The notes beneath the pieces were generated by a model that was given only the letters and a program-made list of their open reading frames with translations, was not told where the DNA came from and ran no database searches. Of a stretch of DNA of 64,000 nt, positions 1 through 64,000 are shown piece by piece. Each line of letters starts with the position of its first letter. Positions within the stretch are counted from its first letter, which is position 1. Both the position numbers and the translations under genes were made by a program. Source of the DNA: Eledone cirrhosa (lineage: Eukaryota); assembly GCA_964016885.1 (NCBI GenBank), contig OZ024740.1, forward strand, positions 398,598,001 to 398,662,000, in the 5' to 3' direction.

Positions 1-87
1 TGGTGTCCCCGAAAAATGTATACACACTTTGATTACCTGTACAGGCAATATATATATTAGAATGGTGTATACATTTTTAGGGACCCC

Positions 88-134
<47 letters not shown>

Positions 135-427
135 TGTCCCCGAAAAATGTATACACACTTTGATTGTACAGGCAATATATATATTAGAATGGTGTATACA
201 TTTTTAGGGACCCCGGTATATACATATATATATGGTGTCCCCGAAAAATGTATACACACTTTGATTATCTGTACAGGCAATATATATATTAGAATGGTGT
301 ATACATTTTTAGGGACCCCGGTATATATATATATATATGGTGTCCCCGAAAAATGTATACACACTTTGATTACCTGTACAGGCAATATATATATATTAGA
401 ATGGTGTATACATTTGGAGGGACCCCA

Positions 428-467
<40 letters not shown>

Positions 468-1184
468 TGTCCCCGAAAAATGTATACACACTTTGATTAC
501 CTGTACAGGCAATATATATATTAGAATGGTGTATACATTTTTAGGGACACCGGTATATATATATATATGGTGTCCCCGAAAAATGTATACACACTTGGAT
601 TACCTGTACAGGCAATATATATATATTAGAATGGTGTATACATTTTTAGGGACCCGGTATATATATATATATATATATATATATGGTGTCCCCAAAAATG
701 TATACACACTTTGATTACCTGTACAAGCAATATATATATTTAAATGGTGTATACATTTTTAGGTACCCCGATATATCTATATATGGCGTCCCCTAAAAAT
801 GTATACACACTTTGATTACCTGTACAGACAATATATATATTAGAATGGTGTATACATTTTTAGGGACCCCGGTATATATATATATCTATATGATGTCCCC
901 GAAAAATGTATACACACTTTGATTACCTGTACGGGCAATATATATATTAGAATGGTGTATACATTTTTAAAGATCCCGGTATATATATATATATATATGG
1001 TGTCCCCGAAAAATGTATACACACTTTGATTATCTGTACAGACAATATATATATTAGAATGGTGTATACATTTTTAGGGACACCGGTATATATATATATA
1101 GTGTCCCCGAAAAATGTATACACACTTTGATTACCTGTACAGGCAATATATATATTAGAATGGTCTATACATTTTTAGGGACCC

Positions 1185-1241
<57 letters not shown>

Positions 1242-1647
1242 TGTCCCCAAAAAATGTATACACACTTTGATTACCTGTACAGGCAATATATATATTAGAA
1301 TGGTGTATACATTTTTAGGGAGCCCGGTATATATATATATATATATGGTATCCCCGAAAAATGTATACACACTTTGATTACCTGTACAAACAATATATAT
1401 ATTAGAATGGTGTATACATTTTTAGGGACCCCGGTATATACATATATATATGGTGTCCCCGAAAAATGTATACACACTTTGATTATCTGTACAGGCAATA
1501 TATATATTAGAATGGTGTATACATTTTTAGGGACCCCGGTATATATATATATATATATGGTGTCCCCGAAAAATGCATACACACTTTGATTACCTGTACA
1601 GGCAATATATATATATTAGAATGGTGTATACATTTGGAGGGACCCCA

Positions 1648-1713
<66 letters not shown>

Positions 1714-2542
1714 TGTCCCCGAAAAATGTATACACACTTTGATTACCTGTATAGGCAATATATATATTAGAATGGTGTATACATTTTTAGGGACACCGGT
1801 ATATATATATATATGGTGTCCCCGAAAAATGTATGCACACTTGGATTACCTGTACAGGCAATATATATATATTAGAATGGTGTATACATTTTTAGGGAGC
1901 CGGTATATATATATATATATATATATATGGTGTCCCCAAAAATGTATACACACTTTGATTACCTGTACAAGCAATATATATATTTAAATGGTGTATACAT
2001 TTTTAGGTACCCCGGTATATCTATATATGGCGTCCCCTAAAAATGTATACACACTTTGATTACCTGTACAGACAATATATATATTAGAATGGTGTATACA
2101 TTTTTAGGGACCCCGGTATATATATATATATCTATATGGTGTCCCCGAAAAATGTATACACACTTTGATTACCTGTACGGGCAATATATATATTAGAATG
2201 GTGTATACATTTTTAAAGATCCCGGTATATATATATATATATATGGTGTCCCCGAAAAATGTATACACACTTTGATTATCTGTACAGACAATATATATAT
2301 TAGAATGGTGTATACATTTTTAGGGACACCGGTATATATATATATAGTGTCCCCGAAAAATGTATACACACTTTGATTATCTGTACAGGCAATATATATA
2401 TTAGAATGGTGTATACATTTTTAGGGACCCCCGGTATATATATATATATATATGGTGTCCCCGAAAAATGTATACACACTTTGATTACCTGTACAGGCAA
2501 TATATATATATTAGAATGGTGTATACATTTGGAGGGACCCCA

Positions 2543-2594
<52 letters not shown>

Positions 2595-4443
2595 TGTCCC
2601 CGAAAAATGTATACACACTTTGATTACCTGTACAGGCAATATATATATTAGAATGGTGTATACATTTTTAGGGACACCGGTATATATATATATATGGTGT
2701 CCCCGAAAAATGTATGCACACTTGGATTACCTGTACAGGCAATATATATATATTAGAATGGTGTATACATTTTTAGGGACCCGGTATATATATATATATA
2801 TATATATATATGGTGTCCCCAAAAATGTATACACACTTTGATTACCTGTACAAGCAATATATATATTTAAATGGTGTATACATTTTTAGGTACCCCGGTA
2901 TATCTATATATGGCGTCCCCTAAAAATGTACACACACTTTGATTACCTGTACAGACAATATATATATTAGAATGGTGTATACATTTTTAGGGACCCCGGT
3001 ATATATATATATCTATATGGTGTCCCCGAAAAATGTATACACACTTTGATTATCTGTACAGACAATATATATATTAGAATGGTGTATACATTTTTAGGGA
3101 CACCGGTATATATATATATAGTGTCCCCGAAAAATGTATACACACTTTGATTACCTGTACAGGCAATATATATATTAGAATGGTGTATACATTTTTAGGG
3201 AGCCCGGTATATATATATATATATATATGGTATCCCCGAAAAATGTATACACACTTTGATTACCTGTACAAGCAATATATATATTTGAATGGTGTATACA
3301 TTTTTAGGTACCCCGGTATATCTATATATGGCGTTCCCGAAAAATGTATACACACTTTGATTACCTGTACAGACAATATAGATATAAGAATGGTGTATAC
3401 ATTTTTAGGGACACTGGTATATATATATATAGATATATATATATATGGTGTCACCGAAAAATGTATACACAATTTGATTACCTGTACAGGCAATATATAT
3501 ATTAGAATGGTGTATACATTTTTAGGTACCCCGGTATATCTATATATGGGGTCCCCGAAAAATGTATACACACTTTGATTACCTGTACAGGCAATATATA
3601 TATTAGAATGGTGTATACATTTTTAGGGACCCCGGTATATATATATATATATATGGTGTCCCCGAAAAATGTATACACACTTTGATTATCTGTACAGGCA
3701 ATATATATATTAGAATGGTGTATACATTTTTAGGGAGCCCGGTATATATATATATATGGTGTCCCCGAAAAATGTATACACACTTTGATTACCTGTACAA
3801 GCAATATATATATTTGAATGGTGTATACATTTTTAGGTACCCCGGTATATCTATATATGGGGTCCCCGAAAAATGTATACACACTTTGATTACCTGTACA
3901 GGCAATATATATATTAGAATGGTGTATACATTTTTAGGGACCCCGGTATATATATATATATATATGGTGTCCCCGAAAAATGTATACACACTTTGATTAT
4001 CTGTACAGGCAATATATATATTAGAATGGTGTATACATTTTTAGGGACCCCGGTATATATATATATATGGTGTCCCCGAAAAATTTATACACACTTTGAT
4101 TACCTGTACAGGCAATATATATATTAGAATGGTGTATACATTTTTAGGGACACTGGTATATATATATATGGTGTCCCCGAAAAATGTATACACACTTTGA
4201 TTACCTGTACAGGCAATATATATATTAGAATGGTCTATGCATTTTTAGGGACCCCGGTATATATATATATGGTGTCCCCGAAAAATGTATACACACTTTG
4301 ATTACCTGTACAGGCAATATATATATTAGAATGGTGAATACATTTTTAGGGACCCCGGTATATATATGGTGTCCCCGAAAAATGTATACACACTTTGATT
4401 ACCTGTACAGGCAATATATATATTAGAATGGTGTATACATTTT
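1..4443. repeat. Tandem satellite, about 41 monomers of an ~88-bp MITE-like core separated by variable (TA)n; runs off the left edge of the window
   Basis: Core GGTGTCCCCGAAAAATGTATACACACTTTGATTACCTGTACAGGCAATATATATATTAGAATGGTGTATACATTTTTAGGGACCCCGG repeats head-to-tail. Each monomer has inverted ends (GTCCCCGAAAAATGTATACAC / GTGTATACATTTTTAGGGAC). ORFs here are repeat artefacts. Confidence 0.97.
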
Positions 4444-4786
4444 CATATAATACTAAAAGTCTGTGATTGCTTGCTTGCTTATCTGTAATGTAATACAGCC
4501 AAAAGGGCGCATAATTGGAAAATACTTTGAAAGGAAGTTGACCCAGAAATGGGAATACAAATGGAACAAAACAAATTTCGCGTAAATCGGACCGCGGGTT
4601 CCCGACATATGGGGTTTTTCCTGGTGCCTTCATAAATAATGTAAACAAAGAGAGAAAAAGATAGAGAGAAAGAGATAGTGGTTGTGAGAGACTAGATTGA
4701 AAGAGAGACAGAAAGAGGGAGAGGACACAGAGAATGAAAATGGAAGAGCTGGTGGTGCTGTTGTGTGTATATATATATATATATAT

Positions 4787-4887
4787 ATAGGAACCAGTAA
4801 GACCCCGACAGCTGAGCTCAAGCCGTTTCGACGGCTAAGCCGTCGAAACGGCTTGAGCTCAGCTGTCGGGGTCTTACTGGTTCCTAT
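4787..4887. repeat. Perfect 50-bp-arm palindrome (1-nt centre) containing the 3' half of a hammerhead ribozyme
   Basis: 4787-4836 is the exact reverse complement of 4838-4887. The right half reads GACGGC-TAA-GCCGTC GAAA CGGCT..AGCTG TC GGGGTC. Confidence 0.9.
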
Positions 4888-4963
4888 TACCCACTCTACT
4901 ACCCCAAGTATTGAGTACTTTGGTGCGTTATGGTCCACCTGGTTCCTTACCACATTTCTTTCG

Positions 4964-5008
<45 letters not shown>

Positions 5009-5659
5009 AGTGTGTGTGTGTGAATATATATATATATATGTGTGATTATGACCAGTGCATGTAGATCACAGACATCCACATTTATATATATATACACACA
5101 CATACATATATATGTATATGTTTGCACACACAGACATATATATATATACATACACTCACGTATATATATAGGCCTTCCAGTTTCATTTCGCATTATATAC
5201 ATGTCTGTGTATATTTTTATTATTTAAAAATTATTTTTAAGTGGACACGATTTTTAAAAAAATATTTTAAAATGAACATGACCCAACGGCTCAGGGGTGG
5301 TCTAGTGCCAAATAAAAGGTTGCATTCATGTCCGAACGATGATTGTGTGATTAAAATGCTTACCTTACAATTACGGGGTTTCTTGTCTGATCTCACTGCT
5401 CGACATCTGGAGCAAGTATCTTCTACTGTAGCCTCGGGTTATATACGTATGTGGGAGGGAGATATAGTAGACAGAAACAGTGTGAAAACTGTTGAAGAAG
5501 CAGTTGCTGTTCTTATGTAGCAGAGTTAATCTGTTTAATACTAGTAAATGATCATGTGTGCCATCAGCTCTGTTGCAAACGTTCGAGTGAGGCCTTTGGT
5601 TTAACTTTCTTCATTCTGTCTTTCCTTCTCAGACCAAAATAAAGGTCCAAATATTTCCC

Positions 5660-5870
5660 ATCATTGAGAGGGACTCTTCACAATCGATCGACTTGCCAGA
5701 ACAAGCAGTCAAATCTTCCTCAATTCGCATCCTGCTCTCTTATAAAGGGAGGTATTGGATCATCTTGTCCTATGTATACATTGACTGAGAAAAGGGTAGA
5801 ATAATCATAGCTGAAACACTTTTGATCTTTGATCTGCTCAGTCGGGGTTCATCTGATACTAATTAATAAT
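5660..5870 (+). mobile_element. Degenerate dispersed repeat (SINE-like family B)
   Basis: Matches the TCGACCTGCTAGAAATAGCAGCCAAATCTCCCTC...GATCATAGGTCTGCTC family seen at ~10110, ~13750, ~26840, ~27415 and ~63770. Confidence 0.6.
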
Positions 5871-7225
5871 AATACCTTTCTATAATTTTAGTTTGTTTTG
5901 TTTTTCTTATTTTTCTTTCTTTTTTTTTAAAGAAAATATTGCTCACACAATGCATGTAATATAAATAGGGAAGCAGCTGAATTTTCACAGAAAAGAAGAT
6001 ATGTGTCATTAACTCTCACTTATGTACGGTAAAATTGCTGAGACAATAAAGCACTGAACTGAATATATTACAATTCTTAGTTTTGTCCATCTCGGACCTA
6101 ACACGAAAGTTGCCTTTTATCTCACTGGGGTTGATCAAATAGGTTATATCTTATGTGTACTGAAGTTCTAGATTAACTGAATAAAGAACCACTGAGATGC
6201 TTTTGACCTGAGACTAAAGAACAACATCATGTTGTAAAAATACAGCATATAACCAAAGCTTTTGTTTATATGCTGTATTTATTTTAATATGATTTTACTT
6301 TTATTTGTCATCAATAATATACGAAATCATAAAATAGCTGATATTAAAAGCGTTGTTTTTCTCTAAAGCCACAAAGTACTCTTAACTGTGAATGTTTATA
6401 CTCATCTGAAAAGCCTGTGATTTGGTAAGTACTCTGTAATTGTCAACGGCTTTCAGTTGAATCACGTGTGAAACAGAATGAAAATAAACATATAACTCAC
6501 TCTCCATTTCTTTATATATATAATGGAGGTGTGTATGAAGGCATATTCGATATGTTTATAAACATATTTTAGTCTCACTATAACTATTTTAAGTTGTAAT
6601 CATGTCACACCTTCCTCAGTAATCATATGAGAACGCCAGACAGTAGTTTCAAAATGTCTTATCCATTTATCAGTAACGTTTAGTCATTTGGTACTGAAAT
6701 AAGAATAAGCTCTAGCTTATATAGAGATGAACGTCTCCAGCTGTTTCCAGAGTAGTAGGCAAAATCTAACACCCGGTTTAACATTGCTACCTGGTCATTC
6801 GTGTGACTTAAGCAGAAATTAATTCTGTTGTAAACAGTAAACATTCAGAATCCGTCTCTGGTCAGAGGGTAAACTATAAATTGCGGTTTCTTCTATCCTA
6901 TCCGTCATTAGTCTCGGAAGCGATACAAGAGATCAGAGTTTCTGCTTTTCCTCCTTTAACTAAATCATTAAAGAAAATGTTAAAAAATGTCTTCAAATTG
7001 AATATATCGATTTCTTACATACGTACAAAACCCTTTAGTTGAAGAAACGAATTGTGGTAGTTAACTGACACTATATTTTATAGACCCAAAAAGCAAATTT
7101 AATCGCGGCATGATTTGAACTTATAACAGAACAAATAACTCAAAGCATTTTGTACAACGCTTGTACCCTGTTCCAATGAAGTATATTAAGAAGTTATTTA
7201 GATAACTGGAATAACCTAGTTACAT

Positions 7226-7579
7226 CAGATCGGTCAACTCTCCTCGTCCGACGGGGAGATCTCCCACCCACTTTGGAGTAGGTGAGAGATGTTTTCTCTT
7301 GTGAAAATATTTCCCGGCGCCGAAGACGCTTCGTCCTCGAGGACGCACCCTAATTTTGACAACCAAAAATTTGAAAAAAAAAATAATAAACAACCTTCGA
7401 CCTCCGGGACGCATGGTAGATTTTTTAGACTTATTTTAGAACAAAAGTAGCGTATACGCCGGGAAATGCGGTATAGCTTTCATTATGTAAAATCTCCCGA
7501 TTTTGCCTTATTTCTCCCCGTTTGGGGGCCCTTTTTTCCTGGTACTACCCGTTTGGGTTTTTAGAGGTTGGCAGGTCTC
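7226..7579. mobile_element. hAT-like MITE (CAGACCTGCCAAC-type TIR) with a nested Tigger/pogo-like MITE at ~7308-7473
   Basis: Homologous to the copies at 25681 and 34065. The inner insert has inverted ends TATTTCCCGGCG / CGCCGGGAAAT. Flanks TTACAT/CTGCAT look like an eroded 6-bp TSD. Confidence 0.8.
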
Positions 7580-8117
7580 CTGCATTCAAATAAATTCTCA
7601 ACGCTGCTCCTATACTCGACATCAAGCCTGATACAGAATCCACCAATTGCCTCAGTGTACTTTGCCATCAGTTTCAAATGTTGCTTCTGATTACATGCGG
7701 GGTGGCGCGTGACAGCTGGTGTGCAAAAGCCTATTCCACATTAAAGTAATTATACTAAGACCACTAAATGGATATCTTACTCAACTACCAGGTATTCCAC
7801 GAACGATTGTAATCCATAGCTCCAGCACTCGTTTTACTCAATAAGTCTTGGATGGTATAATAAAGTCATAGGAACTACTCCGTCTCTTCGGGTTGAATGA
7901 AGAACTATTTTACATCTATATCCAAAATGTCCAACCATAAAATGAAACACGAATCTTAAATTCTTAAAAGGCAACCTTTATACACATCTATACGCACGTA
8001 CATACACACTCACACGAATACACACACACTCGCGCACACACACATCGATATATATATATACATATAAACATTTATGAGTGTATATATACGTAGGTACATA
8101 GATACATGAGTGTGTAC

Positions 8118-8158
<41 letters not shown>

Positions 8159-8490
8159 TATGTAAGCGTGTGTGTATGTGTATGTGTGTGGTTAAAAGTA
8201 AGTATTCAAAATATTTTTCTGTTCAGTTACATTCCACTATTGAAAAGACAACTTGAGATGATAAATACCAAACTGGAAATTACAACATTGTTAGAATTCT
8301 TTTGGTATAGATTTATCAATTGGCAATTAGTATCAGCAGTGGAAAGACCAATGGAAACATAATTTCTTTCGTCCGGTCTATTGATCCTTTCCTTTTTTTA
8401 TCAATTGAACCATAATGCTTAACTTCTCTTTTTCGTCAATCAAACTACCAAAATGTATTCATTTTCGCATATATATATATATATATATAT

Positions 8491-8545
8491 ACAGTGTACC
8501 TCGGCATTCGCGGTCTCGACATTCGTGGTGCCGGTTATTAGCTGA
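8491..8545 (+). mobile_element. Tigger/pogo-like terminal fragment
   Basis: TA-CAGTGTACCTCGGCATTCGCGGTC follows a (TA)n run. An inverted counterpart lies at ~16131-16155. Confidence 0.55.
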
Positions 8546-8717
8546 ATATAAATGTTAGACAGTCCGGTCACACTGTATAATAATTTATAATGTGGAGTCT
8601 ATTCTGGAGAAGCGCAATTTCTGTCTGCTAAATTCCACTCACAAGAAATTGGTCATTCCAACACAGTAGCATAAAAAAGTTACTCAAGATGCCACAGAGT
8701 GGAACCACATTATTACG

Positions 8718-8910
8718 AGGCGGTGAATTGGCAGTATCGGTAGAGGGTCGGACGCCATGCTTTGGCGCATAAAGTTGCGGCCCTTGCCATTCTGAGTTCA
8801 AATCCCGCCGAGGTTAACTTTGCCATTCATCCTTACGGGGTCGATAAAATAAAGTACCAGTAATGCACTGGGTAATTGCTGGCCTTGTGCCATAAGTAGA
8901 AACAATTATT
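8718..8910 (+). mobile_element. tRNA-derived SINE family A (short form)
   Basis: Box-A-like TGGCAGTATCGG, box-B-like GAGTTCAAATCCC, central GCCATTCATCCTTACGGGGTCGATAAAATAAAGTACCAG, tail GGCCTTGTGCC..AGAAACAATTATT. More than 12 copies in the window. Confidence 0.88.
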
Positions 8911-9045
8911 ACGATGCGAACTTCTTAACTACAGAGCTATATCAGTGATAATCAATTTGCTACAAATGAATTATGTGAACCCATACCATAAATAATGACG
9001 GCAACAGCTTTGGACGTATTTATTTTGGGGAGTCCAGAAACGGTA

Positions 9046-9108
<63 letters not shown>

Positions 9109-10756
9109 AGGATTACCGAATTTATTGAACAATCAAACAAATGGAAATTTGCGTTTTCATAAATTAAGTATTTGCATAAGAGAAACCCTATAGTTTCTGT
9201 TTATTACTGATACGTGGAAGTGATTAAAGATAAGACTGGCATTTTAATTATTTATTTTTAGGATATAATTACATAAATGTTCAACACGTATGTACAATGA
9301 TATGCGGGATCAATTATATGAGTGACTTTGGAGAAATAATTATTTACATGAACAACTGTAGAATTAGAACTCAGGGCTATGTAATTGGAAAGTGAATTGT
9401 GTTTATGTGTATGTATATTTGTGCATGTTTGTGTGTGTGAATTTTTAAAAAATCACAGACTAATATATATAAATAGATATACAAACACGCATGGCGTATT
9501 ATTTCTGCTAATCTGGTAAATTTCATATTATGGCCTTGTTTCTATGCATAGTTAACAAATATCATTTGTCAGGCTGAAAATATTTGTATTTTAAATGTCA
9601 CCCTTGATCAGTGTAAACGTATATCTGAAATCAAACGTCAGTAGTAAGAATCTCAGGAGAGCTGGACAGCAGAAGGTCTTCAGAGAAGAAACCCTCCTCA
9701 AGCGTTATTACTCCAATCAGTCTACTAACCCTCAGCAAACACCCTAAACTGAACGCCAACTTGTACCCATGACTTCTGCCAAACCTAACCGTACTCACCC
9801 TCCGAATTCATGATTTATTTTGGTGTTTAATTTACGTCTTCCTGTGGGCTTGGAGAAAGCGGCTAGTAATACGTTTTGATCCAGTATATATCGTCTCGAC
9901 TCTGGTAATCCTTATATCTGGATTCTAGTTCTCATTACAGTCAGCATGAGATGTCTGATTTCCAGCAATACATCTCGTATTAAAATTATCAGGTACCCAC
10001 CGTCATTTGAATATCCTAATCGAGTATGGGACATTTCATGACGAACCGACGGCAACCTAGCTAAGCTCATCCCTCCTCTGTCTACGATCATGCGACAGGC
10101 CAATGAAAGAACCACTATGTAGTCGGTCAACCTACTAGAAATAGCGACCAGATATCACTCAAATCACACATTAATCTCTTAAATGTGGAAGAACATACTG
10201 GATAATGTAATCCTGAAATTAGACAAAGTGATCATGAATAACTTCTGCAGTAAAATAACAACAATGACACAACGAAACGCTTGCAGTTTATTCGAGCTTA
10301 CGATTTACCGATTGGTTGTCCGCCTTATATATATACAGCCCCTTCACACTCTACTTAGTCTTAAACTGAACCAACTTTTCACGAAAAAAAGTCATGTAAT
10401 GGACTGAGGATAGTAGAGCTAAAACTATTGTGATTAGCTGGGTCGTTTACAACACGTTATTGGTTACAATACTATCCATTACTGACGTAAGACTTCGAAG
10501 CTTTGTAGAAATAAAAACATAAATATCCCCTACCCCATGTAAAAAGAATGCAGAGAAGTCACAAATTTGTAAAAGGAAAACAAACTTATTAGGTTCAACT
10601 GAAAGAATGATACCAAGTTAGGGGTAGAGGAATAAGTAAACAGATATATTGTTTAAAACAAACAGTAAGACATCCGTCTAATGACTAGAATAGCATAAAA
10701 CATCACAGTAACAACAATAATTACAACAACAATAAAAACAACAAAAATAATAATAC

Positions 10757-10928
10757 TAATTTCTGATTTAGGCACAAGGCCAACAATTTTTGGGGGAATG
10801 GAAAGTCAAATAAATCGACTCCAGTGCATTACTGGTGCTTTATTTATCGATTCCGTGAGGATGAAAGTCAAAGGTGAACCCCGGTAGTAAAGGGTCGTAA
10901 CTCTATGCCGCGAAGCATGGTGTCCGAG
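10757..10928 (-). mobile_element. SINE family A, diverged
   Basis: Reverse-complement similarity to 8718-8910. Confidence 0.75.
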
Positions 10929-11084
10929 GTTAGGCACAATGGCGCTGAAGGGGTGGAGGACATCACAAAGACAAGCTACGTAAAAGTGTCGATATTACAT
11001 TGAAATTGAATATAATGAAATAGTATAGTAATGTGGCAAGAAGAGGACTGCCATCAAAAGGCAAAGAACCTCATAGGTCGGAGG

Positions 11085-11200
11085 CATCTCCCTTGCCATC
11101 CTCCAGGGAAACGCCTTCTCCATTCTGTCCGCCGGGGCTGTGAGGAGGCCAGCACGTGGAACCCCATTTGCTCACCATACAGAGAGATGGAGAAGGCGAG
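11085..11200 (+). mobile_element. Extreme 3' fragment of a CRE-like non-LTR retrotransposon
   Basis: CATCCTCCAGGGAAACGCCTTCTCCATTCTGTCCGCCGGGG (ILQGNAFSILSAG) is near-identical to ~14573-14613. Confidence 0.65.
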
Positions 11201-11322
11201 AGAGATAGAGGCGATGACAATGGAAGTTCGGCTCTTCCACGTTCGGACCATATCCTTGTGGTTGTGTTTATCATCTATAATGTTTAATTGTCAGCCTTTT
11301 ATAACGGTGTAATATATTGTAA

Positions 11323-11512
11323 CGGTGGATTGGCAGTATCGATAGAGGGTTGGACGCGATACTTTGCAGCAAAGAGTTACGGCCCTTTATGGTCTGAGTT
11401 CAAATCCCGCCGACGTTAACTTTGCCTTTCATCCTTACGGGATCGATAAAATAAAGTACCAGTAATACACTGTGATAATTGCTGGCCTTGTGCCAAAAGT
11501 AGAAACAAATAT
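11323..11512 (+). mobile_element. SINE family A (short form)
   Basis: High identity to 8718-8910. Confidence 0.88.
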
Positions 11513-11909
11513 TTTACAACGGTGTAATATACTATAACGTGTAATATACTATAACGGTGTAATATATTATGTTAACCTTCATAGTTAATTTTTTTGTCAT
11601 GTTATTAGAAAACAACCCAGAGAAAGAACATAGACTCAACCTGACTTCTAGAGGTGATTACCCTCTCCCAGCTGTAACCTCCGTCCCACAGATGCATGTT
11701 AACAGTGACGGTAACAATAGTATCAAAGAGAACCACTGTAATAACCTAGATGCCAAACTACCGCTCAGGAAAAAAGAGAAGTTTCATTTTTTTTCATCTT
11801 CAGATTTCGACCGCCATCTTTTTCCTTCACTCCTTTTTCTCTCTCCACCCCCATAAAAATACTCTCATTTTATATCTCACTCTTCTCTCTGGTGCACATT
11901 CTCTTTTGA

Positions 11910-11917
11910 CCCTTCTC

Positions 11918-11953
<36 letters not shown>

Positions 11954-12556
11954 GCTCTCACTCTCTCTCTCTCTCTCGCTCTCACTCTCTCTCTCGCTCT
12001 CTCTCTCTCGCTCTCTCTCTCTCACTCTCTCTCTCTCCCTCTCTATCTATCTATCTATGTATCTGTCTATCTAGAAGGTAGAAGGAGCAACGTGAAATAA
12101 AATGTCCTTGAGCAAGACATTTTATTTCACGTTGCTCCTTCTACCTGGAGTTACGACCGATAGATATTATTAGCAATTGAAAAGACCAATGAAAACATTG
12201 TTTCCTCGATCCGATTTGACGAAAGTCGATCGTTCCTTCTCTTCTCACTCTCTCTCTCTCTCTTTATTTGCTGTCTCTCCATCCTCATTCTCACAACTAC
12301 TTTCTTTTCTCTTCAATTTATCCATTCAAATCTGATGATTCACTCCGTCATATCTCTCAATTTCTCGTTTTTGTACATTCATTGCGTGTGTGTGTGTGCG
12401 TATGTGCATATGTGCATGCGTGTGTATGTATATGTTACTTTTTTCATTCGACACTTTTGTCTCTCCATCTCTATCTCTCTTTTTCTCTCTCCACTCTCTC
12501 CTTTTCTCTCTTCACTCTCTCCTTTTCTCTCTCTCTCTCTCTCCTTCTCTCTCTCA

Positions 12557-12621
<65 letters not shown>

Positions 12622-12800
12622 TCTCTCTCTCATTTTCTCTCTCTCTCTCCTTCTCTCTCTCATTTTTTCTCTCCTTTGCTCTCTCTCCTTTTCTCTGTCC
12701 CTTTCTCTCTCCTTTTCTTTCTTTCCTTTTCTCTCTCTCCCTTTCTCTCTCTCTCTCTCTTTCTGTCTCTTTCTGTCTGTCTCTCTCTCCCTCTCTCTCC
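11910..12800. repeat. (CT)n-rich polypyrimidine microsatellite region flanking a SINE fragment
   Basis: Long CT/TCTA tracts at 11910-12070 and 12470-12800. The S/L-rich and R/E-rich ORFs here are artefacts. Confidence 0.9.
12076..12237 (+). mobile_element. 5'-truncated SINE (family C) capped by a perfect 31-bp foldback
   Basis: 12101-12237 matches ~36789-36925. 12076-12106 is the reverse complement of 12116-12146. Confidence 0.85.
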
Positions 12801-13733
12801 CCTCTGGTATGTTTCTCTGTGTGGTATGTGTGTTTGTACCTATGTCACTATCTGCGCGAATGTGAAATAAATAAAAAGAAAATAAAAACTAAGGAGAAAA
12901 AAATGGCCCTTTAATAACTAAAAGAAAGAAGGTTCAAGAATTCAACATTTTTCTTTTCTAATTGAACTAGAAAGAAGGAGGCGCGGAAGAGAATGAGGAG
13001 AAAAGGGAAATCTGGACCCTTAACTTATGACGGAGTGTCTTCACAAATATCTACGAATCCCCTTAGTAAAAGAAAAGCATTCATGCAAATAATTTGAAAG
13101 GGCTGAACTGAAGTAATTTGTTAAGTCAAAGAATTTCAACAACTTTCTAGATCTTTCTTATTTTCCTTCCTTCCGTTTCACCCTTACATTCACCAACATT
13201 CCCCGCCCAGAAGGTTTTGAAATTCTCTTACTTTTGGAAGTTTTCTTTTTTTATATAGTGGGTTGTTGTTGTTCTTGGGAGTGTTTTTTTTTTGTCTTAG
13301 TTTTCGTTTGTTTATTTGTTTTTTTTTGTTTTTTTTGTTTTTTGCTAACAATCCAACTGGGGTCTCGTTATTTTACAAGTTAGTTAATAAGCCAAAAGAA
13401 AATAGATTGTGACCGTGATTTTTTGTGCTATTGTTATTTTTTTGTTGTTGTTTTTTTACTGTGTTTCTATGTTCTTGGGGAGGGTCGTGGCGAGGGGTTG
13501 ACGGTGATGTTGGAGGTGGTGGTGATGGTGATCATTCGTCATTTCTACAGTATATCTTCTAATTTTCCATCTTTGAAAATGTACGAGTCAAGGAGAGAGT
13601 CTGTACGTAACCGTTAGATTTACTAGAAATGACAGCCAAATCTCCCACACCATCGTCTTAAAATGGATGTGTCTCAAAAATACTATATTCTATTACACAA
13701 GCGATTCACTTAGTGTCCTGCTTCTCTCGTTAA

Positions 13734-14310
13734 CTGACGAATCAACAAAGGAGACTATGTGGTCATTCGACCTGCTAGAAAAAGCAGCAATATCTCCCTC
13801 AATAACAACCTACTGTCTAAAAGAAAGACACGTTGGATAATGTAGACTTAGGTACCTTGCACATAAGGAAATGACGGGATGGTCATGGCTGGAATATTCT
13901 TGATCATAAGTCTGCTCTATCAGGACTGACCTGTAACTAAACAACAATAGCCGCGGTATTGGTCATTTGGAAATAGCAGCCAAATCTCCCTCAACCACAT
14001 TGGATAATGTGGTCCTGGGATTCCTGCATACAAGAGAATCTCTGCATAAAAGACAAGATAGTAATGGCTGGAATGTTTTTCATGATAGGTCTGCTCAATG
14101 AGAGATGAACTGGGACTAAGCAACAACAACTGAGCCACTGATGAGTCTACAAGAGATTCTCTATGAGGCCGTTCAACCTGCTGGAAATAACAGTCAGATA
14201 TTTCTCATATTACATCTTACCGTCTTAAAAACAGAAAGTCACATTGGTCAATGTATCCTGATATACACTATGCCCAGAAGAAAAACAGATTGGCCAAGGC
14301 TGGAGTATCT
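13734..14310 (+). mobile_element. Three tandem SINE-like family B copies
   Basis: Recurrent GAAATAGCAGCCAAATCTCCCTC..GGCTGGAAT..CATAGGTCTGCTC..AAACAACAA units at ~13750, ~13960 and ~14160. Confidence 0.7.
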
Positions 14311-14399
14311 TTCAACATACGATGGATATTAGCGATAGTACTAACACCGTGATCCAGAATGAAAACCTATTTAGACCCATATACAATATATTTATTTTC

Positions 14400-14690
14400 T
14401 CCAAATATCGGTCGCTCTCCGACAGGTTTGTGGTCGAGCCCGTGGCAGTGGAGACTGCTGGTTTCCTTGGCCCTAGGACCACCTTCCTGTTCACCACCAT
14501 CGGCACAAAGTTCGGTACCCGAAGGTGTGAGCCTCGCGAGCTGGAATGGCTCTTCCAGCGCGTCTCCCTCACCATCCTCCGGGGAAACGCCTTCTCCATT
14601 CTGTCCGCCGGGGCCGCGGGGAGACCAGTGCCTGGGCCTCCATCTGCTCATAATAGTGAGAGATGGGGAGAGCGGGATAAATGGAGGTCG
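14400..14690 (+). mobile_element. CRE-clade non-LTR retrotransposon, C-terminal restriction-like endonuclease fragment
   Basis: KYRSLSDRFVVEPVAVETAGFLG...RELEWLFQRVSLTILRGNAFSIL matches the KY..F.P.A.ET.G..G / QR.S....RGNA C-terminus of CRE-type proteins. Confidence 0.75.
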
Positions 14691-15309
14691 TGACAGTGGA
14701 AGTTTGGTTCTTTTGTGTTCGGACCTTGTGTATGGACACACTCATGTATGTGACCCTAACAACTAGATCACACCGCATACCTTCACTATGGTCAGTTACT
14801 AATTAGAAAACTGAATACATACGTTGTATTCATTGACTTCCGAAAGACTTTTGGTGTAGTTGATCATCCAAAGCTTCTCTCAGCACTTGAAGAGGGGTGA
14901 TAATGGGGACAAATTTCTACACATTGTCTCTAACTTCAGAAGGCGTTTTTGAGGGAGTTTGAGAGTCTGTCGATTGTTATTTCCCTTCTGTCTCACATCA
15001 AACTCTGTGTTTCACCTCTCTGGCTGATGGGTAATTATTCCATGACCTCCAAAAGAATTAGAGCGGCAACCCATAAATCATTGGGGAAATGGGTGTCAAG
15101 AAGTAGGGAGCAAGAACACCAGGTCTATGCTGCAAAAGTAGTAAAGTTTAGCTCTCTACAATAAAAGAACTTGCTGAATTTCTGAAGAATCTTCTCTTCT
15201 AGGATACACCAAAGACACGAGACTTCAATAGATTCAGAAAGATAACTCTTCCTTTCAAATGAAATATTTCAGGATTGACGATAACTTAACTAATGTTCGA
15301 TTAGATTGT

Positions 15310-15755
15310 CTTCTTCTTCTTCTTCTTCTTCTTCTTCTTCTTCTTCTTCTTCTTCTTCTTCCTGAGAGAGTCGTGGGGGAAGTGTTCTCAAACACTCCTT
15401 CCAGCGGATCCTATCAGAAGCAACCGGTTGCAACTGATACAGCTGGATCACCAACCAAGGTCAGCCAAGCTCATGGATGTTATCCAACCATCTTGCTCGG
15501 AGTCTACCCCTGGGTCTCCTGCCCGTTTGTTTTTCCCGTAAAATCTGTCCAGCGATTCTTTCCTGAGACATTCTAATCACATGTCCATAGTATCAGAGAT
15601 ATGATCTCTCAACTCGGAGAAGTAGCGTCTCTATCTGGAGTGACTCTCTGATCTCCGAGCTACGCACTCTATCGAGTAACGTTACTCCAAAGACCCTTCG
15701 GAGGAACCCCATCTCGGCCGCTTGTATTCGCGATCGTATTCTTTCGGTCATTTCG
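15310..15755 (-). mobile_element. 5'-truncated RTE-type LINE with (AAG)n tail
   Basis: Minus frame TERIRSRIQAAEMGFLRRVFGVTLLDRVRSSEIR...YYGHVIRM. (CTT)n run at 15310-15360. Confidence 0.8.
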
Positions 15756-16059
15756 ATTAGATTGAACTTATAAAATCGATTAGATTGAACTTATAAAAGG
15801 AACTACTGCCATTTAATGGGTAGTTTTCTGCCACTTCTCACAAATTTGTGCAGGGACTACGTTCTTAGAGCACCCACGAAGAGTGAAAAGCTGCGAATAT
15901 TGGACGTGGTCCATAAAAATGCCTATAAACGTCAAAATATAACGTAAAATATAATTTAAAAAAAGGAGCGTCTTATGCGAAGGAGCGTCCAATAGGCCGG
16001 CAAATACGATATATTGTTATTAATAATCTAATGTTAAAATATATATATATTGCCACGAA

Positions 16060-16157
16060 AAAAGCCATAAAATAAATCGCGGAAGATATTTACGATTCCG
16101 CGAATAAGGAAAATTCCGCGAATAATCAGGACTGCGAATGCCGGGGTTACACTGTAT
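16060..16157 (-). mobile_element. Tigger/pogo-like terminal fragment
   Basis: Ends GACTGCGAATGCCGGGGTTACACTG-TA and carries subterminal CCGCGAATAA repeats. Confidence 0.55.
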
Positions 16158-16309
16158 ACAATAAAGAAAATTCTGCTGTATTTCCCAATTTTATGAACTT
16201 ACACGGCGATGCTATTTTGTTGGCCAAATATTTTGTAATATGTGCCAAAGTATATTGTTATTTTCATATTCCTGGGCATTGCTGGGTACCTCTGCTAGTA
16301 TATTTACAC

Positions 16310-16808
16310 ACATATATATGTGTGTGTGAGCGTGTGTGTGTGTGTGTGTGTGTGTGAGTGTGTGCATGTCTGTGAATGTGTGTGTGAGTGTGTGTATGTC
16401 TGTGTATGTGTGTGTGTGTGAGTGTGTGTATGTTCTGTGTATGTGTGTGTGAGTGTGTGTATGTCTGTGTATGGGTGAGTGTGTATGTGTGTGTGAGTGT
16501 GTGCGCATGTCTGTGTGTGTGAGTGCGTGTATGTCTGTGTATGTGTGTATGTGTGTGTGAGTGTGTGTGAGTGTGTGTATGTTCTGTATATGTGTGTGTG
16601 AGTGTGTGTATGTATGTATGTGTGTGTGTGTATGTGTGTGTGAGTGTGTGTATGTATGTGTATATGTGTGTGTATGTGTATGTGTGTGTGAGTGTGTGCA
16701 TATATGTGTATATGTGTGTGAGTGTGTATGTCTGTGTATGTGTGTGTGTATGTGTATGTGAGTGTGTGCATGTATGTGTATGTGTGTGTGTATCTGTGTG
16801 TGTGTGTG
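16310..16808. repeat. Compound (TG)n/(TGTA)/(TGAG) microsatellite
   Basis: Directly visible. The H/T-rich ORFs are artefacts. Confidence 0.95.
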
Positions 16809-17360
16809 CCTATATACTCACTGATAACGTCATCAACTTCTGGCAGATGTCCTGGAACCAACTTATATAGTATTTCTTGTTGAATACTAAAAAAACCCCT
16901 CTTTATTCCGCAATAGATTTCACTGAAACCACCCGAAAATGACTGATTATACTTTAGGGTATAATCACTTACATTTTAGGCTCTTTATCGCTTTATTTTA
17001 CTTTTGATTTACTTATTTCATTTTATTTTATTTTCTGTGACATTTGCCTATTTTTTTTTTTTTTTTTTTCTGATTTGGAGATGTTCCTGCTGTGGTTGTT
17101 GTCGTAGTCTTTCGTGTAATGTCTATTTTGTCTGAATGACCCACGATGTGTCTTTCTGGGGGTTTTTACCCATTTTTATTTCTCATCGCCTGTCTCACTT
17201 TCTGTTGTTTGTTTGTTTTTTTTATTCTTTGAGAGCACCTCACTATCTTACTGTCGCTCTTTCTTCTCCCTCTCCCTTTTTCATTCTCCCTCTATCTCTC
17301 TCTGTAGTTACCTCATTTTCTCTATATTTTTTACTTTGTATTTATATAAATACATGTCTG

Positions 17361-17643
<283 letters not shown>

Positions 17644-18187
17644 TATAATGTCAGCAGGAAATGCATACAATATAATGTCAGCAGGAAATGCAGTTAGAAA
17701 AGAACTTCATCTCTACTTTTTCAGCCACCTTCTAGCGTGCAGTTTTGTACATTAAGTTTGGATTGCACATGTAACACTAGTTTGTGAAACAGATTGGAGA
17801 ACCGCTCTGTTGGTAAGATACAAGTGAGAAAATAACACAACAAATTAGAGACAGAAAAATTACGTGTCTTTCGACAAAAACAGATGAGTGCATAAAAATA
17901 TTGCAACTAGAAATAAGTTTAACAATTTGAAAGATCAACTTTATTACAATATAAGAAGAAGATTTAAAACTCAATGTGTTTGTACAATCCGCAACTATGA
18001 AGAGCGAATTCATCCAAAGTATAATCCATATGTTAAAATTGTACGAATGTAACTTTCCAGAACATGAATAGTAAATATCAACGAAGCGTATAGGTAGAAT
18101 TATATCATTTTATTAGTTTTACGCATGTTTCATCAACTGCAGAAAATATCAATTGATAGGGATGTGTAAAAATGTTTGTAAGTTATC

Positions 18188-18348
18188 AAATTATAAATGT
18201 TGGATTCTTATAGAATTCCAGTAATAATCAGGAACTGATTATACAGAGCGGTTGCGGTCCAGCAAAAATTGAAAATTAGAATTGGTGCTCTGTATAATCA
18301 GTTCCTGATTATTACTGGAATTCTATAAGAATCCAACATTCATAATTT
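18188..18348. repeat. Long inverted repeat (54-bp perfect arms, 37-nt spacer)
   Basis: 18196-18249 is the exact reverse complement of 18287-18340. It extends 7 more bp after one mismatch. Confidence 0.93.
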
Positions 18349-18439
18349 TTCAACAAACAAAGGGAGTACTAAGCTCTGAGGAATACCAACAGTATGAAAC
18401 AGAGATCTGTCAGCTTATCTCCCTTTGTTTGTTGAAAAA
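18346..18439 (+). ncRNA. Type I hammerhead ribozyme, complete catalytic core
   Basis: Stem I TAAGCT/AGCTTA, extended by TTTTTCAACAAACAAAGGGAG/CTCCCTTTGTTTGTTGAAAAA. CTGAGGA at 18376-82. Stem II ATAC-caaca-GTAT. GAAA at 18396-99. Stem III ACAG-agat-CTGT. GTC cleavage triplet ends at 18411. Confidence 0.88.
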
Positions 18440-19119
18440 AGAAGTAAGTGACATAGTCACTACTTTAAAACAATAGCGTAAGGTCTTCAAAATGCTTTTA
18501 ATTAAGCATACAGTGTATTACCAAATACTATATATACATTCATATATGCATCTCTATAAAATGTTTATTATGTCTAATATTAAAGATAGTTGGTAGTTAT
18601 TCCACAGTTTATTGAAAGTTGTTACTATAATTTCGTGTATATCTATTAAGTCCTTTTAAGAAATACAACTGCAGGAGTCTTCTAGATCAAGGACTACAGT
18701 ATCCTGGATACACACATCTAATGTATTTTTTACGATGGTACGGTTTGAATCTCTTTCAGTTATTTTATGGGGATTTTGCTGTTGTTTTCTAGCATATAGA
18801 GTGACCACGTGGAGACTCTCATTAGCTAGTGTTGTCACCCGTCCTTGCCGCCGTTGTTGCTGATGAGGATGATATGATGATGACGATGACGATGATGATG
18901 ATGATGATGATGATGATGATAGTTGCGAGATATCTGGATATATAGTCAATTCTTGACAGTCTAACTTAAACGATCCATTCCGCAGGAGTTCATTGTTTTT
19001 TGTTTTATTGTTGTTGTTTTCTTTAAAGAACACCACCACCCCCACCACCCCCCAAAAAATATGTGGGCGTAAGTGGGGTCATGTAAATAAATAGTAAATT
19101 AAGTTATCAGATTGAGCAA

Positions 19120-19275
19120 GGCGGCGTCCGCAAATATGGATTTCAGACAAGGTTGTAATGCGTTCTTATCATACGCTTTGTTGCGTCGTTAAGTGACTGA
19201 CCGGCCGGAAGTGGTTGTCTCGTGCGATTGATGACTACCACGTCCACCAGCCCGCAACTGCTCACCGCCATTTAA
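19120..19275. promoter_or_regulatory. Candidate CpG-rich promoter-like patch
   Basis: Local CpG enrichment, ETS-type CCGGAAGT (~19205) and YY1-type CCGCCATTT (~19265). No transcript evidence. Confidence 0.3.
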
Positions 19276-19380
19276 CCATAGATCATACAACAATTTACAA
19301 GATGACACCCATGACAAAATACTACTAATGTTGAACTGGAGAAATACAGAGGAAAAAACACAGAAAGAAAGAAATTAGAG

Positions 19381-19480
19381 CATACATACATACATACATA
19401 CATACATACATACATACATACATACATACATACATACATACATACATACATACATACATACATACGTACATACATACATA
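19381..19480. repeat. (CATA)n microsatellite, ~25 units
   Basis: Directly visible. Confidence 0.97.
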
Positions 19481-20833
19481 AATAAGGAGAGAACCAGAAC
19501 TGAATACCTCAGAAGAGTAAAGAAAATATGGTCATCAGAACTGTCAGCGTACAACAAGTACATTGCCCACAATACTTATGCTGTGCCAATTCTAACGCCA
19601 ACATTTAGCCTGCTGAACTGGTCATTGCAAGAACTAAGTGAGATGGATGTTAGAACTCGCAAACTTCTCAGTGTTACTGGGAACTTTAACATCAATGGTG
19701 ATGTGGATAGGCTATACTTCTCACGCAAGGAAGGTGGCCGGGGTCTAAAATCCATATTAACATCATATGAGACCAGGATAGTAACACTGAAGCAACATCT
19801 TCAACAGAGGAAAAAGGTTGGCAACCATCTTGCCCAGGTTTATGAGCATGAAGAAAAAAATATCACTAGGATAGCCACTGATCTGGAGGAGAGATATGGA
19901 ATAAAGCCTGATATAAATCTCTCACCCAGAGAAATCGGAAGATCCTATTCAATGTTCAAACAAGATGAAAAAATTGACCAATTTACAGAAAAAGTTGTGC
20001 ATGGATACTTGAGGCGTAAAACACAGACCATAGAGGGGATAAACCACTCAAAAAGCCTGGCATGGAGTTCCGACAAGTTTATGACATCACACCTTGAGGG
20101 ATATCTCTATGCAATACAGGAACAAGAACTCCCTACCAAATATCTGCTGCACAAAAGAGGAGAGCCAGCAGCTGACAATAAATGCAGGCTATGTAAAACA
20201 AAGATCGAAGATGTAAGCCACATTGTTGCCAGCTGCGAAAGAATGTCATCTCGCTACTACCTCCCCATGAGACACGATGGGATAGCTAGAACCATCTGGA
20301 ACGCACTTCGGAAAACAAAATTAACAACAAACGAGGAAGAATATATCGAGACAGATGGCACTAAGGAATACTGGTGAAACCTGAAAATAAAAACTGCCAC
20401 CAAATTAAAGCACAACCGACCTGATATTGTTGTTTGGGACCACACATTGAAAACGTGTTCTGTTGTGGAGATCAGCTGCCCACTTGATGTAAACGTTGTC
20501 AGAAAAATACAGGAGAAGGAAGACATCTACGGACCATTGATGAGGAGTTTACAAATCAAGTATCCAAGATACACCTTTAGCTTCTTACCCATCATTATTG
20601 GAGCTACGGGTTATATACCAACCCGCTTGGACCAATGTATAACTGAAGTTGGATTTGTGGACAAAGAGCGCAGCTCCCTAATTCATAGTCTACAAATGGC
20701 TGCGATAGCTGGCACCTTCAAAATTTGCATAACATTCTTGCGATTCAGGGATGACAATTTCTTTTCTTTTACGACTTTGCCACCAGGAAGGTGGTCGGTC
20801 AAAAATATACTCGAAATTAAGAGAAAGAGAGAA
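19481..20833 (+). mobile_element. 5'-truncated R4/Dong-clade non-LTR retrotransposon (RT thumb, CCHC zinc knuckle, RLE), with one in-frame stop
   Basis: NKYIAHNTYAVP..DVDRLYFSRKEGGRGL, CRLC-x7-H-x4-C, RHD, then HNRPDIVVWD..VEISCP in the same frame after TGA at 20375-77. Confidence 0.88.
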
Positions 20834-21459
20834 CATACCTACATACATACATGGTGGCTGCCAACTCGTTTTCGAGTACGGCCACTACTTTATATCCATG
20901 TAGGAGAACCCCTACCAATGCGCTGAACGAGTGTGACTTTTTAGTCCAGCCAGCGACTTGAAAACTCTGGTACAAACACTACACTTGTGACAATTACTGA
21001 CACACAGTGCTGGGCCCATGGTACCATGTGACGACAAGTGCAGAGAGATCTCCAGATATAAAGCAATGCCTGTGCCGTGAAGCTTTTATAGTGAGCAAAG
21101 GCACTGCACAAAGCCAGTCCCACTCTCTTAACCAAGATGATATTTACCAAAAAGAAGAACAAGTCAACATCATTGGATACCATCAGAGTTGCAGGTGTTA
21201 TATCAGAGTTTTCCTTCTTCTAGAATTCTGCCTTGACAAAGGCTAAGGGGTCATCTCTCCCGGTGATTTTGGATGGCCATTGACTCTTAAGAGCTCCTTT
21301 GCCCTTTGACAGGTTTTGTTTTTAGTCCTGCAGGATGTCCAAAGTCACCCTCCTCACCAAGAAACCTTGGTGGGGTTGCCAGTTTAGTCGCCAACGACCC
21401 GACCATGAGACAGGTTGTACTGGGATACATGTTACCAGTAGCACCAACTAGTGACCTGA
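20834..21459 (-). mobile_element. Non-autonomous bipartite RTE derivative (5' UTR-like region joined to an RTE 3' hairpin and (ATGT)n tail)
   Basis: Minus strand has the RTE-5'-UTR-like motif CTAGAAGAAGGAAAACTCTGA and ends GGCCGTACTCGAAAACGAGTTGGCAGCCACC(ATGT)n. No RT. Sister copies at 23456-23751 and 23895-24462. Confidence 0.65.
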
Positions 21460-23455
21460 CATACATACATACATACATACATACATACATACATACATAC
21501 ATACATACATACATACATACATACATACATGATGATGACTGCCCCCTCGTTATCGAGTATGGCCATTGCACGAGAAAAAAAAAATATATATATATATATA
21601 TATACATATATATTAATAACAATAATAATAATAATAACAACAATAATAATAACGACAACAACAACAATAATGATATACATATATATATATACACACACAC
21701 GCACACACATAAACATATCTATACACACACACACACACGATAGCAACTAACAGCGCTGCGATCGAATGTGGCTTTTTAGCCCAGCCAATGATCTAAAATG
21801 TCTTGCAACCAAATCATTCACTGGGTAATAGCCGGCTGTGGTTGGAGTTCATGTACTTTTGCATGTCGTTTGAGCCCTCCTGCTGATTTACATTCTCTAC
21901 CACATGTTTGGCAAGCATGATGAGTAGCATCTCCAACAGCAGCCTGGTAGTCAACCACTGGTCTTACTTTATGACTGCGAAGATGACTTTCGAGTCCAGC
22001 TTTGCTTAGGCAGAGTCTCGCACAGACGCTGCATGCCAGCACCATAGGAGGACCCTCGCCGTCTGGAAGTGCAACAGCAATGCCCTTCCTCACATCCCGC
22101 TTTACTTTCTTGTATGCAATTCAAGATGCCTCAAAGGCAACTTTTCCCTCATATACAGTCTTTCTCCATTTATTACGATCAGCAGCAATATTTTCCCATG
22201 TATCAGCAGAGATGTTAGCGTCTTTCAAAGAGGCTTTCAAGGAACCTTATACCTCTTTTTTGGTTTATGTTGCGGTCGTTTTTCTTTAACTCACTCTCCA
22301 TAAAGGAGTTGTTTTGGTATTCTAGAATCCTTCATCCTGGCAAGGTGACCACTCCAACGTAGTCGTTGCTTAAGCACAAGAGCTTCTATACTGTCACACA
22401 TAGAGCTTTCCAAAATCTCTACATCACTGATGTGGTCCCTCCAGTGAATGCCATGGATCCGTCTGAGACACATCTGATCGAAACGCTCCAATTGCTTAAG
22501 GTGGTGTCGATATGTGACCCAGGTCTCGCAGGCATAAAGAAAACAAGAGAGCACACATGCCTTGTACACCTTTACCTTTGTCTTCTTGCATATGTCTCGC
22601 CGACCCCAGTGTCGCCTTTCTAGCTTTCCGAAAACATCACTTGCTTTCCTTATCCTAAGTGAGATTTCCCTATCAAGGTTGCTGTATCGATTGACAGTGC
22701 TTCCCAGGTAGACAAACTGATCAACCACTCTAAGTCGTTTACCATACACATAGATATTTGGTTCACTGTACTGCTTACCAGGGGCAGGTTGGTACCTGAC
22801 GACGGTTTTCTTGAGACTGACAGTCAATCCTAGGGCAGTGCAAGCGTCAGAAAATGCATTCAAAATGTGCTGCATATCACTCTCTGTGTGCGCTACAAGA
22901 TCGCAATCATCTGCATACAAGAGGTCTCTTATGATTGATGTAAATACTTTTGTCTTTGCAGCAAAGTGCCTGATGTTAAATACGCTGCCTGAGGTTCGAT
23001 ATCGGATGTAAACACCATGCTCGCAATTCCTGAATGCAATACAGAAAACCATTGCAAAGTATATGGCAAACAGGGTCGGTGCTGGAATATCCCCCTGTTT
23101 CACTCCATTTTTTACTGAGATAGGCTCCGACATGTTACCTCCGACATTAACCCAAGCCTTCATGTCGTCATGGAAAGACCTAACTAAAGCAAGGAACTTA
23201 TCAGGGAAACCAACTTTCTGAAGAACCTTCCATAATGCATTTCTGTTAACAGTATCGAAAGCTTTTGTCAGATTGACAAAAACCTGATACAGATCCAAAC
23301 CTTGTTCCATGCACTTCTCCTGGAGCTGTCTAGCTGAGAAGATCATATCAGTAGTGCGGCGTCCGGCACGAAAACCAAATTGACTTTCAGGAAGAACACA
23401 ATCTGCAATGTGTGTCAGCAGACGGTCCAGAAGCACCCTACATAAAACTTTCCCT
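21460..23455 (-). mobile_element. 5'-truncated RTE LINE (RT plus C-terminal C2H2 zinc fingers) with (ATGT)n tail, frameshifted
   Basis: ORF 22291-23463: QFGFRAGR, KAFDTVNR, GVKQGD, LYADDC, FVYLGS, RLRWSGH. ORF 21818-22093: CSVC..HLRSH and CQTC..HAKVH. 3' hairpin GGCCATACTCGATAACGAG at ~21545-21565. Confidence 0.9.
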
Positions 23456-23751
23456 ACATACATACATGGTGGTTGCCAACTCGTTTTCGAGTACGGCCAT
23501 TACTTTATAACCATGTAGGAGAACCCCTACCGATGCGCTGAACAAGTGTGACTTTTTAGTCCAGCCAGTGACTTGAAAACTCTGGTACAAACACTAGACT
23601 TGTGACAATTATTGACACATAGTGCTGGGCCCATGGTACCATGTGATGACAAGTGCAGAGAGATCTCCAGATATAAAGCAATGCCTGTGCCGTGAAGCTT
23701 TTATAGTGAGAAAAGGCACTGCACAAAGTCATTCCCACTCTCTTAACCAAG
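23456..23751 (-). mobile_element. Second, 5'-truncated copy of the bipartite RTE derivative
   Basis: Nearly identical to ~20840-21137. Confidence 0.85.
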
Positions 23752-23786
23752 ACATACATACATACATACATACATACATACATACA

Positions 23787-23819
<33 letters not shown>

Positions 23820-23894
23820 GATAGCTACCCCCTCGTCATCGAGTATGGCCATTACATGATATAACATTATTAATAATTATTAATTAATTCTATC

Positions 23895-24462
23895 GTGCAA
23901 TGCCTGTGCGTGAAGATATTTTTTAAAGTGAGGAAAGACTGTGCACTGAGCCAATCCCACTCTCTGAGCGACAGTAGCTATAACCCGAAAAGAAGAAAAG
24001 ATCAACATCATCGGTAACTACTGAGCCGCAGGTTTTATATCGGAGTTATCCCAGTTTCCTGAGTTGCCTTCTCCTAGAAGAATGCCCTGACAAAGGCTAG
24101 GAGTCCTTCACTCCCAGTGGTTTAACCGCGCGATCGGGTGTCCAGCCCGACTATTTCTATGTCCCCGCGCATATACATACACATGCACCCATGTATATAC
24201 ACATATACATACACATATGTACATGTGTATATACATATTTACACATATACATATACATACATATGTACATGTGTATATACATATTTACACACTTTTGGAT
24301 GGCTGTTGACTCTTATGAGTTCTTCCGCCCTTTGTCAGGTCTTGTTTTTTGTCCTGCAGGGTGTCCAAAATCACCCTCCTCACCAAGTAAACTTGGTAGG
24401 GTTGCCGGTTTAGTCGCCGACGACCCGACCATGTTACCAGTAGCACTCAAGAGTGACCCGAC
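23895..24462 (-). mobile_element. Diverged relative of the bipartite RTE derivative, interrupted by a TA/CA microsatellite
   Basis: 24295-24462 aligns to 21270-21459 (GCAGG..TCCAAA.TCACCCTCCTCACCAAG..GTTTAGTCGCC). 23895-24120 aligns to ~21065-21265. Confidence 0.7.
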
Positions 24463-24514
24463 ATAAATATATACATACATACATTCATATGATGATGATG
24501 GCGGCAACTCGATG

Positions 24515-24600
24515 ATGATCGCATCAACCGGTCCGAGAATTGAACTCGCAACCTCACGATTGCGAAACCAACTCTCTAACCCCCTCAGCCACGCACTTTC
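24515..24600 (-). mobile_element. tRNA-derived SINE head (family C)
   Basis: Minus strand GTGGCTGAGGGGGTTAGAG..TCGCAATCGTGAGGTTGCGAGTTCAATTCTC, matching ~36741-36775. Confidence 0.7.
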
Positions 24601-25394
24601 TCATCAAAATTGTTTATAGGTCATTGCAATACTGTAATACACACTAAAAACTATAAATTATTAAAACATACTGCTGCAATTAAGTAGACATACCTCAATG
24701 AATTCTATATTTAAAGGTTCTAAAGGAATATCGTTGTCTTCTTCGTGTTTTACTGGTTCTGTTGTAAGTGCTCTACTGCATCCATAAATTAACATCTAAC
24801 TTGAAATTATTTAATACTAGTGGACCGGTGCCGTCAACAATGACTTCAATAACATTTAATGTATTTAATTTTTGGAGTTCAGGATTGATATGCCATATAT
24901 ACCAGAATTATTGGATATATGAACAATCATACAAACTGAAAAATTTGAGTTTTGATAAATGTTTGGTTTGTATAAGAGAAACCCTATAGTTTATGATGAT
25001 TACTGACACGTGGAAGAGATTAAAGATTTTAAAAAGAGATATTTTTATTTCTAGGATATAATTACATAATTCTAGGATATAATTACATAAATGTTCAGCA
25101 TCTATTTACAAATAGCATACAGGATAAAATGTATGACTAACTCTGGAGAAATAACCATTTATAGGATTAGAGAGCGAACTTCTTATGGTAGCAACATGAC
25201 TGATATAAGAAATGCATTGTGTGTATGTGTGTATATTCATGTGCGTGTCATTTTTAAAGAGTTTACAGACGAATATATATATAAATAAGCAAACATACGT
25301 ATCATATTAATATGGTTGTCTCTATCGACGACATACAAATATTTGTGGCAGATTGGACTATGAATGTGATGTACCTAGATTCTAATGCATGCAT

Positions 25395-25905
25395 GATCCC
25401 GTAACTCATGCAGGACTCGTAGGAGTGCCTGTATTGACATACAGCGTTTCTAGAGCATTTCTTTTTTAACCTGGGGAAGCCCGTCTCCTCTCCATGTCTG
25501 AATACAACAAATTTCTTCCAGAGAAGGATAGAAAGTGGAAGAGTAGTGAGAAAGAGATTTAGAGGGAGAATTGACCCCAGTACTTGACTGGTACTTTTTT
25601 ATTGACCTCAAATTGATGAAAGGCAAAGTTGACCTCGGCAGGATATGAACTAAAAGAGTAGCTAGCCGGAACGAATATCACAGACCTGCCAACCTCTAAA
25701 AGCCCAAAGAAAAGTGCCCCAAAACGGGGAGAAATGAGGCAAAATGGGGAGATTTTACATAATGAAAGCTATACCAATTTTCACAAGAGAAGACATCTCT
25801 CACGCACCCCAAAGTGGGTGGGAGATCTCCCCGTCGGAGAGGGAGAGTTGATAGGTCTGATATCACAAAGCACTCTATCCAACGTTTTAACGACTATGCT
25901 ACCTT
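25395..25905 (-). mobile_element. SINE family A (long form) interrupted by a MITE
   Basis: Removing 25681-25865 restores the SINE consensus seen at ~42496-42527. Confidence 0.75.
25681..25859. mobile_element. hAT-like MITE with 6-bp TSD ATATCA
   Basis: TIR CAGACCTGCCAAC / GTTGATAGGTCTG. ATATCA at 25675-80 and 25860-65. Confidence 0.88.
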
Positions 25906-26204
25906 CTAGATTCTAATAGTAGCATCTAAAGGATTAAGTAGCATCAGTCCGTTACCTTTGTTTTTACAACTGTTACGTGTGAAAATATTCTTTCAACAAT
26001 AGCATTAATTACCAAACAATTAATGACAAATATTAATTGTTTTAGAAGTGTGTAATGATATACTACTATTGAACTTCTTCGGTAGTATTTTAGCTAACCT
26101 AACACGAGTAAATCAATGGAAGGATAAAGCAATGGAAGATTTTTTAAAAGAATTAATTAATCCACATAATTAAGAGTTAATTGGTCGATAGATTCCATAT
26201 CAAT

Positions 26205-26760
26205 TTCTTCTTCTTCTTCTTCTTCTTCTTGAGACCACTTATTCCTGGGAGGGCTGTGGGGGCAGAGTCCTCAAACACGCCTTTCGGCAGATCTTGTCAG
26301 AAGCAAACATCTCCAATTTATCCACCTGGACGCCTACACGAAACCAACCGATGTCATGGGTTTTAACCAACCATCTTGCTCGGGGTCTACACCTGGGTCT
26401 CCTACCGGTTGGTTTTGCCCGTAAAAAATATCCAGTGATTCTTTAATGACACATTCTAATCATATGTCCGTGATATGGGAGCTGTGATCTCTGAATTCGG
26501 AGAAGTAGCGGCTCTACTTGGAGCAGCTTTCTGATCTCCGAGCTACACACTCTATCGAGTAACATTCCTCCGAAGATTCTTCGGAGGAACCACATTTCAG
26601 CCACTTGTATTTGCGATCGTATTCTTTCGGTCATTATTCAAGATTCATGACCATAGGTAATGGTTGACACGAATACCGAATTGAAGATAGCGCGTTTGGC
26701 TTTTACACCTACCTCCCATCTAATTATTGAATGCTGAAGCTAGCATTACTGCAAATGTGA
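26205..26760 (-). mobile_element. 5'-truncated RTE-type LINE, same family as 15310-15755
   Basis: MTERIRSQIQVAEMWFLRRIFGG..YHGHMIRM, with a (CTT)n tail. Confidence 0.8.
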
Positions 26761-26819
26761 ACATAAGATGACTAAAAAGTCAATCATGTGCTCTATAACC
26801 TTCTTTGAACCACACGAAC

Positions 26820-27038
26820 CAATGAGATAGCCGCTGCGTGGTCTCTCGACCTGCTTGAAATAGTAGCTAAATCTCCCTCGTATCTTCCTCGGGACTTACA
26901 AAAATGGGAAAGTCACATTAGATAAGGCACTCTAAAATACTCTATGCCTAAAAAAATGATAGTCAAGGCTGAATTGTTGTGATCATAGGTCTGTTCGATC
27001 AGGATTGAGCTAAAGTTAAACAAAAATAACAACAACAA
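26820..27038 (+). mobile_element. SINE-like family B
   Basis: TCGACCTGCTTGAAATAGTAGCTAAATCTCCCTC...GATCATAGGTCTG..(CAA)n. Confidence 0.65.
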
Positions 27039-27568
27039 TCTGTTTAGACTCGCAGAAAGAAAAAAAGAAAGAAAAAAACATTCCTTGCCATTTGCTGCCT
27101 GAAATCAGCAGAGCACACATTTATCCAATTGCTTCACGCTACATTCTCTATATAAGTCAGTTGACAGCTAGTAATACTATCGGTTCGGTTGATACTAAAA
27201 GAGGATAAAGAATGACCAGCTTCGCCGTCGCAAATCTAATTGTTTTTATCCATTCTGTTGAAGTGATTCTCAGCTACTCTTTATATCACTGCCGTATTCA
27301 ATTATGTACTGGAGAGACTACAACAGACACGGAAACAAGCGGAGTAGTTGAAACATCATACCATTAATAATTATTTCTCGGGTGATTAAACAAAAGAATG
27401 GAAAACTCTACATGGTCGGTCGACCTGCTAAAAAAAGAGAAGACAAGACATGTTAGACAATGTAATTCCTGACATAAAACAGAGAAGCGTAGCCATGGCT
27501 GAAGCGTCGTTAATCAAGGCAAAGCTAGGGGAAAACAACGGCTAAAGAATGCTACCCATTTTAATGTA

Positions 27569-27715
<147 letters not shown>

Positions 27716-27809
27716 AGTATTTCCGTAGAAAAGGTGAAGGAAAAAAGAGTACTCTATGTATTGTACAGAGCTATTTAATTACATAATACGGTAATGAGAT
27801 AATTATATT

Positions 27810-29108
27810 GTGTTGGAAGCGGCCGAACAAGCTCTGGTATTTTGCTTGTTTTCCTGTACTCTGCATTGCAAGTCACGGTACCAGGGTTTGTGGCCGATGC
27901 GACTTAGTTGGAGGCGAAGAACATGTCACAGCATGATGTGTCACAGATGAGGGATTTACCTCATTCAAAAGGGAAAACGGTAATTCCGTCGGGACGCTTG
28001 CCGTCACCACAGTCGAGGCCTACTGACTCTAGTTGTGACGGGAAACCGGCTGCGCCGAGGATCCTTCTCACTATGTCGTTGAGAGCGGCATGTCGGGCCA
28101 ACCGGCCTGCGCTCTGGCGGCATTATAATGGGTGCAGACAAAACTCATCAACGACAGCTCCACAACAGCATTTATGTGGCGCACACACGCGGAGGCCGAG
28201 GCGTTGGACCACTCCGATGCGAGTACACACGACATCAAGAATGGTACCGGTTGATGAGGAGGGCATCGAATTGAGTCATGCGCCGTTGTTTGACTGCCAA
28301 GCGGAACGGAGGCAGGCGAGGCGATGTTAGTCCAAGCCAGGCTCGATCCGCCTGAAGAAAGACCTCCACTTGATTTTCTCCCAGTTACATTGGACATTTG
28401 TGTACTGGGGAACAGGGAGACCTCACTGGTCCAGTCGGCCAGAACCTGCTCCAGTTCTTGGGTCGGATCAGCTTCTACCGTCTTGCTGATGACCTCACTG
28501 ATGAGGGTTTGATTGGAGGATATTGAGGAGAGGTAGGCCGGTAGTGCCAGATCTGATGCAGATCGGAGGCCGAGGCCACAAATCTCTCAGGGAGTATCGC
28601 CTGTTGCCAATCGGTGCTGTCGAAACTAACATTGCAGATGAGTTCCACACAGCGTCGGCTGGTGGCATCGAGTTCACCGAGGCGATCGGCAAGAGGGCGA
28701 CAAGGTACCCTGCGCAGCGTGAACAAGAATTTAGGAAAGGTGAACGTCAATGAGGTGCAACCTCTCCGTGATCCTCAACAGGTCTGTGTGCTTGGTCTTC
28801 AGGCAGCCTCGTAAGCAATACCCGGCACTCTCGTATGGCTTTCGAAAGCCCCAGACAAGACGTGATGGGTGCTGTGTACGGCGTCGTAAAATTCGACTTC
28901 ACCATAGCTAACGTTTATCATTTCGGGCTTGGATGGGTTGATCTCGAGTCCGAGGAGCTTTAGAGTTGGGATGATTAGCCGAAAGTCCAACTCAGCGGAG
29001 CCACCCAGTGTGGCGTCGTCCCGGTACCAGACGTTGAAAGGCGTCTGGGAAAAGCGGGCAACGTCGTCGGCTGGAAGCGCAAAGAGAAGCGGATCGAGTG
29101 GGTCTCTA
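27810..29108 (-). mobile_element. Decayed CRE-clade non-LTR retrotransposon (RT C-terminal part, zinc finger region, RLE)
   Basis: Minus frames: [80 protein letters not shown]. Several frameshifts. Confidence 0.82.
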
Positions 29109-29199
29109 ACTTTTATTTCGTATTTTTGCTATATAAGCGTTAGCCAAAGCAAGCTGAAGCCATACGTAAATATTTGTAACAATGTATGCGATCTTTTTA

Positions 29200-29530
29200 C
29201 GGCAACGTATTGGTAGAGTCGTTAGAAGGTCGGATAGAATGCTTTCCTATATTCGTTCATGCTCTCTGCTCTCTGTGTTCGAATCCCTCCGAGGTTGAGG
29301 TCAATTTTGCCTTTCGTCCTTTCGAGGTTGATAAAAAAAGTACCAGTCTAGTACTGGTGTCGATTCTTCCTCTATATCTCCTTCTCACTTCTCTTCTATT
29401 ATATTTTCTATCCTTCTGAAAGAAATCTTGTGTTCAGACCTGGAGAGGAGATGGGCTCTGCCAGGCTTAAAAGTGCCCAAGAAATGCCGTATGTCAATAC
29501 GGCACCCCAGTGACTCCAACAGGAGACCAT
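29200..29530 (+). mobile_element. SINE family A (long form)
   Basis: Family A head and centre plus tail GCCGTATGTCAATACGGC..GACCATA. Confidence 0.8.
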
Positions 29531-29986
29531 ATATATATATACATGTAATAGTTTTAATATGTTGAAAAGAGAAATACTGAAGGCATGCATATTTACAAGA
29601 TTAATTATGATTGGCGCGAGAGAACAAAGTGAACGAAAATTCATGGATGACTGGTATAACAAACAATAAATGAACTCGTAAAGAAATATTTCCATAGATG
29701 TACACTCAGAAAAAATTCGTGGCATCAACAATTATTCAGAATTAAACGAAAAACGACGAGGGATTGGTCCTGCGCATAAGCTCTTATTCGGATTCGGACC
29801 CGATTTTGATTATTTTCGTATATCATTGCGCATGTGTAACTATGACAGTGAATTTTTCGTTAATTTTATGTCGATATATAATAAATATATAATATAAAGC
29901 CGTCCCAATGTGACAATAGTCAATCTAAATGAATAATAGTTGAAACGTTTAGATAACGTACCCTGGAAACGGAAAAACGTGGACAG

Positions 29987-30050
29987 AGGCGTTGTGAGGA
30001 ATCGAACCCTGCCTCTCGGATGTCGGGCATGTACGTACCAGCATAGTTAG
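29987..30050 (-). pseudogene. tRNA-like remnant (SINE head or tRNA pseudogene)
   Basis: B-box GGTTCGATTCC on the minus strand. No intact cloverleaf. Confidence 0.4.
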
Positions 30051-30396
30051 TAGTAAGTCAGTGGCAAGGAAGCTGTATTGTCTATATGAAGAGGCAGATG
30101 ACTGAGTGTGGTTGAAGTGCCGATGGAAGACTTGCTGTCTGGCCCTTGTCGCGAGGGCCGAAGTTTGTTTTGTTTTTTGTTTTGTTTTTTTCTTAAGTGC
30201 TACATCTCACTACTTGCTTGAGCAGGTCGAAGTGATCCTTCTATTCCAGGGAACCAGAGTCTCAAAGAAAAACTTATCTCATTGAACCTCAAGTTGGCTA
30301 GCCTATCCAGACCACTGACACTAACCCGAGATAAAGAGAAACAGCAGCCAGATGTCAGCATGTGCGAAGAGATTTCACTACACACACACATATATA

Positions 30397-30475
30397 CAGC
30401 GTGTTCCACAAAAATGTATACATACTTTGATTAGAATGCTGTTGCAGTGTGTATATATTTTGGGGGGACACCCTG
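30397..30475. mobile_element. Solo Tc1/mariner-type MITE related to the 1-4443 satellite monomer
   Basis: TA-CAGCGTGTTCCACAAAAATGTATACATACT..AGTGTGTATATATTTTGGGGGACACCCTG-TA: ~30-bp TIRs with TA flanks. Confidence 0.82.
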
Positions 30476-30476
30476 T

Positions 30477-30537
<61 letters not shown>

Positions 30538-30809
30538 GGGTAATGACCCAGAAACATGTTGATTGTTCCTCAAAGCCAGTGCTGGACAAACAGGTGACGA
30601 TCGGTCACTGGCACAGATTCAAATCGGGCCGTTTGTTTACAAACAAATTGAGCTTTATTATTATTGTTGACTTTGCCTTTCATCCTTACGGAGTCGATAA
30701 AATAAAGTACCAGTAATGCACTGGGTAATTTGCTGGCCTTGTGCCTAAAGTAGAAACATTATTAAAAATTATTAATGTTCGATATAACCCATACGTACAT
30801 ATGTATATG

Positions 30810-30888
<79 letters not shown>

Positions 30889-31214
30889 ATACTTACACTC
30901 ATATATATGTATATGTGAATGAGTATCGGAAGGTGACCACTGTTATAAAAAGGTATTCAATACGTTAGTAGAGTGTAGTCATGTTTATTTTATATAGAAG
31001 TGACTTCTGCGTGTCGAGCATAAGTCCTTCTTCAAGAAAAGGAGAGTTCGGAGAGAGAAAAGGTTGGAACAACGGAGTTTGGAAAAAATAAATTTTAAGA
31101 AGGCTTGGGAGGGTAGATGTGCAGGGGTGGGAGCCGAAGTGGAGAGTCCAGGTGTGTCATGGATGCTGTTATGTATGTGCAGATGAAGTGCATTTTGTGG
31201 GTGTACATTATTGC

Positions 31215-31273
<59 letters not shown>

Positions 31274-31312
31274 CCTCTCCCTCTCTCTCTCTATATATAT
31301 ATATACTTAGTC

Positions 31313-31634
31313 AGCGAAATGGCAGAGTCGTTAGAACGTCAGATAGAATGTTTATGGTATTTGTTCCGGCTCTCTGCTCTCTCAGTTCAATTCCCGCCGA
31401 GGTCAACTTTTCCTTTCATCCTTTCGAAGTCGATAAAAAAAGTACCAGTTTAGTGCTGGAGTCGATTCTTCCTCTATATCTTTATCATTTCCTCTCTCTC
31501 ATTTTCTATCTTTCTCTGGAAGAAATCTGCAGTACTCAGACCTGGAGAGGGAGGGCTTTAAATTCCCAAGAATTGCCGTATGTCAATACGGCGCCCCTAC
31601 GACTCTATCAGGAGTTACGGGACCATACCATACC

Positions 31635-31636
<2 letters not shown>
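31313..31636 (+). mobile_element. SINE family A (long form) with (CCATA)n tail, tail re-duplicated out to ~31780
   Basis: Full head, centre and tail. GGACCATACCATACC repeats between (TA)n runs. Confidence 0.85.
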
Positions 31637-31703
<67 letters not shown>

Positions 31704-31775
31704 GACCATACAGGACCATACCATACCATATATATATATATACAGAGACCATACGGGACCATACCATACCATACC

Positions 31776-31812
<37 letters not shown>

Positions 31813-31997
31813 TAAAATACCGTAAACTCTTGGTAGATTTATCTACATATATATATATATATATATAGTATAGCAAAATACGTATAGTTAGCACCCCAAA
31901 CGTATAATTGGGATTATACTTAGGTATATCCTAATGTTTGTTGAGTGAGACGGAAGTCGGTCGGAGTATTGCTTAAAGCTTTCTCTGTTAATGTATT

Positions 31998-32037
<40 letters not shown>

Positions 32038-32370
32038 GAGAGAGGGGGGGGTACACATACATATTTATACATCAGCACAAACACATATGTGAGTAGTGTC
32101 CATAAATAATCAATTATTCAGAACTTTATAAAATTACAAGTGTGAAGAACGCTACGAGAAAAATTAGGTAAATTTTGTCTGTTTGATCTTCATATATTAT
32201 GTGCGTGGGGGGGGGGGGGTCGCCTCAAGTGGAACAAACCGTCCAACCCATGCTACCGTGGAAGACGGACGTTGAACGATAATGATGATGATATATGTGC
32301 AAGAAATTGTCTAGTAATGTTTTTGTTTTTGTTTTCTTCTGGTTTGTTTCTTTCAAAATGTCAATTGGCA

Positions 32371-32574
32371 TTAGAGTTAGGGATATGTTTGGTGCAAGGT
32401 TAGAGTTAGAATTATGATTATGATTAGGGCTATGATTATAATTAGGTTAGATTTAGGGTTGAGGTTAGAGTTAGGTTTGGGTAAGGATTAGGGTTATGGT
32501 TTGGGTTAGTGTTAGAGTTAAGGTCAGAGTTGGGGTTACTATTAGAGTTGCTTTGGGATTTAGGGTTAGGGTTA
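32371..32574 (+). repeat. Degenerate telomere-like (TTAGGG/TTAGAG) hexamer tract
   Basis: 6-bp periodicity with TTAGGG, TTAGAG and TTTGGG variants. Confidence 0.7.
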
Positions 32575-32842
32575 AATTTGTGGTAAAGAATCGTAATTTC
32601 CTATGTAATTTTGAAGTATGTTTTTTGCAGAATCATAATCTCCTGTATTTCATATGTAGGAATTCAAAGAAATTATGCTCAGTTTTTCTCTACCTAAATA
32701 GTAACCCAATGAAAAATCGAATGCACAGGAAATAACAATTCATTCAATAGTTTCTCTCGATAGAAACAAATATATATTATTTTCTCTCTAATACTAGAAT
32801 GTTATACTCCCGGAGTCATCTTCCATTCATGCCAAATGTAAA

Positions 32843-33027
32843 TAATTGTTTCTACTTTTGGCATAAGGCCAGCAATTATCCCAGTGTATTACTGGTACTT
32901 TATTTTATCGACCCTGTAAGGATGAAAGGTAAAGTTTAACTCGGCGGGATTTGAACTCAGATCATAAAGGGGCGTAACTCTATGCTGCAAAGCATGGCGT
33001 CCGACCCTCTACCGATACTGCCAATCC
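32843..33027 (-). mobile_element. SINE family A (short form)
   Basis: Reverse complement of the consensus. Confidence 0.88.
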
Positions 33028-34064
33028 AAATCATGTCTTCTAACGTTAGCCTAAAGCCACTAATTTAGAAAGAAGATACGTTCAAGTAAATCACCCCTTG
33101 CACATAAAAAGATGAAAGGCATAAACAACCCCAATAGGATTTAAATTCAGAACCCAAACGCAGCTAAATACTACAATATATTTTATTCAGTGTGTCAGAA
33201 TAACTGCTTTAACTATTAAAATTAATCTTTATAACAAATTTCGATTTAAACTTCTTCAAGGGACACAACTCTTGGACATTGTAGTTTGGGAAGAGTTATT
33301 TCCCTGAAAGAAAATAATTTTACGATCATTGCCTTAATTCAGTATATTTTATTCAAACAGTCAGGTGTATCTGACTTTTATTTGAGTTTATCATTAGATG
33401 AAACATATAAACCCTTTCATTCATATTCTTCTTCGATAAAATTAGAGGCAATAAGATGGTAACTAGCATAGAGTTTCTTTCATTTTAGTTTTAGTTAAAA
33501 TTTTTAACAGGTCGATATTTTTCATCTTTCTCATTTTAATTGAAGAAGGATAGAATAAAATATTTTTTCCTTGTACTGAGGCCTCTAGGTACTTATTTTT
33601 ACTACCTCTATGTTCTAATAACAGGATCTATATTACTAAAATAATGGTTTCTGATTTAGGCAAAAAGCCAACAATTTTGGGGAGGGGGAATTTGATTAAA
33701 TTGACACCAGTGCGTTACTAATACTTTATTCTATTGACTCCGGAATCTGAACTCAGAACGTAAAGAACTATAACTATATACCGTAAAACCGACGCTCAAC
33801 AGATACTACCAATCCACTGCATATAATAGTTAATATAAAGGTGATTAATAAACAGAATTGTTATAACGTCGGAGAAAATATCTGCAGTGTTTTACGGCGC
33901 TTTATATTATGTATTCAAATACTATCAAAGTCAACAAATCCTATCATTTTTCCAGGATCAAAACAACATCAATTACGTACAGTTGGTGGATGTATATTCC
34001 TATAAAACATTTTAAATGTTAATGGAATTCTTTTTAAAAACAAAAAAAAATTATTTATACATTA

Positions 34065-34279
34065 CAGACCTGTCAACTCTCCCCGTCTTACGGGGGGGGG
34101 GGGGTCTCCAATCTACTTTGGGTGGGTGAGATATGTCTTCTCTTGTGAAAATAGGTATAGCTTTTATTATGTAAAATCTCCCCAATTTGCCTCATTTCTC
34201 CCCGCTTTCCCGTTTTGGGGGCACTTTATTTTGCCAACCTCTAAAATCCCGTTTGGGTTTTTAGAGGTTGGCAGGTCTG
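34065..34279. mobile_element. hAT-like MITE with 6-bp TSD ACATTA
   Basis: TIR CAGACCTGTCAAC / GTTGGCAGGTCTG. ACATTA at 34059-64 and 34280-85. Confidence 0.88.
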
Positions 34280-36665
34280 ACATTATATAAGAGAAAGAGA
34301 GAGTAAGGTGCTTTTTACTCATTGATGAAAAGCATACCCCATAACCATTTTGGCGGTCTGGATGTATTGAGTCCAGAGAAAGACAGCCTGGAAAAGCATA
34401 TTTCTATCCAAGCTATGAATATGTGTACTCAATGTTTCAAGATTTAAAAAAACAAAAAATTTAACGAATGCCAAGTAGACTGGGCGATTTTGTTACAGCC
34501 GACCACTGATAGTGGTGAAATATGAAACATCTAGATTTCACCCAATTGCCCTATATCCCATTTGTCTTAACCAGTTGCAACTTTTAATCTTTATTTTCAT
34601 TTCATTTATTTATTTATTTTTGTAGCAGTTACTGTTACTATGTAGCAGTTATTTTCTTCATAGACGTTCTGGTATTTTTTTATCTCCAGCCAAGCAGTTA
34701 CCCGACAATGACCATGCGCTCTCTTGAAGTGACACTATGCAGTAATGTGGGAGTTTCGACATGCTTTACATACTGCATGACTAAAAACTGGGGTTTCTGT
34801 GTCGCATCGTTGAAGTAGAAATTATAGCGAAATAGCCTCGGTCCTCAAACACTCCTTCCAGCGGTTCCTGTCGGAAGACATCACATTCGATGATTTGGAC
34901 GTTTATCCTGTTATTAGATGTTGAAACAAGAATTGAATTTAGTTTCTTTTAGAGTTATCTCAACTGTGACGAGAGGGGACAAACTTGGCGGACTGAGCGC
35001 ATGATGTTGAACAGTTCCGAGAGGTGACCTTTCACTCCAGCCACAGAGCAGATGTTGCTGTGCATAGCAGTGATCCATCCTCTGAAAACGGACCAAAGCC
35101 AGCTGCTTTGAGGACCGCCGCCAGGTACTGATGGTCGATCCTACTGAATGCTTTCGATTGATCTAAATTGATCAATCCTATCCCTCCGCCCTCCGTGTTA
35201 GTTTCCTTAGCTACCCTCTCTATGATGTATCGCATAAGGTGGAGGTTGTCCTGTATGGATCTCTTTGGAATGGCACATACTGTGCCTGCCGTACCAGACC
35301 ACCAATAACAAGCGCCAACCTCGTCGCTAACCCCGTCGCCAAAATTTTGAATTTTGTATTCAGTAGAGTTATGAGCCTAAAATTATCAATATAATCCCCG
35401 TTGTTCAGGTCTTTTCTCAGCAGTTCCACTGCTCCCCGGCTCACAGAACTGGGAATTCTCCCGTTCTGCTGCCAGTCGCAGTAGACGTCTGCCAAGAGGT
35501 CACCGAACAAGTCTGGCATATAAACGTAAAGTTCATTGAGCAGACCATCCAAACCAGGCGAATTACCCCTCTGCTTGAGATCGAGTGATATTCGAATTGT
35601 GGCTTTGTTGCAATGCCGCGCATCCGTCATTCGGGCCCATTGAACGGCTTTCGTGCCATTGTGTCTATGAGCACGAGCCTAAGATCTGACCACACAGCCT
35701 TCGTGCTTAACATTGAAGAATTATTCCAGGGCCAATCTCGCCTCAAGAACATCGCTTGCCATGCCTTTGCTAATTACCTCTTCTAGTTTTTTAACTAGCT
35801 CCCCCTCTACTCTAGTTTTTTCTATTGCTATGGCTTTACTAAACCTTATAGATTCTACTCTAATCACCCTTTTCACAGCGTACCACCAGTTGTTGTTGGC
35901 GATTTCCCCCGTCAACGCCCGTTTAATTAAATCACCAATCAATCCGGTCTCTGTGGGCTTTGCGCTCCGAGAATGAGGCGTTCAACTTCCAATAACAGGG
36001 TCCTTGTCAATGGAGCCTATCTAGATCTACCGTACATATCACATATTTGAGGTCTGTGTATTCAACTATTTTAAATTGTGGTCAGCCTATGCTATCCTTA
36101 TCTACTTTCATTCAGAATACACTATCTAGATACGATCTAGATAGAGTATTCTAGATAAAGATGACCAGATGCGGCTAGTCCACATTGGCCTATTCGGGAA
36201 ATACAGTCGGTACCTGTATGCAGTGGCGGACTGGGTCTAAAAGTATTGGTTGCCAGGAGAGGAAGGGGACCCAGCTATATATAGAATGCTATACTTTTGT
36301 AGCTGTCTCGGCGGCCTAGTTGGAGGAATCATAGACGGTAGTGATCCTGGTCTGAAGTTCGATCATGATCGGGAGTATGGTTCCCGGTAAACCTTTTCAG
36401 TTTTTTTTTCTATGGGATGTAAAATAAAAACTGAAAAAAGATTACATGTACCTCTTGACCAGGATTGAACCCAAGGCCAGGATTTCCACCGTCCCTAGCA
36501 CCTACCGCCAGTCCACTGAGGCAACTACGGAAATCAAATGAAAATTTATACTTATAAACCTACTTTCAAAATTTTCAAAACAAAATCATGTGGTGTCGTT
36601 CTTGTCTTTCTTAATTTTATTGCTCCTACTTAAGGTCGACTTTTAAATCATTTGAGTGTTCCATA

Positions 36666-36740
<75 letters not shown>

Positions 36741-36742
<2 letters not shown>

Positions 36743-36927
36743 GCAATCGTGAGGTTGTCAGTTCGATTCCTGGACCAGGCGGTGCGTTATGTCCTTGAGC
36801 AAGACACTTTATTTCACGTTGCTCCTTCTACCTGGAGTTGCGACCGATAGATAGTATTAGCAATTGGAAAGACCAACGGAAACAATGTTTCCTCGGTCCG
36901 ATTTGATGAAAGTCGATCGATCCTTTT
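36741..36927 (+). mobile_element. tRNA-derived SINE family C
   Basis: B-box AGTTCGATTCC and GTCCTTGAGCAAGACAC hairpin. Tail shared with 12101-12237 and ~8305-8390. Confidence 0.8.
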
Positions 36928-38010
36928 ATATATATATACACCACTAATTGATTTGACAGATGTCTTTGACCCATTGATACCAAACATTATTTGGTCAGTA
37001 GTTGAGAAAGAGAAGAAAAGTCAAATATTTCAAATTATTAAGCTGAGTATGCAAATGAGGTTGAGGTATAGGGCTGAAATAAATGTTATTTTTAGACGCT
37101 AGGTAGATTTAAATAATTATTAGGATATATGTATGTATGTGCAGGAAGAAGAAAGGGAAAGAAAGAATAGCTTGTATTTACGTTAATTTAAAAAGAATTA
37201 ACAGTTTGTAGGAATATTTAGCTATATTATGAGTTATAATATTGTATATATAATCAATCAGATTGCATGAAGAATTATGGTTGTAAGTACATTTTATCTT
37301 ATTATGTTACAACAGGTTGTAAGTATATAAATATCTATATAGATTAATAATTGTGCAAGTATAAGTATTATTGGTGATTTTATAGAAATAAACCACAATT
37401 ATTAGTTGTTTACATTTCTCATATGAGTTACGAAGGATGTTGATTTTTGCATTTTACATAAAAAAAATTTAAGAAAAAGAAGTAGTTCAAGTTGTAAGAG
37501 GAGAACAATTTGTAGATTCAAATATTTTGTTCCAACATTGAAAATGTTTTCAGAATATTGTTAATTTAGCGAAGTTATATAGTTTATCATACATGTTATA
37601 ATATTTATGTTTGCTCAATTGTAAAGGAAAAGATAACTCCAATCTTATTTGCTCACCGTTAAATTTGATGAATGATTTACTCAGAAAGTATGTAGAGAAA
37701 ATTATATATTATTTTGTGTGAGATTAATTTTATTTTCGAGGATGAGAATTTCAATTACATATTATTTAAGTCGAAAGACGTGTGAAAAGTTTGAAGATAA
37801 AAAAGAGGAAAAAAGTATTGAGCATTTCGAAGAACTATGGTAAAGAGGATATCTTTCAGAATGTCAATTAAAGCTTATTAATCTGCATCTAAAAAAAATA
37901 GATTAAGAAGAGTATCATTAGGAAAAAAATATCAAATGGTAAAAATACTAAATTTAAGAAGGAAGATCATTTTTTTTCAAATTTTAATTTTTAAAGAAAT
38001 ACTCAGTAAA

Positions 38011-38197
38011 TAATTGTTTCTACTTTAGGCACAAGGCCAGCAATTACCCAGTGCATTACTGGTACTTTATTTTATCGACCCCGTAAGGATGAAAGGCAAA
38101 GTCAACCTCGGCGGGATTTGAACTCAGATCGTAAAGGGACGTAACTATGCTGGAAAGCATGGCGTCCGACCCTCTACCGATACTGCCAATCCACCTC
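38011..38197 (-). mobile_element. SINE family A (short form) inside the hAT element
   Basis: Reverse complement of the consensus. AAATACTCAGTAAATAAT is duplicated on both sides (TSD-like). Confidence 0.88.
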
Positions 38198-40384
38198 CAA
38201 ATACTCAGTAAATAATAGGATCATTTTAAAGGTGTATAAGATATAGTCAAGTGTAATGAATATCATAGATTAAAAATACTTCTGAAAGTGGAATTTTTGC
38301 GATGTCTGCAACTAGAAAATAATTCTGTTTTTAAATTAATAGAGTTTTGACAGTTAATTATATAAAAAAATTTCCTCGATACACAAATGACAGATTCTTG
38401 AGAAAGCCATATTTCGGTATGTAGGTGTTTTCGAAATTGGGCAACCTAGCAACTTGGCCAGTCCGCCACTGCCTGTCAGACAGTCACAGCGTCGATCTAA
38501 GATACTGTTCCAGTCGCCCACCAACACCAAAGAGCAGGATGTTCCCAGAAAAGTCTCCATGCGTCTGAAGAAATTAGTTCGTCCTGCCCCTGCCGGAGCA
38601 TAGACGGTGACTAGCCTGAAGACATGACCTTCACTGCTAGTCACATCCAGCACTACCGACTTACTTTCCGGGTCCAGAAAGATGGTCCGTATTGCGAGAT
38701 CAAGGCCTTTCCGGAACAACACAGTAACCCCTCCTCTAAGTACCAGACGGCTTGGAGATGCGCACACCACGTAACCGGCGAAAATGGTTGTGAAGGCTGG
38801 AGCGTCGGAAACTCTGGTTCCGCTGATAGCCACTACATCTATGTCTAGTGACCTGCGGTCATTGAGCAGTTGGCGCTGCTTCCAAGATGACTCCAGTCTA
38901 CGTTCATTTACAGTGCCTATGAGGAAAAGGTGAGATGGGCCACATACCTTAGATTGGGGGGGGGGGGTGAACCGTCCTTCCGGTTGGTTGTAGGCTCTTG
39001 TTTCGAAATGTCTGCATAGATTCTTTTGGAAGTTTCCAATTGAATCGGGGGTTTTGTTTTAGATGTGTGTGATTTGTATGATTTGTGGGTTGTGCGGTTT
39101 TGGTATAGTTTTTTGGCCTAATTGTGCTGTAAGTAGTTCAAGTAGTTTTGTGTTATTAGTGTTTGTTGCTGTGTAGTGTGTGATGTTTGTATCCTGTTGT
39201 TGTTGTTGTTGTTGTTGTCGTCGTCGTCGTCGGCGGCGGTGTTGTTGCGGATGTGGGTTTTTAACGAAGGGTAAAAATAATAAAATATTAAATTGATTAA
39301 TACGATTGTTAGATGTTAGATGAGGTAACATGGTTATTAGATGAAATAACAATAATAATAAGAATAAATTATTTGGTTTATATATGGTTTACTTCACGTG
39401 AATCAATTAAAAAGTACAATAAAACAGTTACCAAGGGTTGTTAATTTTGTTATTGTTGTTGATGTGAAAACAGCAAGCGAACAGATAATGTTGTTGGAAG
39501 TTGGAGTCCGTGGTAATAATTCTGAGACCGTAGTGAATAAGAGAGAGAGAGGGATGGTTTGTATACCTCTGTAATGGTCTGTAGTAACTGTTAACCACCG
39601 TGGCCTGCAGACAGCGGTGAATCTTCCACATTTGTGTTCTGTAGTAGTAGGGCTCCAATCACTCTGTATTTCTGTAGACCTCTGGGGTCTGTAGTAACTG
39701 TGAATCTTTACATAGCTTGTAGGTGTAATGCTCCGATGTCTCTGGGTTTTCTGTAGACCTCTGGGGTCTGAAGTTAGCAGTTAATCTTTACATAATTTGT
39801 TGTGTATCCTAGCGCTCCGATGTCTCTGTGTCTAAGGTGGGAAAATATAGGCTTTATATACCTACCGCTTCCTGTCTCCCACCTTGAGGGGAATAGTCAA
39901 CGCATCAACCTGTTCACACCAAAAGGGTGGTGACCTAGAATTTGACCTTTAGGTGTCACCCAAGGTTCAAGACGTGGACAGATTTCACTACAGTTTGGTT
40001 TTGTTTGTGTCTGCTATGGTGTTGATGGGGTGGGGTGGGGTGGTAGAGTGTGGGGGGGCATGTGTATGTGTTTGTTGCCTGCCGGGTTTGCGAATCTTTT
40101 TACTCTTTTGATCTCTTTTTTTTTTTTAGGGCAAAGACAGACTTTATTCTTTTTTTTTTTCGAAGGGAGGGAGACTGCTTGCCACTCCTCACCCTCGTCT
40201 GAATTTACATCTGTGTGACATCAGGGAGTGACATGTCATTGGTGCCATGGACGTTGGTGTTGTTGCTGCTGCTGGTGGCAATTCTGTTAGTGCTATTGTT
40301 GGTCTTGCTGGTACTGGTGTTGTTGTTCTAGTTGTTGATTTTGGTGTTGCTGTTGTTCTTTTAGTGTTGATGATGTTGTTACTG

Positions 40385-41340
40385 TGATCTCTCAATTCCG
40401 AGAAGTTGCGACTCTACCTAGAGTGACTATCTGATCTCCGAGCTACGCACTCAATCGAGTAACCTTTTTCCAAAGACCCTTCGGGGGGACCCCATTTCGG
40501 CCGCTTGTATTCGCGATCGTATTCTTTCGGTCATTACCCAAGATTTATGACCATAGGTAAGGGCTGGCATGAATACCAAATTGAAGATAGCAAGTTTGGC
40601 GTTTATACCTACCTTACTTCTGATTACTGAATGCTGAAGCTGGCACATTACTGCACCAGCTCTTGCAATTCTTGCACTTAATTCAGCCTTCCATCACCCG
40701 TGAACACGGTCGCGAGATTCTTGAACTTCTCTACCTGCTTCAGTGGAACTCCATTCACATGTAAAGTGCACTGCGCAGGCTTCTTTGAGAGGACGAGTGC
40801 CTCAGTTTTCGCAGCACTGATTTTCATTTAGCCATGCAGCACAAACCTATCAATTGCTAGTCAAAGATCAACTTCTGTCGAGTAATGTAACACCGTGTCG
40901 TTTGCAAATTCCAGCCGATTGCTTTTAGACCTGCCAGTCGTGATACCACTTCCCACCCAGCTGCGCATGTAAATAATGAACAGATGTGACAATATGCACC
41001 CTTGGCGGAGTTCGACTCTCATATTGAATGGTTTCGAATTTGCACAATTTATTTGAACATAAATACTTGGGCATTCGTATAGAGACATCAGGGCGGCAAG
41101 AAGCTGGCCATCGATCCCATACTCTTCCACAGCAAGTCCCGAAAAACGTGGTCATATGCCTTTTCAAGGTCTACAAAAGAGGAATATGCCTCTTGGCAAT
41201 ACTCCCTCGATTTCTCGAAGACCTACCACAGTGTGAATATTTGGTCGGCTATGCTGCGTCCCGGGCGAAGACTGCACTGTTCATCAGTTAGCTTGAACTC
41301 GGCAATCGCTCTGCATCTCTTTGCCAGACACTTACGCATT
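40385..41340 (-). mobile_element. Decayed RTE-type LINE RT fragment
   Basis: EEYGIDGQLL..ELRQGCILS..EFAND, and PALTYGHKSWVMTERIRSRIQAAEMG. Confidence 0.8.
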
Positions 41341-42463
41341 CAAAAAAATTATTCGATGCCTGTCAAACATATGGAACTGTTTGGTCGAATTTTTTACGCT
41401 TTTGCAGCTACTCCCACACAGTCACTTTGTACTGACTTACATTCCGCGGGCTCACATGCATTCTCCGTGCGTGCTCAGCCCAGCCAATGACCGCCAGCGG
41501 AGGAGAATGTATCTCTACGCGCCCTGAGGGAAAAATTCCCGCGTTGATTTCATACATCTGTCTCTTGCATCCTGACTGTGAAAAGGTAAACAACTAACTT
41601 TCTTTCGTCGTGAAATCAATAGCCAACATGTAACACAACAACTTAACCACGGCCTGGCAACACTTCAGCTAACAGTAAAAGGTAAGACGTTCCAAGACGG
41701 TCCTCCAGTCGCTTGAAGAAATTAGGCTGTCCGGTCAACTGTCTGAAAGCTGTACCTTCGCAACTTACCGTTCGAGTCCAGGAAAATCATCAATATATCA
41801 AGGTCCAGGCTTTTCCGAAACAGCGCTGTGTCTCCACCTTCCCTTCCAGGCCGACTAAGAGACGCATAGATCTTTAAATCATCAAAAATGGATGCTAGTG
41901 CCCGTGTATCTGAAATCCTGATCTATAGCTTGTGACCTGAAGTCGTTGAACAAGTGACCATGCTTCCAGAGTGTCCAAGGCCATGTGCATTTATAGCTGC
42001 CATATTAACAAAAAAGATGGAGGGGGGAATGGAGGAGACTACTTACGCTCCTAGTGCTGTTGGAGATCGGGTGGTCCATTTCCATGGTTGTTTGGAGGAC
42101 CCCCAAGGTAATCCTAGACGAGCTCTGTCAGCGAGTTCTTTTTACTTCCAGGGATGTGTCACTCCTACTCAGTAAAACACAGGCCAGGATCCACCAGATG
42201 TCCAACTCGAAATTACATTCCTTGGTGTTTTTCTTCCGAGAAAAAAGCGTAATCGTTGCTGCATCTGAAAAGTACTACCACTCTCCCAAACTACCTTACA
42301 CTTGCGACGAATTCAATTCGGATCTGTGGTGCTTCTTTTGGGTGTCAGTTTTTTATTGACTCGCAAAGATACAAAACCGTGTTTCTGGCAGCTGCTGCCA
42401 ATACCTCTGATGGGATAGCTAATTTGGCCCTTCTGCTTATTTTAAAGTGTAAAAATGGAATAA

Positions 42464-42740
42464 AGGTGGCAAATTAGCAGAGTCGTTAGAACGTCGGATA
42501 GAATGCTTTGTGGTGTTTGTTTCGGCTCTCTGCTCTCTGAATTCAAATCTCGATAAAAAATCTCGATAAAAAAAAGTACTGGGGTCGATTCTTCCTCTAT
42601 ATCTCTTTCTTACTTTCATTCTCTCACTCTCTGTCCTTCTCTGGAAGAAATCTGCTGCTCTCCGCCAGGTCTTAAAATGCCCTAGAGACGCTGTATGTCA
42701 ATACATCGCCCCTACGACTCCCTCAGGAGTTACGGGACTA
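42464..42740 (+). mobile_element. SINE family A (long form); further degenerate copies at ~43030-43290, 43469-43753 and 43865-43960
   Basis: Similarity to 31313-31636. Confidence 0.8.
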
Positions 42741-44584
42741 GGGAAAGAAGAAGTAGAATATATAATTGAAATTGAAAGTTCATGTTTATGGCTCTTCGTA
42801 GTAGGTGTGCAGTTTTTGATAAAACTAGTAGCAGTGATGGAAATTGTTTTTTTAGGAACTCGGGGTACGCTGTAGTTCGTGATGCTGCGGTTGGGAAGTG
42901 GATAGATGCTGTAACACCCCAGACCCGGAAACTAAAGAGTAAGTGAATACCGTCCTCCCTGCGTGCCTCCCTTTATATCACTGAACAGTAAAGCGATATA
43001 CTGAAAGCCTTCGGTAAATAGGTCCACTCCAAAATATTCTGAGTTCAAATCCTGCTTTGCCTTTCATCCTTCAGGGGTTGATAATATAAGTGCCAGTCAT
43101 GATTTGAAGTATATTCATTCAACCGAAAAATGTGTGGACTTTGTGCCAGTATAAGGGATCGTGATGATGAAGGAATTGCAAAACGCTGGCGCAAACGTCT
43201 TGCAGTATTTAGTGACATTTCTTTATCGTTTAACTTCAAATCCTGTCATGATCAACTTTTACCCACCCACCCGAGAAAAATCGATAAAATAAGAACCAGT
43301 CATGTAATAAAACCTATTCAATCTACAACATTCCACACCCTTCAAAAATATTACGTTGTGCTGAAGTTAAAAATTAAATTTTTAACAAACTATTATAGTG
43401 ACCCCATTCAGGTGTGTGAATATTTATTTATATATTCATTTTGTTTTATTTTGATATATTGCTTTGACAAGGCGGCGGATTGCCAGAAACGCCAAAACTC
43501 GTTCTGGTTCTCTACGTTTAAATTCCACCGAGGTTAATTTTGACTTTCAGCTTTTCGAGGTCGATAAAGCAAGTGCTAATCCAGTACTTAGGTCGAGTGT
43601 TCTTCTGTACCTCTTTCCTTCTCTCTCTCTCTCTCTCGCACTGAGGGAAATCGGCTGTGTTCAGACATGGAGAGGGATGAGCGCCGCCAGGTTTTTAATT
43701 CTCAAAGCATGTCCCTATGACTCCATCAAACGTTACAGGTCCATACAATACAAATAGTTTTTACACAAAATTTACCAAGTTCGTAAAAATTTATTAAAAT
43801 GCTTCGTCTTAAAAATAAAAAATTAAAAACAACTGAAATTCTATGTGCAAAGTCTAACATTCTTCATGCTAATCAGATATTTACGTTCAAATCTCACCGA
43901 CATCAACTTTGCCTTTCATTCTTCCGGTGTTGATAGAATGAAGTACCAGTCAAATATTCAGTCAATTTACGTTCTTATAAAACATCCTCAACATGAATGT
44001 AATTATATAATTGAAGAAAGTATATTATTTTTTAACAAAAGAGGAACATTTTTGAAAGAAAGAGAACAGAATCAAGATTCGAATAAATATATAGAGTTAT
44101 TTCCCTTTGTAGCTATATTGTTTTTCGACCAATGAAAATACGCTTTACATTTGATTTCGACAGGCGGTGTACGGCGGAAGGCCACTTACAGACGTGTGGA
44201 TTACCTATACATCAGCGCAAAGAACGCATACTCTAGTCGTTTCGTGTTTTACAACTTACTTATATACATTTTTATGTATATATACTGAATACTCTCTAAA
44301 TTTAATTTCCACACGAAACAACAACAAAGAAATCTTCGCGTACACCTAGGCATTGCCAGCGCCTTTGTGTCTGCATTGTTTAGTGCTGGCCATATATTTC
44401 CAAAGAAGTTATATCTAAATGTGTATATAATAATATACGTCCCATTCCCAAATATTTATTCACAGTATTTAATTTAAAACAAGAACAAGGAAATTACAAG
44501 AACTGGTGTTCATTATTTTCGAATTTAACACTCTGACGTGTCTTTTGTCTCCGTTGTTTATTTGTCTTTTCTTAACTTCACACA

Positions 44585-44768
44585 ATGAATGCATTACAGA
44601 AAATGTTTGGGTTCGCAAAAGAACAGGAACCAGCATTAACACCGCAGAAAGCTATACAAAAGTTGCAAGATATTGAAGATATGCTAATCAAGAAATCAGG
44701 ATATTTGGAATCGAAAATTAATGAGGAATTAAAAGTGGCCAAAGTAAATAAATGTTCGAATAAACGAG
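44585..44768 (+). CDS. CHMP4: First coding exon of a charged multivesicular body protein 4 / Snf7 (ESCRT-III) homolog
   Basis: MNALQKMFGFAKEQEPALTPQKAIQKLQDIEDMLIKKSGYLESKINEELKVAKVNKCSNKR aligns with the CHMP4 N-terminus (..LFG..TPQEAIQRLRDTEEMLSKKQEFLEKKIEQEL..AKK..TKNKR). Phase-1 donor G|GTAATT after NKR, where vertebrate CHMP4B exon 1 ends as I recall it. Confidence 0.88.
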
Positions 44769-45103
44769 GTAATTTTATATTAATATTTATGTTATGTGTG
44801 TAAATCGTAATTATATATATAATGTATGTGTGTATCGCAATGTTATGTATGGGTGTGTATATCGTTATGTGATATATATACATACACATAATCGTAATGT
44901 TTTCTTTTCATCTGTCACTAAGTACCATATTAACAAAAGGAAAATGGGTATTGTGTTCATATTTTTTAATGGGAATTATATATGGGAAATAGAAACTACT
45001 TCATACGGAATTTGAAACCGAACTTGATTTACTACATTACGATATTCACCTGATATTAAAATTTAATTTCTTATACTTTTCTATCTCTTTTAGGGTAGGT
45101 TTA

Positions 45104-45159
<56 letters not shown>

Positions 45160-45542
45160 CAAATAAGTTTTCTATTGGTTACAGGTAATTTACGTCTTAG
45201 TAGTTAATTTGTTTGTCGCAAAATATCTAGAACGTAATCCTTTCTCTAAACTGTCATTCTAAAACATTTAATTAATTCTAAAAATTATTTGTTAAAAACC
45301 GAATTAGTTTAGAACCAGATTTGATTCTAAACCAGTTCGTTTTTATTTTAAACAATTTCTCGAAAACTGATTTTTTTTTTTTTAATTCTTAGTTGTTGGA
45401 ACTGTTTTTCTCTCTCCCTTTCGTGAAACGAGACAACTATTTCCTTGGTGTGATTTGGCCACAGAACCCACGCTTACGCCTGTTTTTCCTTACTTGATGT
45501 CCACTACTACCATCGTTATCAATCTCATCATTTCTATAAACT

Positions 45543-45756
45543 TTAAATATTCATTTCTTCGCATTACTTTGTCGTCATGCTTTGTAACTTTGAGTAAATA
45601 TGTACTGAATGTTGATACAAGCATCAAATATATATGAGCGAAAGGTGTTGTCTTCAGTTTTCTTCTGTAAGTTATTTTCAATTTGATGCTTGTATCAACA
45701 TTTCCTTAAAGTTACAAAGCTTGACGACAAAGTAATGCGAAGAAATGAATATTTAA
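45543..45756. repeat. Long two-part inverted repeat (hairpin)
   Basis: 45543-45591 vs 45708-45756 match 48/49, and 45608-45629 vs 45681-45702 match 22/22. Confidence 0.92.
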
Positions 45757-45783
45757 GGTACGGTTGTCCTTCCTGTTCCTATA

Positions 45784-45836
45784 ACCATGCCCGAGCTGAA
45801 GATCCGCTAAAGTGAAACAATTGTTCTCGGTATGGT
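45784..45836 (+). ncRNA. Minimal type I hammerhead ribozyme with weak stem II
   Basis: ACCATG-c-CCGAG CTGAAGA tccgctaaagt GAAA CAATTG TT CTCGG-TATGGT. Stem III is the palindrome ACAATTGT. Confidence 0.55.
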
Positions 45837-45858
45837 GAACTAACTGTTGTGTAACCAC

Positions 45859-45925
<67 letters not shown>

Positions 45926-46060
45926 CAAATAAAACACGGATGCAAAAAGTCTTATTAGGATCACGCTTAGGAGGAAGTGTTTGGCGCTTCAATATATATA
46001 TATATAAGAAGAACGATGAAGTTTCGTTTACGTGTATTTAGTTGTTTTTATTATGTGTCG

Positions 46061-46152
46061 ACCTGTTACGCGCGTTTCGCAGAGGATTGGCTCAGGGTCA
46101 CCCGTAGAAGTTATGGACTCGACTCCATTATTGATCTGCTCCTCAGACAGAT
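46061..46152 (-). ncRNA. Type I hammerhead ribozyme with large loop 2 and palindromic stem III
   Basis: Minus strand: ATCTGT CTGAGGA GCAGA-(51 nt)-TCTGC GAAA CGCGCG TA ACAGGT. Predicted cleavage between 46067 and 46066. Confidence 0.75.
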
Positions 46153-46265
46153 GGTTCAGCAAATATATATATATATATCCGTATGTAGTTCATGGCTGAG
46201 AGAAGAGAGTACTCAGTACCGAAGTAGAGTTTAAATATTCAATTTAATTAGGATAAGTAGTGAGA

Positions 46266-46330
46266 CTTGTTACTCTGGAGTTTCACCTGTTTATCACTGG
46301 GTCAAACAGGCGAAACTCCACAGTAACAAG
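46266..46330. repeat. 27-bp-arm hairpin made of two inverted hammerhead 3' halves
   Basis: CTTGTTACTCTGGAGTTTCACCTGTTT / AAACAGGCGAAACTCCACAGTAACAAG (2 mismatches, 11-nt loop). Confidence 0.8.
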
Positions 46331-48189
46331 ACTCTATTTAGCCTTGCAAAATTATATCTGATGGCAAGATCGGCAAAAATTTACCTAGAGATATGTTTCT
46401 TAATTCTTTAAAAAATATTTTTAAAAAAAACAAATATACTTATAAATTTGCCTGTGTGACAAAGCATTCTGCACATGTCTCCATTTCAGCTACTAGGGCT
46501 GTCACCAGAGTAAACTATTGATGTAAAATGCCCGTTTAGAAAGATTAAGTTTAGCTAAAATTAATCTCTTTCAGCTCTTTACTGCAGGAATTTGATGGTA
46601 TAATGGTTTTATAAATTGCCAATCTCGTCTAGGTTATAAGAAAAAACGATAAGATTTGAGATCCTTTGATCAGAGTTGACCTGGGGCCAAGCTACTCAGA
46701 AATCTTATCTGGTCTCGAATATGGTTATTGCTCTTACATTTTAATTGGCCGTTAGTGTGAGAGGCGTGATAGACACTTATTTCGCCTCTATGAACTCGCT
46801 CCCTATCCTATGAAATATGAAGTAGTTTACACTTCCAACAGATTTGACGAATATTTTCTTGCCCTTCTTTTCCTCACTTGTACTAGAAAGTTTTTTTTTT
46901 AATTACATCGGAGATGCAAAAGTAAACATGTGCCTAATATCATTGCATTTATAATTTTCTTACATTTTCACGACTGATTTAATCAGAAATTCTTCGAGAT
47001 TTTGATTTATCTAAATTTATAATAAGGGAAATTTTAGATAATGGGACATTCATCGTTTTTTTTTTTTTTTATCTCAAGGACGTTGACAACGTCGTAAACG
47101 GAGTGAAATGGCTTGGTATTTGATAGTGTTAGTAGGCTTGCGTATTGGGTTGTCTTTTTTATTACGTTTATTGTATGTAGCATTGTTGACAAATATTTGT
47201 TAAAAAGCTGTTCAGTAAATTAAAATTCTTTGTGTTTTGTAATATAATATATACTTTTACTGTTTTTAATTCTACAATTCTAGTTAATAATTCAAATCTT
47301 CCGTCATGTACGAAATTCGATTAAGTAGTTTCTCCTCAGGTAATTACATGGCGGTTGGATTTTGTTCGACAGGCAAGAAGCTACCTGTTAGACTTGTAAT
47401 CTCTACGAAACATCTAAACAAATAAAAGCTCTACGAACTGTTAAGGAAAGCCTCTGCCTTCTCTTAATTATAAAATCCTCATGGTTTCTGATTACTCAGG
47501 TCAAACAAGTACAACTCCGAAATATACAAACATTAATAATATACCAAGTTAAATCTATGCTGTAAATAATTTCAATCATATCTATATAAATTTTACATGT
47601 AAATATTTCAACTTTTCCCTAACCCCCCTCCACTGTTTCGAACTATAATCACCGCTTTTCTCTTAATCACTAAGCATTGAAAATATCAAAGTTATTTAGA
47701 ATGTAATAATTTAATTTTTTGTTTTCCAAAATTTCTTTCACTTGAATTCATTAAAAGAAATTGTTGCTTTTGTCCGTTACTGACAGATGAAGAGGCAACG
47801 TATTTAACTCAGATGACACGTATTTGTCAGAATGTTCGTAATCATATTATTGAACTCTGACAGATCGCCTTACAAAAGCAGGAGGTTCTCCGCCTGTCGG
47901 TGGTTGTCAGTTAAATTTACTTGTATAAATATAATTTTTACAAAATTAGGATCCCCCGTCTCGCTTCGGTTCTTCATCTTAAACAATATTTATTTTTGTA
48001 TCGCTGTTCAGGTCAACTCTGATTATGCGGATTTATGATTAAGTGTTCCAACCATGACCATTCCATTGTTTGTTTTTATTGTATTGCCCAATTAGTCGTC
48101 CCTTTTTTAAGACAGTAGAATATGATTTGAGAGTTTTGGCTTGTGTTTCTATCACTTCGAAAACCTTGTAGTGGCTCCTTTTGGTATCG

Positions 48190-48453
48190 ATTATGTATAG
48201 AGTCGTAGGGGCGCCGTAATGACATTTCAAACCTGGCGGAGCCCAGCCCTCTCCAACTTATTTCTTCCAGAAAATGGGTGAAGATGTAAGAAAGAGATAT
48301 AGAGAAAGAATCGACCTCAAGTACTAGACTGGCACTTTTTTTATCGATCTCGAAAGCGTGATAAGGCAAGGTTGACCTCGGCAAGATTTGAACTCAGAGC
48401 AGACAGTCGGGACGAATACAGCAAAATGTTCTAACGACTGCTAATTTACCGCT
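48190..48453 (-). mobile_element. SINE family A (long form)
   Basis: Reverse complement similarity to 31313-31636. Confidence 0.8.
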
Positions 48454-50014
48454 TATAGATTACGTTTAAAATGACCTGAAGTTAACTCATCTGGTTCACA
48501 TTGATAGGCAAATTTACAATTAGTTTAGTCCATCAAAAAGAAATCTTATTTTAACCAGTTTTTCTGTTATTGTTCGGATAGTGATCTGTAAAGTTTGGTA
48601 TGTGGTGACTAATCGGTTAGTAGTTCTACATAACTTTGTAAGCTCCATTTCACAAGCCTCGTGACTAAATACTATGATCAGTCACACCTCGTAAATTTGT
48701 GGGGTGCGCATAACATTTGAATTATACCCAGTTTATACACCATCCAATCGCTGGTGGGTTAATTAATATAACCAGCTAAATTGCTGCTCAGTATTATTTG
48801 TTGTCATATAAGTTATAAGTTATGGCTGCAAAACCACACCTATAAAGTGGGTGCAGTGAGAAATTCCTGTCCAAACACGCTTTCAAGAGTGGGAATTAAA
48901 TTTTATTGTGTTCATCTCCAATATAGTGTAGAATAAATGGCACTTTTTATATTTGTCTCCCGTCGAATTTTGTTAACTCTAACCATACTTTTACAAGAGC
49001 TGTTTGTTTTTCCACCACTTCATTGCTCTGTTGTGTAGGTAAAATAGAGGGAGTAGTTAATGCAAATACGCTTGCTTCTTTGCATACACACCACCGAGAG
49101 GTGAAGTTGCTTGAGTAACGCCGTTTGATTTATGCTTTGCAAAATTGTGGAAATAATATAGAGGATGCGTAAAGTGAAGTAGCAATTATCCTTTGCTGTA
49201 ACCACCTCAAAAAGAACTATTCTTGTTTTTACTTTGAGATCTACGAGATTTTGATCTACGTAACAGCATATTTCCGTACGATATTCCGGCATAGTTACAG
49301 TGTTAGTTCAATATATAGTGGTCACTACTAGATAGGTACACCTCCATGAACTTCTCATTTTAACGTTAAATTCATTAAGAAAAAAACCAACGGTGGTGAT
49401 AAGAAGCAACTTTTTCAGGGAGGGGTGCAGGTTTTTGGGGGTTTTTTTCTTCTCTCAAGTAGCACAATTAAATTTCAGCGGCTCTGTAACCTGTTTTTAA
49501 AAAAACTCCGATATGTAATATATAATTTTTATTTTTTACATATGTAAAAATGCTTTACCTAATAAAAGAACAACTCTATTCGTGTATAGTATGGTATTTT
49601 TAGCCATTTGCACATATCCTCTATTCGATCTTATCACCGACGTTATTCTTAAATTGATATTTTATTCATAATTTTTTTTGTAGCTCTTTCAAACAATGGT
49701 AAATTTTTCATCGAGATTGAAAACCTTACATTTGTTTCCTAGTTTTGTAAGTTTGATAAGGGATTTTGCATAGTCATGTTTGACAGTGTCATTGCAGTTT
49801 CTTGGCGGAAAATCGAAAACTGAAATGTAAACAGCAGAAATTTCTTTGTTTCTGAGGAAAGAACGAAATGTGCTTATTTTGTGTGTATACGCTGCCACTA
49901 TATGCAGCCGTGTTGGCCTGTTTGTGTACATAAGCTGCCAACGAAACGAAATGTGAATACAATTTCCATTACATTAGCAGTTTCATTTTTTTTTCTATTT
50001 TAACTAGTATTTAC

Positions 50015-50196
50015 AAGCAGTATCGGTAGAAGGTCGGACGCCATGCTTTGGCGCATAGTTACGGCCCTTGCCATTCTGAGTTCAAATCCTGTCGAGGTTA
50101 ACTTTGCCTTTCGTCCATATGGGGTCGATAAAATAAAGTACCAGTAATGCACTGGGTAATTGCTGGCCTTGTGCCAAAAAGTAGAAACAATTATTA
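50015..50196 (+). mobile_element. SINE family A (short form)
   Basis: Matches 8718-8910. Confidence 0.88.
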
Positions 50197-50459
50197 TATA
50201 TACCACAACGTGTCGTTTGTATTTGTTTCGGTTTAGGGGTTTCCGTCAGGATTTTTCACTTTAATGGAGCCTTCAAATGGGACTAGGCCAAAAGTTCTCA
50301 AAATGTGCTTCTTCTATGTATCTTCTATGTATCTTCAAATGTATCTCAGGAATTTCCTTTCCATTATCCATATATATTCAGTATAAATTGAACTAATGCC
50401 ATAATACTGTTGTGAAATATATTTAGCCATCTAACTTAACAACGTTGAGGAAAGTTCAC

Positions 50460-51690
50460 TTCATCATCATCATCATCATCATCAACGTTTAACGTCCGTG
50501 TTCCACGCTTGCATGGGTTTGGACGGGGGTAGTCCCACTTGAGGCAAGAGTGATTGTCTTGCTCGCATAGAACTGTCTGGCAGGTTTTCTACAGTTGGAT
50601 GCCCTTCCTAACACCAACCACATTTACAGTGTGGGTCTGGGAGGTTTTTACCGTGTTGCCTACACGGCCACATTACAGCGTGGACTGTGTGTTTTTTTGT
50701 CGTGACACCTACACGATCTCATTTGTTTCGGCCTGGATGGCGCGGCACCAACATAACTTTACATAGAACGGGGTGGTGTGGATGGGGTGGGGGTGGCGGC
50801 GGGAGGGGTGTATTTTGTTAGAGATGCCTACTGGCAAGGCGGGTCTTCTCTGTTACTGAGTACCGCCAAAGGTCACGGTCCAGTGACATTGTCTTGGAAA
50901 GGTGTAAGTGTGTGAGGTCGGAGTTTATCAGCTCATCCCATGTTTTTCTAGGTCTGCCTATTCCGTGGCTACCGTCTATCTTTATTGCCCTGCACTTTGT
51001 AATACAGCTATCGACTTTCATGCGCATCACGTGTCCATACCAACGCAGCCTTCTCTCGAGTAAACAACATCTGATCCCTCTTATCTCTAATTTTTTCCTT
51101 AGTTCGTTTATGCTTTGCCGTTCACGTATATTACTGTTACACATCCAGCGGAGCATGCAAGCTTCGTTCCTCTCTAGTCTGCGTATATCCTCTGCACACA
51201 ATGCCCAGGTCTCACTACCATGCAACATTGCTGTTCGTATGCAGGCATCGTACAACCTGCCTTTCATTTTTAGGGAGAACCCTTTAGCAGCTAATAGTGG
51301 TATAAGCTCTCTGAACTTTTTCCAACCAGTTCTGACTCTAGCTACAGTACTTTCAGAGCACCCTCCCCCACTGCTGATTTTATCGCCCAGGTAACGGAAG
51401 CTGTCCACTATTTCTATAGAACCCTCTGCGCAATTGAAAGAGCTAGTATTTTGTGGGCACTTGCTGCTACTTATTGCACCAGAACACCGGCCACATGTAA
51501 AGTCTATGTTCTTAGTTAGCTTACCTGTGATCCCACTACATCTTTTATGCACCCATACTTTGCATTTAGGACATAAGATGGAGTTTCTACCTACGCCTTT
51601 CCTACATACCGAGCACGACCATTTCCCAGAAGGGACCGCCGCCTTGTTTTCTTTCCTACAAACTAGAACTTTGGTCTTAGCCAGGTTAAT
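50460..51690 (-). mobile_element. 5'-truncated RTE LINE (PHD-bearing lineage) with (ATG)n tail
   Basis: ORF 50818-51723: CSVC..CPKC..HKRC..CGRC, FRYLG, LHGSETW, RLRWYGHV. Tail at 50460-50483. Confidence 0.9.
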
Positions 51691-52014
51691 TTTTTTTTTT
51701 TTTTTTTTGTATTTTATAAACACTATTCATTGTATATTGAATCCAAATATAAATGTTGACATTGAATCTGTGTAGTTTACATTTTTTTTTCCTATCCTAT
51801 CTATTCTATTCAGTGCATAGAAATGTGTACTTTGAACAATTCTGGTTAATTACCATATATATTTGAGTATAAGCCAAGGAATATGTGGCAAAAAAAAATC
51901 GATGGTAAAAATGAGGGGTTGGCTTATATATTCGAGGTCAATATTTTGAAGATTTTCAGCAACTTCAAATTCTAATTTGATAAGGTGTTCAAATAATTGG
52001 CGTGTTTTACAATT

Positions 52015-53628
52015 ATCATCATCATCATCATTCTTACGTCCGCTTTCCCATGCTCGCATGGATTGAATGGATCCCGCTCAGTATGATATCTCTCTACACG
52101 TTGTGATCCTTTGTCATTGCCTTTGTGAGTCTGTGATTTGAGGTCAGCTCTAACGGTCTACCTCTACCGTGGCTTCCTTCCACTAGCATTTCCTGGCGCT
52201 TCACCCAATGATCATTGTCCATGCATATCACATGTCCAAACTAAGTCTTTTCTCATGCACACCACCTCTGATTCCTCTTAAACCCAGCTTATTCCTCAAC
52301 TTGTCCAAGCTCTGCCTTTCTCTCCAGTCTACACATGTCTTATGTTGCCTAGATAGCAGAAGCTATCAACCACTTCTATGGGTCCTTCCCATGCATCTTC
52401 TACAAACAAAGTCTTCCCTTCCTGTTAGTTTACCTGTTATCCCACTACATCTCTTGTGTAGCCAAGATTTACATTGTATGGTGTTTATGCCTACTGCCTT
52501 TCTACAAATTGAGCAGGACCACTTCCCTGAAGGAATAAGGGTCCTATCTTTTCTCTTACTCACTAGCACTTTAGTTTTGGATAAGTTTGTTCTTAGGCCT
52601 TTTGATCCTAAATTCTGTTTCCATAGTTGGAACTTATTTTCTAGATCTTTAATGGAATTAGCTATAAGGACCAGATCATCTGCATAGAGAAGTTCCCAGG
52701 GGCAGCTGGACTTAAACTCCTGTTATAACCTGGAGACATATAATGAATAGTAGTGAGCTAAGAACTGAACCTGGATGAACGCCTATCTGTACCTTGAATT
52801 CCTCATTAAACTCATTTCCTACTTTCATTTTGCTGACAGCTTCTCTGTACATGACTTTCACTGCTCTTACCAACCATTCTTTTACACCTAATTTACTTAA
52901 GGACAACCAGATAACACATCAGGGTACGCTGTCAAATGCTTGTTCTAGATCAATGAAAGCTAGGTATAGTGGCTTATTTTTGGCTAAGAACTTCTCTTGT
53001 AGTTGCCTCACTAAAAATAGGGCATCTGTAGAACTTTTCTCAGGCATGAAACCAAACTGCATCACATCTAATTTAACTCTAAGTAGTTACGCTATAACTC
53101 TTTCCATCATTTTCATAACTGGTCCATTAGTTTTATCTCTCTATAGTTAGTCCTTTCTAAGGCATCACCTTTGCCCTTGTAGCAATTTATGATTATACTG
53201 TTGCACCAGTCATTGGGAATCGCCCCATCCTGTATTACTTGATTAACTATGCGGGTTACAAATTTGACTCCTACTTCTGATGCTTTTAGGATCTTGGCAA
53301 CTTTATCATTTTTCATCTCTTTGAATGCTTCTTTAACTGTCAATTTGGCTGGCTCTTCTGTTGGGGGTAGTTTCTGTCCCCCCCCCCCCCACCACCACCA
53401 CCACCACCACCACCACCACCATTTGTTCCCTACATTCATCAGTTTCTCAGTAACATTTTCAGGCCTCTTTCCTGTTCGCATCACTGGTGTTAAATGCACC
53501 GGTGTCATTTCTAACACACTTTTCTCCAACATCTCGATTCACACTGACACATTGTCTTGCAATGCGGAACACTTCGCATCTCTGATCCTCATGTCTCAAT
53601 TCATTAGCAAACTTTCTTTTTTCAGCAT
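52015..53628 (-). mobile_element. Decayed, internally deleted RTE LINE (PHD-bearing lineage)
   Basis: Fragments NCYKGKGDALERTNYR, GVHPGSVLS, PSGKWSCSICRK. (ATG)n tail at ~52015-52030. Confidence 0.87.
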
Positions 53629-53642
53629 ATCTATATACACAT

Positions 53643-53910
53643 ACACACAAGGAGCATTCAAAATGTTTGTGAAAAATGAAATAAAAAGAAAACTATTTTA
53701 TGTTAAACCTTTATTTCTCCACATAAGCACTATCAACATCAAGGCACTTTTGTAAGCAATGATACCAGTCACTTATACCGTTCTGGTAGAACTGAGGGTC
53801 CTGAGAATTTAACCATGTCAAACCAGCTGTTTTTACATCATTAATAGTCTCAAATTGGGTATCTTTTAAAATATTTTCAAGTTTAGAAAATGAGAAAACA
53901 TCAGAAAGTA
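53643..53910 (-). mobile_element. Mariner transposase C-terminal fragment plus 3' end
   Basis: Minus frame SDVFSFSKLENILKDTQFETINDVK..WLNSQDPQFYQNGISDWYHCLQKCLDVDSAYVEK*. Confidence 0.78.
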
Positions 53911-55241
53911 TTTAATCAGGTGAATGTCTAATAATTTCTCATCCAAATTCCTATGGAGCTCTATGCTCCATGGAAAATATTTGTTAAACAGTGATGATAT
54001 TTTGTTGGTAGCTAAGGAGCAACAATGCTATCCTTTTCAGTTTATATGTATGGGGATTGGAATAAAAGTTCCAGATAGATACATTTTTGAAATATGACAA
54101 GTGCTTAGTGAAGAGATTTGTGATGAAGAAACGGCAAAACTTATGTGAGGATGAAGAAACAATAAACACGATTTCTTTCTATAATCATTCCAGCTGTTTT
54201 TAACTTGTTTCAGAATTTTATGACTGTATTGCTCACAAAAAATTTTATTTATTGCTTTCTATTGAATAGTTATTTATAAAGAACTAACAATAACAGTTTT
54301 GTAAAACTACAAAAGACAAGCAAGCATTGTTAACTTAGATTGTACAGAAGACACATCTAGTTTTATCTGTTCAAAACTACATTGCCTGGAGCACTTTACG
54401 GCAGTCACCACAGAAATAAAAAAAAAATTGTCCTGGATCAGTAACAAGCAGTAACAACACCATTACTTTCTGATCCATTATCTCTTATCTTTAGTATATC
54501 ACTTTCATTACATACTATATTTACTTTGCTCTAGGAAATATCTGTATCAGAATAATACTATTTTCCTCACTATTGAATTATATTGGAAAGAAAGTATTTG
54601 TTTTCACCTTTAGCATATCAGATAATCAGAACTGAAAGACTAGCCCACCTTTTCTTTTTCTTCCCTATGTTTCAGATATTTTCTTCCATATTTCTTGAGC
54701 TCTTACTTTGTTTTCTTTTGTGAAGAAACAATAATGCTTTTAAGCAGTCAGACATGCCATTTGCATAGTTGTAAGATCCAGAGTATTCATGTTGTTATTG
54801 GCTTTTCTTGGCAATCACAGGGAATTGTTTCATTTCATTTCACTTTATTCATTTGTTTGTTTTTTTCATGAAACCTTGGCAATGATTTTTCATTCCTCGT
54901 TGAATATAACTGATACAGACATTCATTAGTTTTAATCATATAGATCTTTCTGGTGAAGTTAATTTAAGATTAGTTTATAAGGTTGCTTAATTATCACCAG
55001 TGTTGTCATTTTTATATGCAAATATGAGTTGAAATGCATTTTGATTCTGCATTGTATTACATACAGTTTTAGGAGAATGGTTTTATAATTGGATGGTATT
55101 GCATCATCATTTTCTATACATACAAAAATCAATTTACGATAATACACCTGTAGGCGACCTGGATGTCCATAACTTGTTCAATAATTTCTGATTGAGACAT
55201 CCCTGATAAGATTATACTATTCAATAAATTCAGATAGGAAA

Positions 55242-58200
55242 ATCATCATCATCATTTTACGTCCGCTTTTCCCTGCTTGCAAGGGTGGGACGGGTCTTAT
55301 TCAGCACAGCATCTCTCCACTCATCACGGTCCTTCGTCATCTCCACCGTGAGCTTCAATGATCTGAGATCTGTTCTCACCACCTCCGCCCATGTTTTTCG
55401 TGGTCTACCTCTACCACGTCTTCCTTCAACTGACAATTCCTGGCACTTCTTCACCCATCGGTCATCCTCCATGCGCATCACATGTCCATACCACCTCAGT
55501 CTCCTCTCCCGTACACTACATTCTATCCCTCTGACACAGTTTCTCTCTCAACACATTTATGCTGGGTCGTTCACGCACATTTACACTGCACATCCAACGG
55601 AGCATGCTTGCCTCATTTCTCTCCAGCCGTCGCATATCCTCTGCAGTTGCTGCCCATGTCTCACTACCATTCAGCATCGCGCTCCTCACACAGGCATCAT
55701 ACAACCGGCCTTTCGTACGCAGGGAGAAACCCTTCTTCGTCAACAGAGGAAGCAGCTCCCTAAACTTCTTCCAACCCGTCCTTATTCTAGATACTATGGC
55801 CTCGGAACACCCTCCTCTCATGCTAACCTGATCTCCTAGGTACCGGAAGCTATCCACCACTTCTATAGCACCCTCCTGCATTTGAAAAATGTGTCTATCA
55901 ATGCGACTTCTACTGTCTAATTTCCCTGCATATCTTCTGCATACATATTTCTCCCTACCTGTTAGTTTGCTTGCTATCCCACTACATCTCTTGTGTACCT
56001 AGGATCTGCATTGTGTGCATTTTATAGAATTTATGCCAGTTCCTTTTCTGCATATCGAACATGGCCATTTCCCTGATGGAATCAGGGTTTTGTCCTCTTT
56101 TCTACTCATCAACACTTTTGTCTTAGCTAGATTCACTCTCAGTCCTCTTGCTTCCAACTGCTGTTTCCATAGCCAGAATTTATTCTCTAACTCCTCTACT
56201 GATTCTGCTATAAGAACCAGATCGTCAGCATAGAGAAGTTCCCATGGACAGCCAGTCTTAAACTCCTCTGTTATGGCTTGGAGGACTATAATGAACAAGA
56301 GCGGGCTGAGGACCGAACCCTGATGTACTCCTACTTGTATCTGGAATTCCTCACTAAACTCCATTCCTACTCTGACTTTACTGAGAGTACCTCTGTACAA
56401 AGTTTGCACTGTCCTCACAAGCCATTCCCCAACACCCAGCTTCCTTAGGGACCACCAGATGACAGATTGGGGTACCCTATCAAAGGCCTTCTCTAGGTCA
56501 ACAAAGGCTAAGTATAGTGGCTTATTCTTCTCTAAGAACCTCTCTTGCAATTGTCTCACCAAGAAGAGGGCATCTGTTGTACTCTTCCCAGGCACAAAAC
56601 CAAACTGCATCTCATCTAGTTTGACCCTTTCTCTAAATAGTTGTGCTAAAATCCTTTCTGCCACTTTCATAACTTGATCTATCAGTTTTATACCCCTATA
56701 ATTGCTCCTCTCCAAAGCATCCCCTTTACCTTTGTAGCAATTTATGAGAATACTGCTGCACCAGTCTTTGGGTATGACACCACCATATATAGCCTGATTG
56801 ATGATGCGTGCAACCAGTTTAGTGCCTACGTCCCCTGATGCCTTCAGCATCTCACCAACTATTCCCGATGGTCCGGCAGCCTTACCATTTTTCATTTCCC
56901 TAATCGCCTCTTGGACCCTATATTCGTCAATCTCAATAGCTGGTCCCTCTGTCGGATCTACCAAGGGCAATTTCTCTCTCCCATTTGTTCTCCACATTCA
57001 TCAGTCTCTCATAATGACATTTCCAGGCCTCCTTTTTCTGATCATTCGTGACACTAAGTACACCGGCATCATCCCGGACACATTTATCCCCAACAACATC
57101 CTGATTTGCATTGACACACTGCCTTGCAATGTGGAACACCGCACGCCTCTGATCTTCCAGTCGCAGAACATTGGCAAACCTCCTACTCTCTGCCTCCCTG
57201 CGTGCTAAGTACACCTGACGTCTAGCTTCTCTCTTAGTGGCTGTATATTCTTCCCTACTCCCACCCTTTTTCCAAGCCTTCCATGCTAGTCTCTAATAGC
57301 CTTATCTACTGTGCTGTTCCACCACCAGGTCACTCTCTGTCTGGTTGGAGCTCTGCTCCAGCCACAAGTTTCATCAGTAGCCTGCAGCAAGTTGTCACGT
57401 AAGAAATTCCAGTTATTATCTATGTCATACGTCTCTAAATCGTCTTCTTTTTCGTCATATACATCTTGAAGGGCTTTCCTAAATTTGTATTTTAGTGAAA
57501 GGTCTTTTAGCTTCCAGACCTTTCTTCTCCACACCTTCCTATATGTCTCATTCCATCTCTTGCTTACTGAGATATCACTAACAACTAACCTATGCTGTGG
57601 GGTACATTCTTCCCCAGGGTATGCCTTGGTATTAGACACTCTCTGCCTGTCCTGCTGCCTAACTAGTAAGAAGTCAATCTGGCTTATGTGCTCACCAGAT
57701 TTGTAGGTTATTAGGTGATTGGCAGGTTTCTGGAAGTTTGAGTTGCAAATAGTCAATGTACCTGCATCACAAAATTCAAGAAGTCTCACTCCTTCTTCAT
57801 TTCTTGAACCGTAACCGTGCCCACCATGTACCCCAGTGTAACCATCCTGGAGCTGTCCAACATGACCATTGAAGTCTCCTGCTAGCATGACGATGTCTCC
57901 GTCTTCTGTGATTGCGGTTGTTTGCAAAAGTTGCTCATAAAAGCAGTCTTTCTCATCTTTGCCTAGGCCTGCTTGAGGAGCATAGGCCGAGATGATTGTC
58001 AGTAGTCTCCTACCTACAACTAATCTAAGCTTAATTATTCGATTGCTAACTCGAACTACCTCTATTGTCTTATTGATCCATTTCTCAGCCAAGAAAATGC
58101 CTACTCCCCCTAACCCATCATCCTTACCTACCCAGAATAGCTTATAGCTAAGACGTTTGCCTACGACTAGTCTCGCAGAGGCACCTCTCCATCTCACCTC

Positions 58201-58314
58201 TTGCACGCAGCACACATCCACCTGCCTTCTCTCCAGCAACTCCGCTATTTCAGCAGATCTACCTCTGAGAGTGCCAACATTAAGTGTTGCAACTCTGAGA
58301 TGCGACGTCTTCAT
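55242..58314 (-). mobile_element. Near full-length RTE LINE (APE-RT with PHD), inactivated by frameshifts and a stop
   Basis: ORFs at 57286-58314 (TLNVGTL, CVQE, YAPQ, GDFNGH), 55999-56997 (LLYADD), 55516-55881 and 55257-55481. (ATG)n tail. Confidence 0.95.
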
Positions 58315-58799
58315 ATTTTGTTGTTGTTCCTATTTGTTGCTGTGCTGATAAGCGTTTTGGCATTGATACACTGGTTGGATGCCCTTCCTAACACCAGCGC
58401 CACTTTACAGCATGGACTGGGTGCTTTTATTTGTGCCACCAGCACTAGAGAGGATGGTTTACTAGACTCAAGGGCCCTCTCTAACCCTCCATTTTACAGC
58501 ATGGTCATTAAAAAAAAAAATTAAAAAAAACTTATTGACACGACGCACACACACACACTCACACACCAACACTCATGCATACAAACCACAAACACACACA
58601 CACACTCACACACCAACACTCATGCATACAAACCACAAACACACACACGCCACTCACATACCAACACTCATTCATGCATACAAACACACACATATATATA
58701 TATTACCGGCAGTACTGATACAAATACAAAATCAAAATCATGTCAACTGTTGACTTTTCCCAGTCCAGTTCAGCTTGTATATAATAATAATAATAATAA

Positions 58800-59165
58800 T
58801 TGTTTGCTTTACGCTGGTAATGGCGGTGGTGGATGGTGTCAGTGTAGTGGTGGTGTGTGGTAGTGGTGGATGGTCAGTGATGGTGGTGGCAGTTGTTGGT
58901 GCTGTAGTTGTTATTGTAGTTGCTGCTGCTGTTGTTGTCGTTGTTGCTGTTGTCACTGTTGTTGTTGTCGTTGTTGCTGCCGTTGCTGTTGTTGTTGTTG
59001 TTCATTTCACTGCTGCTGTCACTGCAGACAATGGTGTTGATGCTGTTATTGCTGTCGCATATATACAAATACACACATACACACACATTCAACACAGACA
59101 ACGGTGTTGTTGCCGTTGTTGTTGTTGTTGGTGTTGCTGCTGTTGTTGTTGTAGTTGTTGCTGTG
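58800..59165. repeat. Degenerate (GTT/GCT/GGT)n trinucleotide tract in the spacer between the RTE pair
   Basis: Directly visible. Confidence 0.85.
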
Positions 59166-59200
59166 TTGAAAAGTCCATTTCAATTGGATGTGCCATGCTA

Positions 59201-62200
59201 TCAGAGGTAGGTCTGCTGAAATAGCGGAGATGCTGGAGAGAAGGCAGGTGGATGTGTGCTGCGTGCAAGAGGTGAGATGGAGGGGTGCCTCTGCGAGACT
59301 AGTCGTAGGCAAGCGTCTTAGCTATAAGCTATTCTGGGTAGGTAAGGATGATGGGTTAGGGGGAGTAGGCATTTTCCTGGCTGAGAAATGGATCAATAAG
59401 ACAATAGAGGTAGTTCGAGTTAGTAATCGAATAATTAAGCTTAGATTAGTTGTAGGTAGGAGACTACTGACAATCATCTCGGTCTATGCTCCCCAAGCAG
59501 GCCTAGGCAAAGATGAGAAAGACTGCTTTTATGAGCAACTTTTGCAAACAACCACAATGACAGAGGACGGAGACATCGTTATGCTAGCAGGAGACTTCAA
59601 TGGTCATGTTGGACAGCTCCAGGATGGTTACACTGGGGTACATGGTGGGCACGGTTACGGTTCAAGAAATGAAGAAGGAGTGAGACTTCTTGAATTTTGT
59701 GATGCAAGTACATTGACTATTTGCAACACAAACTTCCAGAAACCTGCCAATCACCTAATAACCTACAAATCTGGTGAGCACATAAGCCAGATTGACTTCC
59801 TGCTAGTTAGGCAGCGGGACAGGCAGATAGTGTCTAATACCAAGGCATACCCTGGGGAAGAATGTACCCCACAGCATAGGTTAGTTGTTAGTGATATCTC
59901 AGTAAGCAAGAGATGGAATGAGACATATAGGAAGGTGTGGAGAAGAAAGGTCTGGAAGCTAAAAGACCTTTCACTAAAATTCAAATTTAGGAAAGCCCTT
60001 CAAGATGTATATGACGAAAAAGAAGACGATTTAGAGACGTATGACATAGATAATAACTGGAAGTTCTTACGTGACAACTTGCTGAAGGCTACTGATGAAA
60101 CCTGTGGCTGGAGCAGAGCTCCAACCAGACAGAGAGTGACCTGGTGGTGGAACAGCAGTGTAGATAAGGCTATTAGAGACAAAAGACTAGCATGGAAGGC
60201 TTGGAATAAGGGTGGGAGTAGGGAAGAATATACAGCCACTAAGAGAGAAGCTAGACGTCAGGTGTACTTAGCACGCAGGGAGGCAGAGAGTAGGAGGTTT
60301 GCCAATGTTCTGCGACGGGAAGATCAGAGGCGTGCGGTGTTCCACATTGCAAGGCAGTGTGTCAATGCAAATCAGGATGTTGTTGGTGATAAATGTGTCC
60401 GGGATGATGCCGGTGTACTTAGTGTCACGAATGACCAGAAAAAGGAGGCCTGGAAATGTCATTATGAGAGACTGATGAATGTGGAGAACGAATGGGAGAG
60501 AGAGAAATTACCCTTGGTAGATCCGACAGAGGGACCAGCTATTGAGATTGACGAATATAGGGTCCAAGAGGCGATTAGGGAAATGAAAAATGGTAAGGCG
60601 GCCGGACCATCGGGAATAGTTGCTGAGATGCTGAAGGCATCAGGGGACGTAGGCACTAAACTGGTTGCACGCATAATCAATCAGGCTATATATGGTGGTG
60701 TCATACCCAAAGACTGGTGCAGCAGTATTCTCATAAATTGCTACAAAGGTAAAGGGGATGCTTTGGAGAGGAGCAATTATAGGGGTATAAAACTGATAGA
60801 TCAGGTTATGAAAGTGGCAGAAAGGATTCTAGCACAACTAATTAGAGAAAGGGTCAAACTAGATGAGATGCAGTTTGGTTTTGTGCCTGGGAAGAGTACA
60901 ACAGATGCCCTCTTCTTGGTGAGACAAATGCAAGAGAGGTTCTTAGAGAAGAATAAGCCACTATACTTAGCCTTTGTTGACCTAGAGAAGGCCTTTGATA
61001 GGGTACCCCGATCTGTCATCTGGTGGTCCCTAAGGAAGCTGGGTGTTGAGGAATGGCTTGTAAGGACAGTGCAAACTTTGTACAGAGGTACTCTCAGTAA
61101 AGTCAGGGTAGGAATGGAGTTTAGTGAGGAATTCCAGATACAAGTAGGAGTACATCAGGGTTCGGTCCTCAGCCCGCTCTTGTTCATTATAGTCCTCCAA
61201 GCCATAACAGAGGAGTTTAAGACTGGCTGTCCATGGGAACTTCTCTATGCTGACGATCTGGCTCTTATGGCAGAATCAGTAGAGGAGCTAGAGAATAAAT
61301 TCCGGCTATGGAAACAGCAGTTGGAAGCAAGAGGACTGAGAGTAAATCTAGCTAAGACAAAAGTGTTGATGAGTAGAAAAGAGGACAAAACCCTGATTCC
61401 GTCAGGGAAATGGCCATGTTCGATATGCAGAAAAGGAACTGGCATAAATTCTATAAAATGCACACAATGTAGGTCCTGGGTACACAAGAGATGTAGCGGG
61501 ATAGCAGGCAAACTAACAGGTAGGGAGAAATATGTATGCAGTAGATGTACAGGGAAATTAGACAGTAGAAGTCGCACTGATAGACACATTTTTCAAATGC
61601 GAGAGGGCGCTATAGAAGTGGTGGATAGCTTCCGGTACCTAGGAGATCAGATTAGCATGGGAGGAGGGTGTTCCGAGGCCATAGTATCTAGAATAAGGAC
61701 GGGTTGGAAGAAGTTTAGGGAGCTGCTTCCTCTGTTGACGAAGAAGGGTTTCTCCCTGCGTACGAAAGGCCGGTTGTATGATGCCTGTGTGAGGAGCGCG
61801 ATGCTGCATGGTAGTGAGACATGGGCAGCTACCGCAGAAGATATGCGACGGCTGGAGAGAAATGAGGCAAGCATGCTCCGTTGGATGTGCAGTGTAAATG
61901 TGCGTGAACGACCCAGCATAAATGTGTTGAGAGAGAAACTGTGTCTGAGAGGGATAGAATGTAGTGTACGGGAGAGGAGACTGAGGTGGTATGGACATGT
62001 GATGCGCATGGAGGATGACCGATGGGTGAAGAAGTGCCAGGAAATGCCAGTTGAAGGAAGACGTGGTAGAGGTAGACCACGAAAAACATGGGCGGAGGTG
62101 GTGAGAACAGACCTCAGATCATTGAAGCTCACGGTGGAGATGACGAGGGACCGTGACGAGTGGAGAGATGCTGTGCTGAATAAGACCCGTCCCACCCTTG

Positions 62201-62249
62201 CAAGCAGGGAAAAGCGGACGTAAAATGATGATGATGATGATGATGATGA
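59201..62249 (+). mobile_element. RTE LINE with an uninterrupted ~1000-codon APE-RT ORF (to 62223), lacking ~15 N-terminal codons and the 5' UTR
   Basis: APE (CVQE, YAPQ, GDFNGH, QIDF), RT (QFGF, DLEKAFD, GVHQGS, YADD at 61246-57, FRYLG), PHD at 61417-61548, (ATG)n tail. The listed ATG at 59188 lies in flanking DNA. Confidence 0.96.
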
Positions 62250-62399
62250 ATGATATGCCTAATTTCAAAATTTCCTTGAATTTTTATTAGTGCAGCCCGC
62301 CTTACAATGAGCCACATCCTATGCAGCCCACTGCTCAAAAAAGCTTGCCCATGCCTGGTCTAGGTTATGTATTGTGCACTTCGATCAATGAAACCAATA

Positions 62400-63130
62400 G
62401 CCTGATACTGAGACGATGTCATAGTCGCGATCATCCTGCCAAAATCATAGCTGATAGTGACTGCACTGAAAATATTGCACTTCTCGAAAATATAATCAAA
62501 GCTGCACAAGATCTCCTCATCAGGGTTGAGAAGGCATGCCAGAATATTGGTCTGTTTCTGAATGCATCAAAGATGAAGTACATGCACATGAATATATCTA
62601 CCAATGGTCACCTGCACACATCAGATGAGTGATTTCAAGTATCTGGGTGGTTACACAGACACCGACCACAAGATGGATATCAGGATCGCTCAGTCATGGC
62701 GAGCACTTCACGTTTTACAGAAGGTGTGGTAGACAATCATCCACAAGGACACAAAAACAAAGGTTTTTCTGATCTGTGTAGAAACAAGCCTTCTGTATGG
62801 TTCAGAGTCATTATGTTAAATGCTATTTGCCGCAAGAGACTCGATGATACATACGCCAGAATACTACACGCACCATACAACAACTGGAGATGTCATCCAA
62901 CAAACTACTCTCTGTATGGGTCCAAGCCATGATGTTGTCAGGCGGCATCATCTGGCTCTTGCTGGCTGTGTCACTCACCACTATGAACCCACTGAAAGAT
63001 TGCTCCTCTGGACTCCAGGTGCAAAGATTGGCCATATATCGCCTTGAAATCAATCATCGAGATGGACACAAGCTTCACAGGAATAGATTTCCATGCTGCA
63101 ATGATTGATTGTATACTCTGGAGCTCAAAC
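62400..63130 (+). mobile_element. Old, decayed RTE-like LINE fragment
   Basis: IALLENIIKAAQDLLIRVEKACQNIGLFLNASK, DFKYLGG, LLYGSES, RLDDTYARIL. Confidence 0.7.
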
Positions 63131-63769
63131 TTTATCAATGCTTCACCACTGCCACAAGGCATCACATGATTCAAGCAAGCTAACAATCTACTATCAACAC
63201 ACTTTTATATTGTCCTTTTACATCTGCTTTCCATGCTGGTATAGGTTGAAGGATTTATGCAGTCTGAGTCCGTTCTTATTCAGAGTTACTGCTCTGCTAA
63301 GCAGGCCAGCATACCACATTTGTTACATTACACTTTTGACATGGTACCTATGGCTTGATGCTCTTCCTAACACCAACCATTTAAAATGTACTGGTGCATT
63401 TTATCATAGCACCAGTACTGAGGTTGTCTTGTACTCTGTAAGACTAGAATGCCCTCAATATTCTGCATTGTTTTAATTATAAAACTATTATTGTAATGCC
63501 TATTATGATGATCATTGGTGATCTCACAAATAATATTAAGTTCAATGTTTTGAAGTTCAAATCTCACCTGGGTCGACTTTGTTGGTCTAATCTGTTGATG
63601 AAATAAATCATGTACTATTTTATAGGAAATAAAACAAAACAAAACAACTGTTTAAGTATTCATTTGACTGTCTGTTTGATTGTGAGTACAAATGTATTTC
63701 ATTGTATTCCTACACAGATCAATTGATCCTATTTTAGCATAGTTAGCATTGACATTGGGAATCCCTAAA

Positions 63770-64000
63770 GCTGATTACTACCATCTTAAAAAAGAGGAGG
63801 AGGATACTCATTAGATAATGCATTCCTTTGTACAAAAAAATGTGTTATAGTCATGGCTAGAGTACCTTTCATCATAGGTCTACTCAATTATGGTTGGTCT
63901 GGTGCTAAATGACAACTTGATGCTGGCTAAAAAAGAAGTTACTATGCTCAACCTGCAAGAAATAATACCAAATCTCCCTCAAATTACACTAGTCTTCAAA
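63770..64000 (+). mobile_element. SINE-like family B copies, truncated by the window end
   Basis: GTCATGGCT..CATAGGTCTACTC and CAACCTGCAAGAAATAATACCAAATCTCCCTC. Confidence 0.6.

What the first reader, a model, noticed from the sequence alone, without database searches (positions are those of the whole stretch)
18346..18439. Complete, previously unannotated-looking type I hammerhead ribozyme with a long bulged stem I
Seen: every conserved core nucleotide is present (CUGAGGA, GAAA, GUC) and all three stems pair. Stem I continues for ~21 bp beyond a TAC/T internal loop, placed where loop-2/stem-I tertiary contacts occur in fast type I hammerheads. Established: animal type I hammerheads are mostly tied to Penelope-like elements and retrozymes. 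Inference: this copy could self-cleave after C18411. No Penelope ORF is adjacent, so it is a small non-autonomous element or a domesticated ribozyme.
Basis: partly seen in the sequence, partly recalled or inferred. Interest (0 to 1): 0.8.

Follow-up and report, generated by a model that had tools for sequence, protein, structure and literature searches.

The report
Hammerhead ribozyme in Penelope-type retrozyme repeat
This hammerhead ribozyme motif is real but not unique: it sits in one truncated copy of a 319-base non-coding repeat found thousands of times in this animal genome, whose ribozyme fold is kept by compensatory changes and which is likely copied around by Penelope-like retrotransposons; self-cleavage is predicted, not tested.

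Summary
It is not a lone or domesticated ribozyme. It lies in a 319-bp non-coding unit with at least 2,529 exact 24-mer matches in the genome. The window copy is a short insertion: an inverted 5' piece (18188-18292) joined to about 0.85 unit (18287-18557). Across subfamilies the stems change on both sides, and the core pair C3-G8 switches to U3-A8 (43 versus 22 of 74 copies, at least two origins), so the family was selected for the catalytic fold. Insertions show Penelope-like marks: 5'-to-5' inversions (32 of 60, none tail-to-tail), two 3' ends about 30 nt apart with the longer one never on both sides, and TA-repeat targets. Verdict: a new family of animal non-LTR retrozyme, likely moved by Penelope-like elements. 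No parent element, RNA evidence or cleavage assay was obtained, and Rfam hammerhead models miss this copy.

The parts
18188..18557 (.). Whole insertion (about 370 bp) of the 319-bp retrozyme-type repeat: inverted 5' piece plus a forward 0.85 unit; no clear target-site duplication seen
   Evidence: right junction bridged without differences by contigs of three public runs of one sample
18188..18292 (-). Inverted arm, unit positions 151-256 (counted from the cut site); stops short of the ribozyme; overlaps the forward arm by 6 nt of microhomology (18287-18292) and makes a 55-bp perfect hairpin with it
18287..18557 (+). Forward arm, unit positions 195-319 then 1-148; ends near the short 3' end of the family and lacks most of the 30-nt tail
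18346..18439 (+). Canonical type I hammerhead ribozyme with extended stem I
18367..18369 (+). UAC bulge of stem I (family pattern U-R-Y), opposite U18418; likely partner of loop 2
   Evidence: column counts; role inferred from canonical type I hammerheads (PMC4209133, PMC6155905)
18376..18382 (+). Catalytic core strand CUGAGGA (C3 at 18376, G8 at 18381; this pair covaries to U3-A8 in other subfamilies)
18383..18395 (+). Stem II (4 bp) and loop 2 (CAACA)
18396..18411 (+). GAAA, stem III with 4-nt loop, and GUC triplet; predicted cut between 18411 and 18412
   Evidence: the cut is predicted, not tested

Best explanation
The motif is an intact type I hammerhead inside a truncated, dispersed copy of a 319-bp non-coding repeat family (an animal non-LTR retrozyme) that is likely copied into new sites by the reverse transcriptase and GIY-YIG endonuclease of Penelope-like elements (PLEs). 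Shown: the unit, its copy number, subfamilies, covariation and insertion anatomy. Inferred: source copies with two or more ribozymes are transcribed and cut to 319-nt monomers that are probably ligated into circles; a PLE protein nicks AT-rich DNA and starts reverse transcription at two internal sites about 135-142 and about 168 nt downstream of the ribozyme cut, on the two target strands, giving two 5'-truncated cDNAs joined head to head with a 30-nt tail on one side only. The window copy holds one ribozyme, so it would cut a read-through transcript once but could not release a monomer or circle: it is most likely a dead-end progeny copy.
For: Unit length 319 from a natural tandem, 292-319 in others. 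Copy number: 208 exact 31-mers, 313 intact core plus stems II/III patterns, 807 of a second subfamily motif, 2,529 exact 24-mers; reversed-pattern controls 0. Structure: 93% of 2,273 cells paired, 12 of 34 pairs with two-sided change, covariation 0.213 against 0.133 in shuffles and at most 0.096 when slid (68 of 87 rows). In 74 model-aligned copies from a separate sample: C3-G8 43, U3-A8 22, C3-A8 2, U3-G8 2, other 5 (a model-free parse of 47 of 62 rows gave 26, 15, 4, 1, 1); a tree built without the core columns forces at least 2 changes for U3-A8 (37 rows). PLE marks: 5'-to-5' inversions in 32 of 60 loci and never 3'-to-3'; 78 of 92 3' ends in two clusters (unit positions 126-152 and 160-180); of 32 inverted pairs 18 long+short, 4 short+short, 0 long+long, 10 with one end elsewhere; a second set gave 17 of 20 simple inversions, 10 long+short, 1 short+short, 0 long+long. 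56 of 80 3' ends are followed by TA repeats against 11% background. These match the PLE anatomy in Craig et al. (10.1101/2021.04.23.441226, passages) and the two internal start sites in PMC11167929 (main text). 93 of 108 tracts run across an intact cut site (28 of 43 among tracts not used as search anchors), so the template was uncut or re-ligated. The unit is non-coding: an in-frame stop in nearly all of 150 scored copies, longest open frame 269 aa. PLE-type RT plus GIY-YIG elements abound in the genome.
Against: No autonomous element sharing the unit was found: none among the loci fetched and none in the one PLE family examined (30 loci). No RNA evidence of transcription, cleavage or circles. 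Rfam hammerhead models miss this copy. Stem II opens with A-U here and with U-U or A-A in other subfamilies; the catalytic fold is a minor conformer by secondary-structure energy. Most insertions are 0.3-1 kb, only 4 of 108 tracts cross two cut sites, and no long tandem array was seen in the loci fetched, unlike the coral and axolotl retrozymes. Copies are related, so the covariation counts are few independent events. In the literature 8 of 9 frog retrozyme dimers did not cleave in vitro, and a PLE hammerhead needed protein and was dispensable for insertion in vitro.
Confidence: 0.85

Rival explanations
1. The unit is the pseudo-LTR of an autonomous PLE, and all copies seen are its 5'-truncated ends.
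For: Same inversions, tail and TA targeting as autonomous PLEs; in a lizard PLE the hammerhead lies just upstream of the start sites of reverse transcription, as here.
Against: Going upstream, copies continue into the previous unit rather than into an ORF, up to about 650 nt; no linked ORF in 150 scored copies; animal PLE hammerheads are usually minimal whereas this one is canonical with 6-bp and 4-bp helices.
Confidence: 0.08
2. The family is moved by another route (a LINE such as the abundant RTE-type elements, or as a foldback DNA element), and the ribozyme only processes its RNA.
For: LINE RT remnants are everywhere, including this window; twin priming by LINEs also gives inversions (recalled; one such paper seen only as a search listing); many insertions look like large palindromes.
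Against: The 3' ends are internal points of a circularly permuted unit with a one-sided 30-nt tail, a mark described as peculiar to PLEs; both arms have variable 5' truncations, not fixed terminal repeats; no poly(A) or LINE-like 3' end.
Confidence: 0.05
3. This copy is a domesticated ribozyme with a host function.
For: Its core is fully intact and it is the best-scoring match to the family model among the sources searched (partly by construction).
Against: About 97% identical to another dispersed copy, so intactness is explained by youth; it lies between older repeats and LINE remnants; no host exon was recognised among the window's long frames.
Confidence: 0.02

Closest known systems
Animal non-LTR retrozymes (Cervera and de la Pena 2020, PMC7229834; Li, Clavereau and Pollet 2026, 10.64898/2026.07.22.740005)
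   Same: Non-coding 150-450 bp unit (here 319, 33-36% GC) with one canonical type I hammerhead per unit, thousands of copies, monomers and short tandems, PLEs in the same genome.
   Different: Here most insertions are short and head-to-head inverted with a one-sided tail; no long arrays seen in the loci fetched; stem I is extended by about 20 bp; circles not shown; no sequence link to a PLE found.
Penelope-like element pseudo-LTRs with hammerheads (Cervera and de la Pena 2014, PMC4209133; Craig et al. 2021; Frangieh et al. 2024, PMC11167929)
   Same: 5' truncation, partial tandems, inverted 5' copy, 30-40 nt tail on one end, TA-rich targets, hammerhead upstream of the 3' ends, heterogeneous ribozyme subfamilies with compensatory changes including U3-A8 for C3-G8, palindromic short helix III in several subfamilies.
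   Different: No ORF; hammerhead is canonical rather than minimal.
Schistosoma mansoni Sm-alpha and newt satellite-2 type I hammerheads (as reviewed in PMC6155905)
   Same: 6-bp helix I closed by an internal loop, 4-bp helix II, short helix III, repeat context.
   Different: Helix II opens with A-U and is AU-rich; below Rfam Hammerhead_1 detection; activity and loop contacts unmeasured.
Non-autonomous Chlamys PLEs such as MRC1 (Craig et al. 2021, passage)
   Same: Non-coding PLE passengers with pLTR-like and head-to-tail insertions.
   Different: That clade mostly lacks hammerheads, and those elements share 3' sequence with known autonomous partners; here no partner is identified.

Membership tests
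Type I hammerhead ribozyme | Conserved core CUGANGA, GAAA, UH | tested here: met
   family columns U4 71, G5 68, A6 70, A9 71, G12 67, A13 73, A14 72 of 74
Type I hammerhead ribozyme | Three helices with helix I open-ended, supported by covariation | tested here: met
   helix III varies on one side only in alignment A1
Type I hammerhead ribozyme | C3-G8 core pair kept or swapped as a pair | tested here: met
   C-G 43, U-A 22, mismatched or other 9 of 74; at least two origins
Type I hammerhead ribozyme | G10.1-C11.1 pair opening helix II (typical, not universal) | tested here: not met
   A-U in this copy; family A-U 27, U-U 18, G-C 11, A-A 9 of 73
Type I hammerhead ribozyme | Loop 1 - loop 2 tertiary contact | tested here: inconclusive
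   bulge U 68 of 74 and opposing U 73 of 74 conserved; contact itself not testable
Type I hammerhead ribozyme | Site-specific self-cleavage | not testable with these tools
   no assay; no RNA run available
Rfam Hammerhead_1 (RF00163) | Score above the family's cut-off | tested here: not met
   no match at E up to 10; the model does detect another repeat family in this genome
Animal non-LTR retrozyme | Non-coding 150-450 bp low-GC unit with one type I hammerhead per unit | tested here: met
Animal non-LTR retrozyme | Tandem copies with at least two consecutive ribozymes exist in the family | tested here: met
   L006, L009, L050, L090, L115, L116, L117, L121; the window copy itself has only one, so it is a monomer derivative
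Animal non-LTR retrozyme | No LTR, primer-binding site or ORF | tested here: inconclusive
   no ORF and no fixed terminal repeats; primer-binding site not searched
Animal non-LTR retrozyme | Expressed as linear and circular monomer RNA | not testable with these tools
   no RNA holder listed
PLE-mobilised insertion | 5' truncation, partial tandem, inverted 5' copy | tested here: met
PLE-mobilised insertion | 30-40 nt tail on one end only | tested here: met
   28 long+short, 5 short+short, 0 long+long among 33 inverted pairs with both ends in a cluster, of 49 pairs
PLE-mobilised insertion | AT-rich or TA-repeat targets | tested here: met
   56 of 80 ends against 11% background; the unit's own short end is TA-like, which may inflate this
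Autonomous PLE | RT plus GIY-YIG ORF between the repeats | tested here: not met
   none attached in the loci fetched; search not genome-wide

The most novel reading that the evidence does not exclude
A retrozyme family whose insertions carry the full Penelope signature (two internal start sites, one-sided tail, head-to-head inversion) while reading straight through ribozyme junctions and while selection repeatedly rebuilt the catalytic core (C3-G8 to U3-A8 at least twice, stems remodelled faster than flanks): genomic evidence that PLE reverse transcriptase copies ribozyme-cut, re-ligated RNA circles, i.e. that hammerhead catalysis is needed in vivo to make the circular template although it is dispensable in vitro.
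Probability: 0.3. Interest if true: 0.65.

Novelty: new member of a known kind. Interest (0 to 1): 0.38.

Why it matters
The single copy is ordinary, one of thousands. The family is useful because two questions are open in the papers read: which element moves animal retrozymes (proposed from co-occurrence and pLTR similarity) and what the hammerhead does for Penelope-type elements (dispensable for insertion in vitro). Here the insertion anatomy points to PLE enzymes independently of sequence homology, and paired changes in the core show that catalysis was under selection in a protein-free passenger. A 319-nt template with natural monomer-type and dimer-type subfamilies is a compact substrate for testing linear against circular templates with a purified PLE protein.

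Tried and rejected
Rfam scans: no hammerhead hit for this copy; the miRNA-family hits are generic hairpin matches below cut-off. RNA evidence: no RNA holder listed; contigs of runs of unrecorded kind were laid and show presence, variants and one real junction only; no empty-site allele was seen, and three of the runs are one sample that may be the window's source. Protein-coding reading of the ribozyme region (a 45-80 codon frame): rejected, stop in nearly all of 150 copies and frameshifting indels between subfamilies. Search for the autonomous parent: one abundant RT plus GIY-YIG family examined, no shared sequence beyond TA-like stretches; other PLE families not examined; Pfam gave no hit for these proteins, identity rests on motifs and Atlas look-alikes. 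Upstream flank as part of the element: rejected, two older unrelated repeats; downstream flank found only once. Viroid-like reading (ribozymes on both strands): rejected, the second strand's ribozyme comes from DNA-level inversion with variable junctions. Pile-up of 5' ends just after the cut site: 15 of 108 ends in unit positions 1-28 against 7.3 expected (p about 0.007) with a deficit just before the cut, but on inspection several are fold-backs through stem I or short pieces missed by the mapping; not used as evidence. Earlier-findings look-ups by place and sequence were empty. Literature searches listed no description of this family; the supplement of PMC7229834 could not be read, bioRxiv supplements are closed, and repeat libraries such as Repbase or Dfam could not be searched, so it may already be catalogued there.

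Full report
Observation. My descriptor finds only this site in the window and none in 300 shuffles. Rfam finds no hammerhead here at any threshold tried. The catalytic secondary structure is 0.7 kcal/mol above the minimum-energy fold, in which CUG pairs with loop 2; the upstream hairpin does not change this.

Context. The window lies in a 3.0-Gb animal genome rich in microsatellites and LINE remnants; a mollusc host is my guess from this make-up and from Atlas taxa, not established. A DNA search with 18150-18460 gave 104 matches from 40 scored of 1,916 candidates. A natural tandem defines a 319-bp unit. Counting from the cut site, the window holds positions 151-256 on the minus strand (18188-18292) joined through 6 nt of microhomology to positions 195-319 and 1-148 on the plus strand (18287-18557). 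Exact-pattern counts give lower bounds: 208, 313, 807 for another subfamily and 2,529 for a shared 24-mer, with reversed controls at 0. The nearest fetched copy is about 97% identical. The flanks are two older repeats upstream and sequence found only once downstream; contigs of three runs of one sample bridge the right junction. One run labelled with another organism also holds pieces of the unit (15 contigs), which may be a relative or a mixed sample.

Selection on the fold. Subfamilies share the unit but differ most in the ribozyme. On a MAFFT alignment of 68 of 87 collected ribozymes (19 left out as duplicates or as cut by a junction or deletion), 93% of cells pair, 12 of 34 pairs change on both sides, and the covariation score is 0.213 against 0.133 in shuffles and at most 0.096 for slid structures; the count of pairs with two-sided change alone does not beat shuffles (99 of 500). 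I then fetched 60 further loci from the first 100 listed matches, leaving out those already held. In the 74 best of 91 model matches (window copy and 16 weak or reverse-strand matches left out; alignment fitted to the model), position 3 and 8 read C-G 43, U-A 22, C-A 2, U-G 2, other 5; a model-free parse of 47 of 62 rows agrees. A tree of 37 copies built without the core and stems II-III needs at least two changes for U3-A8 on well-supported branches, one in each main lineage; bootstrap had not fully settled and two rows were mislabelled by deletions. This swap is described in PLE hammerheads (PMC4209133, main text parts 1-2), and the C3-G8 pair is needed for cleavage in a PLE hammerhead (PMC11167929, main text). 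Stem III loops range from 1 to 4 nt and are palindromic in several subfamilies, which would need dimers; the window's subfamily has a 4-nt non-palindromic loop and could fold as a monomer (inference from PMC4209133 and PMC7229834). The weak point is pair 10.1-11.1: A-U here, unpaired in 34 of 73 copies.

Insertion anatomy. In the 60-locus sample 32 insertions are two arms joined 5' to 5', 28 are single arms, and none is 3' to 3'. 78 of 92 3' ends fall in two clusters, about position 140 and about 168. Among inverted pairs, long+short 18, short+short 4, long+long 0, other 10; a second set of 20 insertions found by the core 31-mer gives 17 simple inversions with 10, 1, 0 and 6. TA repeats follow 56 of 80 ends against 11% background. 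Craig et al. describe this layout for PLEs (passages), and Frangieh et al. explain the tail by two internal start sites of reverse transcription downstream of the hammerhead, on AT-rich targets. 93 of 108 tracts cross an intact cut site and 4 cross two, so the template was an uncut multimer or a re-ligated circle; the data do not tell which. An excess of 5' ends just after the cut site was examined and set aside.

Partner. The unit does not code. PLE-type RT plus GIY-YIG elements are very common in this genome (55,503 first-look candidates, 150 scored; a 576-aa frame resembles HTH_animal / RVT_1 / GIY-YIG clusters at 0.95-0.98), but the one family examined shares no sequence with the unit. The mobiliser is therefore inferred from anatomy, not identified.

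Mechanism. Shown: unit, copy number, covariation, insertion marks, single ribozyme in this copy. Inferred: transcription of tandem sources, cleavage to monomers, ligation to circles (by analogy with coral, mussel and axolotl retrozymes; PMC7229834, parts 1-4 of 6 read), and PLE-primed reverse transcription from two internal sites. The window copy could cut a passing transcript once but not release a monomer.

Comparison and novelty. It fits animal non-LTR retrozymes, which a 2026 preprint argues are non-autonomous PLE derivatives (parts 1-3 of 5 read). The review PMC6155905 was seen as passages. Five searches listed no description of this family, with unread supplements and unsearched repeat libraries as gaps. 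Earlier notes of this scan report PLE-type insertion marks on other non-coding units in other genomes (unchecked leads).

Noticed in passing
L097-L114 (e.g. L097:1501-1545): A second, unrelated type I hammerhead repeat family in this genome that passes the Rfam Hammerhead_1 cut-off (18 of 74 scored); no BLAST similarity to the 319-bp unit, often ends in TA, and one inverted pair (L112/L113).
   Followed up: partly
L122-L151, L212:3527-5254 (-): Very abundant PLE-type family with RT, long linker, Cys-rich motif and C-terminal GIY-YIG, and a shared 3' region of about 1.2-1.3 kb ending in TA; my descriptors found no hammerhead in its sense strand within the stretches fetched.
   Followed up: partly
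L134:114-165 and L129:41-95 (+): Possible minimal hammerhead whose stem III and cut site run into a TA repeat, at the end of another element.
   Followed up: no
window 59170-62223 (+), with a second copy 55516-58329 (-): 1017-codon open frame of a LINE with endonuclease, RT and an inserted PHD-like finger; the two copies are inverted relative to each other.
   Followed up: partly
window 19379-20926 (+) and 22291-23499 (-): Other non-LTR retrotransposon remnants: one with zf-RVT and a restriction-like endonuclease motif (motif recalled), one with an RVT_1 domain flanked by a 300-nt direct repeat at 20838 and 23453.
   Followed up: partly
window 17700-17916 and 17908-18180: Two older dispersed repeats at 70-80% identity to other copies, directly upstream of the insertion.
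   Followed up: partly
L022:1800-3190: A 31-bp piece of the 319-bp unit (positions about 53-86) expanded into a minisatellite of over 1 kb.
   Followed up: no
window 1-4300: Degenerate tandem repeat mixed with TA runs, visible as repeating translations.
   Followed up: no

Follow-up and report, generated by a model that had tools for sequence, protein, structure and literature searches.

A 64,000-nt stretch of the Eledone cirrhosa genome (NCBI GenBank assembly GCA_964016885.1, contig OZ024740.1, positions 398,598,001 to 398,662,000 of the forward strand; hereafter the window, numbered from its first letter) contains two places where a long hairpin stands next to a hammerhead-like motif, which raises the question of whether hairpin and ribozyme together form a mobile RNA or were brought together by some other process. 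The original prediction took the former view, proposing a recurring cassette and a class of small, highly base-paired, ribozyme-terminated mobile RNAs. We consider it probable instead that each cassette is a copy from a different high-copy Penelope-type retroelement family, the two families (termed 1 and 2 below) being unrelated, and that the hairpins are most likely integration scars and do not belong to the conserved make-up of a mobile RNA. Such a scar would most likely arise through partial copying in inverted orientation at the 5' junction.

Table 1. Coordinates of features of the two cassettes within the window
Feature	Position	Strand	Remarks
Candidate target-site duplication, left copy AAAATGTTT	18169..18177	+	9-mer again at 18558-18566, right after element end
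Arm 1, reverse complement of arm 2 (a segment of the element itself, inverted)	18188..18249	+	
Loop, 37 nt; precedes arm 2 in the ordinary monomer, here reversed	18250..18286	+	
Arm 2, as in the 5' part of ordinary family-1 monomers	18287..18345	+	97-100% identity to many copies
Type-I hammerhead	18346..18439	+	core 18376-18382; cleavage predicted after C18411
Family-1 monomer tail, ending at the 3' end shared across the family	18440..18557	+	homology to 18547-18558
Candidate target-site duplication, right copy	18558..18566	+	same 9-mer
Hairpin 2, single-copy imperfect palindrome outside the family-2 repeat	45540..45759	.	
3'-terminal 104 nt of a Hydra-clade Penelope-like element (5'-truncated copy), with degenerate hammerhead-like motif	45758..45861	+	
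(TA)n tract at the element 3' end (target microsatellite)	45862..45919	+	

Homology with other copies placed the right edge of cassette 1 at ~ 18557 rather than at 18439, giving a true span of ~ 18188-18557 (Table 1). The 54-bp perfect hairpin reported to adjoin a hammerhead was confirmed, and the latter proved to be a good type-I motif. The longest perfect stem of hairpin 1 pairs 18196-18249 with 18287-18340, while its extended arms (18175-18249/18287-18361) are 92% complementary around the 37-nt loop. Upstream, the window copy bears the reverse complement of its own first ~ 100 nt; arm 1 gave matches to arm 2 of other copies on the opposite strand only, and the loop stretch is found in ordinary copies between CAGAGC and GCTCTG, in the other orientation. 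Folding of 18188-18557 as RNA gave z = -17.3. The 9-mer on either side of the element is a weak candidate for a target-site duplication, a 9-mer being common to 100 of 2000 shuffled flank pairs. Many family-1 loci also contain a 173-nt repeat (17473-17645 in the window), which was rejected as a part of the element because its distance and orientation are inconsistent. An internal look-alike of the 3' end, ACATTCATA, occurs at 18335-18343 and 18541-18549; as an outer limit of the left arm it fitted loosely in family 1 and not cleanly in other families, and can be taken as a hint only.

In the family-1 ribozyme, the core CUGANGA...GAAA...H17 is present in the right order at 18376-18411, as CUGAGGA (18376-18382), GAAA (18396-18399) and GUC (18409-18411). 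Helix I consists of a 21-bp perfect stem (18346-18366/18419-18439) followed by 18370-18375/18412-18417, and the 4-bp helices II (18383-18395) and III (18399-18410) are separated by GAA (18396-18398). Strict and loose type-I descriptors of our own design were used, and the strict one returned this motif as its single match in the window, compared with 0.01 matches per window in 100 Markov shuffles. Across 60 copies, 93.3% of cells were paired and 13 cells were changed on both sides (2.6 ± 1.5 in shuffles), lending covariation support to the predicted three-helix fold. Pair 10.1/11.1 was A-U in 50 and G-C in 7 of the 60 copies, with no one-sided changes; the compensatory change in helix II may represent one inherited event. 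Many A-to-G changes left G-U pairs intact, and did so for the + strand only. Rfam found no hammerhead in the whole window at the gathering score (34 bits for Hammerhead), and none in either motif when small stretches around both cassettes were searched at E ≤ 10. For an older family-1 copy, Hammerhead_1 (RF00163) was the top family, aligned over 61 nt with 14.0 bits against the gathering score of 34 (E = 0.44).

The monomer of family 1 is ~ 318 nt long and comprises a 37-nt stretch, a 59-nt arm, the 94-nt hammerhead and a 118-nt tail. Its GC content is 32.6%, and a tandem dimer contained no ORF of at least 30 aa, save for a 31-aa one running out at its edge. Genome searches returned 1892 and 1744 first-look candidates, indicating a high-copy repeat, the copies of which (1- to 2.x-mers) have variable 5' starts and a common fixed 3' end, adjoining (TA)n or (TG)n at other loci. 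Animal retrozymes have been described as AT-rich tandem repeats of ~ 300 bp (150-450 bp) with type-I hammerheads, arranged as anything between dimers and large multimers and expressed as monomer RNAs in linear and circular form (PMC7229834). A derivation from Penelope-like elements, as non-autonomous forms of these, has been proposed for them (bioRxiv 10.64898/2026.07.22.740005). Family 1 fits the animal non-LTR retrozymes described in these studies (Cervera and de la Pena 2020, PMC7229834; Li, Clavereau, Pollet 2026), with which it shares the AT-rich non-coding monomer, the type-I hammerhead (inner helix I of 6 bp, helix II of 4 bp), the direct tandems and the presence of a Penelope-like element in the same genome. 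It differs from what is described there in its helix I extended to 27 bp, its stable 4-bp helix III and its mode of dispersal, most of the 29 copies in the junction sample being dispersed 1 to 1.5-mers or head-to-head pairs and just three (the direct dimers L063, L077 and L080) having two full direct ribozymes. A partner in head-to-head orientation accompanies more than half of the copies; the term 'inverted' is absent from the main text of PMC7229834 and, in the available text of bioRxiv 10.64898/2026.07.22.740005, is confined to the reference list.

Multimeric transcripts of tandem copies would be cleaved by the hammerhead to 318-nt monomers, the ends of which pair via helix I, and a monomer RNA cut at the predicted sites folded with its ends paired (z = -5.4). 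The window copy, holding a single hammerhead, would be unable to release a circle alone. No Penelope ORF was found in any family-1 locus examined or in the window, and no sequence similarity was found between family 1 and the 3' region of family 2; family 1 is probably mobilised in trans by a Penelope-like element of the kind that family 2 represents. A mobile repeat of Penelope or retrozyme type had been anticipated, and this part of the proposal held for both cassettes, the first fitting a non-LTR retrozyme and the second being the 3' end of an autonomous element. An autonomous Penelope sharing the 3' end was likewise identified for cassette 2, but none was found for family 1.

Samples of copies were made up of the 40 best-scoring of 800-2500 candidates each, with no random draws. 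When the query included the hairpin, 19 of the ~ 40 best-scoring family-1 places were hairpin-bearing, a count biased by that query. Such recurrence speaks for a distinct class of small mobile RNAs, in which long hairpin and terminal hammerhead transpose as one unit and give rise to rod-like or circular RNAs or to Dicer and ADAR substrates. However, when the query consisted of hammerhead and tail only, the arm/arm junction seen in the window was found in just 3 of the 29 copies sampled and was missing from 26; an inverted family-1 segment lay at most 60 nt upstream in 17 of them, and 12 were without any inverted partner. Junction position, spacer and partner length varied among copies, and spacer and filler differed among 13 palindromic loci, ~ 9 of which had, as judged by eye, (TA)n or a TA-rich microsatellite at both outer ends.

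A distinct RNA class could also draw on the candidate 9-bp duplication enclosing the whole window unit, on the extreme stability of the hairpins when folded as RNA, and on the A-to-G changes in helix I that preserve G-U pairs, which might equally be editing footprints. In addition, a third repeat family (window 4787-4962) displayed a 50-bp hairpin in all 40 scored copies, some of them 99% identical, the query again including the hairpin. On the other side, neither this hairpinned fragment nor that at 12076 gave a match in the hammerhead descriptor scans of the window, excision of a circle is impossible with one hammerhead, hairpin 2 is missing from all 42 other family-2 matches, and the two cassettes have no sequence in common apart from TA-rich stretches, their lack of obvious similarity having been recognised at the outset. 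Homologous copies with the hammerhead but without the hairpin were found in both families. The copy survey thus largely refutes a common class with the long hairpin as its defined module, which we regard as improbable; some hairpin-bearing forms may amplify as units.

In the second cassette, an imperfect palindrome of ~ 220 nt, a hammerhead-like motif and (TA)n were confirmed, but the motif is weak and fails even the loose descriptor. The hammerhead core is again in the right order (45796-45825), with CUGAAGA at 45796-45802, GAAA at 45814-45817, helix I at 45784-45795/45826-45836 and a helix III containing the palindromic CAAUUG (45818-45823). Helix II, which in intact family-2 copies has two pairs plus a U-U, is reduced to one pair in the window copy, and helix I has suffered a 5-nt deletion relative to other copies, so that a three-helix hammerhead is not supported for the window's second motif. 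An intact family-2 copy (L031) passed the loose descriptor only. The family-2 motif resembles axolotl HHR_Amex2, as depicted in PMC7229834, in its two-pair helix III with a tetraloop and its U-U at the base of helix II; the window copy differs in the further loss of one pair from helix II and of 5 nt from helix I.

Of family 2, the window contains only the last 104 nt, with (TA)n, and the same junction, ...CCACTTC followed by (TA)n, was seen in about half of 19 other copies. No target-site duplication was found around it. Family 2 has two alternative 3' ends ~ 70 nt apart, each followed by (TA)n, with a possible third end ~ 110 nt further on in one locus (L023). A head-to-head partner was detected by blastn in 8 of the 19 copies and by tblastn in two more. 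Copies of this family insert at (TA)n, are truncated on the 5' side, have partners in tandem or inverted arrangement and may carry a 3' 'tail'.

Upstream of the hammerhead motif, family 2 carries coding sequence. The ORF fragment contains YHDD and a VIY...YVG pair, homologues of ~ 700 aa were identified, and in an alignment of 11 sequences FDVxMGSFD, YxDD and then VIY...YxG...R...H were in register. The homologues also display RW(K/R), DKT in place of DKG, a CxCX5C linker and, near the C-terminus, CxxC and CxH, with no Cys or CCHH between GIY and YIG; linker and GIY...YVG stretch are visible as well in a copy from the octopus's own genome (P0001). Atlas neighbour clusters were labelled RVT_1, GIY-YIG, HTH_animal and DUF8422. 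Sequence and profile searches of Pfam, NCBIfam and PDB with ORF fragments and homologues returned no reverse transcriptase or GIY-YIG domain, so the Penelope assignment rests on alignment motifs, Atlas cluster labels and architecture. An RVT_1 match at L055:1623-2897 and a nearby PHD match were set aside, since they lie upstream of the (TA)n at which the family-2 copy starts and belong to something else.

Elements of the Hydra clade encode a reverse transcriptase and, C-terminal to it, a GIY-YIG nuclease, prefer (TA)n targets, and are characterised by RWK, DKT, a CxCX5C linker, the absence of CCHH between GIY and YIG, and CxxC plus CxH, as summarised in the clade description of Craig, Yushenova, Rodriguez and Arkhipova (2021, PMC8557442). 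Judged by its motifs, family 2 is probably an autonomous member of this clade, with predicted reverse transcriptase and C-terminal GIY-YIG. It agrees with that description in its single ~ 700-aa ORF, putative C-terminal GIY-YIG and clade motifs, its (TA)n insertion, its hammerhead motif in the terminal repeat region, its heavy 5' truncation, its inverted 5' partners and its optional 3' extension, and departs from it in the U-U at the base of helix II. The paired 3' ends of family 2 recall the published 'tail' signature of Penelope-like elements, which, however, measures 30-40 bp (PMC11167929), in contrast to the ~ 70 nt of the family-2 extension and its possible third end.

Hairpin 2 has a different make-up from hairpin 1. 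Its arms (45540-45599/45700-45759) are 93% complementary and include an inner 22-bp perfect pair, its longest perfect stem being 35 bp (45543-45577/45722-45756), and a search of the genome with it matched itself only. It is not element sequence, hence an account based on an inverted copy of the element is not directly applicable. For this cassette we give some, albeit minority, credence to a palindrome that is older than the insertion, with an AT-preferring nuclease having cut beside a structured AT-rich target or with the adjacency having no cause at all. The lack of element sequence in the palindrome agrees with this, as does the published preference for AT-rich targets (PMC11167929), and the arms are ~ 7% apart while the element fragment differs from its relatives by ~ 1% substitutions and one 5-nt deletion, so the palindrome may be the older. 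That comparison, however, sets four events against one or two; the usual target, (TA)n, is present on the 3' side only, with just a short ATATAT (45630-45635) inside the palindrome; and the other three long hairpins of the window are built from element sequence and so cannot be older than the insertion.

Four non-simple perfect hairpins of at least 25 bp were identified in the window, and each of them borders, on the upstream side, a repeat fragment flanked by microsatellite. Their position bears on the suggestion that unrelated palindromic MITEs landed by chance beside ribozyme-bearing repeats. The window is rich in repeats, and palindromic repeats beside (TA)n do exist in the genome, for instance downstream of the element in locus L025, but with only four such hairpins in 64 kb each abutting a repeat 5' edge, the chance of one of the three others having its end no more than 30 nt from any given junction is ~ 0.003 (a post hoc figure). 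Moreover, the arms of hairpin 1 are the retroelement's own sequence and hairpin 2, having no further copy, belongs to no transposon family, leaving chance neighbours hardly credible. A tRNA-derived origin of the family-4 repeat was not supported, ARAGORN finding no tRNA in three loci.

The palindromes might alternatively be artefacts of assembly or of rearrangement after insertion, complex tandem and inverted Penelope-like structures being noted in PMC8557442 as troublesome for assemblies. Here they are short (150-700 nt) and occur at dozens of loci on many contigs, their arms diverge by 0 to ~ 20%, and either (TA)n is found at both of their outer ends or matching short repeats flank them, all of which makes an artefact very unlikely.

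Integration scars, our preferred reading, could be formed if cDNAs were primed on both strands of a cut (TA)n target, or if one cDNA snapped back on itself. Joining would take place where the sequence naturally contains a short inverted repeat (CAGAGC/GCTCTG in family 1), and the resulting copies would stand head to head, their ribozymes pointing outward. Hairpin 2 would have formed likewise, by fold-back copying of the flanking DNA, or would be a pre-existing palindrome. In L1 retrotransposition, 'twin priming', that is, second-strand priming during target-primed reverse transcription, leads to an inverted 5' segment. The junctions described here share the inverted 5' segment with twin priming and differ from it in the enzyme family involved and in the far more common occurrence of partners. 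For Penelope-like elements, a purified protein of the element itself cleaved and extended both strands in vitro (PMC11167929). Inverted 5'-truncated partners are also a published hallmark of Penelope-like insertions, as presented in PMC8557442; the head-to-head pairs of families 1 and 2, with 3' ends outward, match the inverted 5' copies of its Fig. 2. A difference from those copies is that the arrangement is seen here at miniature scale in non-autonomous elements, often with the junction at a natural 5-6-bp inverted repeat; in cassette 2, moreover, the inverted material is not element sequence. More speculatively, the junction hairpins might record events in vivo in which a Penelope-like enzyme primed reverse transcription on both strands of the cut target, the two cDNAs, or a single one that snapped back, being joined at tiny natural hairpins in the template. 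Such a process could keep spawning long perfect inverted repeats, some of which (e.g. 4787-4962) would amplify as hairpin-bearing non-autonomous elements and be potential sources of double-stranded RNA.

For the annotation of genomes of this kind, long perfect hairpins beside (TA)n should not be taken for microRNA or hairpin-RNA genes before an origin of this type has been checked. Rfam gave spurious matches to plant and animal microRNAs on both hairpins, which were sub-threshold, generic matches to a bare stem and were rejected. The Eledone cirrhosa locus adds a new example of a Hydra-clade Penelope-like element and a retrozyme-like non-autonomous repeat in one large animal genome, and shows that the 'inverted 5' copy' habit reaches a small ribozyme-bearing repeat too. 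Junctions at short inverted repeats, together with outer ends in (TA)n, provide genomic data for comparison with the cutting and extension of both strands in vitro. That the habit extends to such a repeat also lends indirect support to the dependence of animal retrozymes on Penelope-like machinery that was recently proposed.

At cassette 1, the 54-bp perfect hairpin claimed beside the hammerhead was present (hairpin 1), its stem being embedded in 75-nt arms with 92% complementarity separated by a 37-nt loop. The claimed right edge of the cassette at 18439 was too short, since alignment of the window copy to other copies extended over 18188 to about 18557. A 276-nt query from this cassette produced 1892 first-look candidates in the genome (3.0 Gb), referred to here as family 1. 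The ordinary family-1 unit has a period of ~318 nt, a GC content of 32.6% and four parts; no ORF of at least 30 aa was found inside a tandem dimer. Copies share a common 3′ end and differ in their 5′ start points, and several enter (TA)n or (TG)n. Arm 1 (the left strand of hairpin 1) and the loop, as found in the window, correspond in reverse complement to the 37-nt stretch and arm 2 (the right strand) of the unit itself, so hairpin 1 is an inverted partial copy of the family-1 element and not a separate module. The whole unit is bracketed by a candidate 9-bp target duplication, AAAATGTTT, a 9-mer being common to 5% of shuffled flanks.

Five bases past hairpin 1, a perfect inverted repeat encloses 52 nt, which we read from their sequence as a type-I hammerhead. 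This was the single match in the window to a strict custom descriptor, for which 100 Markov shuffles gave 0.01 matches per window. Rfam returned no hammerhead at gathering score in the window, nor at E ≤ 10 on small stretches of either cassette; microRNA models listed at E ≤ 10 were dismissed as generic stem matches. Covariation was counted in an alignment of 60 distinct family-1 copies, in which 93.3% of cells were paired in the predicted structure and both-sided changes occurred in 13 cells, compared to 2.6 ± 1.5 in shuffles (reached by 0 of 500). The basal pair of helix II was A-U in 50 of the copies, G-C in seven, with no one-sided intermediates, and one helix I pair was A-U in 52 and G-C in four. 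The G-C copies stem from three loci, and the helix II switch may therefore represent only one or two events. Three helix I pairs displayed frequent A-to-G changes (18, 10 and 32 of 60 copies) with G-U retained on the plus strand only, a pattern consistent with selection for the RNA helix or with a double-stranded RNA intermediate that was edited. For one G-C copy, the top Rfam family was Hammerhead_1 over 61 nt with the core aligned as assigned here, at 14 bits, below the gathering threshold of 34 bits. In the predicted fold of the 318-nt RNA bounded by two putative cleavage sites, helix I brings the two ends together (z = −5.4). The window copy has a single predicted ribozyme, so one cut would be possible and no unit-length RNA would be released by itself.

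Positions and properties of the features in the window and parts of the family-1 unit
Feature	Position	Description
Tandem array	about 200–4300	~105–110-nt unit, partly self-complementary
Element with third hairpin	4767–4990	~177 nt including the hairpin, (TA)n either side, first 50 nt doubled inverted
Third hairpin	4787–4836/4838–4887	50 bp perfect, 1-nt loop
Fourth hairpin	12076–12146	31 bp
Repeat with fourth hairpin	12076–12236	5′-truncated, short, flanked by (CT)n
Separate repeat	17473–17645	173 nt
Candidate target duplication	18169–18177 and 18558–18566	9 bp
Hairpin 1, longest perfect stem	18196–18249/18287–18340	54 bp
Inverted repeat enclosing hammerhead	18346–18366/18419–18439	21 bp perfect
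Hammerhead inner helix I		6 bp
Hammerhead core CUGAGGA	18376–18382	
Hammerhead helix II		4 bp, 5-nt loop
Hammerhead GAAA	18396–18399	
Hammerhead helix III		4 bp
Hammerhead GUC	18409–18411	
Family-1 unit, part 1		37-nt stretch bounded by natural 6-bp inverted repeat CAGAGC...GCTCTG
Family-1 unit, part 2		59-nt segment (arm 2)
Family-1 unit, part 3		94-nt hammerhead
Family-1 unit, part 4		118-nt tail
Separate repeat	19477–19992	516 nt, 94% identity to part of L013
Hairpin 2 arms	45540–45599/45700–45759	93% complementary
Repeated part of cassette 2	45758–45860	
CUGAAGA...GAAA motif	45796–45817	downstream of hairpin 2
(TA)n	from 45862	

Judged by its sequence features, cassette 1 most probably is, and works like, an animal non-LTR retrozyme. 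The ~300-bp AT-rich non-coding monomer and type-I hammerhead described for these elements in PMC7229834 are shared by family 1, and of the tandems also described there, direct dimers occur among its copies; its hammerhead falls below the Rfam threshold. A recent preprint (10.64898/2026.07.22.740005) has argued that animal retrozymes are derived, non-autonomous forms of Penelope-like elements. No sequence similarity was seen between family 1 and family 2, the autonomous Penelope-like family of cassette 2.

As the first family-1 query held the hairpin and was hence biased, a second search was run with hammerhead and tail only, and 29 other best loci were annotated. An inverted family-1 segment preceded the focal copy by no more than 60 nt in 17 of these loci, with variable junctions, the partner ending at the hammerhead start, at the tail start or within the tail. 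The arm/arm junction of the window was seen in only three of the 29, while 12 had no inverted partner by script count (one, L072, was read as complex), and hairpin and hammerhead were thus not borne out as a fixed unit. Two complete direct ribozymes were present in three of the 29. Among 13 palindromic loci from the first search, spacer length, filler and loop presence all differed, and ~9 had (TA)n or a TA-rich microsatellite at both outer ends by eye. From this spread of junctions and spacers we infer that the inverted partners formed repeatedly rather than by inheritance from one hairpinned founder, although some of them may reflect a founder effect. In a narrow literature check, a high head-to-head retrozyme frequency was not found in the main texts of PMC7229834 or preprint 10.64898/2026.07.22.740005, the word 'inverted' being absent from the former and confined to the reference list of the latter. 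The 173-nt repeat also occurs in many family-1 loci, in either orientation and at variable distance, and is probably an abundant repeat unrelated to family 1; the 516-nt segment is another repeat.

At cassette 2, the predicted succession of a second hairpin, a hammerhead-like motif and (TA)n was confirmed. Hairpin 2 has an inner perfect pair of 22 bp and a longest perfect stem of 35 bp. Only the part from the end of the hairpin to the (TA)n is repeated (1320 candidates in the genome); hairpin 2 was reached by none of 42 other family-2 matches and, when searched alone against the genome, matched only itself. Other copies reach up to 1.5 kb further upstream, where the sequence is coding; their 5′ ends differ and their 3′ end is shared. 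In the copy at locus L055, the ORF fragment contains FDVSMGSFD, YHDD, a CxCX5C stretch and VIY...YVG...R...H, and its relatives are proteins of ~700 aa. An alignment of 11 sequences revealed RW(K/R), DKT, CxCX5C, a GIY-YIG interval without cysteines, and CxxC and CxH towards the C-terminus. Craig et al. give the same motif list for the Hydra clade, a group of Penelope-like elements also described as short, with canonical hammerheads and insertion into (TA)n (PMC8557442). The autonomous Penelope (RT plus GIY-YIG) with the same 3′ end that the original prediction proposed to search for is indicated for cassette 2 by these motifs and by the labels of Atlas neighbour clusters (RVT_1, GIY-YIG, HTH_animal, DUF8422), while Pfam, NCBIfam and PDB sequence searches with the ORF or its homologues gave no match. 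The family-2 motifs make cassette 2 a probable truncated representative of this clade. L055 also holds ORFs with a PHD finger and RVT_1 (967–2897), upstream of the (TA)n preceding the family-2 copy; they belong to a different retroelement.

Family-2 copies end at one of two alternative 3′ sites ~70 nt apart, each AC-rich and bordered downstream by (TA)n. This resembles the 'tail', there 30–40 bp long, reported together with two internal reverse transcription start sites for a purified Penelope-like protein (PMC11167929). In the intact family-2 motif, helix I has 5+5 bp with an internal loop, helix II two pairs above a U-U mismatch, and helix III two pairs capped by palindromic AAUU; it passes only a loose descriptor with a chance rate of 0.27 per window. 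The U-U and helix III are the same in an active axolotl retrozyme hammerhead (PMC7229834). The window copy has in addition a 5-nt deletion in helix I and lacks one pair of helix II, and it fails the descriptor. In L025, (TA)n is immediately followed by a long, nearly perfect palindrome ~115–230 nt beyond the family-2 3′ end, a fragment of which also follows (TA)n beside a family-1 copy in L012; it may be a palindromic repeat likewise sited at (TA)n.

Scanning the 64 kb for non-simple, perfect hairpins of at least 25 bp with loops up to 400 nt yielded four only, two being those of the cassettes. The third duplicates, in inverted orientation, the beginning of a ~125-nt element with 793 first-look candidates, and was present with varying loop sizes in all 40 scored copies, the query itself holding the hairpin. 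A copy of this element without the left arm adjoins L032. The fourth is an inverted copy of its repeat's own start, with its junction inside a natural mini-hairpin of 5 bp (ATGTC...GACAT). The right arm of this hairpin is part of a very abundant repeat (2473 candidates), and the left arm was found in only three of 40 scored copies. The 3′ part of this repeat resembles an extension that the family-2 copy in L023 has past the optional tail. A tRNA box-B-like sequence, GTTCGATTCC, is present in full-length copies; ARAGORN detected no tRNA in three loci. The tandem array dominates the window's inverted-repeat list.

Head-to-head partners were also common in family 2, in eight of 19 copies by blastn and two more (L022, L028) by tblastn, and L056 and L058 have a head-to-head arrangement too. 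An inverted, 5′-truncated copy at the 5′ end is a published trait of Penelope-like insertions (PMC8557442). Such pairs could arise if an AT-rich target, usually (TA)n, were cut by the element's nuclease and cDNA synthesis began at the element 3′ end, in many cases on both strands; one Penelope-like protein has been reported to cut both DNA strands in vitro and to extend them (PMC11167929). Alternatively to two-strand priming, the first cDNA might snap back on itself. The cDNA 3′ ends would meet and prime mutually at a short inverted repeat of the template or the foot of a stable helix, giving two head-to-head copies with 3′ ends, ribozymes and (TA)n pointing outward. Hairpin 2 contains no element sequence. 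Two origins were weighed for it: a fold-back copy of the upstream flank formed at the insertion junction and a palindrome that was already there before family-2 insertion are about equally likely. It is unlikely that hairpin 2 is a chance neighbour of the family-2 fragment, as post hoc arithmetic from the hairpin scan puts such adjacency at ~0.003.

The recurrence of hairpin cassettes in the original prediction is thus real, in that all four hairpins border a microsatellite-flanked repeat fragment on its upstream side; it does not define one ribozyme-bearing class. Most likely it reflects the way in which such elements integrate, whether or not the retained piece includes a ribozyme.
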